Shown: positions 1 through 64,000 of the stretch, in pieces
How positions within the stretch are numbered: the first letter of the stretch is position 1
Layout: every line of letters starts with the position of its first letter
Assembly: GCA_965287045.1 (NCBI GenBank)
Contig: OZ336870.1
Coordinates: 150,660,001 to 150,724,000 of the forward strand
Length of the DNA stretch: 64,000 bases
From: Carcharhinus amblyrhynchos
Lineage: Eukaryota
Direction of reading: 5' to 3'
Notes under the pieces: model-generated
What the model saw: only the letters and a program-made list of their open reading frames with translations
Told to the model about the DNA's origin: nothing
The model's database searches: none
Made by a program: the position numbers and the translations under genes

Positions 1-1530
1 AAATGTTAGAATCTGTCATCAAGGAGGAAATAGCAAGGCATCTTGAGGGGAATTGCTTGATAGAGCAGACGCAGCACGGTTTCGTTAAGGGGAAGTCGTG
101 TCTGACAAATTTATTGGAGTTCTATGAGGATGTGTCTAGGGCGGTGGATAGAGGAGAGCCGGTGGATGTGGTCTTTCTTGATTTTCAGAAGGCGTTTGAC
201 AAGGTACCTCACAAGAGGTTATTGCAGAAGGTAAGGGGGCATGGAGTTGGGGGTAGGGTGTTAGCGTGGATAGAGGATTGGTTGTCAAATAGGAGGCAGA
301 GAGTGGGGGTTAATGGGTGCTATTCGGATTGGCGGTTGGTGACTAGTGGAGTGCCCCAGGGGTCGGTGCTGGGGCCTCAGCTATTTCCCATTTATATAGA
401 TGATCTGGAGGAGGGAACCGAGTGCATGGTGTCGAAATTTGCTGATGACACCAAGATTGGTGGAACAGCAAATTGCGCAGAGGGTATGGAGAGTCTGCAG
501 AAGGATCTAGATAGGCTGGGTGAATGGGCCAGGAACTGGCAAATGGAATTTAATGTTGGCAAGTGCGAGGTGGTCCACTTTGGTAGGAATAATGGTAGGA
601 AGGACTATTTCTTACGTGGCAAAAAACTGCAGCAGGCGACGGTGCAGAGGGACCTCGGGGTCCTTGTGCATGAGTCGCAAAAACCCAGCCTGCAGGTGCA
701 GCAGGTGGTCAGGAAGGCTAATGGGATGCTGGCCTTCATAGCGAGGGGGATTGAATATAAAAGTAGGGAGGTCTTGCTGCAGCTGTATAGGGCATTGGTG
801 AGGCCGCAGCTGGAGTACTGTGTGCAGTTTTGGTCGCCGTACTTACGCAAGGATATTTTGGCCTTGGAGGGAGTGCAGAGGAGGTTTACTAGGCTGATAC
901 CGGAGTTGAGGGGGTTGAGCTATGAGGAGAGGCTGAATAAAATTGACACTATTTCTTCCCTGAATCTGACTGAGTAGGGTTCCATTCGTAGACATGCAGG
1001 GTAGAATAGGTGTAGGGTGATGCGGCGGCGTGGGCTCGTTGGGCCGAAGGGCCTGTTTCCCGTGCTGGGTTGTTCTTTGTTCTTTGTTCTAAACTAGGCT
1101 TGTACTCGTTAGAGTTTAGAAGAATGAGGGGAGATCTCATTGAGACATATAAGATGATGAATGGGATGGATAGGATAGAGGTGGAGAGACTCTTCCCGCT
1201 CAGAAAGGACAGTAGGACTAGGGGGCACAGTCTCAAGATAAAGGGGGAGTGGTTTAGAACGGAGTTGAGGAGGAACTTCTTCACTCAAAGGGTGGTGAAT
1301 CTCTGGAATTCTCTGCCCGTTGAGGTGGTGGAGGCTGCCTCGCTAAATATTTTTAAGATGCGGGTTGATGGGTTTTTGATAAGCGAGGGGATTAAGGGTT
1401 ATGGGGAGAGGGCGGGAATGTGGAACTGAGCCATGACAGATCAGCCATGATCTTATTGAATGGCGGGGCAGGCTCGAAGGGCTAGATGGCCTACTCCTGC
1501 TCCTATTTCTTATGTTCTTATGTTCTTATG
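1..1530 (+). mobile_element. Young CR1-clade LINE (family A), 3' part of ORF2 reverse transcriptase plus 3' tail, interrupted at ~941-1090
   Basis: ORFs 3..977 and 1070..1429 contain QHGF..GKSCLTNL, DFQKAFDKVPH, SGVPQGSVLGP and KFADDTK, then ELRRNFFTQRVVNLWNSLP. Ends in (TTCTTATG)n at ~1506-1530. Confidence 0.97.
941..1090 (+). mobile_element. 5'-truncated ~150-bp retro-insertion (3' end of the family seen at 59425-59757) inside the CR1 RT
   Basis: Splits the GAATAAACTAGG seen intact in other copies. Ends in GGGCCGAAGGGCCTGTTTCCCGTGCTGGGTTG(TTCTTTG)n. Similar to 59596-59757. Confidence 0.85.
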
Positions 1531-1534
1531 TGTC

Positions 1535-1900
1535 TTCAACATGTCAGTGGTCTGCTCAATTAAGGAGTGTGTTGCGGATTGAGTTACATTGTACCTCTCT
1601 TCTGATGTGCTCTGTGGCTATTCAGTGAGTGTCATCAGCCATGCCATTTGAGGGTTGTCTTTGTCACTGATGATCCAACCAAGAATATGCTGAGGGCCCT
1701 TGAAGATCTGTGGTGCCTACAAGTGACTCAACATGTAAGTATCATGTGAGCTTCCAAGGTACCTTGAAAAGACCTACATAATCTGCTTTCAGTGATCACA
1801 GAGCAGCTGCATGTTGAGAGATTAGAAACTCTTATAATTGATGATTAAAGATTAAAAAGGAGCGGGCCAATGATCTGTTTGACAGACAGTTTCATCATAC
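1535..1900 (-). mobile_element. Degenerate PIF/Harbinger DDE transposase fragment
   Basis: Minus-strand translation INYKSF*SLNMQLLCDH*KQIM*VFSRYLGSSHD resembles the HARBI1-type motif N.KGFHS.N.Q.VCD...A.YPGS.HD. Confidence 0.75.
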
Positions 1901-2687
1901 GTCTAAATGGGGACAAGGAGAACCCACAAGTCGAGAACTGAATAGTGAGGGTGATGTCTCAGCTGATCGAAGAGTCATTAGGGAGTATGGTAGGAGCCGA
2001 ATGTCCACTTGGAGGAAATAATGTTCCAGGAGACACGAAATGGATGAAGGGAATGCTTGTGATGCAATATTCTGTTCGATCAATGGCTTTATGGTGAATT
2101 TAATTGGGGAAGTGGAAATATCCAAATAGACCAAGGAAGAATGAGAGTGGTGCCTCACTTGGGGAGCCCATGCCCCTGGCTGTCTGAAACTTTGTTTCCA
2201 TATTTAGAAGAGGGATTCCAGGAAAGTCCCTGAACAGCTACACCCTTGATGAGGAAACTACTTTGCCCAATTTTAAATCAAAAGGAACCTACACTGCTGC
2301 TAGTAAAATACAAAAGATCATGTATCAACTGATTCAAAAACAGCTTCTTCCCTGCTTCCATTGGACTTTTGAATAGACCTACTTCATATTAAGTTAATCT
2401 TTCTCTACATCCTAGCCAAGACTGTAATATTACGTTCTATACGCTTTCTGCCTTTCTGAATTTGGAGGCAGACGAGGAAGGTGGTGATTGATTCCACTGA
2501 CCATTTCATCACAAATTTAACTGTGGAGCAGAAAAGTTTCCAAATTGGCACTGTGGGATTGAGGGTGATGCCTCACCCAGATGAAAAGCCACCTGGAGAT
2601 AAAGCAAAAACTGAACCTCCGCCTGAGGGCAGCATATGGGTCAGATTGGGTGAAGATCCTCTCCTAAAAGAAAGGAGAGTCAATTTT

Positions 2688-3570
2688 CAAGTTTGCTGAT
2701 GACACCACCATAGTGGGTCAGATCTCAAACAACGATGAGACAGACTACAGGAAAGAGATAGAAAATCTGATGAATTTGTGCAATGACAATAATCTCTCCC
2801 TCAATGTCAACAGAATGAAGGAGATAGTCATCAACTTCAGGAAACATAATGGAGGATGTGCCCCTGTCTAAATCAATGGAGATGAAGTGGAAATGGTCGA
2901 GAGCTCCATGTTTCCAGGTGTCCAGATCACCAAATACCTGTCCTGGACCCCCCATGCCAACATAATAGTTAAGAAAGCTCATCAATGCTTCTACTTTCTC
3001 AGGAGGTGAAGAATATTCAGCATGTCAGCTACGACTCTCATCAACCTTTACAACTGCACCATAGAAAGCATCCTTTCTGGTTGTATCACAGCTTGGTATA
3101 GCTCCTGCTCTGTCTAAGACCACAAGAAACTGCACAGGATCATGAACAATGCCCAGTCCATCATGTAAACCAGCCTCCCATCCATTGACTCTGCTTGTAC
3201 TTCCCACTGCCTCAGAAAAGCAGCCAGCACAATCAAGGACTCCAAGGACCCGGACATTCTCTCTTCCCACTTCCATTGGGAAAAAAATACAAAAGATCAT
3301 GTACCAACTGATTCAAAAACAGCTTCTTCCCTGTTTCCATCAGACTTTTGAATAGACCTACTTCATATTAAGTTAATCTTTCTCTACACCCTAGCCAAGA
3401 CATTGCTATGTTAATCTTTCTCTACACCCTAGCCAGAATGTAACATTACATTCTGTACTATCTCCTTTCCTTCCCTATGTATTGTTTGCTTTGTCTATAT
3501 AGTGCAAGGAACAATACTTTTCACTGTCTACTAATACATGTGACAATAATAAATCAAATTGAATCAAAGT
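2688..3570 (+). mobile_element. Decayed Rex1/Babar (L2-group) LINE 3' end
   Basis: FADDTTIVGQISNNDETDYRKEI..., NLSLNVNRMKEIVINFRK, then a 3' UTR ending AATAAATCAAATTGAATCAAA. Confidence 0.85.
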
Positions 3571-4230
3571 CTACCCCGAAGAAGATGAAGCGTGCAGAAA
3601 TCCTGGGGAAAATTGCAGGAAAACTCTGATAAACCAAGTGTAACCAAACAAGCTATAGACCTTGACCAGGACTATGTTGATGAAGGATTCACTGAAAGCA
3701 AAATGTTGGAATCAGAATCCCTACAGGAGGTGGAAATCAGAGCAAAATCCACAAATCTCCTAGAGCAATCAGACCTTTAAAAGTCCTTGGGTTTGAACCA
3801 GCCAATTCATTGGTCAAACAGGTAGGCAAATAATTAAGCCTGATTGGAACAGCTCATTGGGTTTCCCAATCTGCAGTGGCAGGCACATGTGGAAGGTCCT
3901 GTAGGAAATTCATGCTGGCATAAAACCAATTTCTGGACTCCCGCCAAATTCTCTGCCCACTTGCTTTTGAACCCCCTCCAATGGCATGGGAGAACTCCGC
4001 CTCACATTTAAGAAACCATATACTTGCATTCTAGGCAGTACAGTGAAGGTTTATTGATCTCTTGGATGAGAAAGTTGTCCTATGAGAGGCTAAGTAAATT
4101 GGGTCAAAATATTCTCTGGAGTTTCAAAGAAGGAAAGATTATCTCACTGAAATATTTATGATTATGAGGGATCTTGACAGGGTAGATACTGAGATGTTGT
4201 TTCTTCTAACTGCAGAATCTAGAACAAGGG

Positions 4231-6590
4231 TACTTACGTGGCGAAAAACTGCAGCAGGCAACGGTGCAGAGGGACCTTGGGGTCCTTGTGCATGAGTCGC
4301 AAAAACCTAGCCTGCAGGTGCAGCAGGTGGTCAGGAAGGCGAATGGGATGCTGGCCTTCATAGCAAGGGGGATTGATTGTGGACAAGTCCCCAGGACTGG
4401 ATGGAATGCATCCGAGGGTTCTGAAAGAAATGGCGGAGGTTATAGTGGATGCATTGGTGGTTATTTTCCAGACGTCGCTGGATTCCGGGGAAGTGCCGGA
4501 AGATTGGAAAACGGCTAATGTTACGCCGTTGTTTGAGAAGGGTGCCAGGCAAAAGGCGGGGAATTATAGGCCGGTTAGTTTAACGTCTGTGGTAGGTAAA
4601 ATGTTAGAATCCGTCATTAAGGAGGAAATTGCGAGGCACCTTGAAGGCAATTGCTTGATAGAGCAGACGCAGCACGGTTTCATTAAAGGGAAGTCGTGTC
4701 TGACAAATTTACTGGAGTTCTATGAGGATGTGTCTAGGGCGGTCGATAGAGGAGAGCCGGTGGATGTGGTCTTTCTGGATTTTCAGAAGGCGTTTGACAA
4801 GGTACCTCATAAGAGGTTATTGCAGAAGGTCAGGGGACTTGGAGTTGGGGGTAGGGTGTTAGCGTGGATAGAGGATTGGTTGTCAAATAGGAGGCAGAGA
4901 GTGGGGGTCAACGGGTGCTATTCGGATTGGCGGATGGTGACTAGTGGAGTGCCCCAGGGGTCGGTGCTGGGGCCTCAGCTTTTTACCATTTATATAGATG
5001 ATCTGGAGGAGGGAACCGAGTGTAGGGTGTCGAAATTTGCGGATGACACCAAGATTGGGGGAAGGGCAAATTGTGCGGAGGGTGTGGAGAGTCTGCAGAA
5101 GGATCTAGATAGGCTGGGCGAATGGGCCAGGAAATGGCAAATGGAATTTAATGTTGGCAAGTGTGAGGTGGTCCACTTTGGTAGGAAGAATGGTAGGAAG
5201 GACTATTACTTACGGGGCGAAAAACTGCAGCAGGCGACGGTGCAGAGGGACCTCGGGGTCCTTGCGCATGAGTCGCAAAAACCCAGCTTGCAGGTGCAGC
5301 AGGTGGTCAGGAAGGCGAATGGGATGCTGGCCTTCATAGCGAGGGGGATTGAATATAAAAGTAGGGAGGTCTTGCTGCAGCTGTATAGGGCATTGGTGAG
5401 GCCGCAGCTGGAGTACTGTGTGCAGTTTTGGGCGCCGCACCTGCGCAAGGATATTTTGGCCTTGGAGGGAGTGCAGAGGAGGTTTACTAGGCTGATACCG
5501 GAGTTGAGGGGGTTGAACTATGAGGAGAGGCTGAATAAACTAGGCTTGTACTCGTTGGAGTTTAGAAGAATGAGGGGAGATCTCATTGAGATGTATAAGA
5601 TGATGAATGGGATGGATAGGATAGAGGTGGAGAGACTCTTCCCACTGAAAAAAGACAGTAGGACTAGGGGGCACAGCCTCAAGATAAAGGGGGGGCGTTT
5701 TAGAACGGAGTTGAGGAGGAACTTCTTCACTCAAAGGGTGGTGAATCTCTGGAATTCTCTACCCATTGAAGTGGTGGAGGCTGCCTTGCTAAATATTTTC
5801 AAGAAGCGGGTTGATGGGTTTTGATAAGAGAGGGGATTAAGGGTTATGGGGAGAGGGCCAGAAAGTGGAACTGAGCCACGACAGATCAGCCATGATCTTA
5901 TTGAATGGCGGGGCAGGCTCGAAGGGCCAGATGGCCTACTCCTGCTCCTATTTCTTATGTTCTTATGAATATAAAAGTAGGGAGGTCTTGCTGCAGCTGT
6001 ATAGGGCATTGGTGAGGCCGCAGCTGGAGTACTGTGTGCAGTTTTGGTCGCCGTACTTACGCAAGGATATTTTGGCCTTGGAGGGAGTGCAGAGGAGGTT
6101 TACTAGGCTGATACCGGAGTTGAGGGGGTTGAGCTATGAGGAGAGGCTGAATAAACTAGGCTTGTACTCGTTAGAGTTTAGAAGAATGAGGGGAGATCTC
6201 ATTGAGACATATAAGATGATGAATGGGATGGATAGGATAGAGGTGGAGTGACTCTTCCCGCTCAGAAAGGACAGTAGGACTAGGGGGCACAGCCTCAAGA
6301 TAAAGGGGGGGCAGTTTAGAACGGAGTTGAGGAGGAACTTCTTCACTCAAAGGGTGGTGAATCTCTGGAATTCTCTGCCCCTTGAAGTGGTGGAGGCTGC
6401 CTCGCTAAATATTTTTAAGACACGGGTTGATGGGTTTTTGATAAGTGAGGGGTTAAGGGTTATGGGGAGAGGGCAGGAATGTGGAACTGAGCCACGACAG
6501 ATCAGCCATGATCTTATTGAATGGCGGGGCAGGCTCGAAGGGCTAGATGGCCTACTCCTGCTCCTATTTCTTATGTTCTTATGTTCTTAT
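4231..6590 (+). mobile_element. 5'-truncated CR1 family A copy (4231-4375 joined to 5966-6590) hosting a nested copy
   Basis: Sequence stops at ...GCAAGGGGGATTG and resumes at AATATAAAAGTAGGG, contiguous in other copies. Tail (TTCTTATG)n at ~6567-6590. Confidence 0.9.
4373..5824 (+). CDS. CR1 ORF2 reverse transcriptase domain (483 aa open frame) of the nested 5'-truncated copy 4376-5967
   Basis: Uninterrupted non-LTR RT motifs from KSPGLDG to FADD to LWNSLP. A 1-nt deletion at ~5820 gives an early stop relative to sister copies. No endonuclease domain. Confidence 0.92.
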   Translation: MIVDKSPGLDGMHPRVLKEMAEVIVDALVVIFQTSLDSGEVPEDWKTANVTPLFEKGARQKAGNYRPVSLTSVVGKMLESVIKEEIARHLEGNCLIEQTQHGFIKGKSCLTNLLEFYEDVSRAVDRGEPVDVVFLDFQKAFDKVPHKRLLQKVRGLGVGGRVLAWIEDWLSNRRQRVGVNGCYSDWRMVTSGVPQGSVLGPQLFTIYIDDLEEGTECRVSKFADDTKIGGRANCAEGVESLQKDLDRLGEWARKWQMEFNVGKCEVVHFGRKNGRKDYYLRGEKLQQATVQRDLGVLAHESQKPSLQVQQVVRKANGMLAFIARGIEYKSREVLLQLYRALVRPQLEYCVQFWAPHLRKDILALEGVQRRFTRLIPELRGLNYEERLNKLGLYSLEFRRMRGDLIEMYKMMNGMDRIEVERLFPLKKDSRTRGHSLKIKGGRFRTELRRNFFTQRVVNLWNSLPIEVVEAALLNIFKKRVDGF

Positions 6591-6663
6591 GATAGGGGGC
6601 CATCATTTAGGACTGGGATGAGGAGAAATGTGAGGTGAAGCTCACATGATTCTATGATTCTAT

Positions 6664-6886
6664 GTGATTTGGAAGATCTACCGTAGTAGGAAAGTATACA
6701 GTAAATGGTAGAGCCCTTAGAAATACTAGTATACAGAGGGATCTAGGCATGCAGATCCACTGTTCCCTGAAGGTGGCAACTTAGGTGGGCAAGGTGGTCA
6801 AGAAGGCATCTGGCATGCTGGCCTTCATTGGGCAGGGCATTGTGTACAGGAATTGGAAAATCATGTGGCAGCTATATAAGACTTTG
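6664..6886 (+). mobile_element. CR1 internal fragment, inverted near-copy of 7705-7927
   Basis: The reverse complement aligns closely with part of the minus-strand CR1, including the GCAACTTAGGTGGGC in-frame stop. Confidence 0.8.
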
Positions 6887-7146
6887 GCTGTGAATGTTTA
6901 AAATTCTTTATCTTAGGGGGTTGTGAATCTTTGGATTACAAGTTCAATGACAATACCACTACACCATTGCCTACCCTGCAATATATCATTATTGAATATA
7001 TTCAAGGTTGAAATAAATTTTTGTTGTCTCAGGGAATCGAAGGATATGGGGGCTGATAAGTGAGAAGGCGGATCCGAAGTTGGCAATCAGTCACATTGAA
7101 TGACAGAGCAGGCTCAATATTTGTATGATCTACCGTTCCTATTTCA

Positions 7147-9020
7147 AAGAACAAAGAACAGTACTGCACAGGAACAGGCCCTTCAGCCCACCAAGTCTGT
7201 ACCGACACAGATGCCTCTCTAATCTAATACTTTCTTGCCGCTACATTGTTCATATCCCTCTATTCCCTGCCTATCATGTATCTATCCAGATGCCTCTTGA
7301 ATTTTGTTATAGAATCTGCTTCCACCGTCTCCTCTGGCAGCACATTCCAGACAACCACCAACCACTGTGTGAAAAACCTGTCCCTTACATCTCTTTTACA
7401 CTTTCCCCCTCTTACTTTCAACTTATACCTCCACATAACTGACTTTTCGATGCTGGGAAAAAGACTTTTTCTATGCACTCTATCTAAGCCCGTCATAATT
7501 TTATAAATCTCTATCAGGTCCCCTCTCATTCCCCAATGCTCCAATGGGAACAATCTGAGTTTATACAACCTTTCTTCATAGTCCATATTTTCTAAATTAG
7601 GCAACATCCTGATAAATCTCTTCTGCATCTTTTCAGATGCATCAACATCCGTCCGGTATTGTGGCGACCGGAATTGTACACAATACTCAAAATGCAGCCT
7701 AATCAAAGTCTTATACAGTTGCAACATGATTTTCAAATTCCTGTACTCAGTGCCCCGACTGATGAAGGCCAGCATGCCATATGCCTTCTTGACCACCTTG
7801 CCCACCTAAGTTGCCACCTTCAGGGAACAGTGGATCTGCATGTCTAGATCCCTCTGTATGCTAATATTTCTAAGGGCTGTACCATTTACTGTATACTTTC
7901 CTTCTGCAGTAGACCTTCCAAATCGCATTACCTCAGATTTGTCCAGATTAAATTCCATCTGCCATCTTTTGGCCCAGGTTTTCAGCGGATTTATATCCTG
8001 CTGTATCCTCTGACAATCCTCTTCCCTATCCACTACTCCCCCAGTTTTTGTAGCATTTGCACATTTACTAATCAGACCAAATCATTTCTTCCAAATCATT
8101 TATACATGTTAAAAACAAGAGGCCCCAGCACTGATCCTTTGGAACACCGCTTGTCACAGACCTCCAGTTCGAAAAGTAACCTTCCACTGCTACATTCTGC
8201 TTTCTATGCTCAAGCTAGTTTTGTATCCCTCTTACCAGCTCACCTTGGATCCCATATCACTTCACCTTCTGTATCAGCCTGTCATGACGAATCTTACCAA
8301 CGGCTTTACTAAAGCCCATGTATACAACATCCACTGTCGTCCCCTGGTCAATTTTTCTTGTCACTTCCTCAAAGAATTCTATCAAGTTTGTGAGACACGA
8401 TCTCCCCTTCACAAAACCATGCTGCCCTTCGCTATTAAGCCTGTTCTCTTCCAGATTTGAATACATCCTGTCCCCAAAAATCTTCTCCAATAATTTGCTC
8501 ACCACTGATGTGAGACTCACAGGCCTGTACTTTCCCAGATTGTCTTGTCTGCCCTTCTTAAACAGAGGAACGATGTTAGCTATTCTCCAATCCTCTGGCG
8601 CTTCGCTCGTGGCTAAAGAAGATACAAAGATTTTGGTTAAGGCCTCAGCAATTTCTTCCCTTGCCTCTCTCAGTATTCTGGGGTAGATTGTATCTGGCCC
8701 TGGGCACTTGTCCACCTTAATGTTTTTCAAAATCTTCAATACCTCTTTCCTTTTTATTTCAATATGTTCTAGAATGTCAACATCCTCCTTTTTACCATCC
8801 ATCCATCACATCCTTCTCCTTTGTGAATACTGATGCAAAATACTCATTAAGGACCTCACCCACTTCATCTGGCTCCACACACAAATTCCCTCCACTGTCT
8901 TTAATTGGATTGACCGTTTCCTTAGTTACCCTCTTCCTCCTTATATATGCATAAAAAGCCTTGGGATTCTCCTTGATCCTGCCTGCCAAGGACATTTCGT
9001 GGCTCCTTTTTTTTCTTGAG
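7147..9020 (-). mobile_element. CR1 LINE family B, disrupted ORF2 with tail
   Basis: Minus ORFs 8257..8802, 7806..8033 and 7260..7805 carry RT motifs. The tail reads AAAGAACAAAGAACA on plus at 7147. Confidence 0.93.
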
Positions 9021-9029
9021 GTATCAGTT

Positions 9030-9720
9030 ATAAGAACATAATTTCTTATGTTCATAACTGACCCCTTATTCTGAGTCTGTGACTTGTGTTCTAGATTCCC
9101 CAGACAGGGACAACATTTTTTCATCATCTACCCTGTTAAGCCCCTTAAGAACTTTATGTGTTCCCATTAGATCATCTCTCATTCTTCTAAGCTTCAGGGA
9201 TATATGTCTAGGCTACTTTATCATTGTAGGACAATTCCCTAATCCCAGAAACCAGTTTTGCAAACTTTCATTCCCTCTTGGGCGACTGTATCCTTCTTTT
9301 GGTAAGGTAACCAAAACTGTATGCACTATGCCATGGGTGTCCTCCCTGTATAATTGTAGTAACACAGTGAAAAGTCTGACAACACCAGGTTTTATTTTGT
9401 AGTAAGACTTCTTTACTCTTGTACTTAATTGTTGTACCTACTTGTTAACTTTATGTGATTCATGTGTTTCCTTTGAATGCAAACATTGTCTCCCTATTCA
9501 AAAATGTTCAGCTTTTTTAATTTCTTTACCAAAATGGATAACTTCACACATTATATTCCATCTGCGATGTTCTTGCCCACTCACCCAGCCTATCTATATG
9601 TATCTGCAGCTTCTTTGTGTCCTCCTCAATACTTACAGTACTTTCTCAACTAATTTTGTATTGTCAGCAAACTTGGATGCATTACATTCAGTTCCCTTTT
9701 CCACATCATTGTAGATTGTA
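9030..9720 (-). mobile_element. Old decayed CR1 fragments
   Basis: Degenerate KFADNTK and CR1 C-terminal motifs on minus. Confidence 0.65.
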
Positions 9721-10412
9721 AACTCACAGTTCCAACTAGTTTTCCTATGAATCCCATCTTTCTCAGCCTTTGGGGCCTGTTATATATTCTTCACTAACAA
9801 TTCATTTACTAATTATCTTAGTATTTTGTCTATTAATTGTGAATAATTGCCTTTATACAATCCAGTTGGTAGCTTAAGCTCATGTTTAATGCAACTGATG
9901 CTAATTGATGTATAATACATTTCCTGATTCAATTACTTCTAGCCCATTAACCCTTTTGTTGGACTGGGCAGTTTTTTCCTTCAGATTGTGTTTTTATGTC
10001 TTTATATAGTAGTTTTTTCTCTGAGGAAGAAGTATCATGCCTTCTATCCCTCTTCCATCATCACAACCGATGCCTTCTTGTTTGCTTTCTGTATGTCATG
10101 AACATGATTGGAGGAAAGCTCTTGATTTGAAATACTACACAGAGGCGAGATGCTAAGAGATTCTGATACATTCTTGATTCTCTTTACAGACTCACTGCTT
10201 TATGTGTCTTTAATACTTTTTCCTTTATATTTTGTCAGTTTTCTGTCTTATGTTTTAATTCTACTAATCACTTGTAGCCACATATTTCAATTCCACACCC
10301 ACAGCAAGGCATGCATTACTTACCTTGGGCATAATCCTTGTGTTTTTAATATTGGTTTTGATAATCAAATATTTAAACATTTTATTAAATGCAGGTGTTT
10401 TCAGTGACACAT

Positions 10413-10560
10413 AATCATAGAATTCCGATAGTGCAGAAGGGGTCATTCGGCCCGTTGAATCTACACTGACTGACAGAGTATCTTTTACCAGGCCTTCTAC
10501 CACACTATCCCGGTAACCACACACATATACCATAGCTAATCCATCTAATATACACATCTA
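10413..10560 (-). mobile_element. HE1-like SINE 3' part
   Basis: Reverse complement of the SINE 3' region with the CTATGATT tail. Confidence 0.7.
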
Positions 10561-10633
10561 ATTTATAAATGGAATGTATTTTTATTATTAATTTTGTTTT
10601 ATGTAATTAAGTTTTAATATTTTTCAAAAGTTA

Positions 10634-11165
10634 TGTAAGGATATTTTGGCCCTGGAGGGAGTGCAGAGGAGGTTTACTAGGCTGATACCGGAGTTGAGGG
10701 GGTTGAGCTATGAGGAGAGACTGAATAAACTAGGCTTGTACTCGCTAGAGTTTAGAAGAATGAGGGGAGATCTCATTGAGACGTATAAGATGATGAATGG
10801 GATGGATAGGATAGAGGTGGAGAGACTCTTCCCGCTCAAAAAAGACAGTAGGACTAGGGGGCACAGCCTCAAGATAAAGGGGAGGAGGTTTAGAACGGAG
10901 TTGAGGAGGAACTTCTTCACTCAAAGGGTGGTGAATCTCTGGAATTCTCTGCCCGTTGAAGTGGTGGAGGCTGCCTCGCTAAATATTTTTAAGAAGCGGG
11001 TTGATGGGTTTTTGATAAGAGAGGGGATTAAGGGTTATGGGGAGAGGGCGGGAAAGTGGAACTGAGCCACAACAGATCAGCCATGATCTTATTGAATGGC
11101 GGGGCAGGCTCGAAGGGCTAGATGGCCTACTCCTGCTCCTATTTCTTATGTTCTTATGTTCTTAT
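10634..11165 (+). mobile_element. 5'-truncated CR1 family A
   Basis: ORF 10646..11065 nearly identical to other family A C-termini. (TTCTTATG)n tail. Confidence 0.95.
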
Positions 11166-11378
11166 TGTTAACTCAATGAAGCTAGACACATCTTGTGTTT
11201 AAATAATCATCAAGGTTCATACTTGGCAAAATAATAGTTAATATTACTTATCAACAAAAGATATTTTAACTCCTGTGCAGATTTATAAGAAAACAGAGCA
11301 AAACATTTGTCATATGCTATTGTGTCACTCCATGTAAATTTAAGAAAACTTCCCCAATTGAAAAAGAACCAAACGTAC

Positions 11379-11508
11379 CTTTAAAACTTAAACAATGTTT
11401 TCCAATACAAATACATTCAGAAAAATAATTAGCTTCTCCTTTTCTTCCAATTTTCAAAACATGAACCATAAAATTACCAAAATGATTCCATTTCTTTGAA
11501 TTAGGCAT
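11379..11508 (-). pseudogene. Pseudo-exon (open, 130 nt) MPNSKKWNHFGNFMVHVLKIGRKGEANYFSECICIGKHCLSFK
   Basis: ttttaatAG acceptor and AAG|GTACGT donor. Only one frame is open. Confidence 0.7.
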
Positions 11509-11589
11509 CTATTAAAAACCATAGAAATTGTTACTAACACCTCTGTCTCTTGTCCAGTGCCAGTATGCCCTTTTCTTATCAAACTATTT

Positions 11590-11959
11590 TTGCTATATTC
11601 AAACTGGACACAAAAAGCTGAAAATGTTGTTGCGTGAGCTCATCTGACTTCTTTTGAGGTTTGAACCCACTCCCCTGTCTCAAGAAGGAACAAAAGGAAC
11701 ATTCCAGACTGATGTAAATCAAAGCCGTTTCCTGAAACCAATTCAATAGGGTATTATCAGCTTGAATAGGTCATTCAAAAACAAAGGCACTGACTGTCTC
11801 AAACCCTCAAGGTGTTAAACCACAACACAAGATTTTGGAATTAACATAAGCACCACCATTATCTGGAAAAGAACTTGGACTTTCAGAAATTCACACGATG
11901 AGACATCCATGTTTGCTTTTCAAAAATTAGCACAAAGTATTTGCAGGCAGATTTCAGTT
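11590..11959 (-). pseudogene. Pseudo-exon ...ISESPSSFPDNGGAYVNSKILCCGLTP*GFETVSAFVFE*PIQADNTLLNWFQETAL...
   Basis: ccttacAG acceptor. Long frame with three TGA stops. Confidence 0.55.
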
Positions 11960-12157
11960 CTGTAAGGTGTAGTGGTGGCAGAAGGCTACTGTTACTGGAG
12001 GTATAAGAAACATAAGAACATAAGAAATTTTGAGTGAAGAAGTTCCTCCTCAACTCCGTTCTAAACCGCCCCCCTTTTATCTTTAGGCTGTGCCTAAATA
12101 TTTAGGTATTCCAGAGGCTCAGGAAAATGATCTGGAGACACTGGTTTGAATCTATCA

Positions 12158-12342
12158 TTGTAAGAAGTCTCACAACACCAGGTTAAAGTCCAACAGGTTC
12201 ATTTGATAGTAAACTCACAAGCTTTTGGGGTTTGCCCCTTCATCAGGTGAATGGAGAGTTCTGGCCCCAGACAGAGTTAACGTGATGTTGTGAGACTTCT
12301 TACTGTGTTTACCCCAGTCCAACGCTGGCATCTCCACATCAC
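12158..12342. repeat. Penelope/retrozyme-type repeat, inverted plus direct pieces, with a degenerate hammerhead on minus (~12213-12250)
   Basis: Similar to the 174-bp unit at 36021. Minus strand reads CAC-CTGATGA-A-GGGG-CAAA-CCCC-AAAA-GCTT-GTG. Confidence 0.8.
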
Positions 12343-13194
12343 TGAATCTATCATAGCAGCTGGTAGAATTTATATTCAGTTAATAAATTTGTAATAGTAA
12401 CGAATGAATCGTTGTTGTAAATACTGATCTAATTCACTAATGCTCTTTATGAAAAGAAATCTGTTGTCCTTAGTTGATCTGACCTACATGTGACTCCAGC
12501 TCAACAGCAATGTAGTTTGATGCTTCAGTGCTCTCTGAAATGACCTCCAACCCTTGCTTACATGGTTCCCACAAACCTCTTTCAACCACTCCTAACCTGT
12601 ACTCAAATCTCCCCGCAACCTCCTCCCCAATACACCCCAACCCTCCATCCCAACCTCCTCCAACTTCCACTCTAATCTTCCCTGACCTGCACTTAAACTT
12701 CCCCTCAGCCCTCCCCACCCAACCACTCCTCTAACCTCCCCCAACCCCTCCAAACCTCGCCACAGCACCCTTCCCCCCCACAAGCCCCTCACCCCCACAC
12801 ACAGACAAATCATCAAATTAGTTCTAAAATAGCAGGATTTCACTTATCATTTCTCACGGAAGACTCTGCTGACAGTTGCTGGGTTGCTGTTGACCTTCAA
12901 GCAGCTTTGGTTTTCTGGCGAACTTTTCAGAAAAACAATTGGACCCACAAAGCTGTCTGAAAGTTGAAAGCAGCAAAACAGCAGCTCAGTGAAATTGACA
13001 CCAATACTAATGGAATTGCTTAAAAAAGAATCGTAACTTCCCCGTTTTGATTTTTTAAAACCCGGTGTGTGGTTTTGGCTGCCCAGGCTTGATAATGAAA
13101 ACCTCCATTTAAAACACAGAGTGTGAGCTCCCCCCCCAGCCCTGCACCCCGGTGTTTAGCACCATCTACACCTCCCTCTTGAGGGGCCTGTTGA

Positions 13195-14290
13195 TAAGTG
13201 GCAAATACCATTCACCCCACGCAAGTGCCACTCAATAACCACCTCTAGCAAGAGAGAATCTAACCATTTCCCCATGACTTTCAATCGCATTATCATCAAT
13301 AAATCTCCCACCTTCAATATCCTAGGGGTTGCCATTGACCAGAAACTAAACTGGAACAGCCATAAAACACCATGGTTACTCAGCAGGTCAGTGGCTGAGA
13401 ATTCTGCAGAGGTATTTCAGCTTCCGACTCCCCAATATCTATCCACCATCTACAAGACATAACTCAGGAATGTGATAGAATACTTGCCTGAAATAGTGCA
13501 GCCTCAGCAATATGTAAGAAGCTTAACATCGTTGTGGATAAGGCAGCCCGCTTGATTGGCACCCCATCCAGCACCCTCAGCATCTACTCCCTCCCACTGA
13601 AGGACAGTGGCAACAGTGTGTATTATCTACAAGAGGCACACTACAGCAACTCACCAAGGCTCCTTTGGCAACATCTTCCAAACCTGCAACCTTGAACACC
13701 TAAGGACAAGGGCACCAGCTGAAAGTTGCAAGCCATGCACCACTTTAACTCCGAACTAGGGTGACATAGTGGTACAGTGGCTAACATTATTGCCTCACAG
13801 CGCTAGCACCAGGGACCCGGGTTCAATTTTGGCCTTGAGTCACTGTCTGTGTGGATTTTGTACATTCTCCCCCTGTCTGCATAAGTTTCCTCCTGGTCCT
13901 CTGGTTTCCTTTCATACTCCACAGATGTGTGGGTTAGATTGATTGGCCAGGTTCAATTGCCCCTTAGTGTCAGGAGGATTAGCTGGGTAAATATGTGGGG
14001 TTAGGGGGATAAGGATTGGATGGGATTGTTGTCAGTGCAGGCTCAATGGAGCAAGTGACCTCTTTCTGCAATGTAGAGATCCTATCATACAATGAATGAT
14101 GTTGCGTTCCTTCACTTTCACTGAGTCAATCCTGGAACTCCCTCCTTACCAGGACTGTGGGTGTACCCACATTACATGGGATGCAGCAGTTCAAGATGGT
14201 GCCTCACTATCACCTTCTCAAAGGCAACTAGCGATAGGCAATAAATTCTGGCTTAAGCAGTGATGCCCACATCCAATGAGAGAATAAAAA
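13195..14290 (+). mobile_element. Old L2/CR1-group LINE 3' end, split by a SINE
   Basis: ILGVAIDQKLNWNSH and LSTIYKT motifs. 3' end GGCAATAAATTCTGGC...GCCCACATCC, also seen at ~52450-52500. Confidence 0.75.
13759..14088 (+). mobile_element. HE1-like tRNA-derived V-SINE
   Basis: A-box-like TGGTACAGTGG, B-box-like GGTTCAATT, conserved TGTCTGTGTGGA...TTCTCCC core and CR1-like tail. Confidence 0.85.
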
Positions 14291-14809
14291 GTATATTGGA
14301 CTTGAAGTGTTAATTCTGCTTCTGTCTGCACACATGCTGCCAGACCTGATGAATTTTTCCATTAATTTTTGTTTTTATTTCAGACCTCCAGCATCTTCAG
14401 TACTTCGCTTTTGTTTTAGAATCCAGAGTTATGGTGGGCAGACAAGAAAGTGGAATTAAGAACACAATTGAATTAGCCATGATCTCATTGAAAGGTAGAG
14501 CAGGCCGAACAGACCAAATGGCCTACTCAGGCTCATCTTTCTTATTATTTTAAGGTTGAAGCCTATCTTCTGAAAACAAAATCCCTTTGTGCCTTAAGTA
14601 ACTTTCAGCCAAAATAACCATATTTTAATTTAAAATATAATTCAAATTTTCCCCAATTCATAATTGAACTTGAAATTTAATATATTTAATTGACTATATT
14701 AATATGTGCAAACACCATAGAAACATTGATCTATGCAATGGGTTATAAATTCAAAAGTCCAAATTTTTATTTGTTATTCTCTGGTTGTGAGCCCCAATAA
14801 TATTGACAT

Positions 14810-15490
14810 TCACATTTGGAAACTGTCTTTTTTGAAGTAAAAACGCTTATTCTATTTCTTTCTCATCGAAATTTGGCTGTGCTGCCTTTTAACTTATTTC
14901 TCTTTTCCCTAATCCTTTTATTACTGATCAAATATTCAACCAAGGGTTTTTTTTTATTCACTGCCACTGCCCCATTGCCATCACACTGTCAATCTTTTTT
15001 TGTTGGCTTATTCTTTTCCATTTGCATGAAGATTATCACACTTCATTATAAAGGTACCGTAGGCATCATTGGCATTTCCCTCCTTCCCTAGTGTGTTTTT
15101 GGATATAAATTTCTGCCACACCATCCATGATAATACCCCTTTATCATTGGCGTGCATTTTACTTTTTTGCAGCTGTTCTTTGTTTGGCCTTCTCCTTCTT
15201 GAATTCTGCCATTATTGTATTTTACAGCTGTTTTCTATTTGGCTTTATGCTTCTTAGACTTGGTCTTCATATTTTTGCAGCTGTTCTCCATTTGGCCCAC
15301 ACCTTCTTAGACTCAGCTTTTTTGGAGATGATCACTCTTCATTTTTCCCATTTACAACAAATCTCATTTAATGCCAGTTGAATGTAATGATTGTATGGTT
15401 TTACAATGGTCTCCCAGACACTTTCACATTAAAAGACCATTCAATTTTCTATTTGGTCTGCTTGCTTAACAATTTGGATACTACTCGCAG
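14810..15490 (-). pseudogene. Pseudo-exon with a Lys-rich ~18-aa repeat
   Basis: Frame ASSIQIVKQADQIEN*MVF*CESVWETIVKPYNHYIQLALNEICCKWEK*RVIISKKAESKKVWAKWRTAAK... Confidence 0.6.
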
Positions 15491-15491
15491 G

Positions 15492-15782
15492 TAAAGTAAA
15501 AAGTAAAGTTTACTTATTAGTCATAAATAAGGCTACATTAACACTGCAATGAAGTTACTGTGAAATTCCCCTAATCACAATAGTCCAGTGCCTGTTTGGG
15601 TCAATGCGCCTAACCAGCACATCTTTCAGACTGTTGGAGGAAACCGGAGGACCAGGAGGAAACCCATGCTGACATGGGGTGAACATGCAAACGCCACACA
15701 GACAGTAACCGAAGCCAGGAATTGAACCTAGGTCTCTGGCGCTGTGAAGCAATAGTGTTAATCACTGTGCTACCATGCCACC
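15492..15782 (-). mobile_element. tRNA-derived SINE, variant with an (ACTTT)n tail
   Basis: Same head and core as the HE1-like SINEs with a different 3' end. A similar tail occurs at ~37400-37505. Confidence 0.8.
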
Positions 15783-16155
15783 CCAAGATTTCAGGTGACA
15801 GGTGTCCTTCATACTGTTTCTTGCTGCATAGTCGCCAAAGTGGTTTGCCAGAGGTGGAAGTAGTCAACCTCTAGTTCTAGGACTCATCTAAATCAAATCC
15901 TTGGTGGTTCAGCCTTCACTCAGTCTACTGTTGACAGTCCTTCCTCCCCCTCCACTCAGTCTGCTAATGACAGCCCCTCCTCCCCCTCCCTGCTCCCCTT
16001 AAAAAGCAACAAATTCAGACTTGTGCTTGGTTCACAAAAATATCATTAAAACTAAAATCTTTATATAGTTCATTTGGGCAGTAACTAAGTCAAGTGGTTA
16101 TTATATTCATAGTTTAACTTGAACATAAAAAGTTATTCACGGTTATTCATCATAC

Positions 16156-16600
16156 GTGGAAATGCATGCTTCTACTGTACTGTCTGAACAAAGAAAATGC
16201 TTAGACTGATCTTTCAGTGATTGTTCTTCTACTGCACATTGCATTATGTGATACCCCTTTGCTTAGTTATGAATAAACTTCACAACATGATATTCCACAT
16301 GATGATATTTGTTTGTTCGGTTCATTTCAGCAAGTTTTTTGTTGCTGCTACCTTGGTCAACAATGAACACATTATATGACAGCCCTATTTTTATCCTTTT
16401 GCTGACATCTCTCCTTTCTCAGGTGCTCTATCTTGAATATCAACAAAGTGGAACCCTGGTTAGCATCAACAAAATAATAATGTTGTGGGTATAACATAAA
16501 ATCTGTCACTCATGCACACTTTGAACTAACCTACCATTGCAAATTGTGATGTATTCTTAATTTCTTTGCTATCTTTGATAAAGGTGACAACTTTGACTTC
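16156..16600 (-). pseudogene. Two pseudo-exons (16535-16600 and 16156-16455) separated by a 79-nt GT-AG intron
   Basis: EVKVVTFIKDSKEIKNTSQFAM|GSTLLIFKIEHLRKERC..., then after a frameshift IGLSYNVFIVDQGSSNKKLAEMNRTNKYHHVEYHVVKF. Phase 0 junction. Confidence 0.65.
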
Positions 16601-17244
16601 CTGTAATGCTTCTCTTCTACTGTCCCCCTCCATGCACTGAACTCAGCTCCGGTCCTATTGGACGCCATCAAGCCACTACCTCCCCTGGTTCTTTTACCCA
16701 GAGTCATTCCCATAATCCCAACCTTGATCAACCCCCTGATATCATCTACATGTTATCCCACACTGGGAGCAATAAAGAGCCAGCTTCCCACCATACCCAG
16801 ATAATATCCAAGTTTATTTCTCAGCCTCCAACTTAGATTCCATTGCTGTCGCATTCCTTCACAGCTGCCTTTTGATTTTGAGGGCGAGATGAGTAATAAT
16901 GTCATTGCAATCCCTATAGAGACAGATAACTGTTAAAGAAAGGAATCATTTGAAACCAATGAAAAGGAAACTGATGGGCATGATTTCACTTTTATAAACT
17001 TTTATTGTAAAAGACCAATTAAACGCATCATTCAAACATTAACTAACAGGTTAAGGACATTTTAAGTTTAAAGTTAAATTTCACCTTTGTAAGTAATTAA
17101 TACAATTAAGATACACCTCACGTAGTTAAAAGCACTCAGATCGCAACCCGCACGAAAGTGATATCACGGACAATCTCACAGTCTTTCCACATTTGTAGAA
17201 TTTCTAACTCCCCACCAAATCATTTTGCCTCATGAGTTATGTTC

Positions 17245-17817
17245 ACCAGTATCCTTATTCCACCCAAAGTTCCAGGATATGGAAAGCACTGACAAGGTGT
17301 ACATCTATGAACCTTCTGTCATTTGGGTCACAACAGTCCTGACTGCATAGAATCCTCAGAGACTGCTTCTGAATTCTGTTTAAATGGCCTGGTGGATTTT
17401 GGAAACACTGTGTGTTGGATGTTATCCAATCCACAATCCCTGATTCTTCCCATCTTCAATTCTCTCCTCTTTTCAATGGGATAACATACAAAGTAACACA
17501 GCTGCTGTTCTATTCCCAAAAGCCTATTTTGACACCAAATTCTGATCAAAGACTACCAAACATGAATTGTTCCCATTCAGAGAGAATCTTGCTTGTTTCT
17601 TCTTTACACAACTTCTCAGTTTGTCCTGAACTGCCAAATATAAAACACTGGCTAACCTAACCCCGATAACGTAAGCGTTTTGTTCATTGTTTTGTTTCTT
17701 AGCTGTTCATCTGCAATGACAACCTTACGGTCACATAAAAATTTCTTGAAATCTTATTATTTCATAACGAGAAAACCAGCTAATCTTCTTTCAGAATACT
17801 CCTCAGCCCACTTTCAT
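17245..17817 (-). pseudogene. Pseudo-exons ~17729-17817 and ~17245-17630
   Basis: DESGLRSILKED*LVFSL*NNKISRNFYVT|gtaagg. Also EKLCKEETSKILSEWEQFMFGSL*SEFGVKIGFWE*...FIDVHLVSAFHILELWWNKD in one frame. Confidence 0.6.
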
Positions 17818-18154
17818 CTTAAAGGGGCATCACACAAAAAGAAAATGTGTGTTTTCTCAACTACATGGATCATCACACATTCCACCCTCAATAGAAAAAG
17901 TCTTTATTGAATTTAAGATGTCTTCATAATCCTTTCAAAATACAACATGTTTTTACATTATAAATAATTCAACAAAGACTTTAATAAATATTCTACAGAT
18001 AACTGAAAGGCAATACCAGTAGGAAGGGTGAGAAAATCCCACCCAAAAGTAGGGAGGGAAGATTCTGAAATTGTTGAATTCAATTTTGAATCCCTAAGAC
18101 TGTAAAGTGCCTAATCGAAAGACATGATGCTGCTACTTAAGTGAATGTGGAAGG

Positions 18155-18510
18155 GAGGCGCGGTGGCACAGTGGTTAGCACTGCTGCCTCATTGTGCCAG
18201 GGATCCAGATTCGATTCCAGCCTCGGGAGACTGTCTGTGTGGAGTTTGCACATTCTCCCAGTATCTGCATGGGTTTATTTCTGGTGCCCTGGTTTCCTCC
18301 CACAGTCCAAAGATGTGTTGATTAGTTGGATCGGTCATGTTAAATTGCCCCTTAATGTCCCAAGATGTATAGGTTAGGGGGATCAGCAGGGTAAATGTGT
18401 AGGGTTACAGGGATAAGCGAAGTGTAGGCCTGGATAAGATGCTCTGTCGGAGAGTCAGTCCAGACTTGATGGGCCAAAAAGCCACCTTCCGTACTGTAGG
18501 GATTCTTTGA
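18155..18510 (+). mobile_element. HE1-like SINE, near full length
   Basis: GGCGCGGTGGCACAGTGGTTAGCACTGCTGCCTCA head, GATTCGATTCC B box, V-core and CR1-like tail. Confidence 0.9.
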
Positions 18511-18519
18511 TATTAGTAG

Positions 18520-20070
18520 AAAAATGATCTATAACTGCTAAGTTTCTGCATATTTCCAAAGAGAAAAGTATTTTCAAACACTTTAAACTTCTATTCATGG
18601 TTTGACGCCCATCCACAACAGGCCAAGAACAGAGATGATAGTGTGAGAACAAGATTCCCAATGATCATACACTTTCTTTATGGAATGCCTTTCTAAAATG
18701 ACTGCACATAGCCTTCATACATTTAAAAGCTTCCTTAAAACGTTTTACTTCCTTGTTCAATTTTACTATTCACTCTTTTATAAAATGAAATGCTGCAGTG
18801 CCTCTCTGGTGCCTAGGGACCTTATTAGTTCTTGGTTTTCTATCCAATTTTTATTACAGAACTGCTATCACTGGTTGCTGTAACTCTGGCAGTAGCACTG
18901 TAATATAAATCTGCCAACAGAGAGGTCAATAGCAACCTAAGGCAATTGTAACCTGATGTGCCGTGAAGACAAAATTGTTGATGGTGGCCAGCGCAGATGC
19001 ATGCTATGAAATCTGTAAACTCTCTGATTTCACACCATTTTCTGATTATTGAATGTTTGCAGTGCAAACCTAATTTTCCAACATGTGCATAAAACTGGCA
19101 GTGAATCAAAAGGAACAGTGGAGGCGGGGGAGAGGGCCAGTATACAGCAGTGGTAGTAAAGGGGGGGTGGTGTACACCAGTGGGGGTAAGGCAGGGAGCA
19201 GTGTACTGCAGTGGTGTTAGGGGTGGGGGTTGGGGGGGTGGTGTACAGCAGTGGTGCTGGGTGTTGGGGGTGTACAGCAATGATGGTGGGGGTGGTGAGG
19301 GCGGTGTACAGCAGTGATGGTGGGGTGGGTGGGGTGTGGCATACAGCAGTGGGGGTGGGATGGGGGTGGTTGGTGTTGATGGGGGGTGGGGCGGTGTGGT
19401 ACTGATCTGTAACTGCTAAGTTTCTGCACATTTCCAAAGAGAAGAGTATTTTCAAACACTTTAAACTTCTATTCATGGTTCGGGAGAGACTGTGTTTTTA
19501 CGTCCATTCACAATCATAAAGAGCAGCACATGGGCAATTATGCAATATCATTCCTCAGTTACTTTCAGTGCTGTGGAATCTAACGAATAAATAAACCTAT
19601 TTTTAACCCATTTTTCCTGCATATTCCCAAGAGGGGAAATAGTATTCTCTTGCATTCATCTCAGAATCTTGTACACATTCTGAGGGATAAATCAACAGGA
19701 CATGGGTATTTTTGGATGTTTGATGAGATGTATGAAATAGTCTTCATTGTTTTCACAACCCCAGCAGATTAGTCCAGCTTTTTGCATTCTCCATAGCTTT
19801 CTTTCAGGTATCTCTGATACCTTTCCAGGTGCAAAATTCTGTGTCCTTTCAGGAAGGTTTGTCCATATAATCCACACAGCAATTTTCCATAAAGTTGTCC
19901 CTTTGCAGTAACAGCGATCTTTTAGTTAGTGACTCACTTATTTAAAAAAAACACAGATCTTTCTCAAATCGTTCAATATGTCCATAGGTATTGAGGAAGC
20001 TGTAGTTGGCTACTTTTGTGACATGACTTTATGGTCAGAGTCTATTTCTTCCCTTGTTTGGATGTTGAGC
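18520..20070 (-). pseudogene. Pseudo-exon segments ~19600-20070 and ~18520-19110
   Basis: KVANYSFLNTYGHIERFEKDLC; GKLLCGLYGQTFLKGHRILHLERYQRYLKESYGECKKLD*; HVGKLGLHCKHSIIRKWCEIREFTDFIAC. Confidence 0.6.
19125..19402 (+). repeat. G-rich degenerate minisatellite, ~30-40 bp unit with core GTGTACAGCAGTGG
   Basis: About seven copies of the core separated by G-tracts. Confidence 0.85.
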
Positions 20071-20392
20071 CAAGATAATCAATAATTAGGGCCAAAGTTG
20101 TGTGCTAAATCTAGACTTGCACCTTTTGACCAAAATAGCCCTCTTTTTTCTCAACACTACTTGCACTCTGAAAACTATATTGAAAGCAAACCTGCTATTT
20201 GCCATGTCCGAGTCCTTCTGCTTGAAAGCACAACTGTTATGGTCAGCTTGGCGACAGAAGAAAGAGCTGTTAACAGGGAACTATGGCCGGCATTCTCCGG
20301 AATGAAAACAAAGTGCTGCCACCAGCAGGGAAACCAGAGGGTTTCCCGTTGGTGCTGGCAATGCTTGCCAGGTGGGATTCAATCAACCACTG

Positions 20393-20585
20393 AGGTGGCA
20401 CAGTAGTTAGCACTGCTGCCTCAGAGTGCCAGGGACCCGAGTTTGATTCTGGTCTTAGGTGATTGTCCGTGCAGAGTTTGCACGTTCTCTGTGTCTGCAT
20501 GGATTTCCTTTGGATGCTTTGGTTTCCTCCCACAGTCCAAAGATGTGTAAGTTATGTGGATAGGCCATGCTAAATTGTCCCTAAA
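20393..20585 (+). mobile_element. HE1-like SINE, 5' part
   Basis: GGTGGCACAGTAGTTAGCACTGCTGCCTCA head and V-core. Confidence 0.85.
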
Positions 20586-20664
20586 TTGTCTCCATATTTC
20601 CCAATATAAGGAGAAGTCGAGCCACGAGACCCCCATTCTAGGGGGAGTACAGAGGTCAATCCAA

Positions 20665-20724
20665 CCACACACACACACACGCACACGCCCTGCGCCCCGC
20701 TCCCCCCACCCCTCCCACCACCCC

Positions 20725-20782
<58 letters not shown>
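20665..20782. repeat. (CA)n microsatellites flanking a poly-C tract
   Basis: Direct inspection. Confidence 0.95.
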
Positions 20783-20783
<1 letters not shown>

Positions 20784-21659
20784 CGGTCTGAGCCCATCCA
20801 ACTCCCAGGACCTCTGGAGGATCCTCCCTCTGCAGCCTAGCACTGGCAGAGGGGCACATGGGCACACCTCTTTGCCCCCCCTCAGAGTCCAAGACACTAG
20901 GTCCCTGCTTGTCAGGATCTGCACTGTTTGGCTCCCACAGGACTTCTGATAGAGCAGGAGCATGACTGGAGAGAGTTGAATCAGGGCTTCTGCCTGCAAA
21001 CCACTTGCAAATTTATGTTAAACAGCTGACATCACGTTCTTGCCTGCTCTGTCCGAGAACCTAATTCTTAAGGATGTAGCAGACTGGGAGACTGGGAATG
21101 CGATTGACACCTGGTGGGAATACTGATTTGGCCCTCTTGCCAGATTTGATGGACCATCAGGATTCCCACTTGGACTAGCAGGCCCGGAGAATTGCCCCCT
21201 ACATAACACCAATTCCTAAATGACTCACATTGTTCAAATCAGATATGAAAGGGCACATGATGTGAAGATCACAGTTAACACCTGAAAGCCTAGTTATCCA
21301 AGTAGTTCATAGTTTACCATTGCTAGGTATTAGTTGTGTACATTATAATGGAGGAACTGTAATCCAGGTAAATTAACTGAAGAATAGACGAGCTGCTAAC
21401 AGCTGACGGGGCCATGATTATTTTGGGGCAGGTTTCTCTGCTCACTGATACCGTGAAGGTAAATGCAAAGTAGACATCTCAGTGGCCGAATAACTGGAGT
21501 GTCTAATATTATTATCTAATTGTTCTACATGAGTAAGATGGGTATGGAGGAATATGGGCCAAATGCAGGCAGCTGGGACTAGCTTGGTGGTAAAAACTGG
21601 GCAGCATGGACAAGTTGAACTGGAGGGTCTGTTTCCATGCTGTAAATCTCTATGACTCT

Positions 21660-22508
21660 ATGTTCCCAGTATCAATATTTATTTGAAGTTCAATAGCACC
21701 TCCATGGAGGACATGGGCCCTATCTAAAAGCATATTGAAAAGTTAAAGAAGCAATTTTCTGCTTGTCACCATCTGCCGTAGCCAACAACAGATCCAATTC
21801 AAGCAGCAAGTGCGGCTGAAAAATTAAATCATTGCTCATTTTATCATTTGTGGGGTTGATAGGAGAGAAGATTTTTAGAGAAGACAAGACACTGCTGAAG
21901 GGACACCCTGCTAAGTTGAAGGAGTTGGTGGAGTGTGAGATAAAATTGGTGTGGGCGAGGAATTTCTGGAACAGGAAAGATGATTACTGTTGAGCTTTAA
22001 CGGAATGTGTCCTATAGCTCACTGTGCAAAATTCCACAAGACACCCACTAATATATAAATGATTGCCTTCTTGGCAGAGCTGGCTGGCTCTTAGCAAAAC
22101 TAGATTGCATGCTCAATCCTACAGCTAGATACAGATAACTTTAAACAAGAAAAAGGCAGGGAAGATATAATCAGTTTCTTTTACAAACATGATTATTGTT
22201 GACAGCACCATGAAGAACAGCAGAGCAGCAGTAGTTATCACTGCTGGTAATGAGTGCTACTGTGAGAATTCCATTAAGATTAAATAAAGTGAAAGGTACT
22301 TGAGGGGTTTCAGAAGTTACTGTGCTTTTTATATAGTGCGCCTACCTGTACTTGAATGAAACATTTATTAATATTGGCTGAGATAAAGCATTAGAACAAT
22401 GTTGTTGAAAAAATTGAGACTGGGCACTTGCCAAGTTTTCTAACTCAGCACCGATTGTATCAAGAATTGCAAAGCTTTCATGTGAAGAAAAGCAAATGCA
22501 GGTACTGT
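21660..22508 (-). pseudogene. Pseudo-exons 22346-22508 (open) and ~21660-22259
   Basis: AG|..STCICFSSHESFAILDTIGAELENLASAQSQFFQQHCSNALSQPILINVSFKYR|GTAGG. Also NDLIFQPHLLLELDLLLATADGDKQKIASLTFQY. Confidence 0.65.
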
Positions 22509-23204
22509 CTATGTTTTCATTCAACACTCTTCAAAGATGTGCAGCGAGATTTAGCAAGCCCATTTGTCACAGACTCAAGTCCCATTATGGCCATTAAATA
22601 TCGGGATTTGCACTGGCAAGATCTTGGTTTGAGATCTTCCCCGCCCCTCACCAATGATGTGATCAGATTTATGGTGTGAAAGGGCATGAACCTGATTTTC
22701 ATGATTTTAAATGTTGTTGCATCTGGCCCTGTTGAATGCTCCCTCCAACCAGGTGTGATGTCACACCAGAGGGAATCACTATTGGTTTTCAAAAAGGATG
22801 ACCACATTGAGGGTGTGGAGGGTGAGTATAGCCTGGAGGGTCATGGTCAGGCAGTATCAGCAGAGGGTCACCCTGATACTTGCATGGTGAAGGGGAATGC
22901 CTCCTCACCATTGAGTGGTGGGAGGGTGTACCCCTCTGCGTGCGACTGTTGTGGACGTTCCCTTTGTCTGCTGGAGGTCCCATTGTCCACGTGGGGGAGT
23001 CCTGATGTCCATGGGCTCTGTAACGCCAGAGTGATGATGCAAACCATGCCCCTTGATTTTTCTTTGACATTGTGCCAAAGATCTGGTGAGAAAACCTGAC
23101 TGAGTTTCTGGAGAGAAACAGATCTATTTTCGGTCAGAACCTGACACTTTGCCATTTTTCTACGAAGTTTCATCCATGGCGGGCAGCTGCCAAATGGATC
23201 TAGC

Positions 23205-23697
23205 ACAAATGTTTCTTAAAGGCCAGGCATCTAAAGTGGAGATAAGGTCTTTTTTGATAACTTCTTATTGCAAAGTGCTTGGACATATTCAGAATGTTTT
23301 TGGAGACCTTTTGTATTAAGCTCCTGGGATTGCTGCGGAGAATAGCTGCACCTACATAGGGAGGGAAGAGGAATATGTTGTTTGTGCAGACAAAGCCACA
23401 ACAAGTAGGACTGCCAGTGTCTCTGGGTCTGCAGGAACATGGGGAAATGTAGTAGAAGATGTGCAGAGGGCAAGCTGTGCATAATGCCAAAACGTACTGC
23501 TGGTCCTCTGCCAACTTGTTTCCAGACTCATGCTCTTTGGCCCCATCAGAAGGCTCTTTGACAAAGCAGCCGAAGCATCCAGAGTCTCGGTCTTCAGCAT
23601 TCTCCTGAGGTTCTCACCTGCATCTTCTAGAAGAAAACTCATCTTTGGCCTCACCCTCTGGGAAGATGGTAAACTAACCATCCTTTACACATCACCT
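23205..23697 (-). pseudogene. Pseudo-exon containing ORF 23352..23681
   Basis: tcAG acceptor and a 109-aa open stretch (SFLLEDAGENLRRMLKTETLDASAALSK...) in non-repeat sequence. Confidence 0.55.
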
Positions 23698-24783
23698 GAT
23701 TGCAGCACACTGGATGGCCAGATGATTCACCATGTAGTGATCCCAAAGCTATTCTTGCCTACAGGGTATGTGCAATGCCTGGACCTGAACTAGCAGCTGA
23801 AAATATCAGGTTGATTGACAGGACCTCTTAGTCAGTACCATGCTGCTGTTTGCTTTCTTCCTCTTTGGGCATCCAATGCTGGGTAAAGGGCAGATTTTGG
23901 CTGTCTGAAAACAGGAAATCTGAAAGGGAAGGTCAGCTACACCATTAAAAATTAATTATCATGCCAAATCTCGGGATGGGGGCTGTGCTGGGAATTGAGA
24001 ACATGCCCTCACCTTCAATGTTCTCAGTGATATCAGATGCCAGATGCTCATTAGCTGAGAGCCATCTCCACCATAGGGCTTAGAAAATACAGGCATACAC
24101 TGCTAGTTGTGCTCATTTCCATTTTATTCTGTGTCACCTCGTCCTGAAAAAGGGAGGGAAAATGCTGGTGATTTTACAGCACCGTTTTTGTTGCTGTGTC
24201 TATCATAGTTGAATAACTGAAGATAATTGAAGGTAGTGAGATGCAGTGTAAGGCTGCCAGCAATGGTAACTGTGTGATGGAGTATCTGGATATTAGACTT
24301 GAATCCTAAATGGTTGAGAGTGCTGCTGGGTGAGTGATGCTGATGTGCTGCACAAATCAGCAGGAGCAGTTGGTGGTGTGGAAGAAGTTGGTGGCGTGCA
24401 TTGACTGGCATTGATCACCTGGGTGAGGATGTTTTATCCCTTGGGGACTGCTGCCAGGTCAATGAGTCCAGAATCCAGGAGTTGATATCCCTGCCTACCT
24501 ACTCCCTTTCCCTTCTTAGGGTGGTTCTTTAGGGTCTCTTGGCCTCCTGTGGAATCATAAGGCCTCTCCTTCTGTCCACCTCTACCATTAGTACCTCCAA
24601 TGTTGCATCCATCACTCTTATAGATAAATTTGCGTGTTTCCCACGTTGCCCTGTACGGGTGCAGGCAGATTACAAATTGCAATACCTGTGCCAAAATTAT
24701 AGGATCATCGAAACAAAAATCTAATTTTGATCCTATAAACCCTCAGTTCCCACCACAGCACCTTCCTTGTCTATATGGCTTAC

Positions 24784-25640
24784 CTACCAACTGTCTTAAT
24801 CAGTTGAGTCACTGAAGAAGTTCCAGAATGATTGCTGAAGTTTTGTTGTTGTGCATGTAATGTTTTAAAATTTAAAATAAGCAATTTTTTAATCAATTAG
24901 TAAGACACTCTTTGGAGAAAGCTAATTCTACTATTCACTAGGCCTTGAATACAGAATGAGTAGTTTTGAATCAGTTTTTTTTGTTTTTGTTCCAATTCAA
25001 TTAAATCAGTCCAATTCAGATCTCAACAAGTTGAGACATTCACAATCCAAGCTGACAAGACACGGCTCTCACCTCCTGACTTGGGCTTGATCTACATGAT
25101 CCAAGCTGATTGGAGTAGGTATAGGTCCTCCTCCTAAGCTTGATCTCATTTGCATTGTAGCTAAAAGGCCGAGATGCCTGTTTTAAAAATTGCTTCAAAT
25201 GAAGCTAAAATGTAACCTACTGACTTTAACCAAGCACAGATGTCAATACTACACTTGATCTTGGCCAAAAGGCAATTTTATTAGCATTGGGTAAGTACAA
25301 ACTTTAAAGGGTGAATCTCATTAGAGCTTTTAAAAATATCATCAAAGCTATTTTGAACTGTCACATATCAAAACACTTCATGCAGTTATGTATTGATAAC
25401 CATATGCCCTTAACACTCAATCATAAACACTGCATAATTCAATTATTCATTGATGGTGAGAGCATCAGAGCAACATGACAAGGAAGATAACTAATCAAAC
25501 TTATTTTGGAGCTAAGGTAAGAGACATGGTCAAATATATTGATGAGTCAAAATGGCCTTTTTCATTCAAAGTTCTCTCACTTTTTAAATGAGTCAAGATT
25601 GTTCAAGTTTAAGCATAGGAGACAAAGGGCATGCCACTTC
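24784..25640 (-). pseudogene. Pseudo-exon interrupted by the U2-headed element
   Basis: ...VQNSFDDIFKSSNEIHPLKFVLTQC before the insert and LIQNYSFCIQGLVNSRISFLQRVSY*LIKK...TQLIKTVG|GTAAGC after it. Confidence 0.55.
24975..25273 (-). mobile_element. U2 snRNA-headed, poly(A)-tailed short element (SINEU-like)
   Basis: Head GCCTTTTGGCCAAGATCAAGTGTAGTA matches the U2 5' end with 1 mismatch. A second U2-like segment TCTCGGCCTTTTAGCTA...AGATCAAG lies inside. A-rich tail. Confidence 0.75.
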
Positions 25641-25802
25641 TGCTTATGTAGCAGTGGTGCAGACAAAAGAATAATATACAGAATTATAACTGTGGACACT
25701 GGAAAAAGATCAATTATCCACAGTGGATACAATAAGTAGTAGGGTTAGATGAGTTGATTGTATGTGTTTCAATAGTCAGAGGGGTAGATAATGTAGATAA
25801 GG

Positions 25803-26147
25803 AGCAGTGTGGCACAGTGGTTAGCACTGTTGTCTCCTAGCGCCAGGGACCCGAGTTCAGTTCTGGCCTTGGGTCAATGTCTGTGCGGCGTCTGCATGTT
25901 CTCCACGTGTCAGTGTGGGTTTCCTCTGGAAGCTCCGATTTCTTCCCACATTCCAAAAATGTGCAGGTTAGGTTGATTGGCCAGGTTTAATTGCTCCTTA
26001 GTGTCCCAAGATATATAGGTTAGGGGGATGAGTGGGGTAAATAAGTGGGGTTATAGGCATAGGGCCTGGGTAAGATGCTTTGTCAGAGTTGGTACAGATT
26101 CAATGGGCCAAATGGCCTCCTTTTACATTGGAGGGATTCTGTGATTC
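25803..26147 (+). mobile_element. HE1-like SINE
   Basis: tRNA-like head, V-core and CR1-like tail. Confidence 0.9.
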
Positions 26148-27649
26148 CATTCTATGGTAACGTCTTTTGTAGATGTGATACAAAATTTTGAATTATATTT
26201 TGTTTCAAAGGTGCCAGCATGCAGGGAATCTAAGTACGAACATATATTTACATGGAGAGGATGTGCTGAAGACCCTCTTGTACAGTAACCTTTCTATTAT
26301 TCTCTATGATCACATGATTCTAGTATGGGAGGACAAGCAGCCAGAGGTTGTATGAACCAATTACATGGATAGGAGTTTGTTTGAGACTCTGCAAAAGAGA
26401 TATTAAGGAGATAAATTCCAAGTAAGGAACAGCACCTATGTCGTAGTAATCTCTGGATTATTCCCAGTACCTCCTGCTGGCCCAGACAGAGGGGGAGAGA
26501 GAGAGACCAGCATTGTCGATTCAGGAGTTGCTGAAAGGTTGGTGTGCAAGGTTTTGGATTCCTGGGACACTGTGACCTTTTTCACCAGAGAAGATTGTAC
26601 AGATAGGATATCTTGAAAGGACAAGTAGAGCAGAGCAGGAAAATTAAAATTAATTAAGTGATGGGAATTGGAAGGGAAAATACATGTTGTAAATCAAAAT
26701 GTGTGCAAACTAGACCCATGGTTACTACAATAGAAAGGAGGGACTTTGGTAAAGAGAGTGGACAGTTAAAATAATATGGATCTGGTCAAAGAAGAGTAAA
26801 AGATGCAAAACTCTGGTAGAAGTCATCTACAGACCTCTTGGTAATAGTCATGTAGTGAGGATATGTCTAAGTACATAGATCGGTAAAACATGTAACATGC
26901 CAAATATTGTTATAATGGGAAATTTAAACTTCCCCATGGACTGAGAGAAGCAGAAAAATAGAAAAGGCATTTAATTTCTAATAGGCACTTAGGGCAGTTT
27001 TCTGAAAGAATGGGTAGAATCATTTGGACTTGTTGAATGTGGGCACAAATCCTGTAATGGCTGTTAAATCCCACGAGAGACAAAACACAGGATTTGCACC
27101 AGTGAGATCTCAAAATGAAAACCAGTCATGATGTCCGCTCTAGGGACATGGATGGGTCTATAGCCCCTGGGGGTTGAGGGACGTGCCAGGACATTGCCCA
27201 CTGGCAGCTGACAGGGGGCACTGGTAGGAAGGGTTACCCTTCTCCATTGGACGGGAATTTCCCTTTTCCCTTTCTGTGTGTGTGGGGGAATTCCTCCTAT
27301 CCATGGGAGGGGGGAATGTGGGTTGGGGTGTTTCCCTTTTCCACCAGGGATGATCACAATGTCCATGGAGGGGGGAGAGGGTGTTCTTTAACTAAACTTT
27401 AAGATCGGGGCATCTTTTAAAAATAGTGCCCTGATCTCGGATTCTAGGCACTGCTGACTCCTTTAGGCCCCACCCCTCCAGCTGGCTGCGTGATCCTTGC
27501 CAGCACTCTGAAATTGCACAGAGTGTTGTTAAATCAGGTGAGTAAAGGCAATGTGAAGCCAATGAGCTTCAGACGGCTTTTCTCATCTGATCTAACACTC
27601 CGTGCAATTTTGGAGTGATTCTGCCCAATATGTGTTAACACTGACATGT

Positions 27650-29155
27650 GAACAAGCCATACCATGTTTGTCAACATTCCAGCTGATCTTTCGTCATGGA
27701 AAGTCTCTTACCCATTATTTTCAAGACTGTCTTCACCTTATCTCCATTGGAGATCTTCAGTCTAGGACCTCTAATTTCATGGTTCCATCAACCCTGCACA
27801 GATTGCTTCTATTTCTTTCCCAAGATCCACAAACAGGACTGACTTAATAGACATTGACCTAACTTACACCTTTCTATTTCCGCAGAACTTTTTCCGACTT
27901 TAATGCATTTTTTTCTCTCTGTCCTGTCCTTTTCCAGCTACGTATTCTTCTGATACCCTATTCTGCTTGAACAATTTGCAGTTTGCTAAGCCTAATCATC
28001 CCCGTTTCACCATGAACTTTCAATCCTTCTGCATATCCAATCCCACCAGGTTGATCTGGGGCTCTCTATTTCTTCCTTGAATAGAGGTGTAACCAGTTCC
28101 CATCCACCACCACCACCACTCTCCTCCATTTGGCTGAATGTTGTCCCATTGAACAACTTCTCTTTTGACTCCAGTCATTTCCTTCAAATAAAAAGTATAA
28201 CTATGGATATCTATATGGGTTGTTTCTATGCCTACCTTTTCATAGGACATATGAAAATTGCTTTGTTTCAGTCCTACTCAGGTCACTCCCTCACCTCTTT
28301 TTCTGGCATGCTGATGACTGTCTCAGTGCAATTTCCTGCTCTTGCTCCAGATTAGAAAATTTCATCAGTTTTGATTCCAATTTCCACCCATCCGTCACCC
28401 TTGCATCATTCATCCCTGACTTTTCCTTTCCTGAACCTTTTTATCTTCATCTCTGGGTAAAGGCTAACGACTAATATCCACTATACGCCCAGTTGAAGGA
28501 GGTGCTGTATCACCTGAAATGAATGTTTGGCCCTCGAATAGTGGGGAGGGAGTAAGTAAATGGGCAGGTATTGTACCTTCTACAACTGCATGGGAAGGTG
28601 CCATGGGAAGGGGATGAAGGATTCAGGGCAATGGAGAAATGGAACAGGGGATCACAGAGGGGGTGGTCCCTGTGGAATGCAGACAGGGGGTAAGGGAAAA
28701 TGTATTTAGTAATGGCATCATGCTAGAGTTGGCAGAAATGGTGAAGGGTGATGATCCCTCGAATGCAGATGCTGTGAAAGGTTAGAGGGATCCTATCATG
28801 GATCAGGAATGGAGGGGAATGGGTGAGGACAGAGTGCAGCAGATGGGTCGGATACGGTTTGTTATATCTGATTTTGCTATTCATAAGAACAATATTTTGT
28901 TTCTTGGCATATTACCAATTCCTTTCGCCTTGCACCATCATTTCTTTTGTTTCTTAATCAATTCTATCCTTCATCCTGTCACAGGATAAACTTAAATAAA
29001 ACCTGCTACAGGTCTAATCTTTTACAATTCTGATGAAAGGTGATCAAGCTGAAATGAACACTTTATTTCCCTTTGCTGTACTGCTTGACCTTCAGAAAAA
29101 TTCCTACATTTTCTGCTTATATTTCATGTTTCTAACATTTTGCTTTTTTGTACTA
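27650..29155 (+). mobile_element. Decayed Penelope-like element (RT fragment, probably inverted internal piece ~28490-28855, 3' terminus)
   Basis: NNFSFDSSHFLQIKSITMDIYMGCFYAYLF...FFWHADDC matches the PLE RT pattern FLQ..GVAMG..MGPSYA...RYIDD. Hammerhead-like CTGATGA...GAAA at ~29030-29055. Confidence 0.8.
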
Positions 29156-29330
29156 TATCTAGTAGTGGGTAACAAACCAGAAGTAGGTAACAATCTAAGG
29201 GTGAAAGATACAAAAAATGATCAGCTGATCACTGAGAAAGATAGGTCATGCCTGAATGATTGTACTTTTTCAGAAGGTCACAGGCGTGATGGATAGGGGA
29301 GTTTGTTGTTGATGTAGACTTAGAAAGCAT

Positions 29331-30830
29331 TTGATTTGATTTGATTTATTACTGTCAAATGTATTAGTATACAGTGAAAAGTATTGTTTCTTGCATGCTA
29401 TACAGACAGAGCACACCGTTCATAGAGAAGTAAAGGAGGGAGTACAGAATGTAGTGTTACAGTCATAACTAGGGTGTAAAGAAAGATCAACTTAGTGTGA
29501 GGTAGATTCATTCAAAAATCTGCTGGCAGCAGGGAAGGAGCTATTCTTGAGTCAGTTGGTACATGACCACAGACTTTTACATCTTTTTCCTGACAGAAGA
29601 AGGTGGAAGAGAGTACGTCCAGGGTGCTTGGGTCCTTGATTATGCTGGCGGGAAGTGAAAGCAGTATCAGTGCATGGGAGGCTGATTTGAGTGATGGACT
29701 GGGGTTCGTTCACGATCCTTTGTAGTTTCTTGCAGTCTTGGATAGAGCAGGCACCATACCAAGCTGGGATATAACCAGAAAGAATGCTTTCAATAGTGCA
29801 TCTGTAAATGTTGGTGAGAGTTGCAGTGGATATGTGAAATTTCTTTAGCCTCTTGAGTAAGTGGAGGCTTGGTGGGCTTTCTTAACTATAGCGTCAGCAT
29901 GGATAGGATGTTGGTGATCTGGATACCTAGAAGTTTGAAGCTCTCGACCATTTCCACTTCACTCCTGTTGATGTAGACAGGGTCATGTCTTTCATTACAC
30001 TTCCTGAGATCGATGACTATCTTTCTCATTTTGTTGACATTGAGGGAGAGATTATTGTTGTTGTACCAATTCACCAAATTCTCGATCTCTTTCTGTACTC
30101 CGTCTCATCATTGCTTGAGATTCAACTCACTACTGTGGTGTCATTAGCAAACTTGAAAATCGAGTTGGAGGGGAATTTGGTCACACAATCATATGTATAA
30201 GGAGTATAATACAGGGCTGGTGCACAGCCTTGTGGAGCACCGGTGTTAAGGAAGATTGTGGAGGAGCTATTGTTGCTTATCCTTACTGATTATGGTTTAT
30301 AGGTTAGGAAATCTAGGTTCCATTCACAGAGGGAGGAGTCCCAGGCCACGGAGTGTGGAGATGAGTTTTGTAGGAATAATGGTGTTGAAAGCTGAGCTGT
30401 GCTCAATAAATAGGAGTCTGACATAAGTGTCTTTGTTATCCAGGTGTTGAGTGTAAGGCCAGGGAGGTGGTGTTTGCTATGGTCCAGTTGCAGCGATAAG
30501 CAAACTGTAGCGGATCTAGGCAGTCTGGGAGGCCAGAATTGATTGGTGCCATGACTAACTTTTCGAAACATTTCATAATGTTAGATGTCAAAGCCACCAG
30601 AGGATAGTCATTAAGGCATATTGCCTGGTTTTTCTTTGGTACTGGGATGATGGTCATCTTCTTGAAGCAGATAGGAACTTCAGATTGGTGTAAGGAGAGG
30701 TTGAAGATGTCTGTGAATACCTCCGCCAGCTGGTTTGCTCAGGATCTGAGTGCACATCCAGGTACCCCATCCAGGCCAGTTGCTTCCCGTCGGTTGACTT
30801 TCAAGAAGGCTGCTGTGATATCTGTGATGG
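29331..30830 (-). mobile_element. Rex1/Babar-type LINE RT and 3' UTR, decayed
   Basis: [38 protein letters not shown] and NNLSLNVNK. (TTTGA)n tail on plus at 29331. Confidence 0.9.
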
Positions 30831-30840
30831 TGACTTCAAA

Positions 30841-31112
30841 TAGAACAGAGTTGAGGAGGAACTTCTTCACTCAAAGGGTGGTGAATCTCTGGAATTCTCT
30901 GCCCGTTGAAGTGGTGGAGGCTGCCTCGTTAAATATATTTAAGACACGGGTTGATAGGTTTTTGATAGGCAAGGGAATTAAGGGTAATGGGGAGAGGGCG
31001 GGAATGTGGAACTGAGACACGACAGATCAGCCATGATCTTATTGAATGGCGGGGCAGGCTCGAGGGGCTAGATGGCCTACTCCTGCTCCTATTTCTTATG
31101 TTCTTATGTTCT
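30841..31112 (+). mobile_element. 5'-truncated CR1 family A
   Basis: RTELRRNFFTQRVV... and (TTCTTATG)n tail. Confidence 0.93.
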
Positions 31113-31729
31113 TTGGCCAAGGCTTCTGGAGTGGAGGGCTGATCTTTTGCTCAAAACAGGCATAGAATGCATTGAGGTCACTGGGGATGGGGTGCATTGG
31201 TGCTGACAATTTTACATGCCTTCATTTTGTAGTCTGTTATGTCTTGCAGACCTTGAGAGGGTAAATGTGGGAACACAGAATTGGAGACAACTTTGTGACA
31301 CATATCATGATTGGTTAGGTGATTGAAGACAGTGATAAATTCAAACGGCTGGATGAAAATGGGCCAAGGATTCACAGTGCTCGATTAACCTGCATTCATT
31401 GATGGAAATGCAGTCAGCACACCAACTTCATATTGCCTGCTCATTAGAGCGATCACTGTGTGCAGTAAGCACTATCCACACAGTTCATTGACTATACACA
31501 TCAGCAAGGAGCCAAAAGTCATAGACTGGAACTCTAACACCTTGCCCGCCATGGAATTGGTGCTGGTGAGGGCCCAACAATGGAAATCTCCACTGATATC
31601 AGGCGGGAATTTCCAGTCTCGCCCGACAAGACTGTAAAATCCTGCCCATAATGTCCTTGCACCATTTAAAATGAATACAAAAGTAAAATGCTGCAGAAAA
31701 TGGGAAATCAGAACTTTCCCTTTCTTACC

Positions 31730-33113
31730 CAAACTGCAAGTTTCATCGCCTTCAGAATTAGAGGGCCTCTTTTTGATCCTCCAGCATCAAGACCCCACCT
31801 ATTAACCTTAATTGGATGATGAGCCTGCAAATTGACCAAGTCAAAGAAAAGCAATTGTCTGACATGGTGTTGGGTACTGAATCCCATTTGATGTTTACCC
31901 TGACGTTGGGGCCAAAATCCAAAAACAAAACTTCCTGGCTCCGGTCTCTGTCAAAAGACAATGAAATGTCACTAGCTATCTTTGAAAACAGAGCTTCAGC
32001 TAACATGCCTTCGGCAACAGTGGCAGGAAACTATAAGAGGTTGCAAATTTTGTCAGTCTGGTCAGGTCCTGGAGTATTAGATTTGATTGCCACTGTCAGC
32101 TCTACAGCCACTGACAGGTTGCATAAACTTGGTTTGTATTTCTTGAGTTTAGTAGGTGAGGATTATCTCATTAATGTTTAAAATATTTAAGAGAATTGAT
32201 TGGGCAGAAAAATACTAAGTATTTCCTCTGATGGTGGAATCTGCAACAAAGTGGCACAATCTTATAATTAAACCTATGCCTTTAGGAGTGGACTCTGTAA
32301 ACATGTTTCCCCACAAAGGTTGGTTGTAATCCAAAACTCCCCCCAACTGACTATGATTGTTTGGCTAATTTTTCAAGACTGAGGGACTGTAGACATTTTT
32401 CACATATGGGATGAAACCAAGTGGGTAAATTGAATTATGGAATATACTTAAGTGGCTGAATGGTCTACTCTATTCACATTTTTTTTCTGCCAGCCTTTAT
32501 CCTACCAGCCTGGACCAAATTCATATTCAATTCCAAGGTTAAAGGAATAGTATTTCAATTCATTGTGCAGCTGGTCACCCCATAGACATATGATATAAAT
32601 AAATGGTGCCTCGTGTAAATCTTTAACTTTAATCCATGACTGGTATGTCCTGTTATGAAAACATCTGATTGTTTACTATTTTAGAACATCTTAGTGCATC
32701 AAATCTAAAAAGATTCCATTGTATACACTGAAAATGACAGTTAAACAGTTCCAATTTTGTATGTTTAGTATGGTTGATATTATATTTACACAAGATATAT
32801 AATTTCACTCACTTTTTTCACTTATATTCACTGTTATTTTAATATTTGGTCTGTCTGAAAGAGGAAAGAGAGGGTTAAAAGAACAATTGAAAGACTGAGC
32901 TGTTGACTTTTCCAGGGAAGATGTGACCTATTGGTTTGAACTTTCAATTAAAGCTAATTATGTTAGGGACCACTGAGAATTGTCTCCATTGACTGAACTC
33001 ATTTGACAATTATATAAGGCAGCATAAGTGAACCAACTTATTGGTGGTTAAATGGGACAGAATCTGACAGTGTCCTGATCAAAGTTCTAAAATTTTGCTT
33101 GCCATGGAGTAAT
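31730..33113 (-). pseudogene. Pseudo-exons ~32928-33113 and 31730-32649, the latter split by an old CR1 fragment at ~32115-32480
   Basis: ataacAG|..TYQSWIKVKDLHEAPFIYIICLWGDQLHNELKYYSFNLGIEYEFGPGW*. Continues VAVELTVAIKS...MLAEALFSKIASDISLSFDRDRSQEVLFLDFGPNV. GTAAGA donor. Confidence 0.68.
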
Positions 33114-33157
33114 CTGAAATACAATTTTTCAATATTGTCAAGTTGCCAATGTGGTTT

Positions 33158-33550
33158 CATAGAATCATAGAATCCTACAGTGTAGAAGGAGGCCATCCAA
33201 CCCATTGAGCCTGCACCGACATCAATCCCACCCAGGCCCTATCCCCTTAACCCAAAATACTTACCCTACTAATCCCCCTGACACTGAGAGGAATCTAATG
33301 TGGTCAATCAACCTTACCTGCACAATTTGGTGTGTGGGAAGAAACTGGAGCATCCAGAGGAAACCCACGCAGACACAGGGAGAACGTGTAAACTTCACAC
33401 AGACAATCACCCGAGGAATAGTTATCACATAAAACAGGGCTGGGAAACATTTCTTCTTGGTCCACACAGACAGTGACCCAAACCAGGAATTGAACCTAGG
33501 TCCTTGGCACTGTGAAGCGGCAGTGCTAACCACTGGGCCACCGTGCCATA
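33158..33550 (-). mobile_element. HE1-like SINE (two pieces)
   Basis: Reverse complement of SINE head, core and CTATGATT tail. Confidence 0.85.
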
Positions 33551-33869
33551 CAACAAATAGTGAGCTGTGCAAGAATCAATGCTTGCATCTCATTGTTTAC
33601 AATCTATATTACTGAATTAAATGAAGGCACTAAGTGCAATGTATCCAAGTTTGCTGCCAAAGTTAGATGGCAAAGTAAGCTACCACGAGGACACAGAGGT
33701 TGTAAAGACCAGCTAAGTGACTGGGCAAGAAGGAATAATGAGGAAAAGTATGAAATTATCTACACTGATTAGAACAATGTAAAAGCAAATTATTTTTAAA
33801 ATGAGAGATTAATAAAAACTGGCATTGAGAGGATTTGGAGACCCTTTTAAACAAGTCATAAACATTGTG

Positions 33870-34250
33870 GTGGCACGGTATCACAGTGGTTAGCACTGCC
33901 GCTTCACAGCTCCAGGGACCTGGGTTTGATTCCCAGCTTGGGTCACTGTCTGTGTGGAATTTGCACATTCTTCTCATGTCTGTGTGGGTTTCCACTGAAT
34001 GCTCCGGTTTCCTCCCACAGTCATAAGAACATAAGAAATAGGAGCAGGAGTAGGCCATCTAGCCCCAGAGTTGTGCAGATTAGGTTGACTGGCCATGCTA
34101 AAAAAATACACTTAATGTCCTGAGAGGTGTAGGTTAGAGGGATTAGTGCATAAATATGTAGAGATGTGGGGGTAGGGCCTGGGTGGGATTGTGGTGGATG
34201 CAGACTCGATGTGCCGAATGGCCTATTTTTGTACTGTAGGGTTTCTATGA
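33870..34250 (+). mobile_element. HE1-like SINE inserted in an old CR1 (~33580-34420), itself carrying a ~44-bp antisense CR1 tail (34022-34065)
   Basis: SINE motifs. CATAAGAACATAAGAAATAGGAGCAGGAGTAGGCC is the reverse complement of the family A 3' end. Confidence 0.85.
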
Positions 34251-34974
34251 TTAACACACAGTTACAACAAGCAACTGGGAAGACAAATGGTTTGTTAACC
34301 TTTGTTGCAAGAATGTCAGGGTGTGAGAGTAAGGAAGTCTTCTTGAGATTTGATGAAACCACACCCAGAATACTGTGTGCAGTTTTGGTCCCCTTACCTG
34401 AGGAGGGATGTACTTGCCATTTTAATATTATTATCATATCCTTCCATAGCTTCACCCCTCCCTACCTGTGTAATTTCCTCCAGCCTCATGGCCTTCCAAG
34501 ACTTCTGCACTCAAATAATCCTGGCCTCTTGAGCATCCCTGATTTAAATTGCTCCGTCATTGTCATCCTGCCTTCAGCTGCCTAGGCCCAATTAAAATCT
34601 ACCCTTCAGCTTCCCTGGCCAGAATTCTTTGGCTCACCTGCTGCCAGGATCTTCCAATTCTGCTAAAGTTAATGTATTTTTGATTGGCCTGCTGGATCCC
34701 CCACAGCAGGTCCCACCATGACGGGGCTGGAAAATCTTATCTCTTTGACCAAACTTTGAACTATGTAACCTAATAACACCTTACATGGTTTGATGTCTAA
34801 CTTTGGTTTATAACATTCCTTTGAAACCTCTTGGGATGTTTTATTATGTTATAGGTACATTGTAAATATATAATGTTTCTTGACAGGAGATGCAATAAGG
34901 CTTCATTAGATTGATTCCTGGGATGAGAAGGATGTCCTATGCAGAGAAGGTAAGCAGAATTTGTTCGACTTGAC

Positions 34975-35612
34975 TTAATTTGATTTGATTTGTTATTGTC
35001 ACATATTAGTATGCAGTGAAAAGTATTGTTTTTTGCTATACAGAGAAAGCATACTGTGTATAAAGAAGGAAAGGAGAGGGTGCAAAATGTAGGGTTATAG
35101 TTGTAGGGTGTAGAGACAGATTAACTTAACATAAAATAGGTCTATTCAAAAGTCTGATGACAGCAGGGAAGAAGCTGTTCTTGAGTCATTTGATACGTGA
35201 CCTCAGACTTTTGTATCATTTCCCTGATGGAAGAAGGTTGAAGAGAGTATGCTGGCTGCTTTTCCGAGGCAGTGGAAAGTGTAGACAGAGTCAGTTAATG
35301 GGAGACTGGTTTGTGTGATGGACTGGGCTTCATTCATGACCCTTTGAAGTTTCTTGTGGTCTTGGACAGAGCAAGCACCATACCAAACTATGATATAATG
35401 AGAAAGAATGCTTTCTATGATGCATCTGTGAAAGTTGTTGAGAGTTGTACGGACATGCCAAATTTCCTTCGCCTCCTGAGAAAGTGGAGGTTTTGGTTGG
35501 CTTTCTTCACTATGGCATAGGCATGGAGGCACCAAGACAGGTTGTTGGAGATCTGAACACTGAGGAACTTGAAGATCTGGACCATTTCCACTTCATCTCC
35601 ATGGATACAGAC
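34975..35612 (-). mobile_element. Rex1/Babar-type LINE 3' end
   Basis: TLNNFHRCIIESILS..IIVWYG and (TTTGA)n tail. Confidence 0.85.
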
Positions 35613-36078
35613 AATTGCTCAATATTCTCTGACATCTAGAAGAATAAGAAGTGACGTTGAAATGTTAGACACGGTTGACATGGTGGATGCTGAGAGGCTG
35701 TTTCCCATGTCTGGTGTGTCTAGAATGACAGGGCATATTCTTAGAATGAATGAGTTGGTCATTTTGGATTGAGATAAAGGAAAATTGTTTCTCTACCCTG
35801 GAAGCCTGTGGATTCTCACTTGGTGAATATATTCAAGACTGGAATGGATACATATTTGCACACTAGAGGGATCAAGGTATGTAACATGCTGACTATAATA
35901 TTCAAAAATGAAATACTTGAATTTAATTTTTTGTATTGCTATTATACAGTAAATAAAATTTGGGTACTTCTCCCTAGTGTACTTGTTTAAATCTATCTCA
36001 AAAAAGCAACCCATGATGATGCATCTCCACATCATGACTACCATCGACACCGCAAACTGCCAGCTCCAAGCTCCCACT

Positions 36079-36113
36079 CACCTGACGAAGGGGCAGCGCT
36101 CCGAAAGTTAGTG
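36079..36113 (+). ncRNA. Minimal type I hammerhead ribozyme motif, copy 1
   Basis: CAC | CTGACGA | A | GGGGC-AGC-GCTCC | GAAA | GTTA | GTG. Confidence 0.75.
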
Positions 36114-36252
36114 GCTTTTGCTACCAAATAAACCTGTTGGACTTTAACCTGGTGTTGTGAGACTTCTTACTGTGTTAACCCCAGTCCAACACTGGCATCT
36201 CCACATCGTGATTATCATCGACACTGCAAACTGTCGGCTCCAAACTCCCACT

Positions 36253-36287
36253 CACCTGATGAAGGGGCAGCACTCTGAAAGCTAGTG
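36253..36287 (+). ncRNA. Minimal type I hammerhead ribozyme motif, copy 2
   Basis: CAC | CTGATGA | A | GGGGC-AGC-ACTCT | GAAA | GCTA | GTG. Stem II is weakened by CpG-type transitions. Confidence 0.7.
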
Positions 36288-37899
36288 GCTTTTCCTACCA
36301 AATAAACCTGTTGGACTTTAACCTGGTGTTGTAAGATTTCTTACTGTGACAATATAATCCGTGTATAACATAATGTGCAGTTTTCATCTATGTGGTTTGT
36401 GTGAATGTGATTGTCAATTGATGCTGCCTTTGGAGGCAATTTTGCAATATCGATATATATCCACTAAGAATCCTGTTTCTATTACCAGAAATAGAATTAC
36501 CTTAGACTTAATTACAGCTACCAAAAATGAAAGATATTTACCTTGATTTCTCTGAGTTGGGTATGAACTCGAGAGTAGGTGTTAAAAGACAAAGTTCCAG
36601 GGTGATGGCATGTAATTCAGTGGGCTATTCCCTTAACTGATTAACATGCTATATGACCTGGCAATTTTTTTTTCAGAATGGCACAAAGTCCACATTAATC
36701 CTGGTAGGCTATGAACTTGGATAGTTAGACTTAATTTCATGGAATTTTTTTTTTAAATTAAGTACAATGGTGGGAGGCTCTGGTAGCACCCTTCCTGCTG
36801 GCTGGAATGGCGGGAACACTCAGCCAAGTTCATGCTTGGAACTTATTAATTATGCACCTGTGAGTATCAGGCTGAATTACTGGATGGGCTGAGAACTGAT
36901 TGGTCTGGCTGCCATCAGCCAGTGGACTCAAAGGTCCCAGTGTCACATTTAAAGTCCAGTCCAACACGGTCTCCAGTTCACCCATCTCCAACATCTCAGG
37001 AAGCCAGAAGCATAAGTCGAGCAGCATCAAGATGAAAGCTGCTACACAGTTCAGCCACCAGGCTTTCTCAGCTTTGATCTGAAGAGTCTGGATGCAGAGC
37101 ATCCAGACCCTTCTACCCAAGGGACTGTTCCAAGAAGCACAGCAACCTTATGTCTATACGAGGGAGGTAATTGACAAGGAGCTCAGCACAGTTGGGAACC
37201 AGGCCTGACTGAAGACATTGTGATTTTGTACTTTGGGATCCTTTTATGTCAAGCTTGAGCCATTCTCCCACTCAGTGATAGTGTATCACTCTGAGATTAC
37301 CATTCATGTGAGCCTCAGATGAACTCGTCTCTGTACCCTTGAGCGTTGTTAGGGAGATATGTTTTAATATTTATTAGAAGTGTATGATGGAACCATTTCT
37401 AACCTCCCGAACAGGCACAGGAGTGTGGCAACTCGGGGATTTCACAGTAACTTCATTGCAGTCTGAATGTAAGTCTATTTGAAACTAATAAATAAACTTT
37501 TAACTTTTCTTCCTCAAGGGATACCAATGAGTGAAGACAGTTCATCAGCACTGACACTCTAGTGGCATGTGTGTCTCCACAGTGCTAGCACCCAAATCTA
37601 AGACATGCACACTTGTATGAGATCCCTGACCAGGCCCTCATCTTAGTTGTGGCAAAGTTAGCATCATTAGATGGTGGTGAAAGTGTCAAGGTTTGTCTCG
37701 GATCGCTCTTGTTCCCCAGTGGTCTATAAGTTTACAGAATGTGCACATTAACAGGGCACCTCTGACCAAAGCTGTGATAATAACCTAGAGAATCACAAGG
37801 CCAGAATGTGTAAGCCTGAATACAGGCTCGTTCTCTCAATGATTGCATGGATATCTCCGAGATGTCAGAGAATACCTTTGAGGGCTAGGGGTGATGTAG

Positions 37900-39900
37900 A
37901 CATATGACCTCACTTAATGCTATTCTTTCTGAAATCTGTAATTATATAATTTAAGTATCACAGGCACTTCACCCACATCTTCCTTCCTGCTCGGCATCAG
38001 CACGCTCATACGCTGAGCTTCCAAGACCTCTGCATTGTCATCTTCCAATGAACTCTCACCTTCCTCCAGTTTATCCTCTGGCAAGGACTCACCTCCCTGT
38101 ATAGCCAGACTGTGAAGGGCACAGCGCACTGCGATCATGTGGGAAAATTTATATTGGGGCTGAATTTTCGTGAGCCAACTGATCAGTCCAAGCATCTGAA
38201 GCACATCTTCAGACCTATGGTCTGCTCTATAAGTGAGTTGCAAGCAGCATTGTACCTCACCTTGGCACAGCTGTGAGGGCGATGCATTTAACCCTTATCC
38301 CTCAGCAGCCATCCCTATAAATGTAAGAATCATGACAACTCCCAGGGTACCATGCACACACGTGCAATATGTGCTTCCAATAATCTCACACACCAGTTGT
38401 ACGTTGATGGAATGGAAGCCCTTGTGGTTTATAAACATTAGGGGCTGCTGCTATGGAGCTCGAATGGCCACATGAGAGCAGTTTATTGTACCCTCTTGGA
38501 ATTGTGACATGCAGGACCAGGGAGAGAAATCATGAACTCTGGTACTTTTCCTGTTTTTGGGCAGCTTATCTCCATGCACCCACTATGCCCACACATCATT
38601 CACATCCTTCAGGTGCCCAGAATTGGGTACCTTAGGCACAGTGGAGCCCAAAAGTTTAACCGTTAAAAAAATTCCTTGGCTTTTGTACTATATGTATTTA
38701 TTTATAAAGCCTGTCGAAAGCTAAGGTTTCAGAATGATACAGTTTAGGGTTTTGTCAGATAATTACACACAACTTCGTCATTTATGTTGAGAGAGACAGA
38801 GAGAGAGCGGCACGGTAGCACAGGAACTTGGGTTCGATTCCCAGCTTGGGTCACTGTCTGTGTTGGTAAGCACATTCTCCTTGTGTCTGTGTGGATTTCT
38901 TCCAGATGCTCAGGTTTCCTCCCCCAGTCCAAAGATATGCTGGTTAGCTTGACTGGCCATGCTAAAAAATTACCCCTTGGTGTCCTGAGATGTGTAGGTT
39001 AGAGGAATTAGCGGATAAAATATGTAGGGATATGGGGGTAGGGGCTGGCTAGGATTGTGGTTGATGCAGACTCGATGGGCCAGATGGCCTCTTTCTGCAC
39101 TGTAGGTTTTCTATGATTTCTATGATTCACCTTCTGGCAAGGGCTCATCTCCCTGCATAGCCAGACTGGAAAGAGCACAGCACACTGCAATCATGTGAGA
39201 AAGCTTATATTGGGACTGCATTTTATTGAGCCAACTGATCGGTCCAAGCATCTGAAGCACATCTTCAGACCTATGGTCTATATGGACTTATGCTCTGTAA
39301 GGGAATTGCAAGCAGCACTGCACATCACCTTGGCACAGCTGTGAGGGCAATGCATTTAACCTTATCCCCAGCAGCCGTTCCTGTAGATGTAAGAATTATA
39401 GCAACTCCCAGGGTACCATGCACACACATGCAATATGTGCTTCCAATAATCACACAAACCAGTTGTATATTGATGGAATGGAAGCCCTTGTGGTTTATAA
39501 ACAATAGGGGCTGCTGCTATGGAGCTCGAATGGCCACATGGGAACAGTTTATTGCGCCCTCTTGGAAGACCTGAGATTGCTGTGAAACCTGTGAATCTTT
39601 GAGTCTAGCTATCTTCATTCTGAGGAAACCTGACACAATGATGATCTTCCGCTAAAGGATATTGATGATTTTCTTTGTGCATTGGTGTGTGGTGGACTGA
39701 GATGCTGTGTAGGTCCCGTGGTGATCCCTGGAAAGACCCAGAGGCAAAGAAACTGATTGCTGCTGTCACCTTCAAAGCCTCTGGCAGGGGGAAGCCTCCA
39801 AACCCACATGGTGTCAGGTCTTCACAAAAAATGTGGCATATGTTATATACAAGGTCATGGGACAAAGACGGGCATGTCCAGCACTGCCACATACCCATTT
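37900..39900 (-). mobile_element. Decayed PIF/Harbinger transposase with an internal duplication
   Basis: LPEALKVTAAISFFASGSFQG (39605..39898). HVAIRAP*QQPLMFINHKGFHSINVQLVC and ..YPGSCHD occur twice. Confidence 0.9.
38808..39127 (+). mobile_element. HE1-like SINE
   Basis: GGTTCGATTCC B box, V-core and CTATGATTT tail. Confidence 0.88.
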
Positions 39901-40064
39901 GTAAGTAAGACTCTTTGACGATAACTTCTCAGTCTGATGAGTCACCTCCGTGATCTGAGTCTGTCCTCCTCATCCTCCTGTTCATGCTCTGGCTTCCCTT
40001 CACTAAGTCCCCCAGCAGAGCCTCCTGCTGAAGCTGTGCTCGTCAACAGCTCTCCTTCCTTCAC

Positions 40065-40365
40065 CCAAAGGTAGGGGAGTCTAAAACTAGAGGGCATAGG
40101 TTTAAAGCGAGATGGGAGAGATACAAAAGTGTCCAGAGGGGCAGTTTTTTCACGCAGAGGGTGGTGAGTGTCCCGAACAAGCTGTAGGTAGAGGCGGTTA
40201 GTAGAGGCAGGTACAATTTGTCTTTTAAAAAGCATTTAGACAGTTACATGGATAAGATGGGTATACAGGCAATTGGGACTAGCTTTGGGATTTACAAAAT
40301 AAGGGTGGCATGAACAAATTGGGCCGAAGGGCTTGTTTCCATGCTGTAAACATCTATGACTATGA
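40065..40365 (+). mobile_element. CR1 3' end of another family
   Basis: SKTRGHRFK...FFTQRVV and GGGCCGAAGGGC 3' stem. A related tail lies at ~21520-21662. Confidence 0.8.
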
Positions 40366-40469
40366 CCTCGCCCATTGAATGAGGACATTGAGAAACATTG
40401 AGCCCTGGATCCATTAGATCCTTCTCTCTGAATTCAAATATTGCACACAACAACGATTAAAAGGTGAAG

Positions 40470-41690
40470 AAAGAGAAGTTCTCATTTTGAAACCAACGGG
40501 AAATGTCAGGCTGCCTTACTTGCATTGTGCCTGATACAGTTTTGCTCCTGAGATGGTAGCACACCTCGAGGTGATTAAGATACAATTTCCAGAAATGTGG
40601 GCCCCGATCATCCCATCACCACCCACAACTTTTCTGGCGGGTCGCGTGGGAGGTGTGTGTCACCAGCCTTGTACCGTGATTTGCACACGTGCCAGGAGCA
40701 CATGCGCATCTCCCAAAGACAGCAAACAGTCGCTGGTCAGACCATGCTGGAAACCAGCCGGAGGGCCCATAAGTGATTTAAATCTGTTTTAAATGTATTT
40801 TAAATATGTTTAACAATTCATTATCGGGAACTTTCAGGTCCCAATTGAATCTCCCACCCCACTTGGAGTACTTCATTCCGGCGAGGTTTAGAGTAGCTCT
40901 CTTGTTCTGAGAACTAGTGGGAGAACCTGCCTGAATAAAGAGACGGGGCAATCAGGACACCCAGGAGGTTGGGCGGCGAGGGGGCTGGTGCTCCCTGGGC
41001 ATGGGCACCCAGCAGTGCCAGCCTGTGTCCCTTGGCACTGCCCAAGGGGCAAAATGTCCATGCCCAGGGGACATCTTGGCACTGCCCATTGGGCATCGGG
41101 CAGTGCTAAGAGGTCAGGGCCTATTGCAGGTGGGGCCTACGGGTGATTGGTGGGTTTGGGGGCTGCTACTCTGCAGACAGGATCGGTGTGAGATGGAGTG
41201 ATAGGGATGGGCTGGGGGGGTGGGGTGGGGTGGTCAGCTGGGCAGAGGCATGCTTCCTGGGGGGGTTTGACCCCAGGGGGGTTCAGCGGTGGGGGTGGTC
41301 TGCCGTGGTGAGGGGGTGGGGGGATTGCCACTGCTGGGGGTTTGGACTGTGCACTGGGGCTCTCCGGGACAGTGGGGGTTCAGGGCGGATGTGGGAATTG
41401 TGGGGGCCGCGATCGGGCTGTGGGGGGTGCTGGAAGGCCAGCACTGCAAGGGTCCTGGACTGGCTAGCGATCAAGCTGACCAGGAAATGGGAAGAGTGAC
41501 AGATCAGGACCACTGCGCATGCACAGAGTTCCAGAACTATCAGCCTCCGGTGCAAATCGGCCCCACCAACTGAGACCTCTGCGCTGCACAGAATGTGGAG
41601 ATTCAGGTGAGAAGCTGAACTGACAAAACAGTCATGATTAGAAACAGTTTTCCTGCCAAGGCAACACTTTTGGAAGAATCATTACCATGA
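40470..41690. mobile_element. GC-rich non-coding DNA-transposon (Harbinger-associated) sequence
   Basis: Shares GGCACTGCCC/CAGTGCCA motifs with 54767-55854 and 56040-56510 and lies next to the Harbinger transposase. Confidence 0.55.
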
Positions 41691-41889
41691 TATCTGGTGT
41701 GTGGGGGGTAGTGGGGAGGGAGTGTAATAAAGCGTGGATGAAATTATTTAACCAAAGTAGCTTTGCACTCCATTCTTTGAAGTGACATACAAATGGCCTA
41801 AGATCAAAGAGTGGAATCCACTGGGCTAATGTTGAATTGCATTTATTGTGAATCCGTGACTACCCTTCATTGATGGGATGCAAGGTATG

Positions 41890-42462
41890 ATGCAGTTTTG
41901 ACTTCTCCCTATTGCCTGCATTCAGCAAATCTGCACTACCATCTTATACTCTGCATTATCACCTTATACTCTGTCGACGCTGTTGTTTTGAAGTGAAGCT
42001 AGTAAATTTTGTCTGTCGCTTTAACAGCATTGAAAGATTGGCTTTCAGTTGCTTCCTGGGCAACGAGATCTCTCTCTCCTTTCTAACTGACCTGGATCCT
42101 GTAGTGGCAGCAACAAATGACAGTTTGTCCCAAGATGGGATCCCATATTCCAGCATTACAATCCTCCCACACTCCCTCATCCCCTCCTGGGCAGAACAAA
42201 TGGTACTTTCATTTTTGCTGGACACGATTGCTCTGGGACCTCAAAATGGTCGAATGGGAAAATTCTGCCCAATGTTTCAGGTCTACGGTATATACTAGTT
42301 CTGACTTCAGTTTCCCTCTGCCAGATGTGTTGAGCATTTTCAAAACTTCCTGCTTCCACTGGAGCGAAAATAATCTCTTTTGCCAGCCCTTTAAAAAGCA
42401 ATCACACTTTTGTGAGCCTCTCATTCCTCTCAGCAGGAAATGCAGCAGCAGCTGCTTGAGGT
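41890..42462 (-). pseudogene. Pseudo-exon DLKQLLLHFLLRG...LKGWQKRLFSLQWKQEVLKML...
   Basis: AG acceptor, then ~130 codons with one internal TGA. Confidence 0.55.
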
Positions 42463-43224
42463 CTAGTTCAGCACAACATTAAACATGGGCTGATATCTTC
42501 CAAGCTCTGGGGCAGTGTATCTGGGGACTGTCCCAAAGTTACACTGATGAACATCCCACCTCCCCTATAATCTACCAGGTAAGGATTGCACAGCAAATTC
42601 AGAAAAAAATTAGAATTGAAACCATTACTAGCTTACGGATAACAATAGTACTGACCACCCCAATCACCCACATAACTGTCCCCACCAAGGGGCCAGAAGA
42701 CTATCCTCAACTTTTGCACCCCCTTCCCCAACTACACCAAACTCAAACCCCCTATGAGACCTCCAACTGCAAGTCACCCTCCAACTACTCTTCCCACCCT
42801 CCAACTACCTTGCAACTGCCCATGAAACCTCCTGACCCTCCACAGAGCTCTGACAAAGGGACATACAGACTTGAAATGTTGGCTGTATTGTCTATCCACA
42901 GCTGCTGTCAGACCTGCTGAGTTTTCCCAGCGTTTTCTTTTATTGTTTCAAATTCCAGCATCCGCAGTATTTTGTCTCTAAGCAGAACACAAATCTGACA
43001 ACATCCAAACAGAAGTCCGCAAGGAGGTAGGCATGAAAAGAAAGGGTTGGAGAATCTGGTTTGCCCCACTGTGCTAATGATTACTGCTGTTCAGAACAAC
43101 AGCAATTGTTGGCCAAGTGGCCTGCCAATCAGGATGTTCTGCATAGTAGATTGGCTAATTTGGACTCTTAACTATCTAGAATGATAGGCTATTTGGCCAA
43201 TGAGCATAGGCCCTGTGATTAATA

Positions 43225-43432
43225 TTGTCTGCACCCTCCTCTTCCAGGTCCTGATGACAGATATTGAGAAAAATATGCTGTAAAGGACTTAAAAGCTTTT
43301 TCAGTTGTGGCATCAGAATCTTGGAAACACAGATGGAAGAAGGGGTCACTCATTAGTAACAAATGGTAGAGCCTTAAAAATAGCTCAGGAGGTGTAGAAG
43401 AAAGTTGCTTGTAGTGTGAATGCCAATTCCAC
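43225..43432 (-). pseudogene. Probable pseudo-exon LWNWHSHYKQLSSTPPELFLRLYHLLLMSDPFF...
   Basis: Open frame (ORF 43219..43461) in non-repeat DNA with a possible AG acceptor. Confidence 0.5.
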
Positions 43433-43684
43433 AGCTTTTGCACATTGAAATAGTTTAGCAAAAGTTCAATGACGTTAATCAGGTCATGCTAGATATGAGT
43501 ATCCACTGTAAACTTACATTGATGCAACATCCTAACCATTACATCACTTACAATTTCCTCAAAAATACCTTAACATTTCAACATTTATTTTAAATTTCAA
43601 GAGATGTCATGATGTTCCATTCACCTTAAGTCAAGTGTGTTTTTTCACTCACTTTCCCATCCAAAATCACCCTACAAAAAATTT

Positions 43685-44215
43685 GGGAAAAGGACAGGAA
43701 ATGGGACTAATTGGGTAGCTTTTTCATGGAATTGGCACAGTTATGATGGGCCAAATGACCCCTGTGAGTGCTACATGAGTACATAATTCTAATTAATTTG
43801 CTATTGCACGTAGATTGTAGATTGGTTTCAGCATAGCATGAGGCTAGTTGGCTGGTCTTGTCCATGTTGGCTCTCTGCAAAAACAACTCAACTGTCCTTT
43901 TTCCCGTAGCCCTGCAATTACTCTTCAGATGATTATCCCTTTTGAAAGCCAAATTGAATCTACCTGGCACACTCTCAGACAGTGCAATCCTGGTCCTAAC
44001 CATTTACTGAGTTAAAAAAAAGTTTTCTTCATGTCAGTTTTGGTTCTTTTGCCTATCACTGTACAACAGTGTCTTTTAGTTCTAGTGGCTTTTGCCAATG
44101 GTAACAATGTTTCCCGATTTACTCCATCCATGCTCCTCATGATTTTGAACATGTCTATCAAACCCCCTGTCAAGTCTTTGTTTTCTGAGGACAACAGGTC
44201 CCGCGTCATTGAAGT
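43685..44215 (-). mobile_element. Old CR1 3' fragments
   Basis: GGLIDMFKIMRSMDGVNRETLLPL..TRTKRH. Confidence 0.7.
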
Positions 44216-44476
44216 TGCCCTCTCCAAATTAATTGTATTCTGGATCATTCCTTTTCCATAGCTAATCTAAACTTTATGATACTATGAACACTATTCTCTA
44301 AATGTTCCTCCACTGATAATTAATCCAATTAACCCACTCATTCCCAAGAACCAGATACAGCAATGTCTCGTTCATTATTGAGCTAGAAACATAATGATCA
44401 ATATTCTTCATTATCTCAAGTCTATACAGTTTTTGTACTCGCTGTAATTTCCCTGAAAATCTGCTCCTATATATCA

Positions 44477-45055
44477 TAAGAACATAAGAAATAGGAGCAG
44501 GAGTAGGCCATCTAGCCCTTCAAGCCTGCCCCACCATTCAACAAGATCATGGCTGATCTGAAGTGGATCAGTTCCACTTTCCCGCTTTCTCCCCATAACC
44601 CTTAATTCCCTTGTCTATCAGAAACCTACCTACCTGTGACTTAAATATAGTCAGCGAGGTAGCCTCCACCACTTCAATGGGCAGAGAATTCCAGAGACTC
44701 ACCACCCTTTGAGTGAAGAAGTTCCTCCTCAACTCTGATCTAAACTGCACCCTCCCCCCACTTATTTTGAGGCTGTGCCCTCTAGTTCTGCTACCGAAGA
44801 ACAAAGAACAACCCAGCACGGGAAACAGGCCCTTTGGCCCAACGAGCCCGCGCCGCCGCATCTTCCTACACCTACCCTGCCCTGTGTGTATGTGAATGGA
44901 AGCCGTAATGTATCCTTTCTAAGCAGGAAGAATCTTTCTACCTCTACCCTATCTAGCCCCTTCATTATCTTATATGTCTGTATAAGATCCCCCCTCAGCC
45001 TTCTAAACTCTAACGAGTACAGACCCAGTCTATTCAATCTCTCTTCATAGGCTAA
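44477..45055 (-). mobile_element. CR1 family-A-related 3' end with a nested ~112-bp insert (44797-44908)
   Basis: YEERLNRLGLYSLEFRR... and tail. The insert is the same 3' end as 941-1090, in the same orientation as the host. Confidence 0.92.
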
Positions 45056-45299
45056 TGATGGGGATATCATGGGGATATCTTCATGGGGATATCATCCCCA
45101 CTTATTGATGACCTACAAGTATATCCAGTAGATGATAGTGCTTCTATTGTTTCTTAATTCTAACCAAATAGATAGTGTAGTTTACCCCTCCAGGACATCC
45201 TCTCTCTCCCGCATTGTTATATTCTTCTTAATATTGTCATCCATTCCCTTTTCTTTCCTTCTTAATCTTTCCTGAACACTTTGTATAGAGGAACATTTA

Positions 45300-45662
45300 T
45301 CTAACATCTCACTTTCCATCTTGTTTTCACCCCCCCCATCCCACACCCCACTAAGGCCAACTGCCACATTCCTATACTCTGCACCTTTGTTCTGCCACTT
45401 ACACATTCCAATCTCTTAATGGACGCTCTTAGAACTATTCTCAGCCTTTATCATCACCATTTACATTCCCTTTGCCCCCTTTGTCTATGGCATTCCTATC
45501 AATTATAGCTCCTTCCCCCTCACCCTCACAGTATAAATCTTATCCAATTTTCCTTGTCTTCAGATTTGACGAAGAGTCATCATTCAAAATGTTGGCTCTT
45601 TTCTATCTTCACAGATACTGACAGACCTGCTGAGATTTTCCAGCATGTTCTGTTTTTATTTA
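45300..45662 (+). mobile_element. Penelope-type 3' terminal repeat, decayed (related pieces ~14295-14415, ~42848-42980, ~47660-47790)
   Basis: TGACGAAGAGTCA...AAAATGTTGGCTC hammerhead relic followed by CACAGATACTGACAGACCTGCTGAG. Confidence 0.6.
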
Positions 45663-46029
45663 GTATCCTGTCCTGTTTTGTTTTAAAGTTGGGTCTCTGT
45701 TATCACTACAACACCTTATTCCCATAAGGTAATCTTTGTTTATCTTTCATAAAATAAATGTTCTTGATTTTTTAAAAAACTGAATATAAGTGATGCTTTA
45801 CTGCTTTTAAAGACTGAAATAATATCATATGATGTTGTTGATTAAAAGTGTTTTAAGATGGGAGAACCAAATAATTGAGGGTAAGCTGATTAGAAAAGAG
45901 ACCAAAACGTAATTGCTATTATTCTTTCCTTTACGCACATCAATGCGCAAATTGATGGATGCTGCCTGAAACTAGGGAAATCTTATTGATAATTGATAAT
46001 CAGAAAGAGAACAAACCTCATGTTAGAGT

Positions 46030-47109
46030 TTCAATTTTTATTGCTTTACATCAGCAATGCAAGTGGAATACCATTCGGTCCCTTGTTTTATAACAAGATT
46101 GGTAGTATAGTCTAGTTGTTTCTACATTATTGTAGTTGCTCATACCGCAGGAACTTATTTCAATTAATTACTTTCAATTTCACTAGACCCCAGTCAAAAA
46201 TTACTTTTGCAGCTGGGTATAAAGGCTGCATTGCACCATTATGTTGGGATTCGATTCGGGGGTAAATCCGGTCTGCTTTTCATTGCATATTTCTAAAGCA
46301 TGGTATATATTTCAATGCTATGGTAGATTACTGTTCTGAAGTTTTATACTGCTTATGAGCCTTAAATTTAAAAAAAGGCAAACACACATTTGCAGAGTTA
46401 CTTCCTCCAACCTTTACATATGAGAAAATGATATTTTTACAGCCGTTTGGGTTGCTTATTTTTAAAGGCACTTGCGTTGGTGTTTGGCCAAAGGGGTGGT
46501 CTCATGACTTTGAGAAAATAGTTTCTTTAAAACCATGAATACCCACAGGCCTTTCTATGTGATTTTAATGCAACAAAGACTTTTTTCTTGTCTATTACTG
46601 AGTTCCTTGGAGACTCGTGGCCCATCCAAGGTCACTATTTTCAAATTATTTTTGATTTAAAGAATTCCCCTTACATCAATGAAAATGGGAATCATGTGAG
46701 TGATAAACCTTTTTGGGACATGGGAGTGACATAAATTGCACAGCATTCTTTGGTAATAAGAATGAGACACCTATCCTGGTAATTATGGAAGTTAAGTGAA
46801 TAAGCAGTCCTGCCTTTCACATCAGGAATCAATTTTGATGAAATATTTGCTGAAGTATACAGGAATTCTAGAGCCCTTACAATTGGCATGAAAACAGTAC
46901 CGTTATAGATCTTTATAAAAATTAACCAGTTCAAGTTTGAGTTGTGCTTTTTTTCTATACTCTGAAAACTTTTAAGTGAGTTAGCTGAATAGAATCTCTC
47001 ATTTTAAAATAAACATTCTGTAGTACATAGTGCATGGTACATTGGAGTATATGAAGCAGAATCTTGTGGAGGCCGTTTCAGAAGACAATTGTGGATGCTA
47101 TTGTCTGTT
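46030..47109 (-). pseudogene. Large pseudo-exon
   Basis: ORFs 47004..47249 and 46692..46934 are in the same frame, separated by one TAA. ttccAG acceptor at 47110. The frame continues with shifts. Confidence 0.62.
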
Positions 47110-47289
47110 CTGGAATATACGTTCGGTGACAGGAGTAAAAATGAAACTGACTTCCACTCGGGAGCAGGATGACTGATCATGTGCGATTTCATGCTGTTCA
47201 GCTCATTACATTTTACATATACATGCAGGAGGAGCTCGGAGAATCTCATGGTTCATGGAGGACAAGAAGTCACTGACCCCGTTCTTATC

Positions 47290-47540
47290 ACAGGGAGTTG
47301 AAAAGTCCTGATGCCATATTCAAAGGACACTCAGCTATTCACTCACTACTAGCCAGGAGCTCCAGATTCTGAAACCATCAGGAAAGATGTTTCCCAGGGA
47401 AGGCAGCAGCAGGCCTTCCTGTCTGACTAGGGTGGCTTAGGTGGACATCACAGTGGAGGTTAGTGCCTATGGGACCCACAAAATATTCTGTCAGCAGCGC
47501 AGAAAAGAGATGAATGATTTAATTTGCTCCCCGAGGATAC
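47290..47540 (+). mobile_element. Harbinger Myb/SANT-like protein fragment
   Basis: MFPREGSSRPSCLTRVA*VDITVEVSAYGTHKIFCQQRRKEMNDL resembles W..IA.EVSA......QCRKK.NDL. Confidence 0.7.
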
Positions 47541-47829
47541 TATCTATTCATTGTAAGAGCATAACATTGGTATAAGCGTGCAAGTGCGGAGGGGTGTAGG
47601 ATAGGAATTTGGATTACAATTATTGAAATGAAAGCTGAAGTAGGCCATACGGACATACTAATTAGGAGCAAAACAAACTGAAGGAACAGCACCTCATCGT
47701 CTGATTCTTCTGAGACTTCTGGATTTAACATTAAGTTCAACAACTTCAGACCATGAACTCTCTCCTCCATCTTGATTGCTTTTTTTAAATTCACATTTGT
47801 CCTTCCATAACCGTCTTCTGTAATCTTCT

Positions 47830-49200
47830 AGCCTCTGGATGTAGCATCTAAATTTTGAAGATGTCTTCTTCATTCCTTCCTGGTATTATCTAAGTAGTAC
47901 GAATGACTTTTCAGTTTAAGAGATCTTTGTACTCTATCATTCCTGGGGCCTGTTGGTGCAAAGCATGTACCTCTGGATGAGCCCCAATGTGGTGCTGTCC
48001 CAAAGACCTAACAGTGGCCTCACATTCTGGTCAACTATATGAAACTTGAAGCTGCTCTGTGTGCAATGGAGAATGGCCATACCTTCAGTGTGGATGATTG
48101 GTCTGCCATAGGCCTCAAGACCCACCTAGATATTGGGGTTCAGTGCTGCTTATTGATCTATTTTCAGTTGCTGGGCAATAGGTTACACTTTGTTCCTCTC
48201 TCAGTCTTTACCTTCAGTTTTGCATTGCTGCAAATCATGTTCAAGGTGGTGAATATCTCATCTCTTCTGTGATGGTGTCTTTTTGGAGTTTCAGTGTTTT
48301 GGGTGCTCTACCTGAGTTCACATTCATTTACTGACACTGCTAACCTTGGAGAACTGACCGGCTGAAATTTGGCTGGTGGCAAAGGAAAACTACTGTGATT
48401 TTGACCTGCCGAGTTTTGCAAAATGATTCTATTTTACACATTTATTGCAGCGTTTATCCATTCACCAAACATACTGCGCTGTTCTGATGGCGATGGCCAC
48501 CACATTTGGGGCAGGCTATGCCCTGGACTGCAAAAACCTCAGTTTCTCACCTAGATTCCCAGTTTCTCTTTTTAGACTGTTCATTTAGGATGCAAATGCT
48601 AATGACTATTTGTAGTGTTAAATCTTTTTCTCACAGCAGCTGCATGCAGACTAAATCACTGTGGACCCAACAGACTACTCGATCCCTCACTAACTCATCA
48701 GCAAGGGTGCCAAACACACATTTCTCTGTTAAGATTTTCAAGGTTGCCATATATGATTGTATTGATTCATCAGATCTTTGATTTTTTTGAGTTAAACACA
48801 TGCCTGTTGAGTATTACATTCTTCACTGGCAGGCAAATGGTATCAAACTTTTTAAAGATTATTTCAGGATGCTTCTTCTCCTCCTCCATTTGAAAGACAA
48901 AGTTTCCAACAGCCTCAGGGACTGCTAGATTTAGTGAAGTGTATCTTGTACTTTATTTGATTTATCCAAAATCCAGCACTGCAATATATATGCCATGCCT
49001 TTTCAAACTTGGCCCAGTTGTCGGGAATATTTTCATTGAATATCATAAAGTCCTTGTGCCATTCTGCCGCTCCAGACACCATGATAAAGTGCTGGGTTCC
49101 AATGACTGGGAACCAGGGACCCATTATAAACAATAGTTTATTCACTAGTCTGAGCAGCTATCACTTGTTTGTTGCTCATGTTCCAGGAAGAGCTCCTGCA
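47830..49200 (-). mobile_element. Decayed Gypsy-type LTR retrotransposon gag-protease
   Basis: DNWAKFEKAWHIY, CNKC..NHFAK zinc-knuckle relic, LKVKTERGTKCNLLP (decayed DTGA) and FHIV..PLLG..LGLI. Confidence 0.75.
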
Positions 49201-49454
49201 CCTCCATCACCTGACCCTTAAATATTGCATCATTATGTCTACATAACGATTGAAAAACACTGAGTCTTCCAAAGAACTCTGTAGAGGTCTGTCAGGAATG
49301 CAAATAAGATTCAGAAATTGGGTTATGCCTTGAAATACTGGGATGCAGCTTGTTTCCATGTTGGTAATATGTCCAGCTTCCCTCTCTTTCAAATATTTGC
49401 ATCTGAAGATACATGGCTAAGAGAAGGTCTGGGAAAGGGAAGCTAACGGAAAAT

Positions 49455-49532
49455 AAATCGGTTGGACTTAAACCTGGTGTTGTCAGACTTCTTACTGTGT
49501 TTACCCCGGTCCAATGCCGGCATCTCCACATC
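49455..49532 (+). repeat. Fragment of the 174-bp hammerhead repeat family
   Basis: GTTGGACTTAAACCTGGTGTTGTCAGACTTCTTACTGTG...GGCATCTCCACATCA spans the unit junction. Confidence 0.85.
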
Positions 49533-50043
49533 AAGGGAAGGTCTCCCAGGCCTGATGTTCTTTTTTTCCTGCTCTAAGAATCTGCCAGTATGTGACATGC
49601 CCTGTGAAAGCAGGTTCATTGGTCTGCCAGCCAGTGCTTATGGAACCCACATGCAATGTAAATAAAGCCTTAAAATTTTTTATATATGTTCAAAAGCTGA
49701 TGGAGCACTATGGATACATGCCTGAGGATTACTGTTGAGTGGCACCTCATCTTGATGGCAGCCAGTGCCATATTTTGTTTCCCACCTACTAACAGGCACC
49801 TGAGTTGTGCCCCTAATTGTGTGATCCCTCAGCCCCTGATTTAATTAGAGTATCTTCTCTTGGCCCTGCATTGCTCACAGATTTTCAGGGCCATAAAATG
49901 TCTTTCATCCAGCATTCCTTTTGTCACACTTCAGATGTTGCACTTTGTTACAGATGTAAAACAATCTTAAAAAGAAAGAATGCCAAGGATTTCATCTGGC
50001 TTTTTCTGACCAAAAGCCTGAAATTTACAAGCAATTTACTGAC

Positions 50044-50936
50044 CTCTAATTCCTGTCAGGAATTTATAGTTGCAATTATATGGATTCTAACAGAGGGTAC
50101 AGGAATATTACCCTTAAAAGGACAGGTCAGATTAACCACTAAACACCACAACAATACTCCAGACCTCAAATTATCCATGACCAATTGCACCAGGAGATCT
50201 GTCGTATATTTATTTTATCGTGGAAGAAATGTTTTAACAGTTCTCAAAAGATTGTTTAACTATAATAACAGCCCTTGAGGAGCAGGAACACATTAAGCAT
50301 CTCCATGCAAGATTCCCAATTGGATTTTCAGGGCTGATGTTCGTAAAAACATTTATAAATTCATTACAGCATGAGTAAAGAGGAAAGTTTCAGGAGTTTT
50401 AGCAGACCCAAGCACAGCTTTCATATCTCTCAACATCTTGGCATTTATTTCTTAAAAATAGAAATACAAACAGATGTCACAGCTTTATCCAACTCATATC
50501 CATTTCAGTCATAACACAGAAAATTAAATCTTTATCTGAGAAATGCAAGCACATGATATGAAAATGCTCAATATTCTGAGGTGAGTGAAAAAGGCAATTG
50601 TATAACTGATTGTGCTCTGGATTTAACATTATGCCGAATGTTTGTGTTAACAAAATTGGATTCAGGTGCGTATCAGTCTTGAACTTAAACCCCATCAAAC
50701 AGCCTGTCAAACAAAAGTTCGTGATGAGTGACTTTTAAACAATGCAAACAGTCTTAACCAGTAAGGGGATTATTGGCCAGTGAATTTAAACCTGGCCTTA
50801 ATCTGCTGGGCACAAGTGCAAAATCTTTTGGTGGTTCCTGACTTGTTTCTTCCAATGTTCTCCCCACCTGTTCTGAATGGATCAACTGCTCTTGGTATTC
50901 CAGTAAACTCTGTGGGATTTTTGGGGGTTTAATCTT
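50044..50936 (-). pseudogene. Three pseudo-exons (50792-50936, ~50536-50703, 50044-50450) with AAA+-like motifs
   Basis: ..QEPPKDFALVPS..|..HLNPILLTQTFG..|EINAKMLRDMK...IPVPSVRIHIIATINS*QELE. Introns of 88 and 85 nt, both phase 1; the second donor appears decayed. Confidence 0.72.
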
Positions 50937-51099
50937 CTGATTGTTTACTTAAGTCATTTATATTTTCTGGGTTTTAATCCAAATTACAGCAGGAGATAAG
51001 AGGACTCCATAGATATAGTTAACCCTGGTGGTAGATCAAGGAACTCACGTGGATAAAAAATTACAAAGGTGATACCAGATATGTGTGGGTATACATATC

Positions 51100-52500
51100 A
51101 GGAAAGCTTTAACAGTCTATGCTCCTTTTCTCTTCATAGAAGAAGGCTGAAGATTGACCTATGATAGAAATGTTTAAAGTTATGGAAAGTTTTGATAGAG
51201 AGAATTCAGAAAAAAATGTTTCCTCTTGTAGGGAAGAGTTTAAGTAGGCCATATAGTCACCAAGAAACCCAATAGGGATATTCAGAAGAAACTTCACCCA
51301 ACAAGTGGTAAGAATGCTGAACTTACCACCACAGAGATCAATAATATTGATAAATTTGAGGGGAAGTTAGATAAACATACGAGGGAGAAGGGAATAGACT
51401 GTTACTATGACATATCTCATTGAGGAAAGATGGGAAGAAGCTTGAGTGGAGCACACACACAGCAGCAAAGACTGTTGGGGTGAATGGTCTGTTTCTGTTC
51501 TTACATCCTATGTAATATTATCACTCCTGGAGATGTTGGAGAATTCCCAGTTATATTCCAACCCTGGGCAGGAAGATGGAACTCACATAGATGTTGGGCG
51601 AGATTCTCCAATCTCGTTTGTCTCACCCCTGCTTCCAGCAAGAATGGAGAATTTGGCACGCAGCCAAAACTCCATTCACTGCAGAAGCACCAGAGAATCC
51701 CATTTGTTGATGAAGTGAGGGTTTTGGGCGATATTTACCTCAGGGTTCGTGTGAAACCTTGGTAAGTGAATCAAAGTAGGTTTTTTAATCAATGGGGCCA
51801 TCACAACAAAAACTGATGACCGCACTGGAATTGGGGGCAATAAAGCCCGTCCTTCTGGCAGAGCCCTGAGGGACATTGTTGCTAGACTGGGTCAGCAGCA
51901 AGTGGTGAGGGAACCTTCAAGAGAGAAAGCCATACTTAACCTCATCCTCATTGACCTCCCTACTGCAGATACTGCAGCATCAGTAGGAGAGACCACAAAG
52001 TTCCATCTTCACATTGAGGATACCCTCTATCATGTTATGTGCATTACCGTGGTAAGAAATGGGATAGATTTTGAACAGAACTAGCAACCAAGATTGGGCC
52101 CATGGGGCGCTGCAGGTCATCAGTAGCAGCAATGTTGTACTCAACCACAATCTGTAACCTCACAGCTCAGCATATCCCCAACTCTACCATTACCACAAAG
52201 CTGAGGGATCAACACTGGTTCAATGAAGAGTGCAGGAGAGCATGCCAGGAACAGCACCAGGCATACCTAAAAATTAGGTTCAACCTGGCAAAGCTACAAA
52301 CAGGAATACTCGTATGCCTAACAGCATAAGTAGCAAATAATAGAGCTAAGCGACTCTATAACTAATGGATCAGATCTAAGCTGTGCAGTCCAGCTATATC
52401 CAGTTGTGAGTTGTTGTGGACAACTAATGAGTGGACAATTGAGGTTGGACAATAAATGCTGCCCTTGGCAGTGACACCCACATTTAAGAATGAATTTAAA
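51100..52500 (+). mobile_element. Old CR1 tail (~51100-51520) and L2/CR1-group LINE fragments (~51780-52500)
   Basis: VREPSREKAILNLIL and WFNEECRRACQEQHQAYLK. Confidence 0.7.
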
Positions 52501-53969
52501 AAATCTCCACACAGATGAGAAATTGAAACTGAACCTCCTGGTCTGACCATTTTGGTGTTACAACAGGCAAAACTTTTGCTTAAATGAATACAGCTGAATA
52601 AATGCACAGAACGTAAACACTCAATGAAATATGTTGACCTTTCATTGGAATGTAACATGGCATTTTGAACCAGGTGGATCTCATTGAATACCCTTTATTT
52701 ATTGGTTTCTGTATCAATACAGAGGGATTAGCATTGTTTTTATACTGCATGTTTATTCAACATGATGAGTCTTTTAATTCATTCAATTTAAACAATTGAA
52801 CAATGCAGGAGTAAAATATGTTCATTCTGCTGAACCAATACTGGTGTTCATAATATAACAGTTTGTGACTGTTAAATCACCTGACATAATGTTCATCTCC
52901 TCAAGTAGTTAGTACATTGTTAATAAATAATATTTATATCAATATTTAAGCAATTTTTTTTGTTAAAATTCCACATGGTGTGAAAGCAGGAAGTGTTTTG
53001 TATTACTAGCTCTGGTCTATAGTGTAGTGCAGTTTATAGGAACGGTCTGTTCTTACAGAAGGTATCTTCAAATTTTCAGCAAGATTAAACACTTGACTTT
53101 AGATTCGACTCATATAGTTAAATTAATTTACCTATGAGCAAAAACCACTGGAAAGTAGTGACAATTTATTTCACTTTGTGCAGTAAAACTGTAGGTTATT
53201 TTAACTGCATATTGTGTATAACAATGCAATATTGTTAAATCTACAATTAAATTGTTTATGAGCTTCCCAGTTCACTTGTCCACTGTTGGGCGTCCACATT
53301 TGAATGCATTTAAATAACATAAATACTTATTAAAACCCAGCTCGCTGGAATTGCACTCCCCTCCTCCCCCCGCCCCACTTCAGATGAAATGGCTACTCCA
53401 GCTCTTGGTCAGTCACAATATAATGTGCCTCAGGATGGGGAAGGGTTTGATCTACGTGGGGCACTGAAACAGCAATATTGAACGGTTCAGGGGAGGACAG
53501 GGATATCAGTGACTATAATGATGGGATCAAGGATTGGATGTGGAGGAAGGAAAGTGATTTGAGGGAGGGAACCCTGTACATGATGCTGTTCCAGCATGAT
53601 GAGAGGGCCGTGATAGTCACAGTGGGGTGTTGGAAGCAGGCCTCATAATAAAACCTGATGCAATGACGCAGTTCAAAAACAAGGAAGGAAAAATATAGCT
53701 TAGGACGGTACTCAGGGTTTGTGGAAGGAGTCTACTATTGCAGTTCTGGGCTAATTGAAGTGGTACCTCACTATTTTCTGCTTTACCAAATGGAGAAGAA
53801 GATACTTCAGAAATGTTCAGAACAATCAAATGTCAATTGAGCAATAATTGCACCTTAATTCATGCTGCGCATTCTTGCAAGAGCCCGTTCCTGATTGGAA
53901 CCATTTTTGGATTGACTTGCAAATACCTTTTGTATCTCTTAGGAAACGGCGAGGGTAAGAAGCAATCAA
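52500..53969 (-). pseudogene. Pseudo-exons ~53767-53969, ~53057-53131 and ~52500-52880 with midasin-like AAA+ motifs
   Basis: LLLN*HLIVLNISEVS..FG; VFNLAENLKIP; IMNTSIGSAE*TYFTPALFN. Order matches L.RINLSE..DLFG / L.LAE / MN....R..LSPAL.NRF. Confidence 0.65.
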
Positions 53970-54439
53970 CTGTAAAGGGACAGCGACCAAATTGCATATG
54001 CCTAATAGCCCAAATACCTGTAAACTTTGCAGCTGCAGGTTCAACCTTGGTACTTGCCCCAACACCACCCAAACCCTCCCCACCCACCCCCAGAATACTG
54101 TTATAATATTAGTGTAAATTGAGGCACCTGTGTAATCCAAAAGATTCAGTCTGACAGTGTCCTGACTGAGGCTGCTACAGACTGACAGCATTCATTCAGA
54201 ATTGAGAGTTGAGATTGTGAAATCCCTGTCATGGCTGTGGCATTTTTGGGGGATTGAAGGGGGAAGGGTGGGGATGGTGGTTGGCTTACTGATGTTCCTT
54301 AAGGCAAATAGAAGAGCAGGCCAGGACCCTCCAGGCCTTGGCCCTCCAGGGGACATGCACCAAGGTCATCACTGACAACTGGGCGCAGCAGTCAGCAAGC
54401 TGTCTCCATCTCTGCTGCGGATGTCAGGGTCAATAGAGT

Positions 54440-54766
54440 GGATAGGATGAAACTTTGTCCCCCCATAGAGGAGTCAATAACCAAGGGTCATAGATTTAAG
54501 GCAAGGAGCAGGAGTTTTAGAAAGGATTTGAGAAAGATCTTTTTTACCCATAGTGTGGTGGGAATCTGGAACTAACTGTTTGAAAAGGTGATAGATCCGG
54601 GAACCCTCATAACATTTAAGAGGCAGTCAGATGTGCACTTGAAATGCCATAGCATACAAGGCTACGGAGCAAGTGCTGGAAAATGGGATTAGGATAGACT
54701 GTGTTTAATGGCAGGCACAGACACGAGGGGTGAAAGGGGCCCCTTTTCTGTGCTGTAAAACTCTAT
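54440..54766 (+). mobile_element. CR1 3' end
   Basis: SITKGHRFK..FFTHSVVGIWN and a tail split by the following transposon. Confidence 0.75.
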
Positions 54767-55854
54767 GGCCAGAACGTTACCACCACTCATGCTGACAGGA
54801 TTTTCCCATCCTGCTGTAGTGAGCAGAGATTTGGCCAGGTGCCAAATACTCCGATCCCACTGCAGCGGGAGCGTGGCATGAATGGCTGGTAAAATCGCAC
54901 TCTATGGATGGAATTTGACCAGCTTGCCCCACCCATTGATGGGTGGAGCGAGTCGGTAAAAAAACACATGAGAGCCGAGAAATCAGGATCATGCCCAATT
55001 TCTCGGCCCTCGCAAATTTATGACAGCGGATTTCCGGCGATGTCAGTGAAAGGTTGAATAATATATTTAAATATATTTAAATATGAATTTGAATGTGTTT
55101 AGTCTGGGCTTACATGCCTTTATGGCCTTGCAGGAAGGAAAACACCTACTACCTATGAACCAGGAACAGTCCTGTTGGCCTCGCCGAAGGCCATTGAGGC
55201 CTTCTGGGGAGGCGGAGAGCAAGGCGGGTGTCCCTTGGCCAATGCCAGCCTGGCAGTGCCACCCTGGCACCTAGGCACTGCCCACAGGCCGGTGCTGGGG
55301 CAGCACCTATAGGGCAGGGCCTTTGGAGGAGGGGGGACCTGTTGAGCACTCTGCAATAGGATCAGAATGGGGGGAGGGGGCCCAGTGCGCACTTTGAAAT
55401 GAATCAGATCAGAGGGGGCCTGCTGCTGCCCTGCAGTTGATATCAGATCGGGGAAGGGGCAGCCCAATCACTGGCTGCTGAGGGCATGGGGTGAGCAGGC
55501 AGTGGGGGCTAGATGCCCATTTTTTGTGGGGGTCATGATTGGCCGCGGGCTCTCACAAATGTGGTGCAGTAGCGGGGACGTGATAGCTCACTCACTCTGT
55601 CTGTCAGACCACTGCAGTTGCTATTAAGCATGTGCTGAATCAGAGGTCTGCACGTGCATAGTAGCTCCCTCGACAGATTAGCTGGTGAATTAAGCCCAGC
55701 CCACAGCCTGCAGCAGCTAGAAATGGTCTAGACCATTTTTTCATTGACGAAGTGCATAAGATTGAGTGTGAAATCTCACCCAAAAAAAGGTTCTGAAATT
55801 CTCCCATTTTCATGTTAGCTAGACATTTTAAATCATTCTTGTAAAATTCTGGCC
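54767..55854. mobile_element. Non-autonomous Harbinger-type DNA transposon with TIRs and 3-bp TSD
   Basis: TIR GGCCAGAACGTTAC / GTAAAATTCTGGCC (12/14 match), flanked by TAT on both sides. No coding capacity. Confidence 0.85.
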
Positions 55855-56509
55855 TATGATTCTAATTATGACTTCTATCTGAAGATATGCCCTGTGATTA
55901 GTCAGGTGTAATGATGCTACCCCTCTTACAGATGTCCTATTGTGTGCTTCAGTCTACAGTATTTTGCACCATCTCATAACAGTACTTGATTTGTATCTGC
56001 ACAGTTGTGACATGATTGAAACCACTTTCTCTAAGAATTTGGTAGAAATTGGCGTGGAGCTAATTGTCATAGTGAAACCAGTATTTCACTATGTCTAGTG
56101 GGTCTGGACTTTATTCTCCAAGCCTACTAGTGTCTCCTCACCCTGCTGGGAGTGGTTCCCTCCAGCAGTGTTTACAACTGCTCCCCCCTAGCAATGAACA
56201 GGTACCTGACCTCGCTGGATGGAAGAAAGGCCATTGAGGCCACTTAGAAGGCTGGGAGTAAGGGGATGTGCCCCTTGGACAGTGCCAGCCTGGCATTGCC
56301 AGCCTAGCACTCTGGCACTGCCCAAGGGGCAAAATGGCACTGCCCACCAGGCACCTTGGCACTGCACACTGGGCAGTTTTAAAAGGGCGAGGCCTACTGG
56401 GGCAATTGGTAGGGGGACCCACTGCTACTCTGCAAGAGGATCTATGATGGAGTGATGGTGTCAGGGCTATCGGGGCAGCCTATCAGGGCTGGCCATCGGG
56501 GTGGAGATG

Positions 56510-59500
56510 TGAGGAATTTAGATGTGGTGGCAGTGACGGAGACTTGGTTAAAGGAAGGGCAGGACTGGCAGCTGAATATTCTTGGGTATAAGTGTTTTAG
56601 GTGTGACAGAGGAGGGTTGAAGAGAGGTGGTGGGGTGGCGTTGTTAGTTAAGGAGCACATCACAGCAGTGCAGAGGGAGGACAATATGGAGGAGTTGGGG
56701 ATTGAGTTGCTGTGGGTGGAATTGAGGAATAGAAAGGAAGAAATTGCGATGCTAGGGGTATACTGTAGGCCACCCAACAGCCCAAGGGCAGTGGAGGAAG
56801 GTATTTGTAGAGACATTTTAGATAGGTGCAGAAAGAATAGGGTGGTTGTAGTGGGTGACTTTAATCTTCCTGGAGTGGATTGGAAGGTGCCTAGAGCTGG
56901 GGGTACTGATGGGGAGGAATTTGTAAAATGTGTATTGGAAGGGTCCTTGGAGCAGTACGTAACTAGCCCGACTAGGGAGGGGGCTATCCTGGATTTAGTG
57001 TTGGGTAATGAGCCGGGGCAGGTAGTTGAGGTTGCAGTAGGCGAACATGTGGCTAACAGTGACCACAAGTCTGTCTACTTTAGGATAAAAATGGAAAGGG
57101 ATGAGTGCCGTCTGAAGGGGAGGGTGCTGAACTGGGGGAAGGCGAGCTATAGCTGGATTAGGAAGGAGCTGAATGATGCTGATTGGGAGGGGTTGTTAGC
57201 GGGCAAGTCCACAGTTGGCAAGTGGGAGGCTTTCAAGGGCAGACTGATAATGTGGCAGGAAAGGCATGTGCGGGTAAAGAGGAAGGATGGGAAAGGCAGG
57301 ATTAGAGAGCCGTGGATCACAGGGGATATTGAGGACTTGGTCAGGAAGAAGAGGGCGGCATATATTAGGTCGAAACAACTAGGAACGGAGAGAGCGCTGG
57401 AGGAATATAGAGAGAGTAGGAGGGAGCTTAAAAGGGGAGTTAGAAGGGCAAAAAGGGGGCATGAAATGGCTTTGGCTGTTAGGATTAAGGATAATCCAAA
57501 GGCATTTTACTCTTATATTAGGAACAAGAGAGTGGTTAGAGGGAAAATTGGTCCTCTTAGGGACAAAGGAGGAGAGCTATGCATCGAGTCTGAGGGAATG
57601 GGGGAGATCCTGAATGAATACTTTGCGTCGGTATTCATGAAGGAGAGGGGTTTGGTGTCTTGTAATGTCTTGGACGGAGCTGTAGATCATTTGAGGGAAA
57701 TATCCATTACGAGGGAGGAAGTGTTAGGGTTTTTAGGTACCATAAAAACGGATAAAGCTCCGGGGCCTGATGGTATTTATCCCCGGCTGCTTAGGGAGGT
57801 GAAAGATGAAATTGCTGGGCCTCTGACGCAAATCTTTGTCTCTTCTTTGGACACAAGTGAGGTCCCAGAGGACTGGAGGGTATCTAATGTGGTACCGCTG
57901 TTTAAAAAGGGCAGTAGGGATAACCCTGGTAATTACAGACCAGTGAGTTTGACATCAGTGGTAGGAAAACTGTTGGAAAAAATTCTTAGAGATAGGATGT
58001 ATAAGCATTCGGAGCATTGCGATCTGATTAGGGATACACAACATGGCTTTGTTCAGGGAAGGTCTTGCCTTACGAATCTGGTAGAACTTTTTGAGGAGGT
58101 GACAAAAATGATGGGCGAGCCGTTGATGTCATCTACATGGATTTCAGTAAGGCGTTTGACAAAGTCCGTCATGGTAGGCTGGTAGAAAAAGTTAAGGCAC
58201 ATGGGATACAAGGACAGGTAGCTAGATGGATTGAAAACTGGCTAGGCAGTAGGAGGCAGAGAGTAGTAGTGGAAGGGTCCTTTTCTGGCTGGAGGTCTGT
58301 CACCAGTGGTATGCTGCAGAGCTCAGTACTGGGACATCTTTTTGTAATATATATAAACGACTTAAAAGAGGGCGTACGTGGTGTGATCAGCAAGTTTGCG
58401 GATGACACCAAGATGGCAGGATTGGCGGATACTGAGGAAGATTGTCAGGTGATATGGCAGGATATAGATAGGTTGGTATACTGGGCAGATAGATAGCAGA
58501 TGGAATTTAATCCTGACAAATGCGACGTGATGCATTTTGGAAGGAATAATGCAGGGAGGAGTTACATGATAAAAGGTAGACCAATTAAGAGTATAGAAAT
58601 GCAGAGGGACCTGGGAGTGCAAGTGCACAAGTCTCTGAAGGTGTCATCACAAGTGGAGAAGGTTGCAAAGAAAGCTTATGGAATTCTAGCCTTTATAGGA
58701 AGGGGTATAGAGTATAAGAGCTGTCGTCTAATGCTTCATTTGTACAGAACGTTGGTTAGACCGCATTTGGAGTACTGCGTCCAGTTCTGGTCACCTTACT
58801 ACCGGAAGGACGTGGAGACCCTGGAGAGAGTGCAGAGGAGGTTTACCAGGATGCTGCCTGGTATGGAAGGACTGGGTTATGAGGAAAGATTGGGAAAACT
58901 GGGGCTCTTCTGCTTAGAAAGACGGAGATTAAGGGGGGATCTGATAGAGGTGTATGAAATAATGAAGGGTATAGATAGAATCAACAGTGGCAGGCTTTTC
59001 CCTAGATTGGGGACAACTATCACAGGAGGTCACAATCTAAGATTGAGGGGGGAGAAGTATAATTTGGAATTTAGAGGAAGGTTTTTCACACAGAGGGTCG
59101 TGGGGGTATGGAATGCGCTACCAAGTAAGGAGGTGGAGGCAGGCACGCTGGACTTGTTTAAGGTTTACTTACATAGGCACGAGTGAAACAGGGATGGAGG
59201 GTTATATAAGACGGTTTTAAAAAGGGTCAGAGCCTCGGGTCGATACTGGAAATGTAATAGTACATGTTAATGTTTTTGTCTCTTTTAATCCACAGGTGTC
59301 AGTCCGCCTTGTTGTCAAATGAGGGGCATGCACACGGTGGGTCGTGCGTAGGCTGCTCTTGGATGTTTCGAGAGTAGCCTAGTACTTCGTGTCGACGTGT
59401 GTGCTTAAATCTGGACCAGCAGATGGGCACCACAACAGCTCAGTGACTATCACTGCTGGCTGTGCAGATACATGGATTTGGGCCAGTGTCTGTGGGAGTT

Positions 59501-59757
59501 TGCGCATTCTCCCTGTGGTTGCGTGGGTTTCCTCCGGGTGCTCCGGTTTCCTCCCACACCCCAAAGATGTGCTCTTAGGCTGATTGGTGTACCAAATTGA
59601 CCCTACACTATTCTCCCCTGAATCTGGCTACAGTAGGGGTACCATTTGCATTCACATGGGACAAGGTAGGTGGAGGAAAATGCTTCAAAGTGGCAGCGCG
59701 GGCTCATTGGGCCGAAGGGCCTGTTTCCCGTGCCGGGTTGTTCTTTGTTCTTTGTTT
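56510..59757 (+). mobile_element. CR1 LINE family C: nearly complete ORF2 (APE endonuclease + RT) and long 3' UTR
   Basis: DVVAVTETWL, VVGDFNLP, LDLVL and SDH endonuclease motifs, then RT motifs. Frameshift ~58105, TAG at 58494-58496, stop 59186. (TTCTTTG)n tail ~59738-59757. Confidence 0.95.
59425..59757 (+). mobile_element. Diverged V-SINE-like module forming the 3' end of the LINE
   Basis: Degenerate tRNA-like head (GCTCAGTGACTATCACTGCTG), well-preserved V-core TGTCTGTGGGAGTTTGCGCATTCTCCC...CCAAAGATGTGC, then the CR1-type tail. Confidence 0.75.
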
Positions 59758-60374
59758 CAAAGTCGGGGTTGTCAGGGCATTGGGGCTGGCCAATGTGGGG
59801 GGAACAGTGGACGCTGTCGGGGAGGGGTCGGGGCTGGTCACTGGGAGGGGTCAGGGGTGGGGTTGGCTGGGGAAGGTGGTGGGGACATTGGGGCTGGCCT
59901 GCGGAGTTCCAGGAGGGCAGCGATCGGTTGGGGGCGGGGGGTGCGGGTGATGGAGGGCAGCAATCAAGGAGATTATGGGGCTTGCAATCAGGTAGCCCAG
60001 CAGTCAGGAGGCCGGTAAGGAAGAAGGTGGGTGAACTGCTTATGTGTCAATCTTCTGACTGACAGAGCGGCACATGTGCAGTGACTCACTCAGTGCTACG
60101 CTGCCAGCCTCTTGGGCAGGAATAGGCCCCACCCTCTACTTTCCAGAGTGAATCCTGCTGAAGCATTCTACTCAGAGTGTTGGAGATTCGCCCTGATAAG
60201 GACACTAAAGAAACCAGCGAGTATTACTACCATTTTCCCGTAAGTTGGTCGTTTAGATTTTTATGGGGAGAATCCTAACTGAGATCTGCACTGTATTTTT
60301 TTGTTATAGCAGAAGAATTTTGGGAAAATTTCACCTGAAGTTTATGGTTACCAAATCCAAAAAAAAGACATGAT

Positions 60375-60376
<2 letters not shown>

Positions 60377-60462
<86 letters not shown>
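60377..60462. repeat. (CA)n microsatellite, ~43 units
   Basis: Direct inspection. Confidence 0.99.
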
Positions 60463-60464
<2 letters not shown>

Positions 60465-60479
60465 AGAGGTAAGCGAGTT

Positions 60480-60840
60480 AAATTCCAAATAAAAGTTAGA
60501 AGAATATATGATTAATTTCTTCTTCTTGTCCATGAGGCATAGTTTATTGACTGTTTGAACTGCTTGAGGTGAACACTTTTCCTTTTAAATCCTGAGGTGG
60601 AATTGTCCCTCTTTTACACAGAGTGCTGACTGAGGCGAGAAAACAGCTTACCAGCTACACAGCCGGTTTCCCTTGCCACATTATTCAGCATGCTGTGCAA
60701 AACAAATCTGCAGCCGTGGCCCACAGTGTTAGGGTGGCGGAACTGGCAAAAAGAAACAGGTCCTCTTTGATCATTTCAATATGTCTTTGGTTAACTGGTG
60801 AAGTTATTGATAGATCTCATGCTGTTATCATTTTGGTGGG
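60480..60840 (-). pseudogene. Pseudo-exon with a possible decayed Walker A
   Basis: SPVNQRHIEMIKEDLFLF...IMWQG, then frameshifted ETGC..GK, resembling GETGCGKT. Confidence 0.45.
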
Positions 60841-60869
60841 TCACAGCTGCTTCGTAGGTTCTCCCAGCT

Positions 60870-62846
60870 CTTCCAGTCCACATGGGAACAAGGGGTCCTT
60901 CTACAAGACTTTAAAGATACTTCATTGTTCATATCTACAAACGCAAAGACAACCACCAGTCCAGTGACAGTGACAGAGAAATATCTCCTGTCTATTGCTG
61001 GAAAGATCCTTGCCAGAAGCTTTCAAAACCAGCTCACATTACATTTTGAGCAGAATTTACTTCCAGAGAACCTTCTGAGGGACCATCGACATGATGTTTG
61101 CTGCTCACCATCTGCAGGAGAAGAGCCAAGAACAAAATGCTAACTGATACACCACCTTTGTCAACCAAACCAAAGCTTTCAACACTGTCAGCCGCTAAAG
61201 GCTCTGGAAGATTATGAGCAAGTTTGGGTGCCCAGCCAAATTCACTCCGATGGTTTGACAGTTCCAAAGTGGCATGCATGATGACCTTGATGACAGTGAG
61301 ACTTTGCCCCTTTCCCTGTCACCAATAGAGTGAAACAGGGCTGCATACTGGCACCGGCCCTCTTCAGCATCATGTTCTCAGCCATGCTTACTGACATTTT
61401 CCAAGATAATGACATGGGCATGGAGGTCAACAACCAAATAAATGGCAAGCTCTTCAACCTGTAACATCTACAGACCAAGACCTCATTGATAGACTATGTG
61501 ACCTACTATTTGCTGGTGACTGTACACTAAAAGCTGGAATTGAGATAGGTTTACAGTAATTATGAACCTATTCTCCACATCCTGTGATAACTTCAGCCTC
61601 ACATTAGCACAAGGAAGATCAAAGTCTTGTTCCAACCTGTTCCAGGAAAGCTCTATCAGTAACAGTATCAGCACAGTAGCACAGTGGTTATCACTGCTGC
61701 TTCACAGCTCTAGGGTACCGGGTTCGATTCCCAGCTCGGGTCACTGTCTGTGTGGAGTTTGCACATTCGTCTCGTGTCTGCGTGGGTTTCCTCCAGATAC
61801 TCTGGTTTCCTCCCACAGTCCCAAGATGTGCGGGTTAGGTTGATTGGCCATGCTAAGAAATTGCCCCTTACTGTCCAGGGATGCACAGGTTAGAGGGATT
61901 AGTGGGTATAATATGTAGGGATAGAGGGATACGGCCTGGGTGAGATTGTGTTTGGTGCAGACTCGATGGGCTGAATGGCCTCTTTCTGCACTGTAGGTTT
62001 CTATGATTCAGTAATAGACAGTGATTGTAAATGACCAGAAGCTGACCACTATGGACGACTTCACTTACCTGGGCAGCATGCACTCACACTGTATTGACAA
62101 CCAAGACCGACGCCAGAATTGCCAAGCCAATGTGTTTTTTGGAAGACTTTGCTATTCAGTATGGAAATGTAGAGGGGTGTGCCTAAAGACTAAGCTCAAG
62201 GTCTACTGAGAAATCATCCTCTCCACTCTTCTCTGCATGAGTAAGACCTGGGCTGTCTACCAGCGGCACACAAAGAAAATCAATCACTTCCACCTTTGCT
62301 GCCTCTGCATGCCCCTCGACATCAAGAGGCAAGACAAATTCCTAGACACAGAGGTCCTTGGGAGAAATGGCATGATAAGCATTTTTATAATGTTACAACA
62401 TAAACTGCTCCAATGGATTGGACACATCACCAGGATATCTGACAACTGACTCTCTAAGTGAATCTTCTAGTGAACTGCAGGGCAGTGCATTCTCCTGTGG
62501 TGGGCAGAAGAAATGTCTCAAAGATACCGTGAAGGCCTCCCGCAAGGACTTTAAAATTGACACTGCATCAAGGAAGATCCTTGCCCAAGATCGCTGAGCC
62601 TGCAAGAGTGCAATTGCCAAAGACACATCAGCAAACAAGGAGCGATGGATAGTGTCAGCCCGAAATAAGCACAAAGCACGTAAAAACCATGAGAGCCTCT
62701 GACTACCTGGTAGCCTCATTGTCCTGTCCTCCCTGTAATATAATCTTTGTGCTAAGGTAGGACTTATCAGTCACCTTCACACCCATACAGCCCAACCCCT
62801 GGATAACAAACAAAAAAGGAATTAGACAAATGATGATGATGATGGT
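60870..62846 (+). mobile_element. Decayed RTE-clade LINE
   Basis: LLSIAGKILAR, KAFNTVSR, VKQGCILAPALFSIMFSAML, FTYLGS and LKTKLKVY. (GAT)n tail at ~62832-62845. Confidence 0.9.
61665..62010 (+). mobile_element. HE1-like SINE inserted in the RTE LINE
   Basis: Head, GGTTCGATTCC B box, V-core and tail. Confidence 0.9.
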
Positions 62847-63884
62847 GAATTTTGAAAGAAAAACAGGTCAAGTTTAAACATTTCAATATGTTTTGGTTAA
62901 GTGGTGAAATTACAGACAGGTTTCACACAGCCATCATTTCCCATTGTGTCGTGACAATTGTATATTTATATATAATGTAGCTTGATAAATGTCTCATCTT
63001 TTACCACAATTTAAGATAGTAATGTGATAAGCTTTTAGTCCAGGTAACCATGAGCAAAATTTATATTAAACCCCGAGTATACAGCAGAAGATTGTCACTT
63101 TTTGTTTTTAATATGCTATCTGTTTGTCTCAAAACTGAATGCAAAATGCAAAACTATTGGAGAGCTGTTACACCTTCAGCTTTATGTGAAAGGCAGACTA
63201 CAGTTGTATCAGTATGACATGCTGCTTACTTAGCTATTTGAATGCTGATAAATATTCTACTGTTAGTTTATAACTTCAGTGGGCACAATTTACCCTTTTG
63301 CACTCTAAGTGCTCCCATCAGCACGAAACCTGGAGTGTTTCCCATTGGCATTGGTTGTCAGATGGGATTCACCCAACTTAACCATCTAAATTTATGCATA
63401 ACCTGAAATATGCTGGCTAGTCCAGCTTTACAAAAATTGAGGCCCCAATCTCTGCGCTCTCTAACAGCCCCTTTCCCCCTCCACACTACCACCCCACCCC
63501 CGCTCCCCCCCCCTTCCAGCCCACTAATTACATTACAATGAACAGCATTGCATAATCAGCATGTTCTCACTTGCTGTGGGCACAAACCTGATTGGGGCTG
63601 GCAGGGCAAGCCGGGAGCAGCATGACAGGTTTGCCGCCTAGCGGGAATCCTGTTTTAGACCCAATGCCCGATTCAATGGACCGTTGAGAATCCTGCCAGG
63701 CTAGCAGGACCAGCAAATCCCAGCCAACATTTGGGATTAGTGATATTTGTTTTGGTTTTGACAGAAACTAGGAAATTGAAAATTCAATGTAGCTTGTGGT
63801 GTATCTTCAATGTATAAAAGAGGGGCTGGAAAATATAATGGAGTTTGGATGATCATTCAGAGGAATTCCTGGTTTCAAGGACAA

Positions 63885-64000
63885 ACACAATAAGGTTAAA
63901 GTTCAACAAGTTTATTTGTAGCAAATGCCACTAGCTTTTGGAACTGGCTGTTCCTTCGTCAGGTGGGTGGGCGTTTGCTACAAATGCACCTGTTGGACTT
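63885..64000 (-). repeat. Hammerhead-repeat family copy with an inverted piece at the window edge
   Basis: Minus strand reads CAC-CTGACGA-A-GGAAC-AGCCA-GTTCC-AAAA-GCTA-GTG. Confidence 0.8.

Follow-up and report, generated by a model that had tools for sequence, protein, structure and literature searches.

A segment of about 295-300 nt on the minus strand of a Carcharhinus amblyrhynchos contig very likely arose by retroposition, primed at a poly(A) end and truncated at the 5' end. We consider it fairly probable that it is one member of a SINEU-like family of non-autonomous, U2-headed elements for which a Tx1/L1-type LINE supplies the mobility. It is a single copy in the window, by which we mean the whole stretch of DNA analysed (64,000 nucleotides, hereafter 64 kb). 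The parts of the element and the host sequences on either side of it are as follows.

24975..25273, minus strand: whole element, about 295-300 nt, with two U2 pieces and an A-rich tail
25246..25273, minus strand: U2 segment 1, U2 nt 12-39, 5'-truncated, 27/28 identical to the Rfam consensus
25241..25246, minus strand: 6 extra nt between U2 nt 38 and 39 in the cmscan alignment, register ambiguous by 1 nt
25213..25240, minus strand: U2 continuation, a 9-mer (25240-25232) like U2 nt 39-47 (8/9), then a degenerate stretch
25178..25212, minus strand: spacer, weakly alignable to U2 as far as the Sm-site region (model position ~113)
25158..25177, minus strand: U2 segment 2a, U2 nt 4-23, 18/20
25147..25157, minus strand: 11-nt insert splitting U2 segment 2, containing ATGCAAAT (25155-25148)
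25094..25146, minus strand: body unit 1, beginning with U2 nt 24-31 (AGATCAAG); predicted hairpin
25040..25093, minus strand: body unit 2, a diverged tandem copy of body unit 1
25021..25036, minus strand: short inverted repeat, 7-pair stem with a 4-nt loop when folded
24975..24991, minus strand: A-rich tail, 15/17 A, of which the last few may be host
24942..24978, plus strand: left half of a candidate exon, host flank after a weak AG acceptor (score 1.2)
25271..25297, plus strand: right half of the candidate exon, host flank with a GGTAAGT donor (score 5.0, GT at 25291)

A preliminary description of this DNA had identified the head as the U2 5' end, including the branch-point recognition sequence GTAGTA, and had placed a second U2-like segment about 100 nt downstream; both identifications are borne out. 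GTAGTA lies inside U2 segment 1 and ends at 25247, equivalent to U2 nt 38, and a 17-nt motif of the head has a single, exact match, where 0.03 matches are expected even with 2 mismatches. For U2 segment 2a, 0/100 shuffles contained any match at 3 mismatches, and segment 2 resumes past the 11-nt insert with AGATCAAG (U2 nt 24-31) at 25146-25139. Both U2 5' segments lie on the same strand, each is a single match far above shuffles, and the distance between the two occurrences of GCCTTTT is 104 nt. U2 (RF00004) was also the best Rfam match on 24500-25800 (25087-25281, minus strand, 24.3 bits, E=0.017), with the E value becoming 0.86 when the scan covers the whole window; at the gathering score of 46 bits, against the 24.3 bits of the element, RF00004 has no match in the 64 kb. 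Rfam scans of the element region gave no U1 match. Both U2 nt 1-11 and the U2 3' half are absent from the element, and the first 2-3 nt of U2 segment 1 could equally be host sequence, contributed through microhomology.

Similarity to U2 resumes beyond nt 38, past the 6 extra bases—9-mers of the nt 39-47 type occur at a density of 34 per 128 kb, which by hand calculation gives ~0.003 within 10 nt of the head. The nt 38/39 junction is the target site of Keno and Utopia in the published sections of PMC4640811 and PMC6136364 that treat them, and the 6-nt insert coincides with this site and interrupts it. The footprint of a Dada DNA transposon was considered as the source of the 6 nt and rejected: the insert duplicates no flank, and the targets given for Dada, at least in the relevant part of PMC3706591, are U6, U1 and tRNA. 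Homology of the spacer to U2 as far as the Sm-site region is not established, since the similarity vanishes once the head is left out, with no U2 match at E up to 10 in 24960-25245. Within the 11-nt insert, ATGCAAAT is what we take to be the octamer motif of snRNA enhancers, a candidate role; the window has 6 octamers where 5.2 are expected, which is no enrichment, and the chance of one in 300 nt is ~3%. By eye, nothing resembling an upstream snRNA promoter was seen at the expected distance.

The body, previously described as unique sequence, is instead a tandem pair of 53/54-nt units, each headed by the U2-derived AGATCAAG; the two are identical at 35/55 columns, a score that 0/2000 shuffles reach. 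Divergence across the element is uneven, the U2 pieces differing at 3/56 positions and the body units at 20/55 columns. Under uniform decay, the probability of 3 or fewer differences in 56 is 0.006 at 18% and 0.024 at 15%, both optimistic values in that the segments were picked by best match. This unevenness suggests that the remodelling probably predates the insertion, with the proviso that under 10% decay a count of 3/56 is unremarkable (P=0.18). The inner part alone, from 25177 to the tail (~200 nt), already consists of a U2 head, a body and poly(A). There are also short resemblances between the two halves of the element: 25215-25226, counted with the spacer, matches body unit 2 at 25071-25082 on the minus strand in 11/12 positions, and TTTTAGCT is common to 25210 and 25166. 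These matches are a hint of ancient dimerisation, each half being one former unit, a relationship that is not significant in unbiased tests—comparison of the halves gave 14/1000 with the U2 motifs included and 181-411/1000 otherwise, colinearity beyond the U2 motifs gave 262/1000 and 181/1000, and MAFFT produced no clean alignment of the two.

The A-rich tail and the lack of a clear target site duplication (TSD), both noted earlier, stand on closer inspection: of all 17-nt stretches in the 64 kb, 24975-24991 alone has 15 or more A or T, and no direct repeat of at least 5 nt is shared between 24951-24985 and 25261-25300, while the scores of longer flank repeats are reached by 97/500 and 101/200 shuffles and are not significant. 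A 7-bp hairpin reported at 25021-25036 is indeed present but is not above chance, with 52 such inverted-repeat sites in the window (overlaps counted), or 0.24 per 300 nt. Four oligo-T runs of 4-5 T lie inside the element. ARAGORN found no tRNA genes in the window, and hence no tRNA head, but this is a weak test, as the decayed heads of the tRNA-type SINEs close by escape ARAGORN too. The seven ORFs of the element, among 40 ORFs run against Pfam, gave no significant match, no coding remnant and no reverse transcriptase (RT) or endonuclease.

On the U2-sense strand only, 25275-25213 is predicted to fold as a long hairpin in which U2 segment 1 pairs with 25213-25240 as the 3' arm (minus strand z -3.14, 6/1000 shuffles; plus strand z -0.89). 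By eye, 12/12 positions pair where the U2 consensus, read in that register, pairs at 7/12; each of the five changes of the 3' arm from that consensus turns a mismatch into a pair (rough p ~0.03). We regard this predicted fold-back as suggestive only, since 2.3% of 300 random 63-nt control windows reach z -3 or better and RNAalifold on an alignment of the three hairpins gave no pairs, no consensus structure and no covariation. The fold of body unit 1 is not strand-specific, with z -2.76 on the minus and -3.09 on the plus strand, and that of body unit 2 is not significant (z -1.07).

By the account in PMC2912911, target-primed reverse transcription (TPRT) of poly(A) RNA leaves as its marks a 3' A tail, a missing 5' end and a short stretch of microhomology where the 5' side joins. 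A route to the present structure would begin with a polyadenylated, Pol II-type RNA as template, which a protein of the L1/Tx1 clade that accepts poly(A) would reverse transcribe from a nick within A/T-rich target DNA; synthesis may then have halted at U2 nt 12, with joining through 2-3 nt of microhomology to leave a blunt insertion. Before this copying, the template would have grown over a long time by repeated addition of U2 5' ends, or by dimerisation, together with internal duplication, a history that implies a propagating lineage. The order of U2-piece addition and duplication is one that we infer; the simplest history would be that a short U2-headed RNA was copied repeatedly and then gained a further U2 piece or dimerised. 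We would place the putative partner LINE in the Tx1/L1 clade, given that the tail is poly(A), that the site looks blunt and that there is a precedent in crocodilians, described below. It is conceivable, on folding predictions and the position of the 6-nt insert, that the head RNA folds back to hide its branch-point and U6-pairing region and that the insert removes the Keno/Utopia target site. The present copy, which has no U2 5' end, is probably dead. The preliminary description had suggested either a SINEU-like family or a non-autonomous partner of a U2-targeting LINE; of these ideas, a retroposed insertion with U2-derived 5' parts and a SINEU-like layout holds up, but the partner idea in its simple form, with the element sitting in a U2 gene, does not, since U2 nt 39 onward follows the head rather than the tail and the first 11 U2 nt are missing.

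The most serious competitor to a family copy, unlikely in our estimation but deserving of weight, is a one-off chimeric retrocopy or decayed U2 pseudogene, in which a LINE RT acting on a poly(A) RNA made one or two template switches to U2 and the product then decayed in place. The element is the only copy in the 64-kb window, snRNA chimeras and tailless snRNA retrocopies are known L1 by-products in the accounts given within PMC4494074, PMC5322556 and PMC2912911, and cmscan threads 25281-25172 through U2 positions 1-118 much as it would a decayed U2 5' half. Such an event, however, requires two U2 captures, two inserts within U2 and a duplication decayed to 64%, while 53/56 U2 positions and the A tail have remained intact, and one-off U2 chimeras are rare in human according to the section of PMC4494074 on them. 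In a more limited form, the outer head alone could be a one-off addition onto an older U2-headed element. We find it improbable that the sequence is instead what is left of a LINE from the Tx1/Keno or Utopia lineage, be it a 5'-truncated 3' UTR with U2-like sequence in it or a LINE reduced by internal deletion to its U2 head and its 3' end. The high-identity head does stop at U2 nt 38/39, the Keno/Utopia site, U2 heads are described for some Tx1 families of crocodilians in PMC4494074, and the 20-bp TSDs of reptile Utopia, as given in part of PMC4640811, would carry the 5' junction to about U2 nt 58, near where similarity fades. Against this, U2 nt 39 and beyond was not seen 3' of the tail—the target 9-mer has a single match in the vicinity, just after the head, where U2 continues instead—and none of the seven ORFs of the element gives a coding remnant, although a very short 5'-truncated copy would be without one anyway. 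The internally deleted form is, moreover, functionally close to the SINEU-like explanation that we prefer.

We give hardly any credence to a functional RNA at this position, whether a variant U2 gene that still functions or, on the plus strand, a guide RNA (scaRNA or snoRNA) directed against U2. The plus strand does carry the complement of U2 nt 4-39 and overlaps a weak snoU2-30 match (13.1 bits, E=5.2), but there is no Rfam match at gathering score, no C/D boxes were seen by eye beside the 28-nt complement, and the A tail lies on the U2-sense strand. A complement of 28 nt exceeds the length of guide elements. A functional U2 is further opposed by the missing nt 1-11 and 3' half and by a score of 24.3 against 46 bits.

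Returning to the SINEU-like family copy, we searched for relatives of the element within the window and beyond it. No second copy was found in the 64 kb by blastn (word size 7), Smith-Waterman or nhmmer, the best Smith-Waterman score of 71.5 lying within the range of 69.5-79.5 for 5 shuffled elements. At a density like that of SINEU-1, taken as 7,700 copies (PMC4494074) in a genome of roughly 2 Gb, only ~0.2 copies per 64 kb are expected, and the lone copy is therefore weak counter-evidence to a family. As expected for prokaryotic and related collections, GTDB genome contigs contained 0 matches to the body pattern and 0 to the head, a plasmid collection gave no match to the element, and 5 short matches to its A/T-rich end in a phage collection (E=0.09) are taken as chance. 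The 54-aa ORF of the element had no relative among 5.8 billion proteins, a weak test for non-coding DNA. A Tx1/L1-type partner was looked for in the window and none was recognised, the matches of 15 ORFs being to generic RT and endonuclease.

The surrounding window is free of N and rich in retroposons, with LINE fragments carrying RT and endonuclease domains and at least 8 copies of a tRNA-type SINE, one of them at 25809-26150 and others at 13769, 15610, 18163, 20395, 33160, 33870, 38820, 59480 and 61670. Five copies of this SINE were aligned, and each is 12-16% away from a consensus built on the others; the copy at 33155-33550 has a ~65-nt insert with partial duplication. The SINE presumably resembles the V-SINE HE1 of sharks and rays, and the LINEs resemble, in our judgement, the CR1 type, neighbours that would fit a shark-type genome. 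HE1 is listed for sharks and rays in the corresponding part of PMC3747384. The local CR1-type elements terminate in short tandem repeats, unlike the poly(A) of the U2 element. Young LINE 3' fragments, 94-97% identical and ending in an 8-nt tandem repeat, lie at 1-1530, 4231-6590, 10631-11165 and 30841-31113; in 4231-6590 several of them stand in direct succession, with an RT domain at 4364-5821. What is left of a long LINE ORF2, split into three ORFs and still showing endonuclease and RT domains, occupies 56413-59186 on the plus strand. Other repeats include a 174-bp tandem duplication at 36021-36348 (90% identical), with related short repeats at 12160, 49451 and 63893, and a ~430-bp direct repeat (38077-38501 and 39133-39567, 88% identical) on either side of a SINE copy.

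It had also been proposed that the element interrupts a pseudo-exon and for that reason is an insertion. The insertion is upheld by the U2 matches and the A tail, but the pseudo-exon has no significant protein match, and the case for insertion comes from the U2 head and A tail rather than from the exon. Removal of the element can yield a stop-free exon of 54 or 57 nt, and the donor at 25291 is one of 21 unmasked plus-strand sites scoring at least 4.8; an open frame across the join is little evidence, since in-frame joins are stop-free for most breakpoints. Pfam searches with the 40 ORFs, 6 and 9 read-through frames and the exon read-throughs had a best E of 0.017, outside the flanks, and PDB searches had a best E of 0.95. 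Homologue searches, with 2 and 4 candidates, returned none at E up to 10, and a search of 1.84 billion proteins gave 2 matches, both to repeat-rich proteins that tblastn did not place in the window. A supposed resemblance to membrane proteins of the Dispatched/Patched kind was set aside, having no search support and needing a phase shift between candidate exons. The flanks are single-copy in the window, and at the one site examined there was no significant inverted repeat. Upstream of the insertion, 24739-24855 (plus strand) is a stop-interrupted frame with a local, non-significant mucolipin-3 match (E=5.4), and the A/T-rich region 24760-25800, in which donors lie at 25291 and 25517, is perhaps the relic of a compact gene that has decayed.

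SINEU were described from crocodilians, with none found outside them in the scope covered by PMC4494074, and that paper describes them as having gained U2 pieces repeatedly, with blunt or truncated target sites, partial duplications, poly(A), oligo-T runs and heads that do not begin at nt 1. In five points of SINEU anatomy, our element has a U1/U2-derived head, poly(A), a non-coding length under 500 nt, repeated snRNA pieces, and oligo-T runs without a tRNA head. We nonetheless do not file it as a SINEU member, as many copies of one structure is the defining criterion and there is one copy in 64 kb. The nearest relatives in layout are within SINEU-1 of crocodilians (Kojima 2015, PMC4494074), particularly 1C, 1E, 1F and 1H with their added U2 heads or partial duplication. 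The element shares with SINEU-1 its serial U2 5' pieces, non-U2 body, poly(A), length under 500 nt, oligo-T, a head not starting from nt 1 and the lack of a clear TSD, and differs in its cartilaginous-fish host, and in having no detected U1 piece and no Mariner target seen at its single site; the SINEU preference for Mariner-N4_AMi is common to Tx1-Mar in the passages of PMC4494074 on target sites. Like SINEU-2 and SINEU-3 it is made of snRNA fragments, and SINEU-2 has blunt or truncated target sites, but SINEU-2 is U1 plus U2 and SINEU-3 an internally deleted U2, whereas the present element combines two 5' U2 pieces with a non-U2 body of ~150 nt. Keno (Tx1 clade), Utopia (NeSL clade) and the U2-headed Tx1-Mar resemble it in a U2 match ending at nt 38/39 and a poly(A)-type 3' end; unlike these LINEs, it has no ORF and no U2 nt 39 or beyond downstream of the tail, lies outside a U2 gene and has the target site broken by 6 nt. 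With snRNA chimeric retrocopies and tailless retropseudogenes it has in common a truncated snRNA joined to other sequence by a LINE, in contrast to which it shows two U2 captures, internal remodelling, a tail and no TSD.

A vertebrate transposable element review (PMC5381603), PMC5786205 and PMC4758252, in the parts that bear on the subject, cite only the crocodilian case of SINEU. No report of a snRNA-headed SINE in sharks was found in the literature searched, mostly outside subscription journals and Repbase Reports, and the family may already be deposited in Repbase or Dfam. A bolder interpretation, which we hold to be quite doubtful, draws together the head hairpin, the 6-nt insert and the octamer: that snRNA-headed SINEs arose independently in cartilaginous fish with an RNA shaped by selection, the branch-point region being locked in the fold-back hairpin, the broken target site barring the partner LINE, and the octamer acting as a snRNA-type enhancer for its own or the next tandem copy. 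The transcription of SINEU was left open in the pertinent part of PMC4494074, U2 promoters lying upstream of the RNA, and this interpretation, if true, would answer in testable form the question of how transcription of SINEU-type elements comes about.

On balance, we regard the U2-containing insertion as real and very likely retroposed; it probably belongs to a SINEU-like family, none of which was found for this lineage in the literature searched. Were it single-copy, it would be an ordinary chimeric pseudogene. If it belongs to a family, a consensus, master loci and conserved positions would open the promoter question to test; and if that family is a second, independent one in a distant vertebrate lineage, snRNA-headed retroposons would be a repeatable outcome of Tx1-type biology.

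Follow-up and report, generated by a model that had tools for sequence, protein, structure and literature searches.

Minimal hammerhead ribozymes were previously described in the pLTRs of Penelope-like elements (PLEs), where they are mostly dispersed and weakly active as dimers (PMC4209133). PLE insertions are marked by copies in partial tandem, by truncated copies in inverted orientation (PMC8557442, PMC3846280) and by a tail of 30-40 bp that may be present or absent (PMC8557442, PMC11167929), and this tail corresponds to two internal start sites of the reverse transcriptase (RT) (PMC11167929). For an anole PLE, hammerhead cleavage was reported to be dispensable in vitro, and that report found no cut-site reads (PMC11167929). 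Canonical retrozymes are described as abundant, highly self-paired circular RNAs (PMC7229834, PMC7761336), and the metazoan non-LTR retrozymes carry canonical hammerheads with loop 1-loop 2 contacts and form long arrays (PMC7229834). Recently, Li, Clavereau and Pollet (bioRxiv 10.64898/2026.07.22.740005) found hammerhead repeats in tandem in 20 of the 31 vertebrates they studied, one of them a cartilaginous fish, presented the vertebrate retrozymes as derived from PLE pLTRs, and obtained cleavage in one of nine dimers. Their operational definition of a retrozyme is a tandem called by TRF, in which two consecutive units have complete hammerheads and an MFE below -5 kcal/mol.

The locus studied here is a dimer of hammerhead units at 36021-36348 of the window, the whole 64,000-nucleotide stretch of Carcharhinus amblyrhynchos DNA that was analysed. 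By every test run, it is a PLE derivative. It shares with the pLTRs of EN+ Neptune-clade elements the extra nucleotide before stem II and the palindromic 15.2/16.2 (PMC4209133; PMC8557442; PMC3846280), and with those of EN+ PLEs, as these sources describe them, short helices I and III, partial tandems and inverted pLTRs. A target site duplication (TSD) on inverted copies, an optional tail and a pLTR beside the ORF start are likewise common to its family and the described EN+ PLEs. Internal deletions were described in rotifer PLEs, and the dimer would be internally deleted as well. Unlike in the EN+ PLEs of these reports, no more than 11 codons of its ORF are left, and the unit that bears the deletion is present as a repeat. 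Moreover, the ORF of Pen2a_Av and PAc is described as starting within the pLTR, upstream of the tail, whereas the start codon of the dimer follows directly after the tail. Chlamys MRC1 is also a non-autonomous PLE derivative with head-to-tail insertions, but according to PMC8557442 it belongs to another clade, is without canonical hammerheads and is known to be active.

With the vertebrate retrozymes of the 2026 preprint, the dimer has in common two units, a type I hammerhead in each, and homology to PLE termini. Its unit measures 174 nt, compared to a mean consensus of 363 bp in the cartilaginous fish retrozyme. The main text of the preprint does not use the words "tail", "deletion" or "start codon", and the junction anatomy is not resolved in it. 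Set against its definition, the dimer is a TRF hit with two cores and MFEs of -15.6 and -11.2 kcal/mol for 56-nt stretches, obtained with settings other than the authors' rnabob descriptors and TRF parameters. The size range of about 170-400 nt, a GC content below 50%, tandem hammerheads and possible dimeric cleavage are shared with the metazoan non-LTR retrozymes as given in PMC7229834. The dimer differs from canonical retrozymes in its PLE-type minimal core, in being one decayed dimer of ordinary self-pairing, and in being known from sequence alone; as to the loop 1-loop 2 contacts, it has no Rfam hammerhead match and has a bulged extension of helix I. A literature search returned nothing on the shark PLE family of the dimer or on its junction, and so abundant a family is probably catalogued in Repbase and Dfam.

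Layout and hammerheads of the dimer

The first-pass annotation of this DNA had described two head-to-tail 174-bp units, each with a type I hammerhead of the minimal PLE form and a 3-bp stem I. The tandem was recovered by TRF, which called 36021-36348 with a period of 174, 1.9 copies and 90% match, while direct alignment gave a layout of 154 nt + 20 nt + 154 nt, so that unit 2 is incomplete. A compact type I descriptor, composed after the motif had been seen, matched 2 sites in the window and none in 60 dinucleotide shuffles, by which a chance motif was ruled out. A looser hammerhead scan returned 8 rows, 6 of them outside the dimer and non-compact.

All parts of the dimer lie on the plus strand. 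It begins as a 5'-truncated insertion with the last 13 nt of the PLE tail (36021-36033), which are identical to 36195-36207; the two family pieces with ends at 12328-12341 and 49520-49533 close with these same 13-14 nt. These are followed by codons 1-11 of a PLE ORF with the ATG intact (36034-36066), the hammerhead of unit 1 with helix I arms, core, stem II and GAAA (36067-36117), and the pLTR body up to the first, tail-less 3' end of the family (36118-36174), where contig depth peaks and loose ends lie behind 36172-36174. The 33-nt tail (36175-36207), the first 20 nt of which occur once in the dimer, leads to the second 3' end; loose ends lie behind 36207 in 3 of 4 runs, and the copies ending at 12341 and 49533 stop here. 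In unit 2, the ATG of codons 1-11 (36208-36240) has decayed to GTG, the family majority at 36208 in the run contigs being A. The second hammerhead (36241-36291), with an intact core and a damaged stem II, is followed by a pLTR body (36292-36348) whose last base coincides with the tail-less 3' end of the family (36174+174). No TSD was found at the dimer, the longest common word of its flanks being 4 nt.

The CUGANGA motif is present in both units (36082-88 and 36256-62), followed in each by an extra A, stem II, GAAA (36103-06 and 36277-80), a 2-nt G(U/C) and UA, after which comes helix I with its 3' strand. Cleavage was predicted at 36110^36111 in unit 1 and at 36284^36285 in unit 2. The core is intact in both units. 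Stem II of unit 1 has 5 bp (36090-36102), and that of unit 2 has a G10.1-U11.1 wobble and has lost its top pair. A private change of unit 1 makes the helix III palindrome a wobble, the family majority differing at 36108. Helix I has 4 bp (CAC/GUG plus a wobble) instead of the 3 bp first annotated, and probably extends by another 3 bp beyond a 7-nt bulge, complete in unit 1 and with one mismatch in unit 2. The type I assignment and the PLE-type minimal form were upheld. The Infernal check that had been proposed came back empty: when 4.5 kb and 401 nt were compared with Rfam at E<=10, no hammerhead family matched and the hits were chance snoRNA/lncRNA ones. Across the four hammerhead copies of the window, 43 of the 48 stem II and helix I cells are paired and 2 of the 12 pairs are changed on both sides (n = 4 copies). 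These pairing values are reached by 21-37 of 500 shuffles, and the conservation of pairing is no more than suggestive.

The two units differ at 14 of 154 nt (K2P 0.10); 13 of the differences are transitions and 6 are in CpG context. The divergence is uneven, with 6 of 33 positions in the spacer versus 8 of 121 in the remainder, and the spacer as a long TSD is ruled out because it is the more diverged part. With polarity set from the run-contig majorities, the protein P0002 (see below) and the window copies, 10 of the 12 polarised changes are derived in unit 2 and 2 in unit 1 (p 0.04; p rises to 0.10-0.22 when the tail or two unresolved sites are counted). The copy has decayed neutrally since its insertion, and is probably a poor ribozyme today. 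The earlier suspicion that the locus itself is inactive is probably right.

The Penelope-like parent and its copies

A profile of 45 columns built from the window peptides was searched against candidate proteins and matched 4 of 53. One of these was P0002 (E 0.035), an uncharacterised Heptranchias perlo protein in which the tail-end peptide is followed by Met and a long ORF. Residues 72-82 of P0002 match the window at 36034 (9/11) and 36208 (7/11), and no other place in its six frames reached at least 6/11. The P0002 residues after 82 do not match, which places the deletion junction at about 36066/36067. Residues 66-330 of P0002 matched 3 of 946 longer candidates, the best of which was P0005 (881 aa; 52% identity, E 9e-68), with Met72 of P0002 aligned to Met1 of P0005. 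P0005 has an RVT_1 domain, and a motif search found DKG, YIDD, a CX4CxxC linker at 743 and a two-Cys GIY-YIG-type motif; Pfam GIY-YIG scored on the related P0006 only, below the cut-off. A CX2-5CxxC linker between RT and the GIY-YIG at the C-terminus is given as the mark of Neptune and Nematis PLEs (PMC8557442). The parent element is probably Neptune-type, with a linker that is also common to Nematis. By the indirect route from P0002 to P0005, two proteins of other organisms, the terminal repeat appears contiguous with an ORF for RT and GIY-YIG.

Since the tail and spacer peptides match P0002, which in turn matches P0005, each unit consists of pLTR, hammerhead, 33-nt tail and ORF codons 1-11. 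The first-pass annotation had stated that no Penelope ORF was attached, which needs a small correction for the 11 codons in each unit, and had proposed a non-coding, PLE-mobilised sequence in a shark-like genome, which was upheld. The remainder of the ORF, about 2.6 kb if like that of P0005, would have been deleted from the unit, and no PLE ORF beyond 11 codons was found near the dimer. Protein searches returned no peptide spanning the junction, a weak test in which the window's own junction is also unspanned, and in a search of short proteins for a translated mini-element both candidates were fusions of tail and CR1. Among six hits from a search of protein representatives, P0010, P0011, P0013 and P0014 were set aside as repeat-driven or unrelated, with none of the motifs looked for present; P0012 turned out to be the translation of a solo pLTR, and P0001 consists of part of a PLE with a tail attached. 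In the predicted proteins P0003, P0004, P0008 and P0009, the tail end of the pLTR is fused in frame to a CR1-type LINE, at or just after the ATG. The loose ends behind 36207 in the run contigs start ATG-like among the matches listed, and the element may prefer targets similar to its own start codon.

Inverted pairs make up two of the four other loci of the family in the window. The pair at 12160-12341 consists of a minus copy with a hammerhead (12260-12160) and a plus copy with the tail (12277-12341), and is enclosed by a 12-bp TSD (12147-12158 and 12343-12354). The hammerhead of this minus copy has G12 changed to A and a stem II made entirely of G-C pairs. The second pair, at 63893-64000, has a minus copy with a hammerhead (63977-63893) and a plus arm (63970-64000) cut by the window end. 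This plus arm begins 2-3 nt beyond the predicted cut, as do several opposite-strand joints at 36113-36119, a hint that the 5' end of cleaved RNA may be where inverted arms begin. The other two loci are a 5'-truncated pLTR with tail at 49451-49533 on the plus strand and a 32-nt pLTR stub at 9360-9391 on the minus strand. Weak, fragmented PLE-like RT similarity to P0005 and P0006 was seen at 27717-28719, with one piece on the opposite strand (best E 0.002 for the whole window and 6e-5 for a 2.3-kb stretch); it is probably an older remnant of a different PLE. The window is rich in LINEs, from which, together with the P0002 match, a shark-like host was read. Several young, near-intact CR1/L2-type pieces with ORFs of 486 and 590 aa lie at 1-11165 and 56413-59186, some of them as tandem duplicates with an identity of 95-97%.

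Contigs of 4 of 24 sequencing runs were aligned to 35900-36500 at 80% likeness, giving 101,255, 65,158, 4,343 and 1,265 contigs per run. In X1, the best-matching run, summed contig depth, which stands for an order of magnitude and not a copy number, was 11-32 in the flanks, about 9e6 at 36131-36172, 2.7e6 at 36173-93, 6.4e5 at 36194-214 and 830 at 36215-35. The pLTR core was several 1e5 times deeper than the flanks, and the depth fell stepwise across the two 3' ends. The 3' loose ends cluster at 36171-36174 and 36207, 33-35 nt apart, among the matches listed (24 of 1,278), and part of the signal at 36174 is sequence variation of the tail. Opposite-strand joints were frequent among the matches listed (15 of 273), many of them near 36075 and 36113-36124. 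The bulk of the family is solo, 5'-truncated or inverted pLTR pieces.

The ORF-start spacer reached 0.19% of the core depth in X1 and 1.0% in X14, with the 5' ends of full PLEs included, which limits the 174-nt units to a small minority. Over the flanks, the ORF start was about 700-1,600 times deeper in X1 and 12,000-18,000 times in X14; its relative depth in X14 was about 5 times that in X1. In two runs guessed to be RNA, the spacer was at 0.06-0.09% of the core, a contig depth that says nothing on expression. No piece crossing the 174-nt junction was among the matches listed (32 of ~155,750), a weak result in which the locus itself is also unspanned. The contigs break inside the repeat. In X14, both flanks (35900-36015 and 36348-36482) are present, but the contigs run on into 37 and 26 letters that do not resemble the dimer; in that organism the locus may be empty or in some other state. 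An exact 27-nt pattern had no match in viral and metagenome contigs, and none of 131 pattern matches of P0002 in metagenome contigs was confirmed.

Origin of the dimer

We consider it probable, at roughly 60%, that the dimer goes back to a single old insertion, that of a Neptune-type PLE which was non-autonomous and internally deleted and was copied in trans from an RNA with at least two junctions. In the proposed mechanism, a deletion would have joined ORF codon 11 to the 5' arm of helix I in the hammerhead of the next pLTR, leaving a 174-nt unit of hammerhead, pLTR body, tail and 11 codons. The template RNA with at least two junctions would have been either a read-through transcript from a source locus with units in tandem, or a circle of 174 nt that was read two times over. 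The protein of an autonomous PLE would then have reverse-transcribed it in trans, beginning at the tail-less RT start and halting after about 1.9 units, and the inserted copy would have decayed neutrally.

The deletion junction is present twice, in exact register. Because it occurs twice and the dimer stops at the tail-less end, we infer both the RNA template and the mobilisation in trans: the dimer was probably copied from a multimeric or circular mini-PLE RNA. The end at 36174+174 argues for a PLE origin, as do the 20 nt present once, which are ordinary tail sequence; a simple local duplication is ruled out by these 20 nt and by an end that coincides with an RT start. The PLE anatomy is further supported by the two 3' ends, the opposite-strand joints, the inverted pairs and the 12-bp TSD. 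Against a PLE copy stand the lack of a second locus with the 174-nt junction among the pieces listed and of a TSD at the dimer, and a connection between spacer and full PLE that runs by way of two proteins of other organisms. A circular step for PLE RNAs was reportedly proposed in 2014, and we know of no demonstration of it to date. The twice-repeated junction is compatible with a former 174-nt circle. The excess of derived changes in unit 2 argues against a single circle and fits units of unequal age better.

A bolder reading is that a mobile mini-Neptune family exists in sharks, the 174-nt unit of which spreads via a 174-nt circle. The unit would then keep exactly the cis signals of a PLE, namely the hammerhead, both RT starts and the first 11 codons. 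We regard this as doubtful.

It is unlikely that the dimer belongs to a self-propagating non-LTR retrozyme family, as the first-pass annotation had supposed, with a 174-nt monomer cut by dimeric hammerheads and accumulating as circular RNA. The two cores in tandem, a monomer size and GC content (48%) within the retrozyme ranges, and an ORF-start depth far above the flanks in X1 and X14, which leaves room for a family, speak for it, and the locus would probably count as a retrozyme as defined operationally in bioRxiv 2026.07.22.740005. It is possible to draw a dimeric helix III with 4 pairs, one of them a wobble, together with both crossed helices I, but the energy of the active dimer fold is about 25 kcal/mol higher than that of the ensemble of the 328-nt RNA, in a calculation that had no positive control and ignored tertiary contacts. 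Folded as a circle, the cut-to-cut monomer had an MFE of -32.0 compared to -33.3 ± 4.1 in 200 shuffles (z +0.3, for the decayed genomic copy alone), and the high self-pairing by which retrozyme circles were recognised in 2020 is missing from this decayed copy. Eight of nine Xenopus dimers in the 2026 preprint remained uncleaved. The internally deleted PLE structure, the spacer at about 0.2% of the core with full-PLE 5' ends counted too, and the ordinary circle all speak against a family producing circular RNA.

An origin at the DNA level is about equally improbable. Here, a single mini-PLE insertion would have gained unit 2 later, either when another copy nested itself at the ATG or through unequal recombination. 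The mutational asymmetry of the units and the more diverged spacer agree with such a history, PLEs are described as tending to land beside existing copies (PMC6765202), and the tail-CR1 fusions at or after the ATG in four predicted proteins hint at ATG-like targets. Recombination between the 13-nt repeats, however, would give a complete tail on the right, where the dimer is tail-less, and a nested insertion needs the identical junction in two independent copies.

Least probable of all is a history without a deleted master, in which the PLE RT made two jumps, both leading from a short pLTR RNA, at its 5' end, to an RNA ending near codon 11, with a new junction each time: the joints near 36075 and 36113-36124 among the matches listed indicate that RT switching near the hammerhead is common, and PLE RT is described as beginning inside the RNA (PMC11167929), but independent jumps would rarely give two junctions in exact register.

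Under the preferred reading of a deleted PLE copied in trans, the dimer is the decaying footprint of a known kind of element, and the locus is ordinary, one decayed piece of a PLE family of very high copy number. Every base of its retrozyme-like unit can be assigned to the parent PLE, with pLTR, tail, start codon and deletion junction, and this mapping lends support to the PLE origin that has been proposed for animal retrozymes. Whether PLE RNAs go through circles could be tested in genomes by means of the repeated junction. If a circle-spread mini-Neptune family does exist in sharks, loci like this dimer would be direct footprints of a PLE RT that went round a circle, and would record at base level the birth of a retrozyme from its parent PLE.
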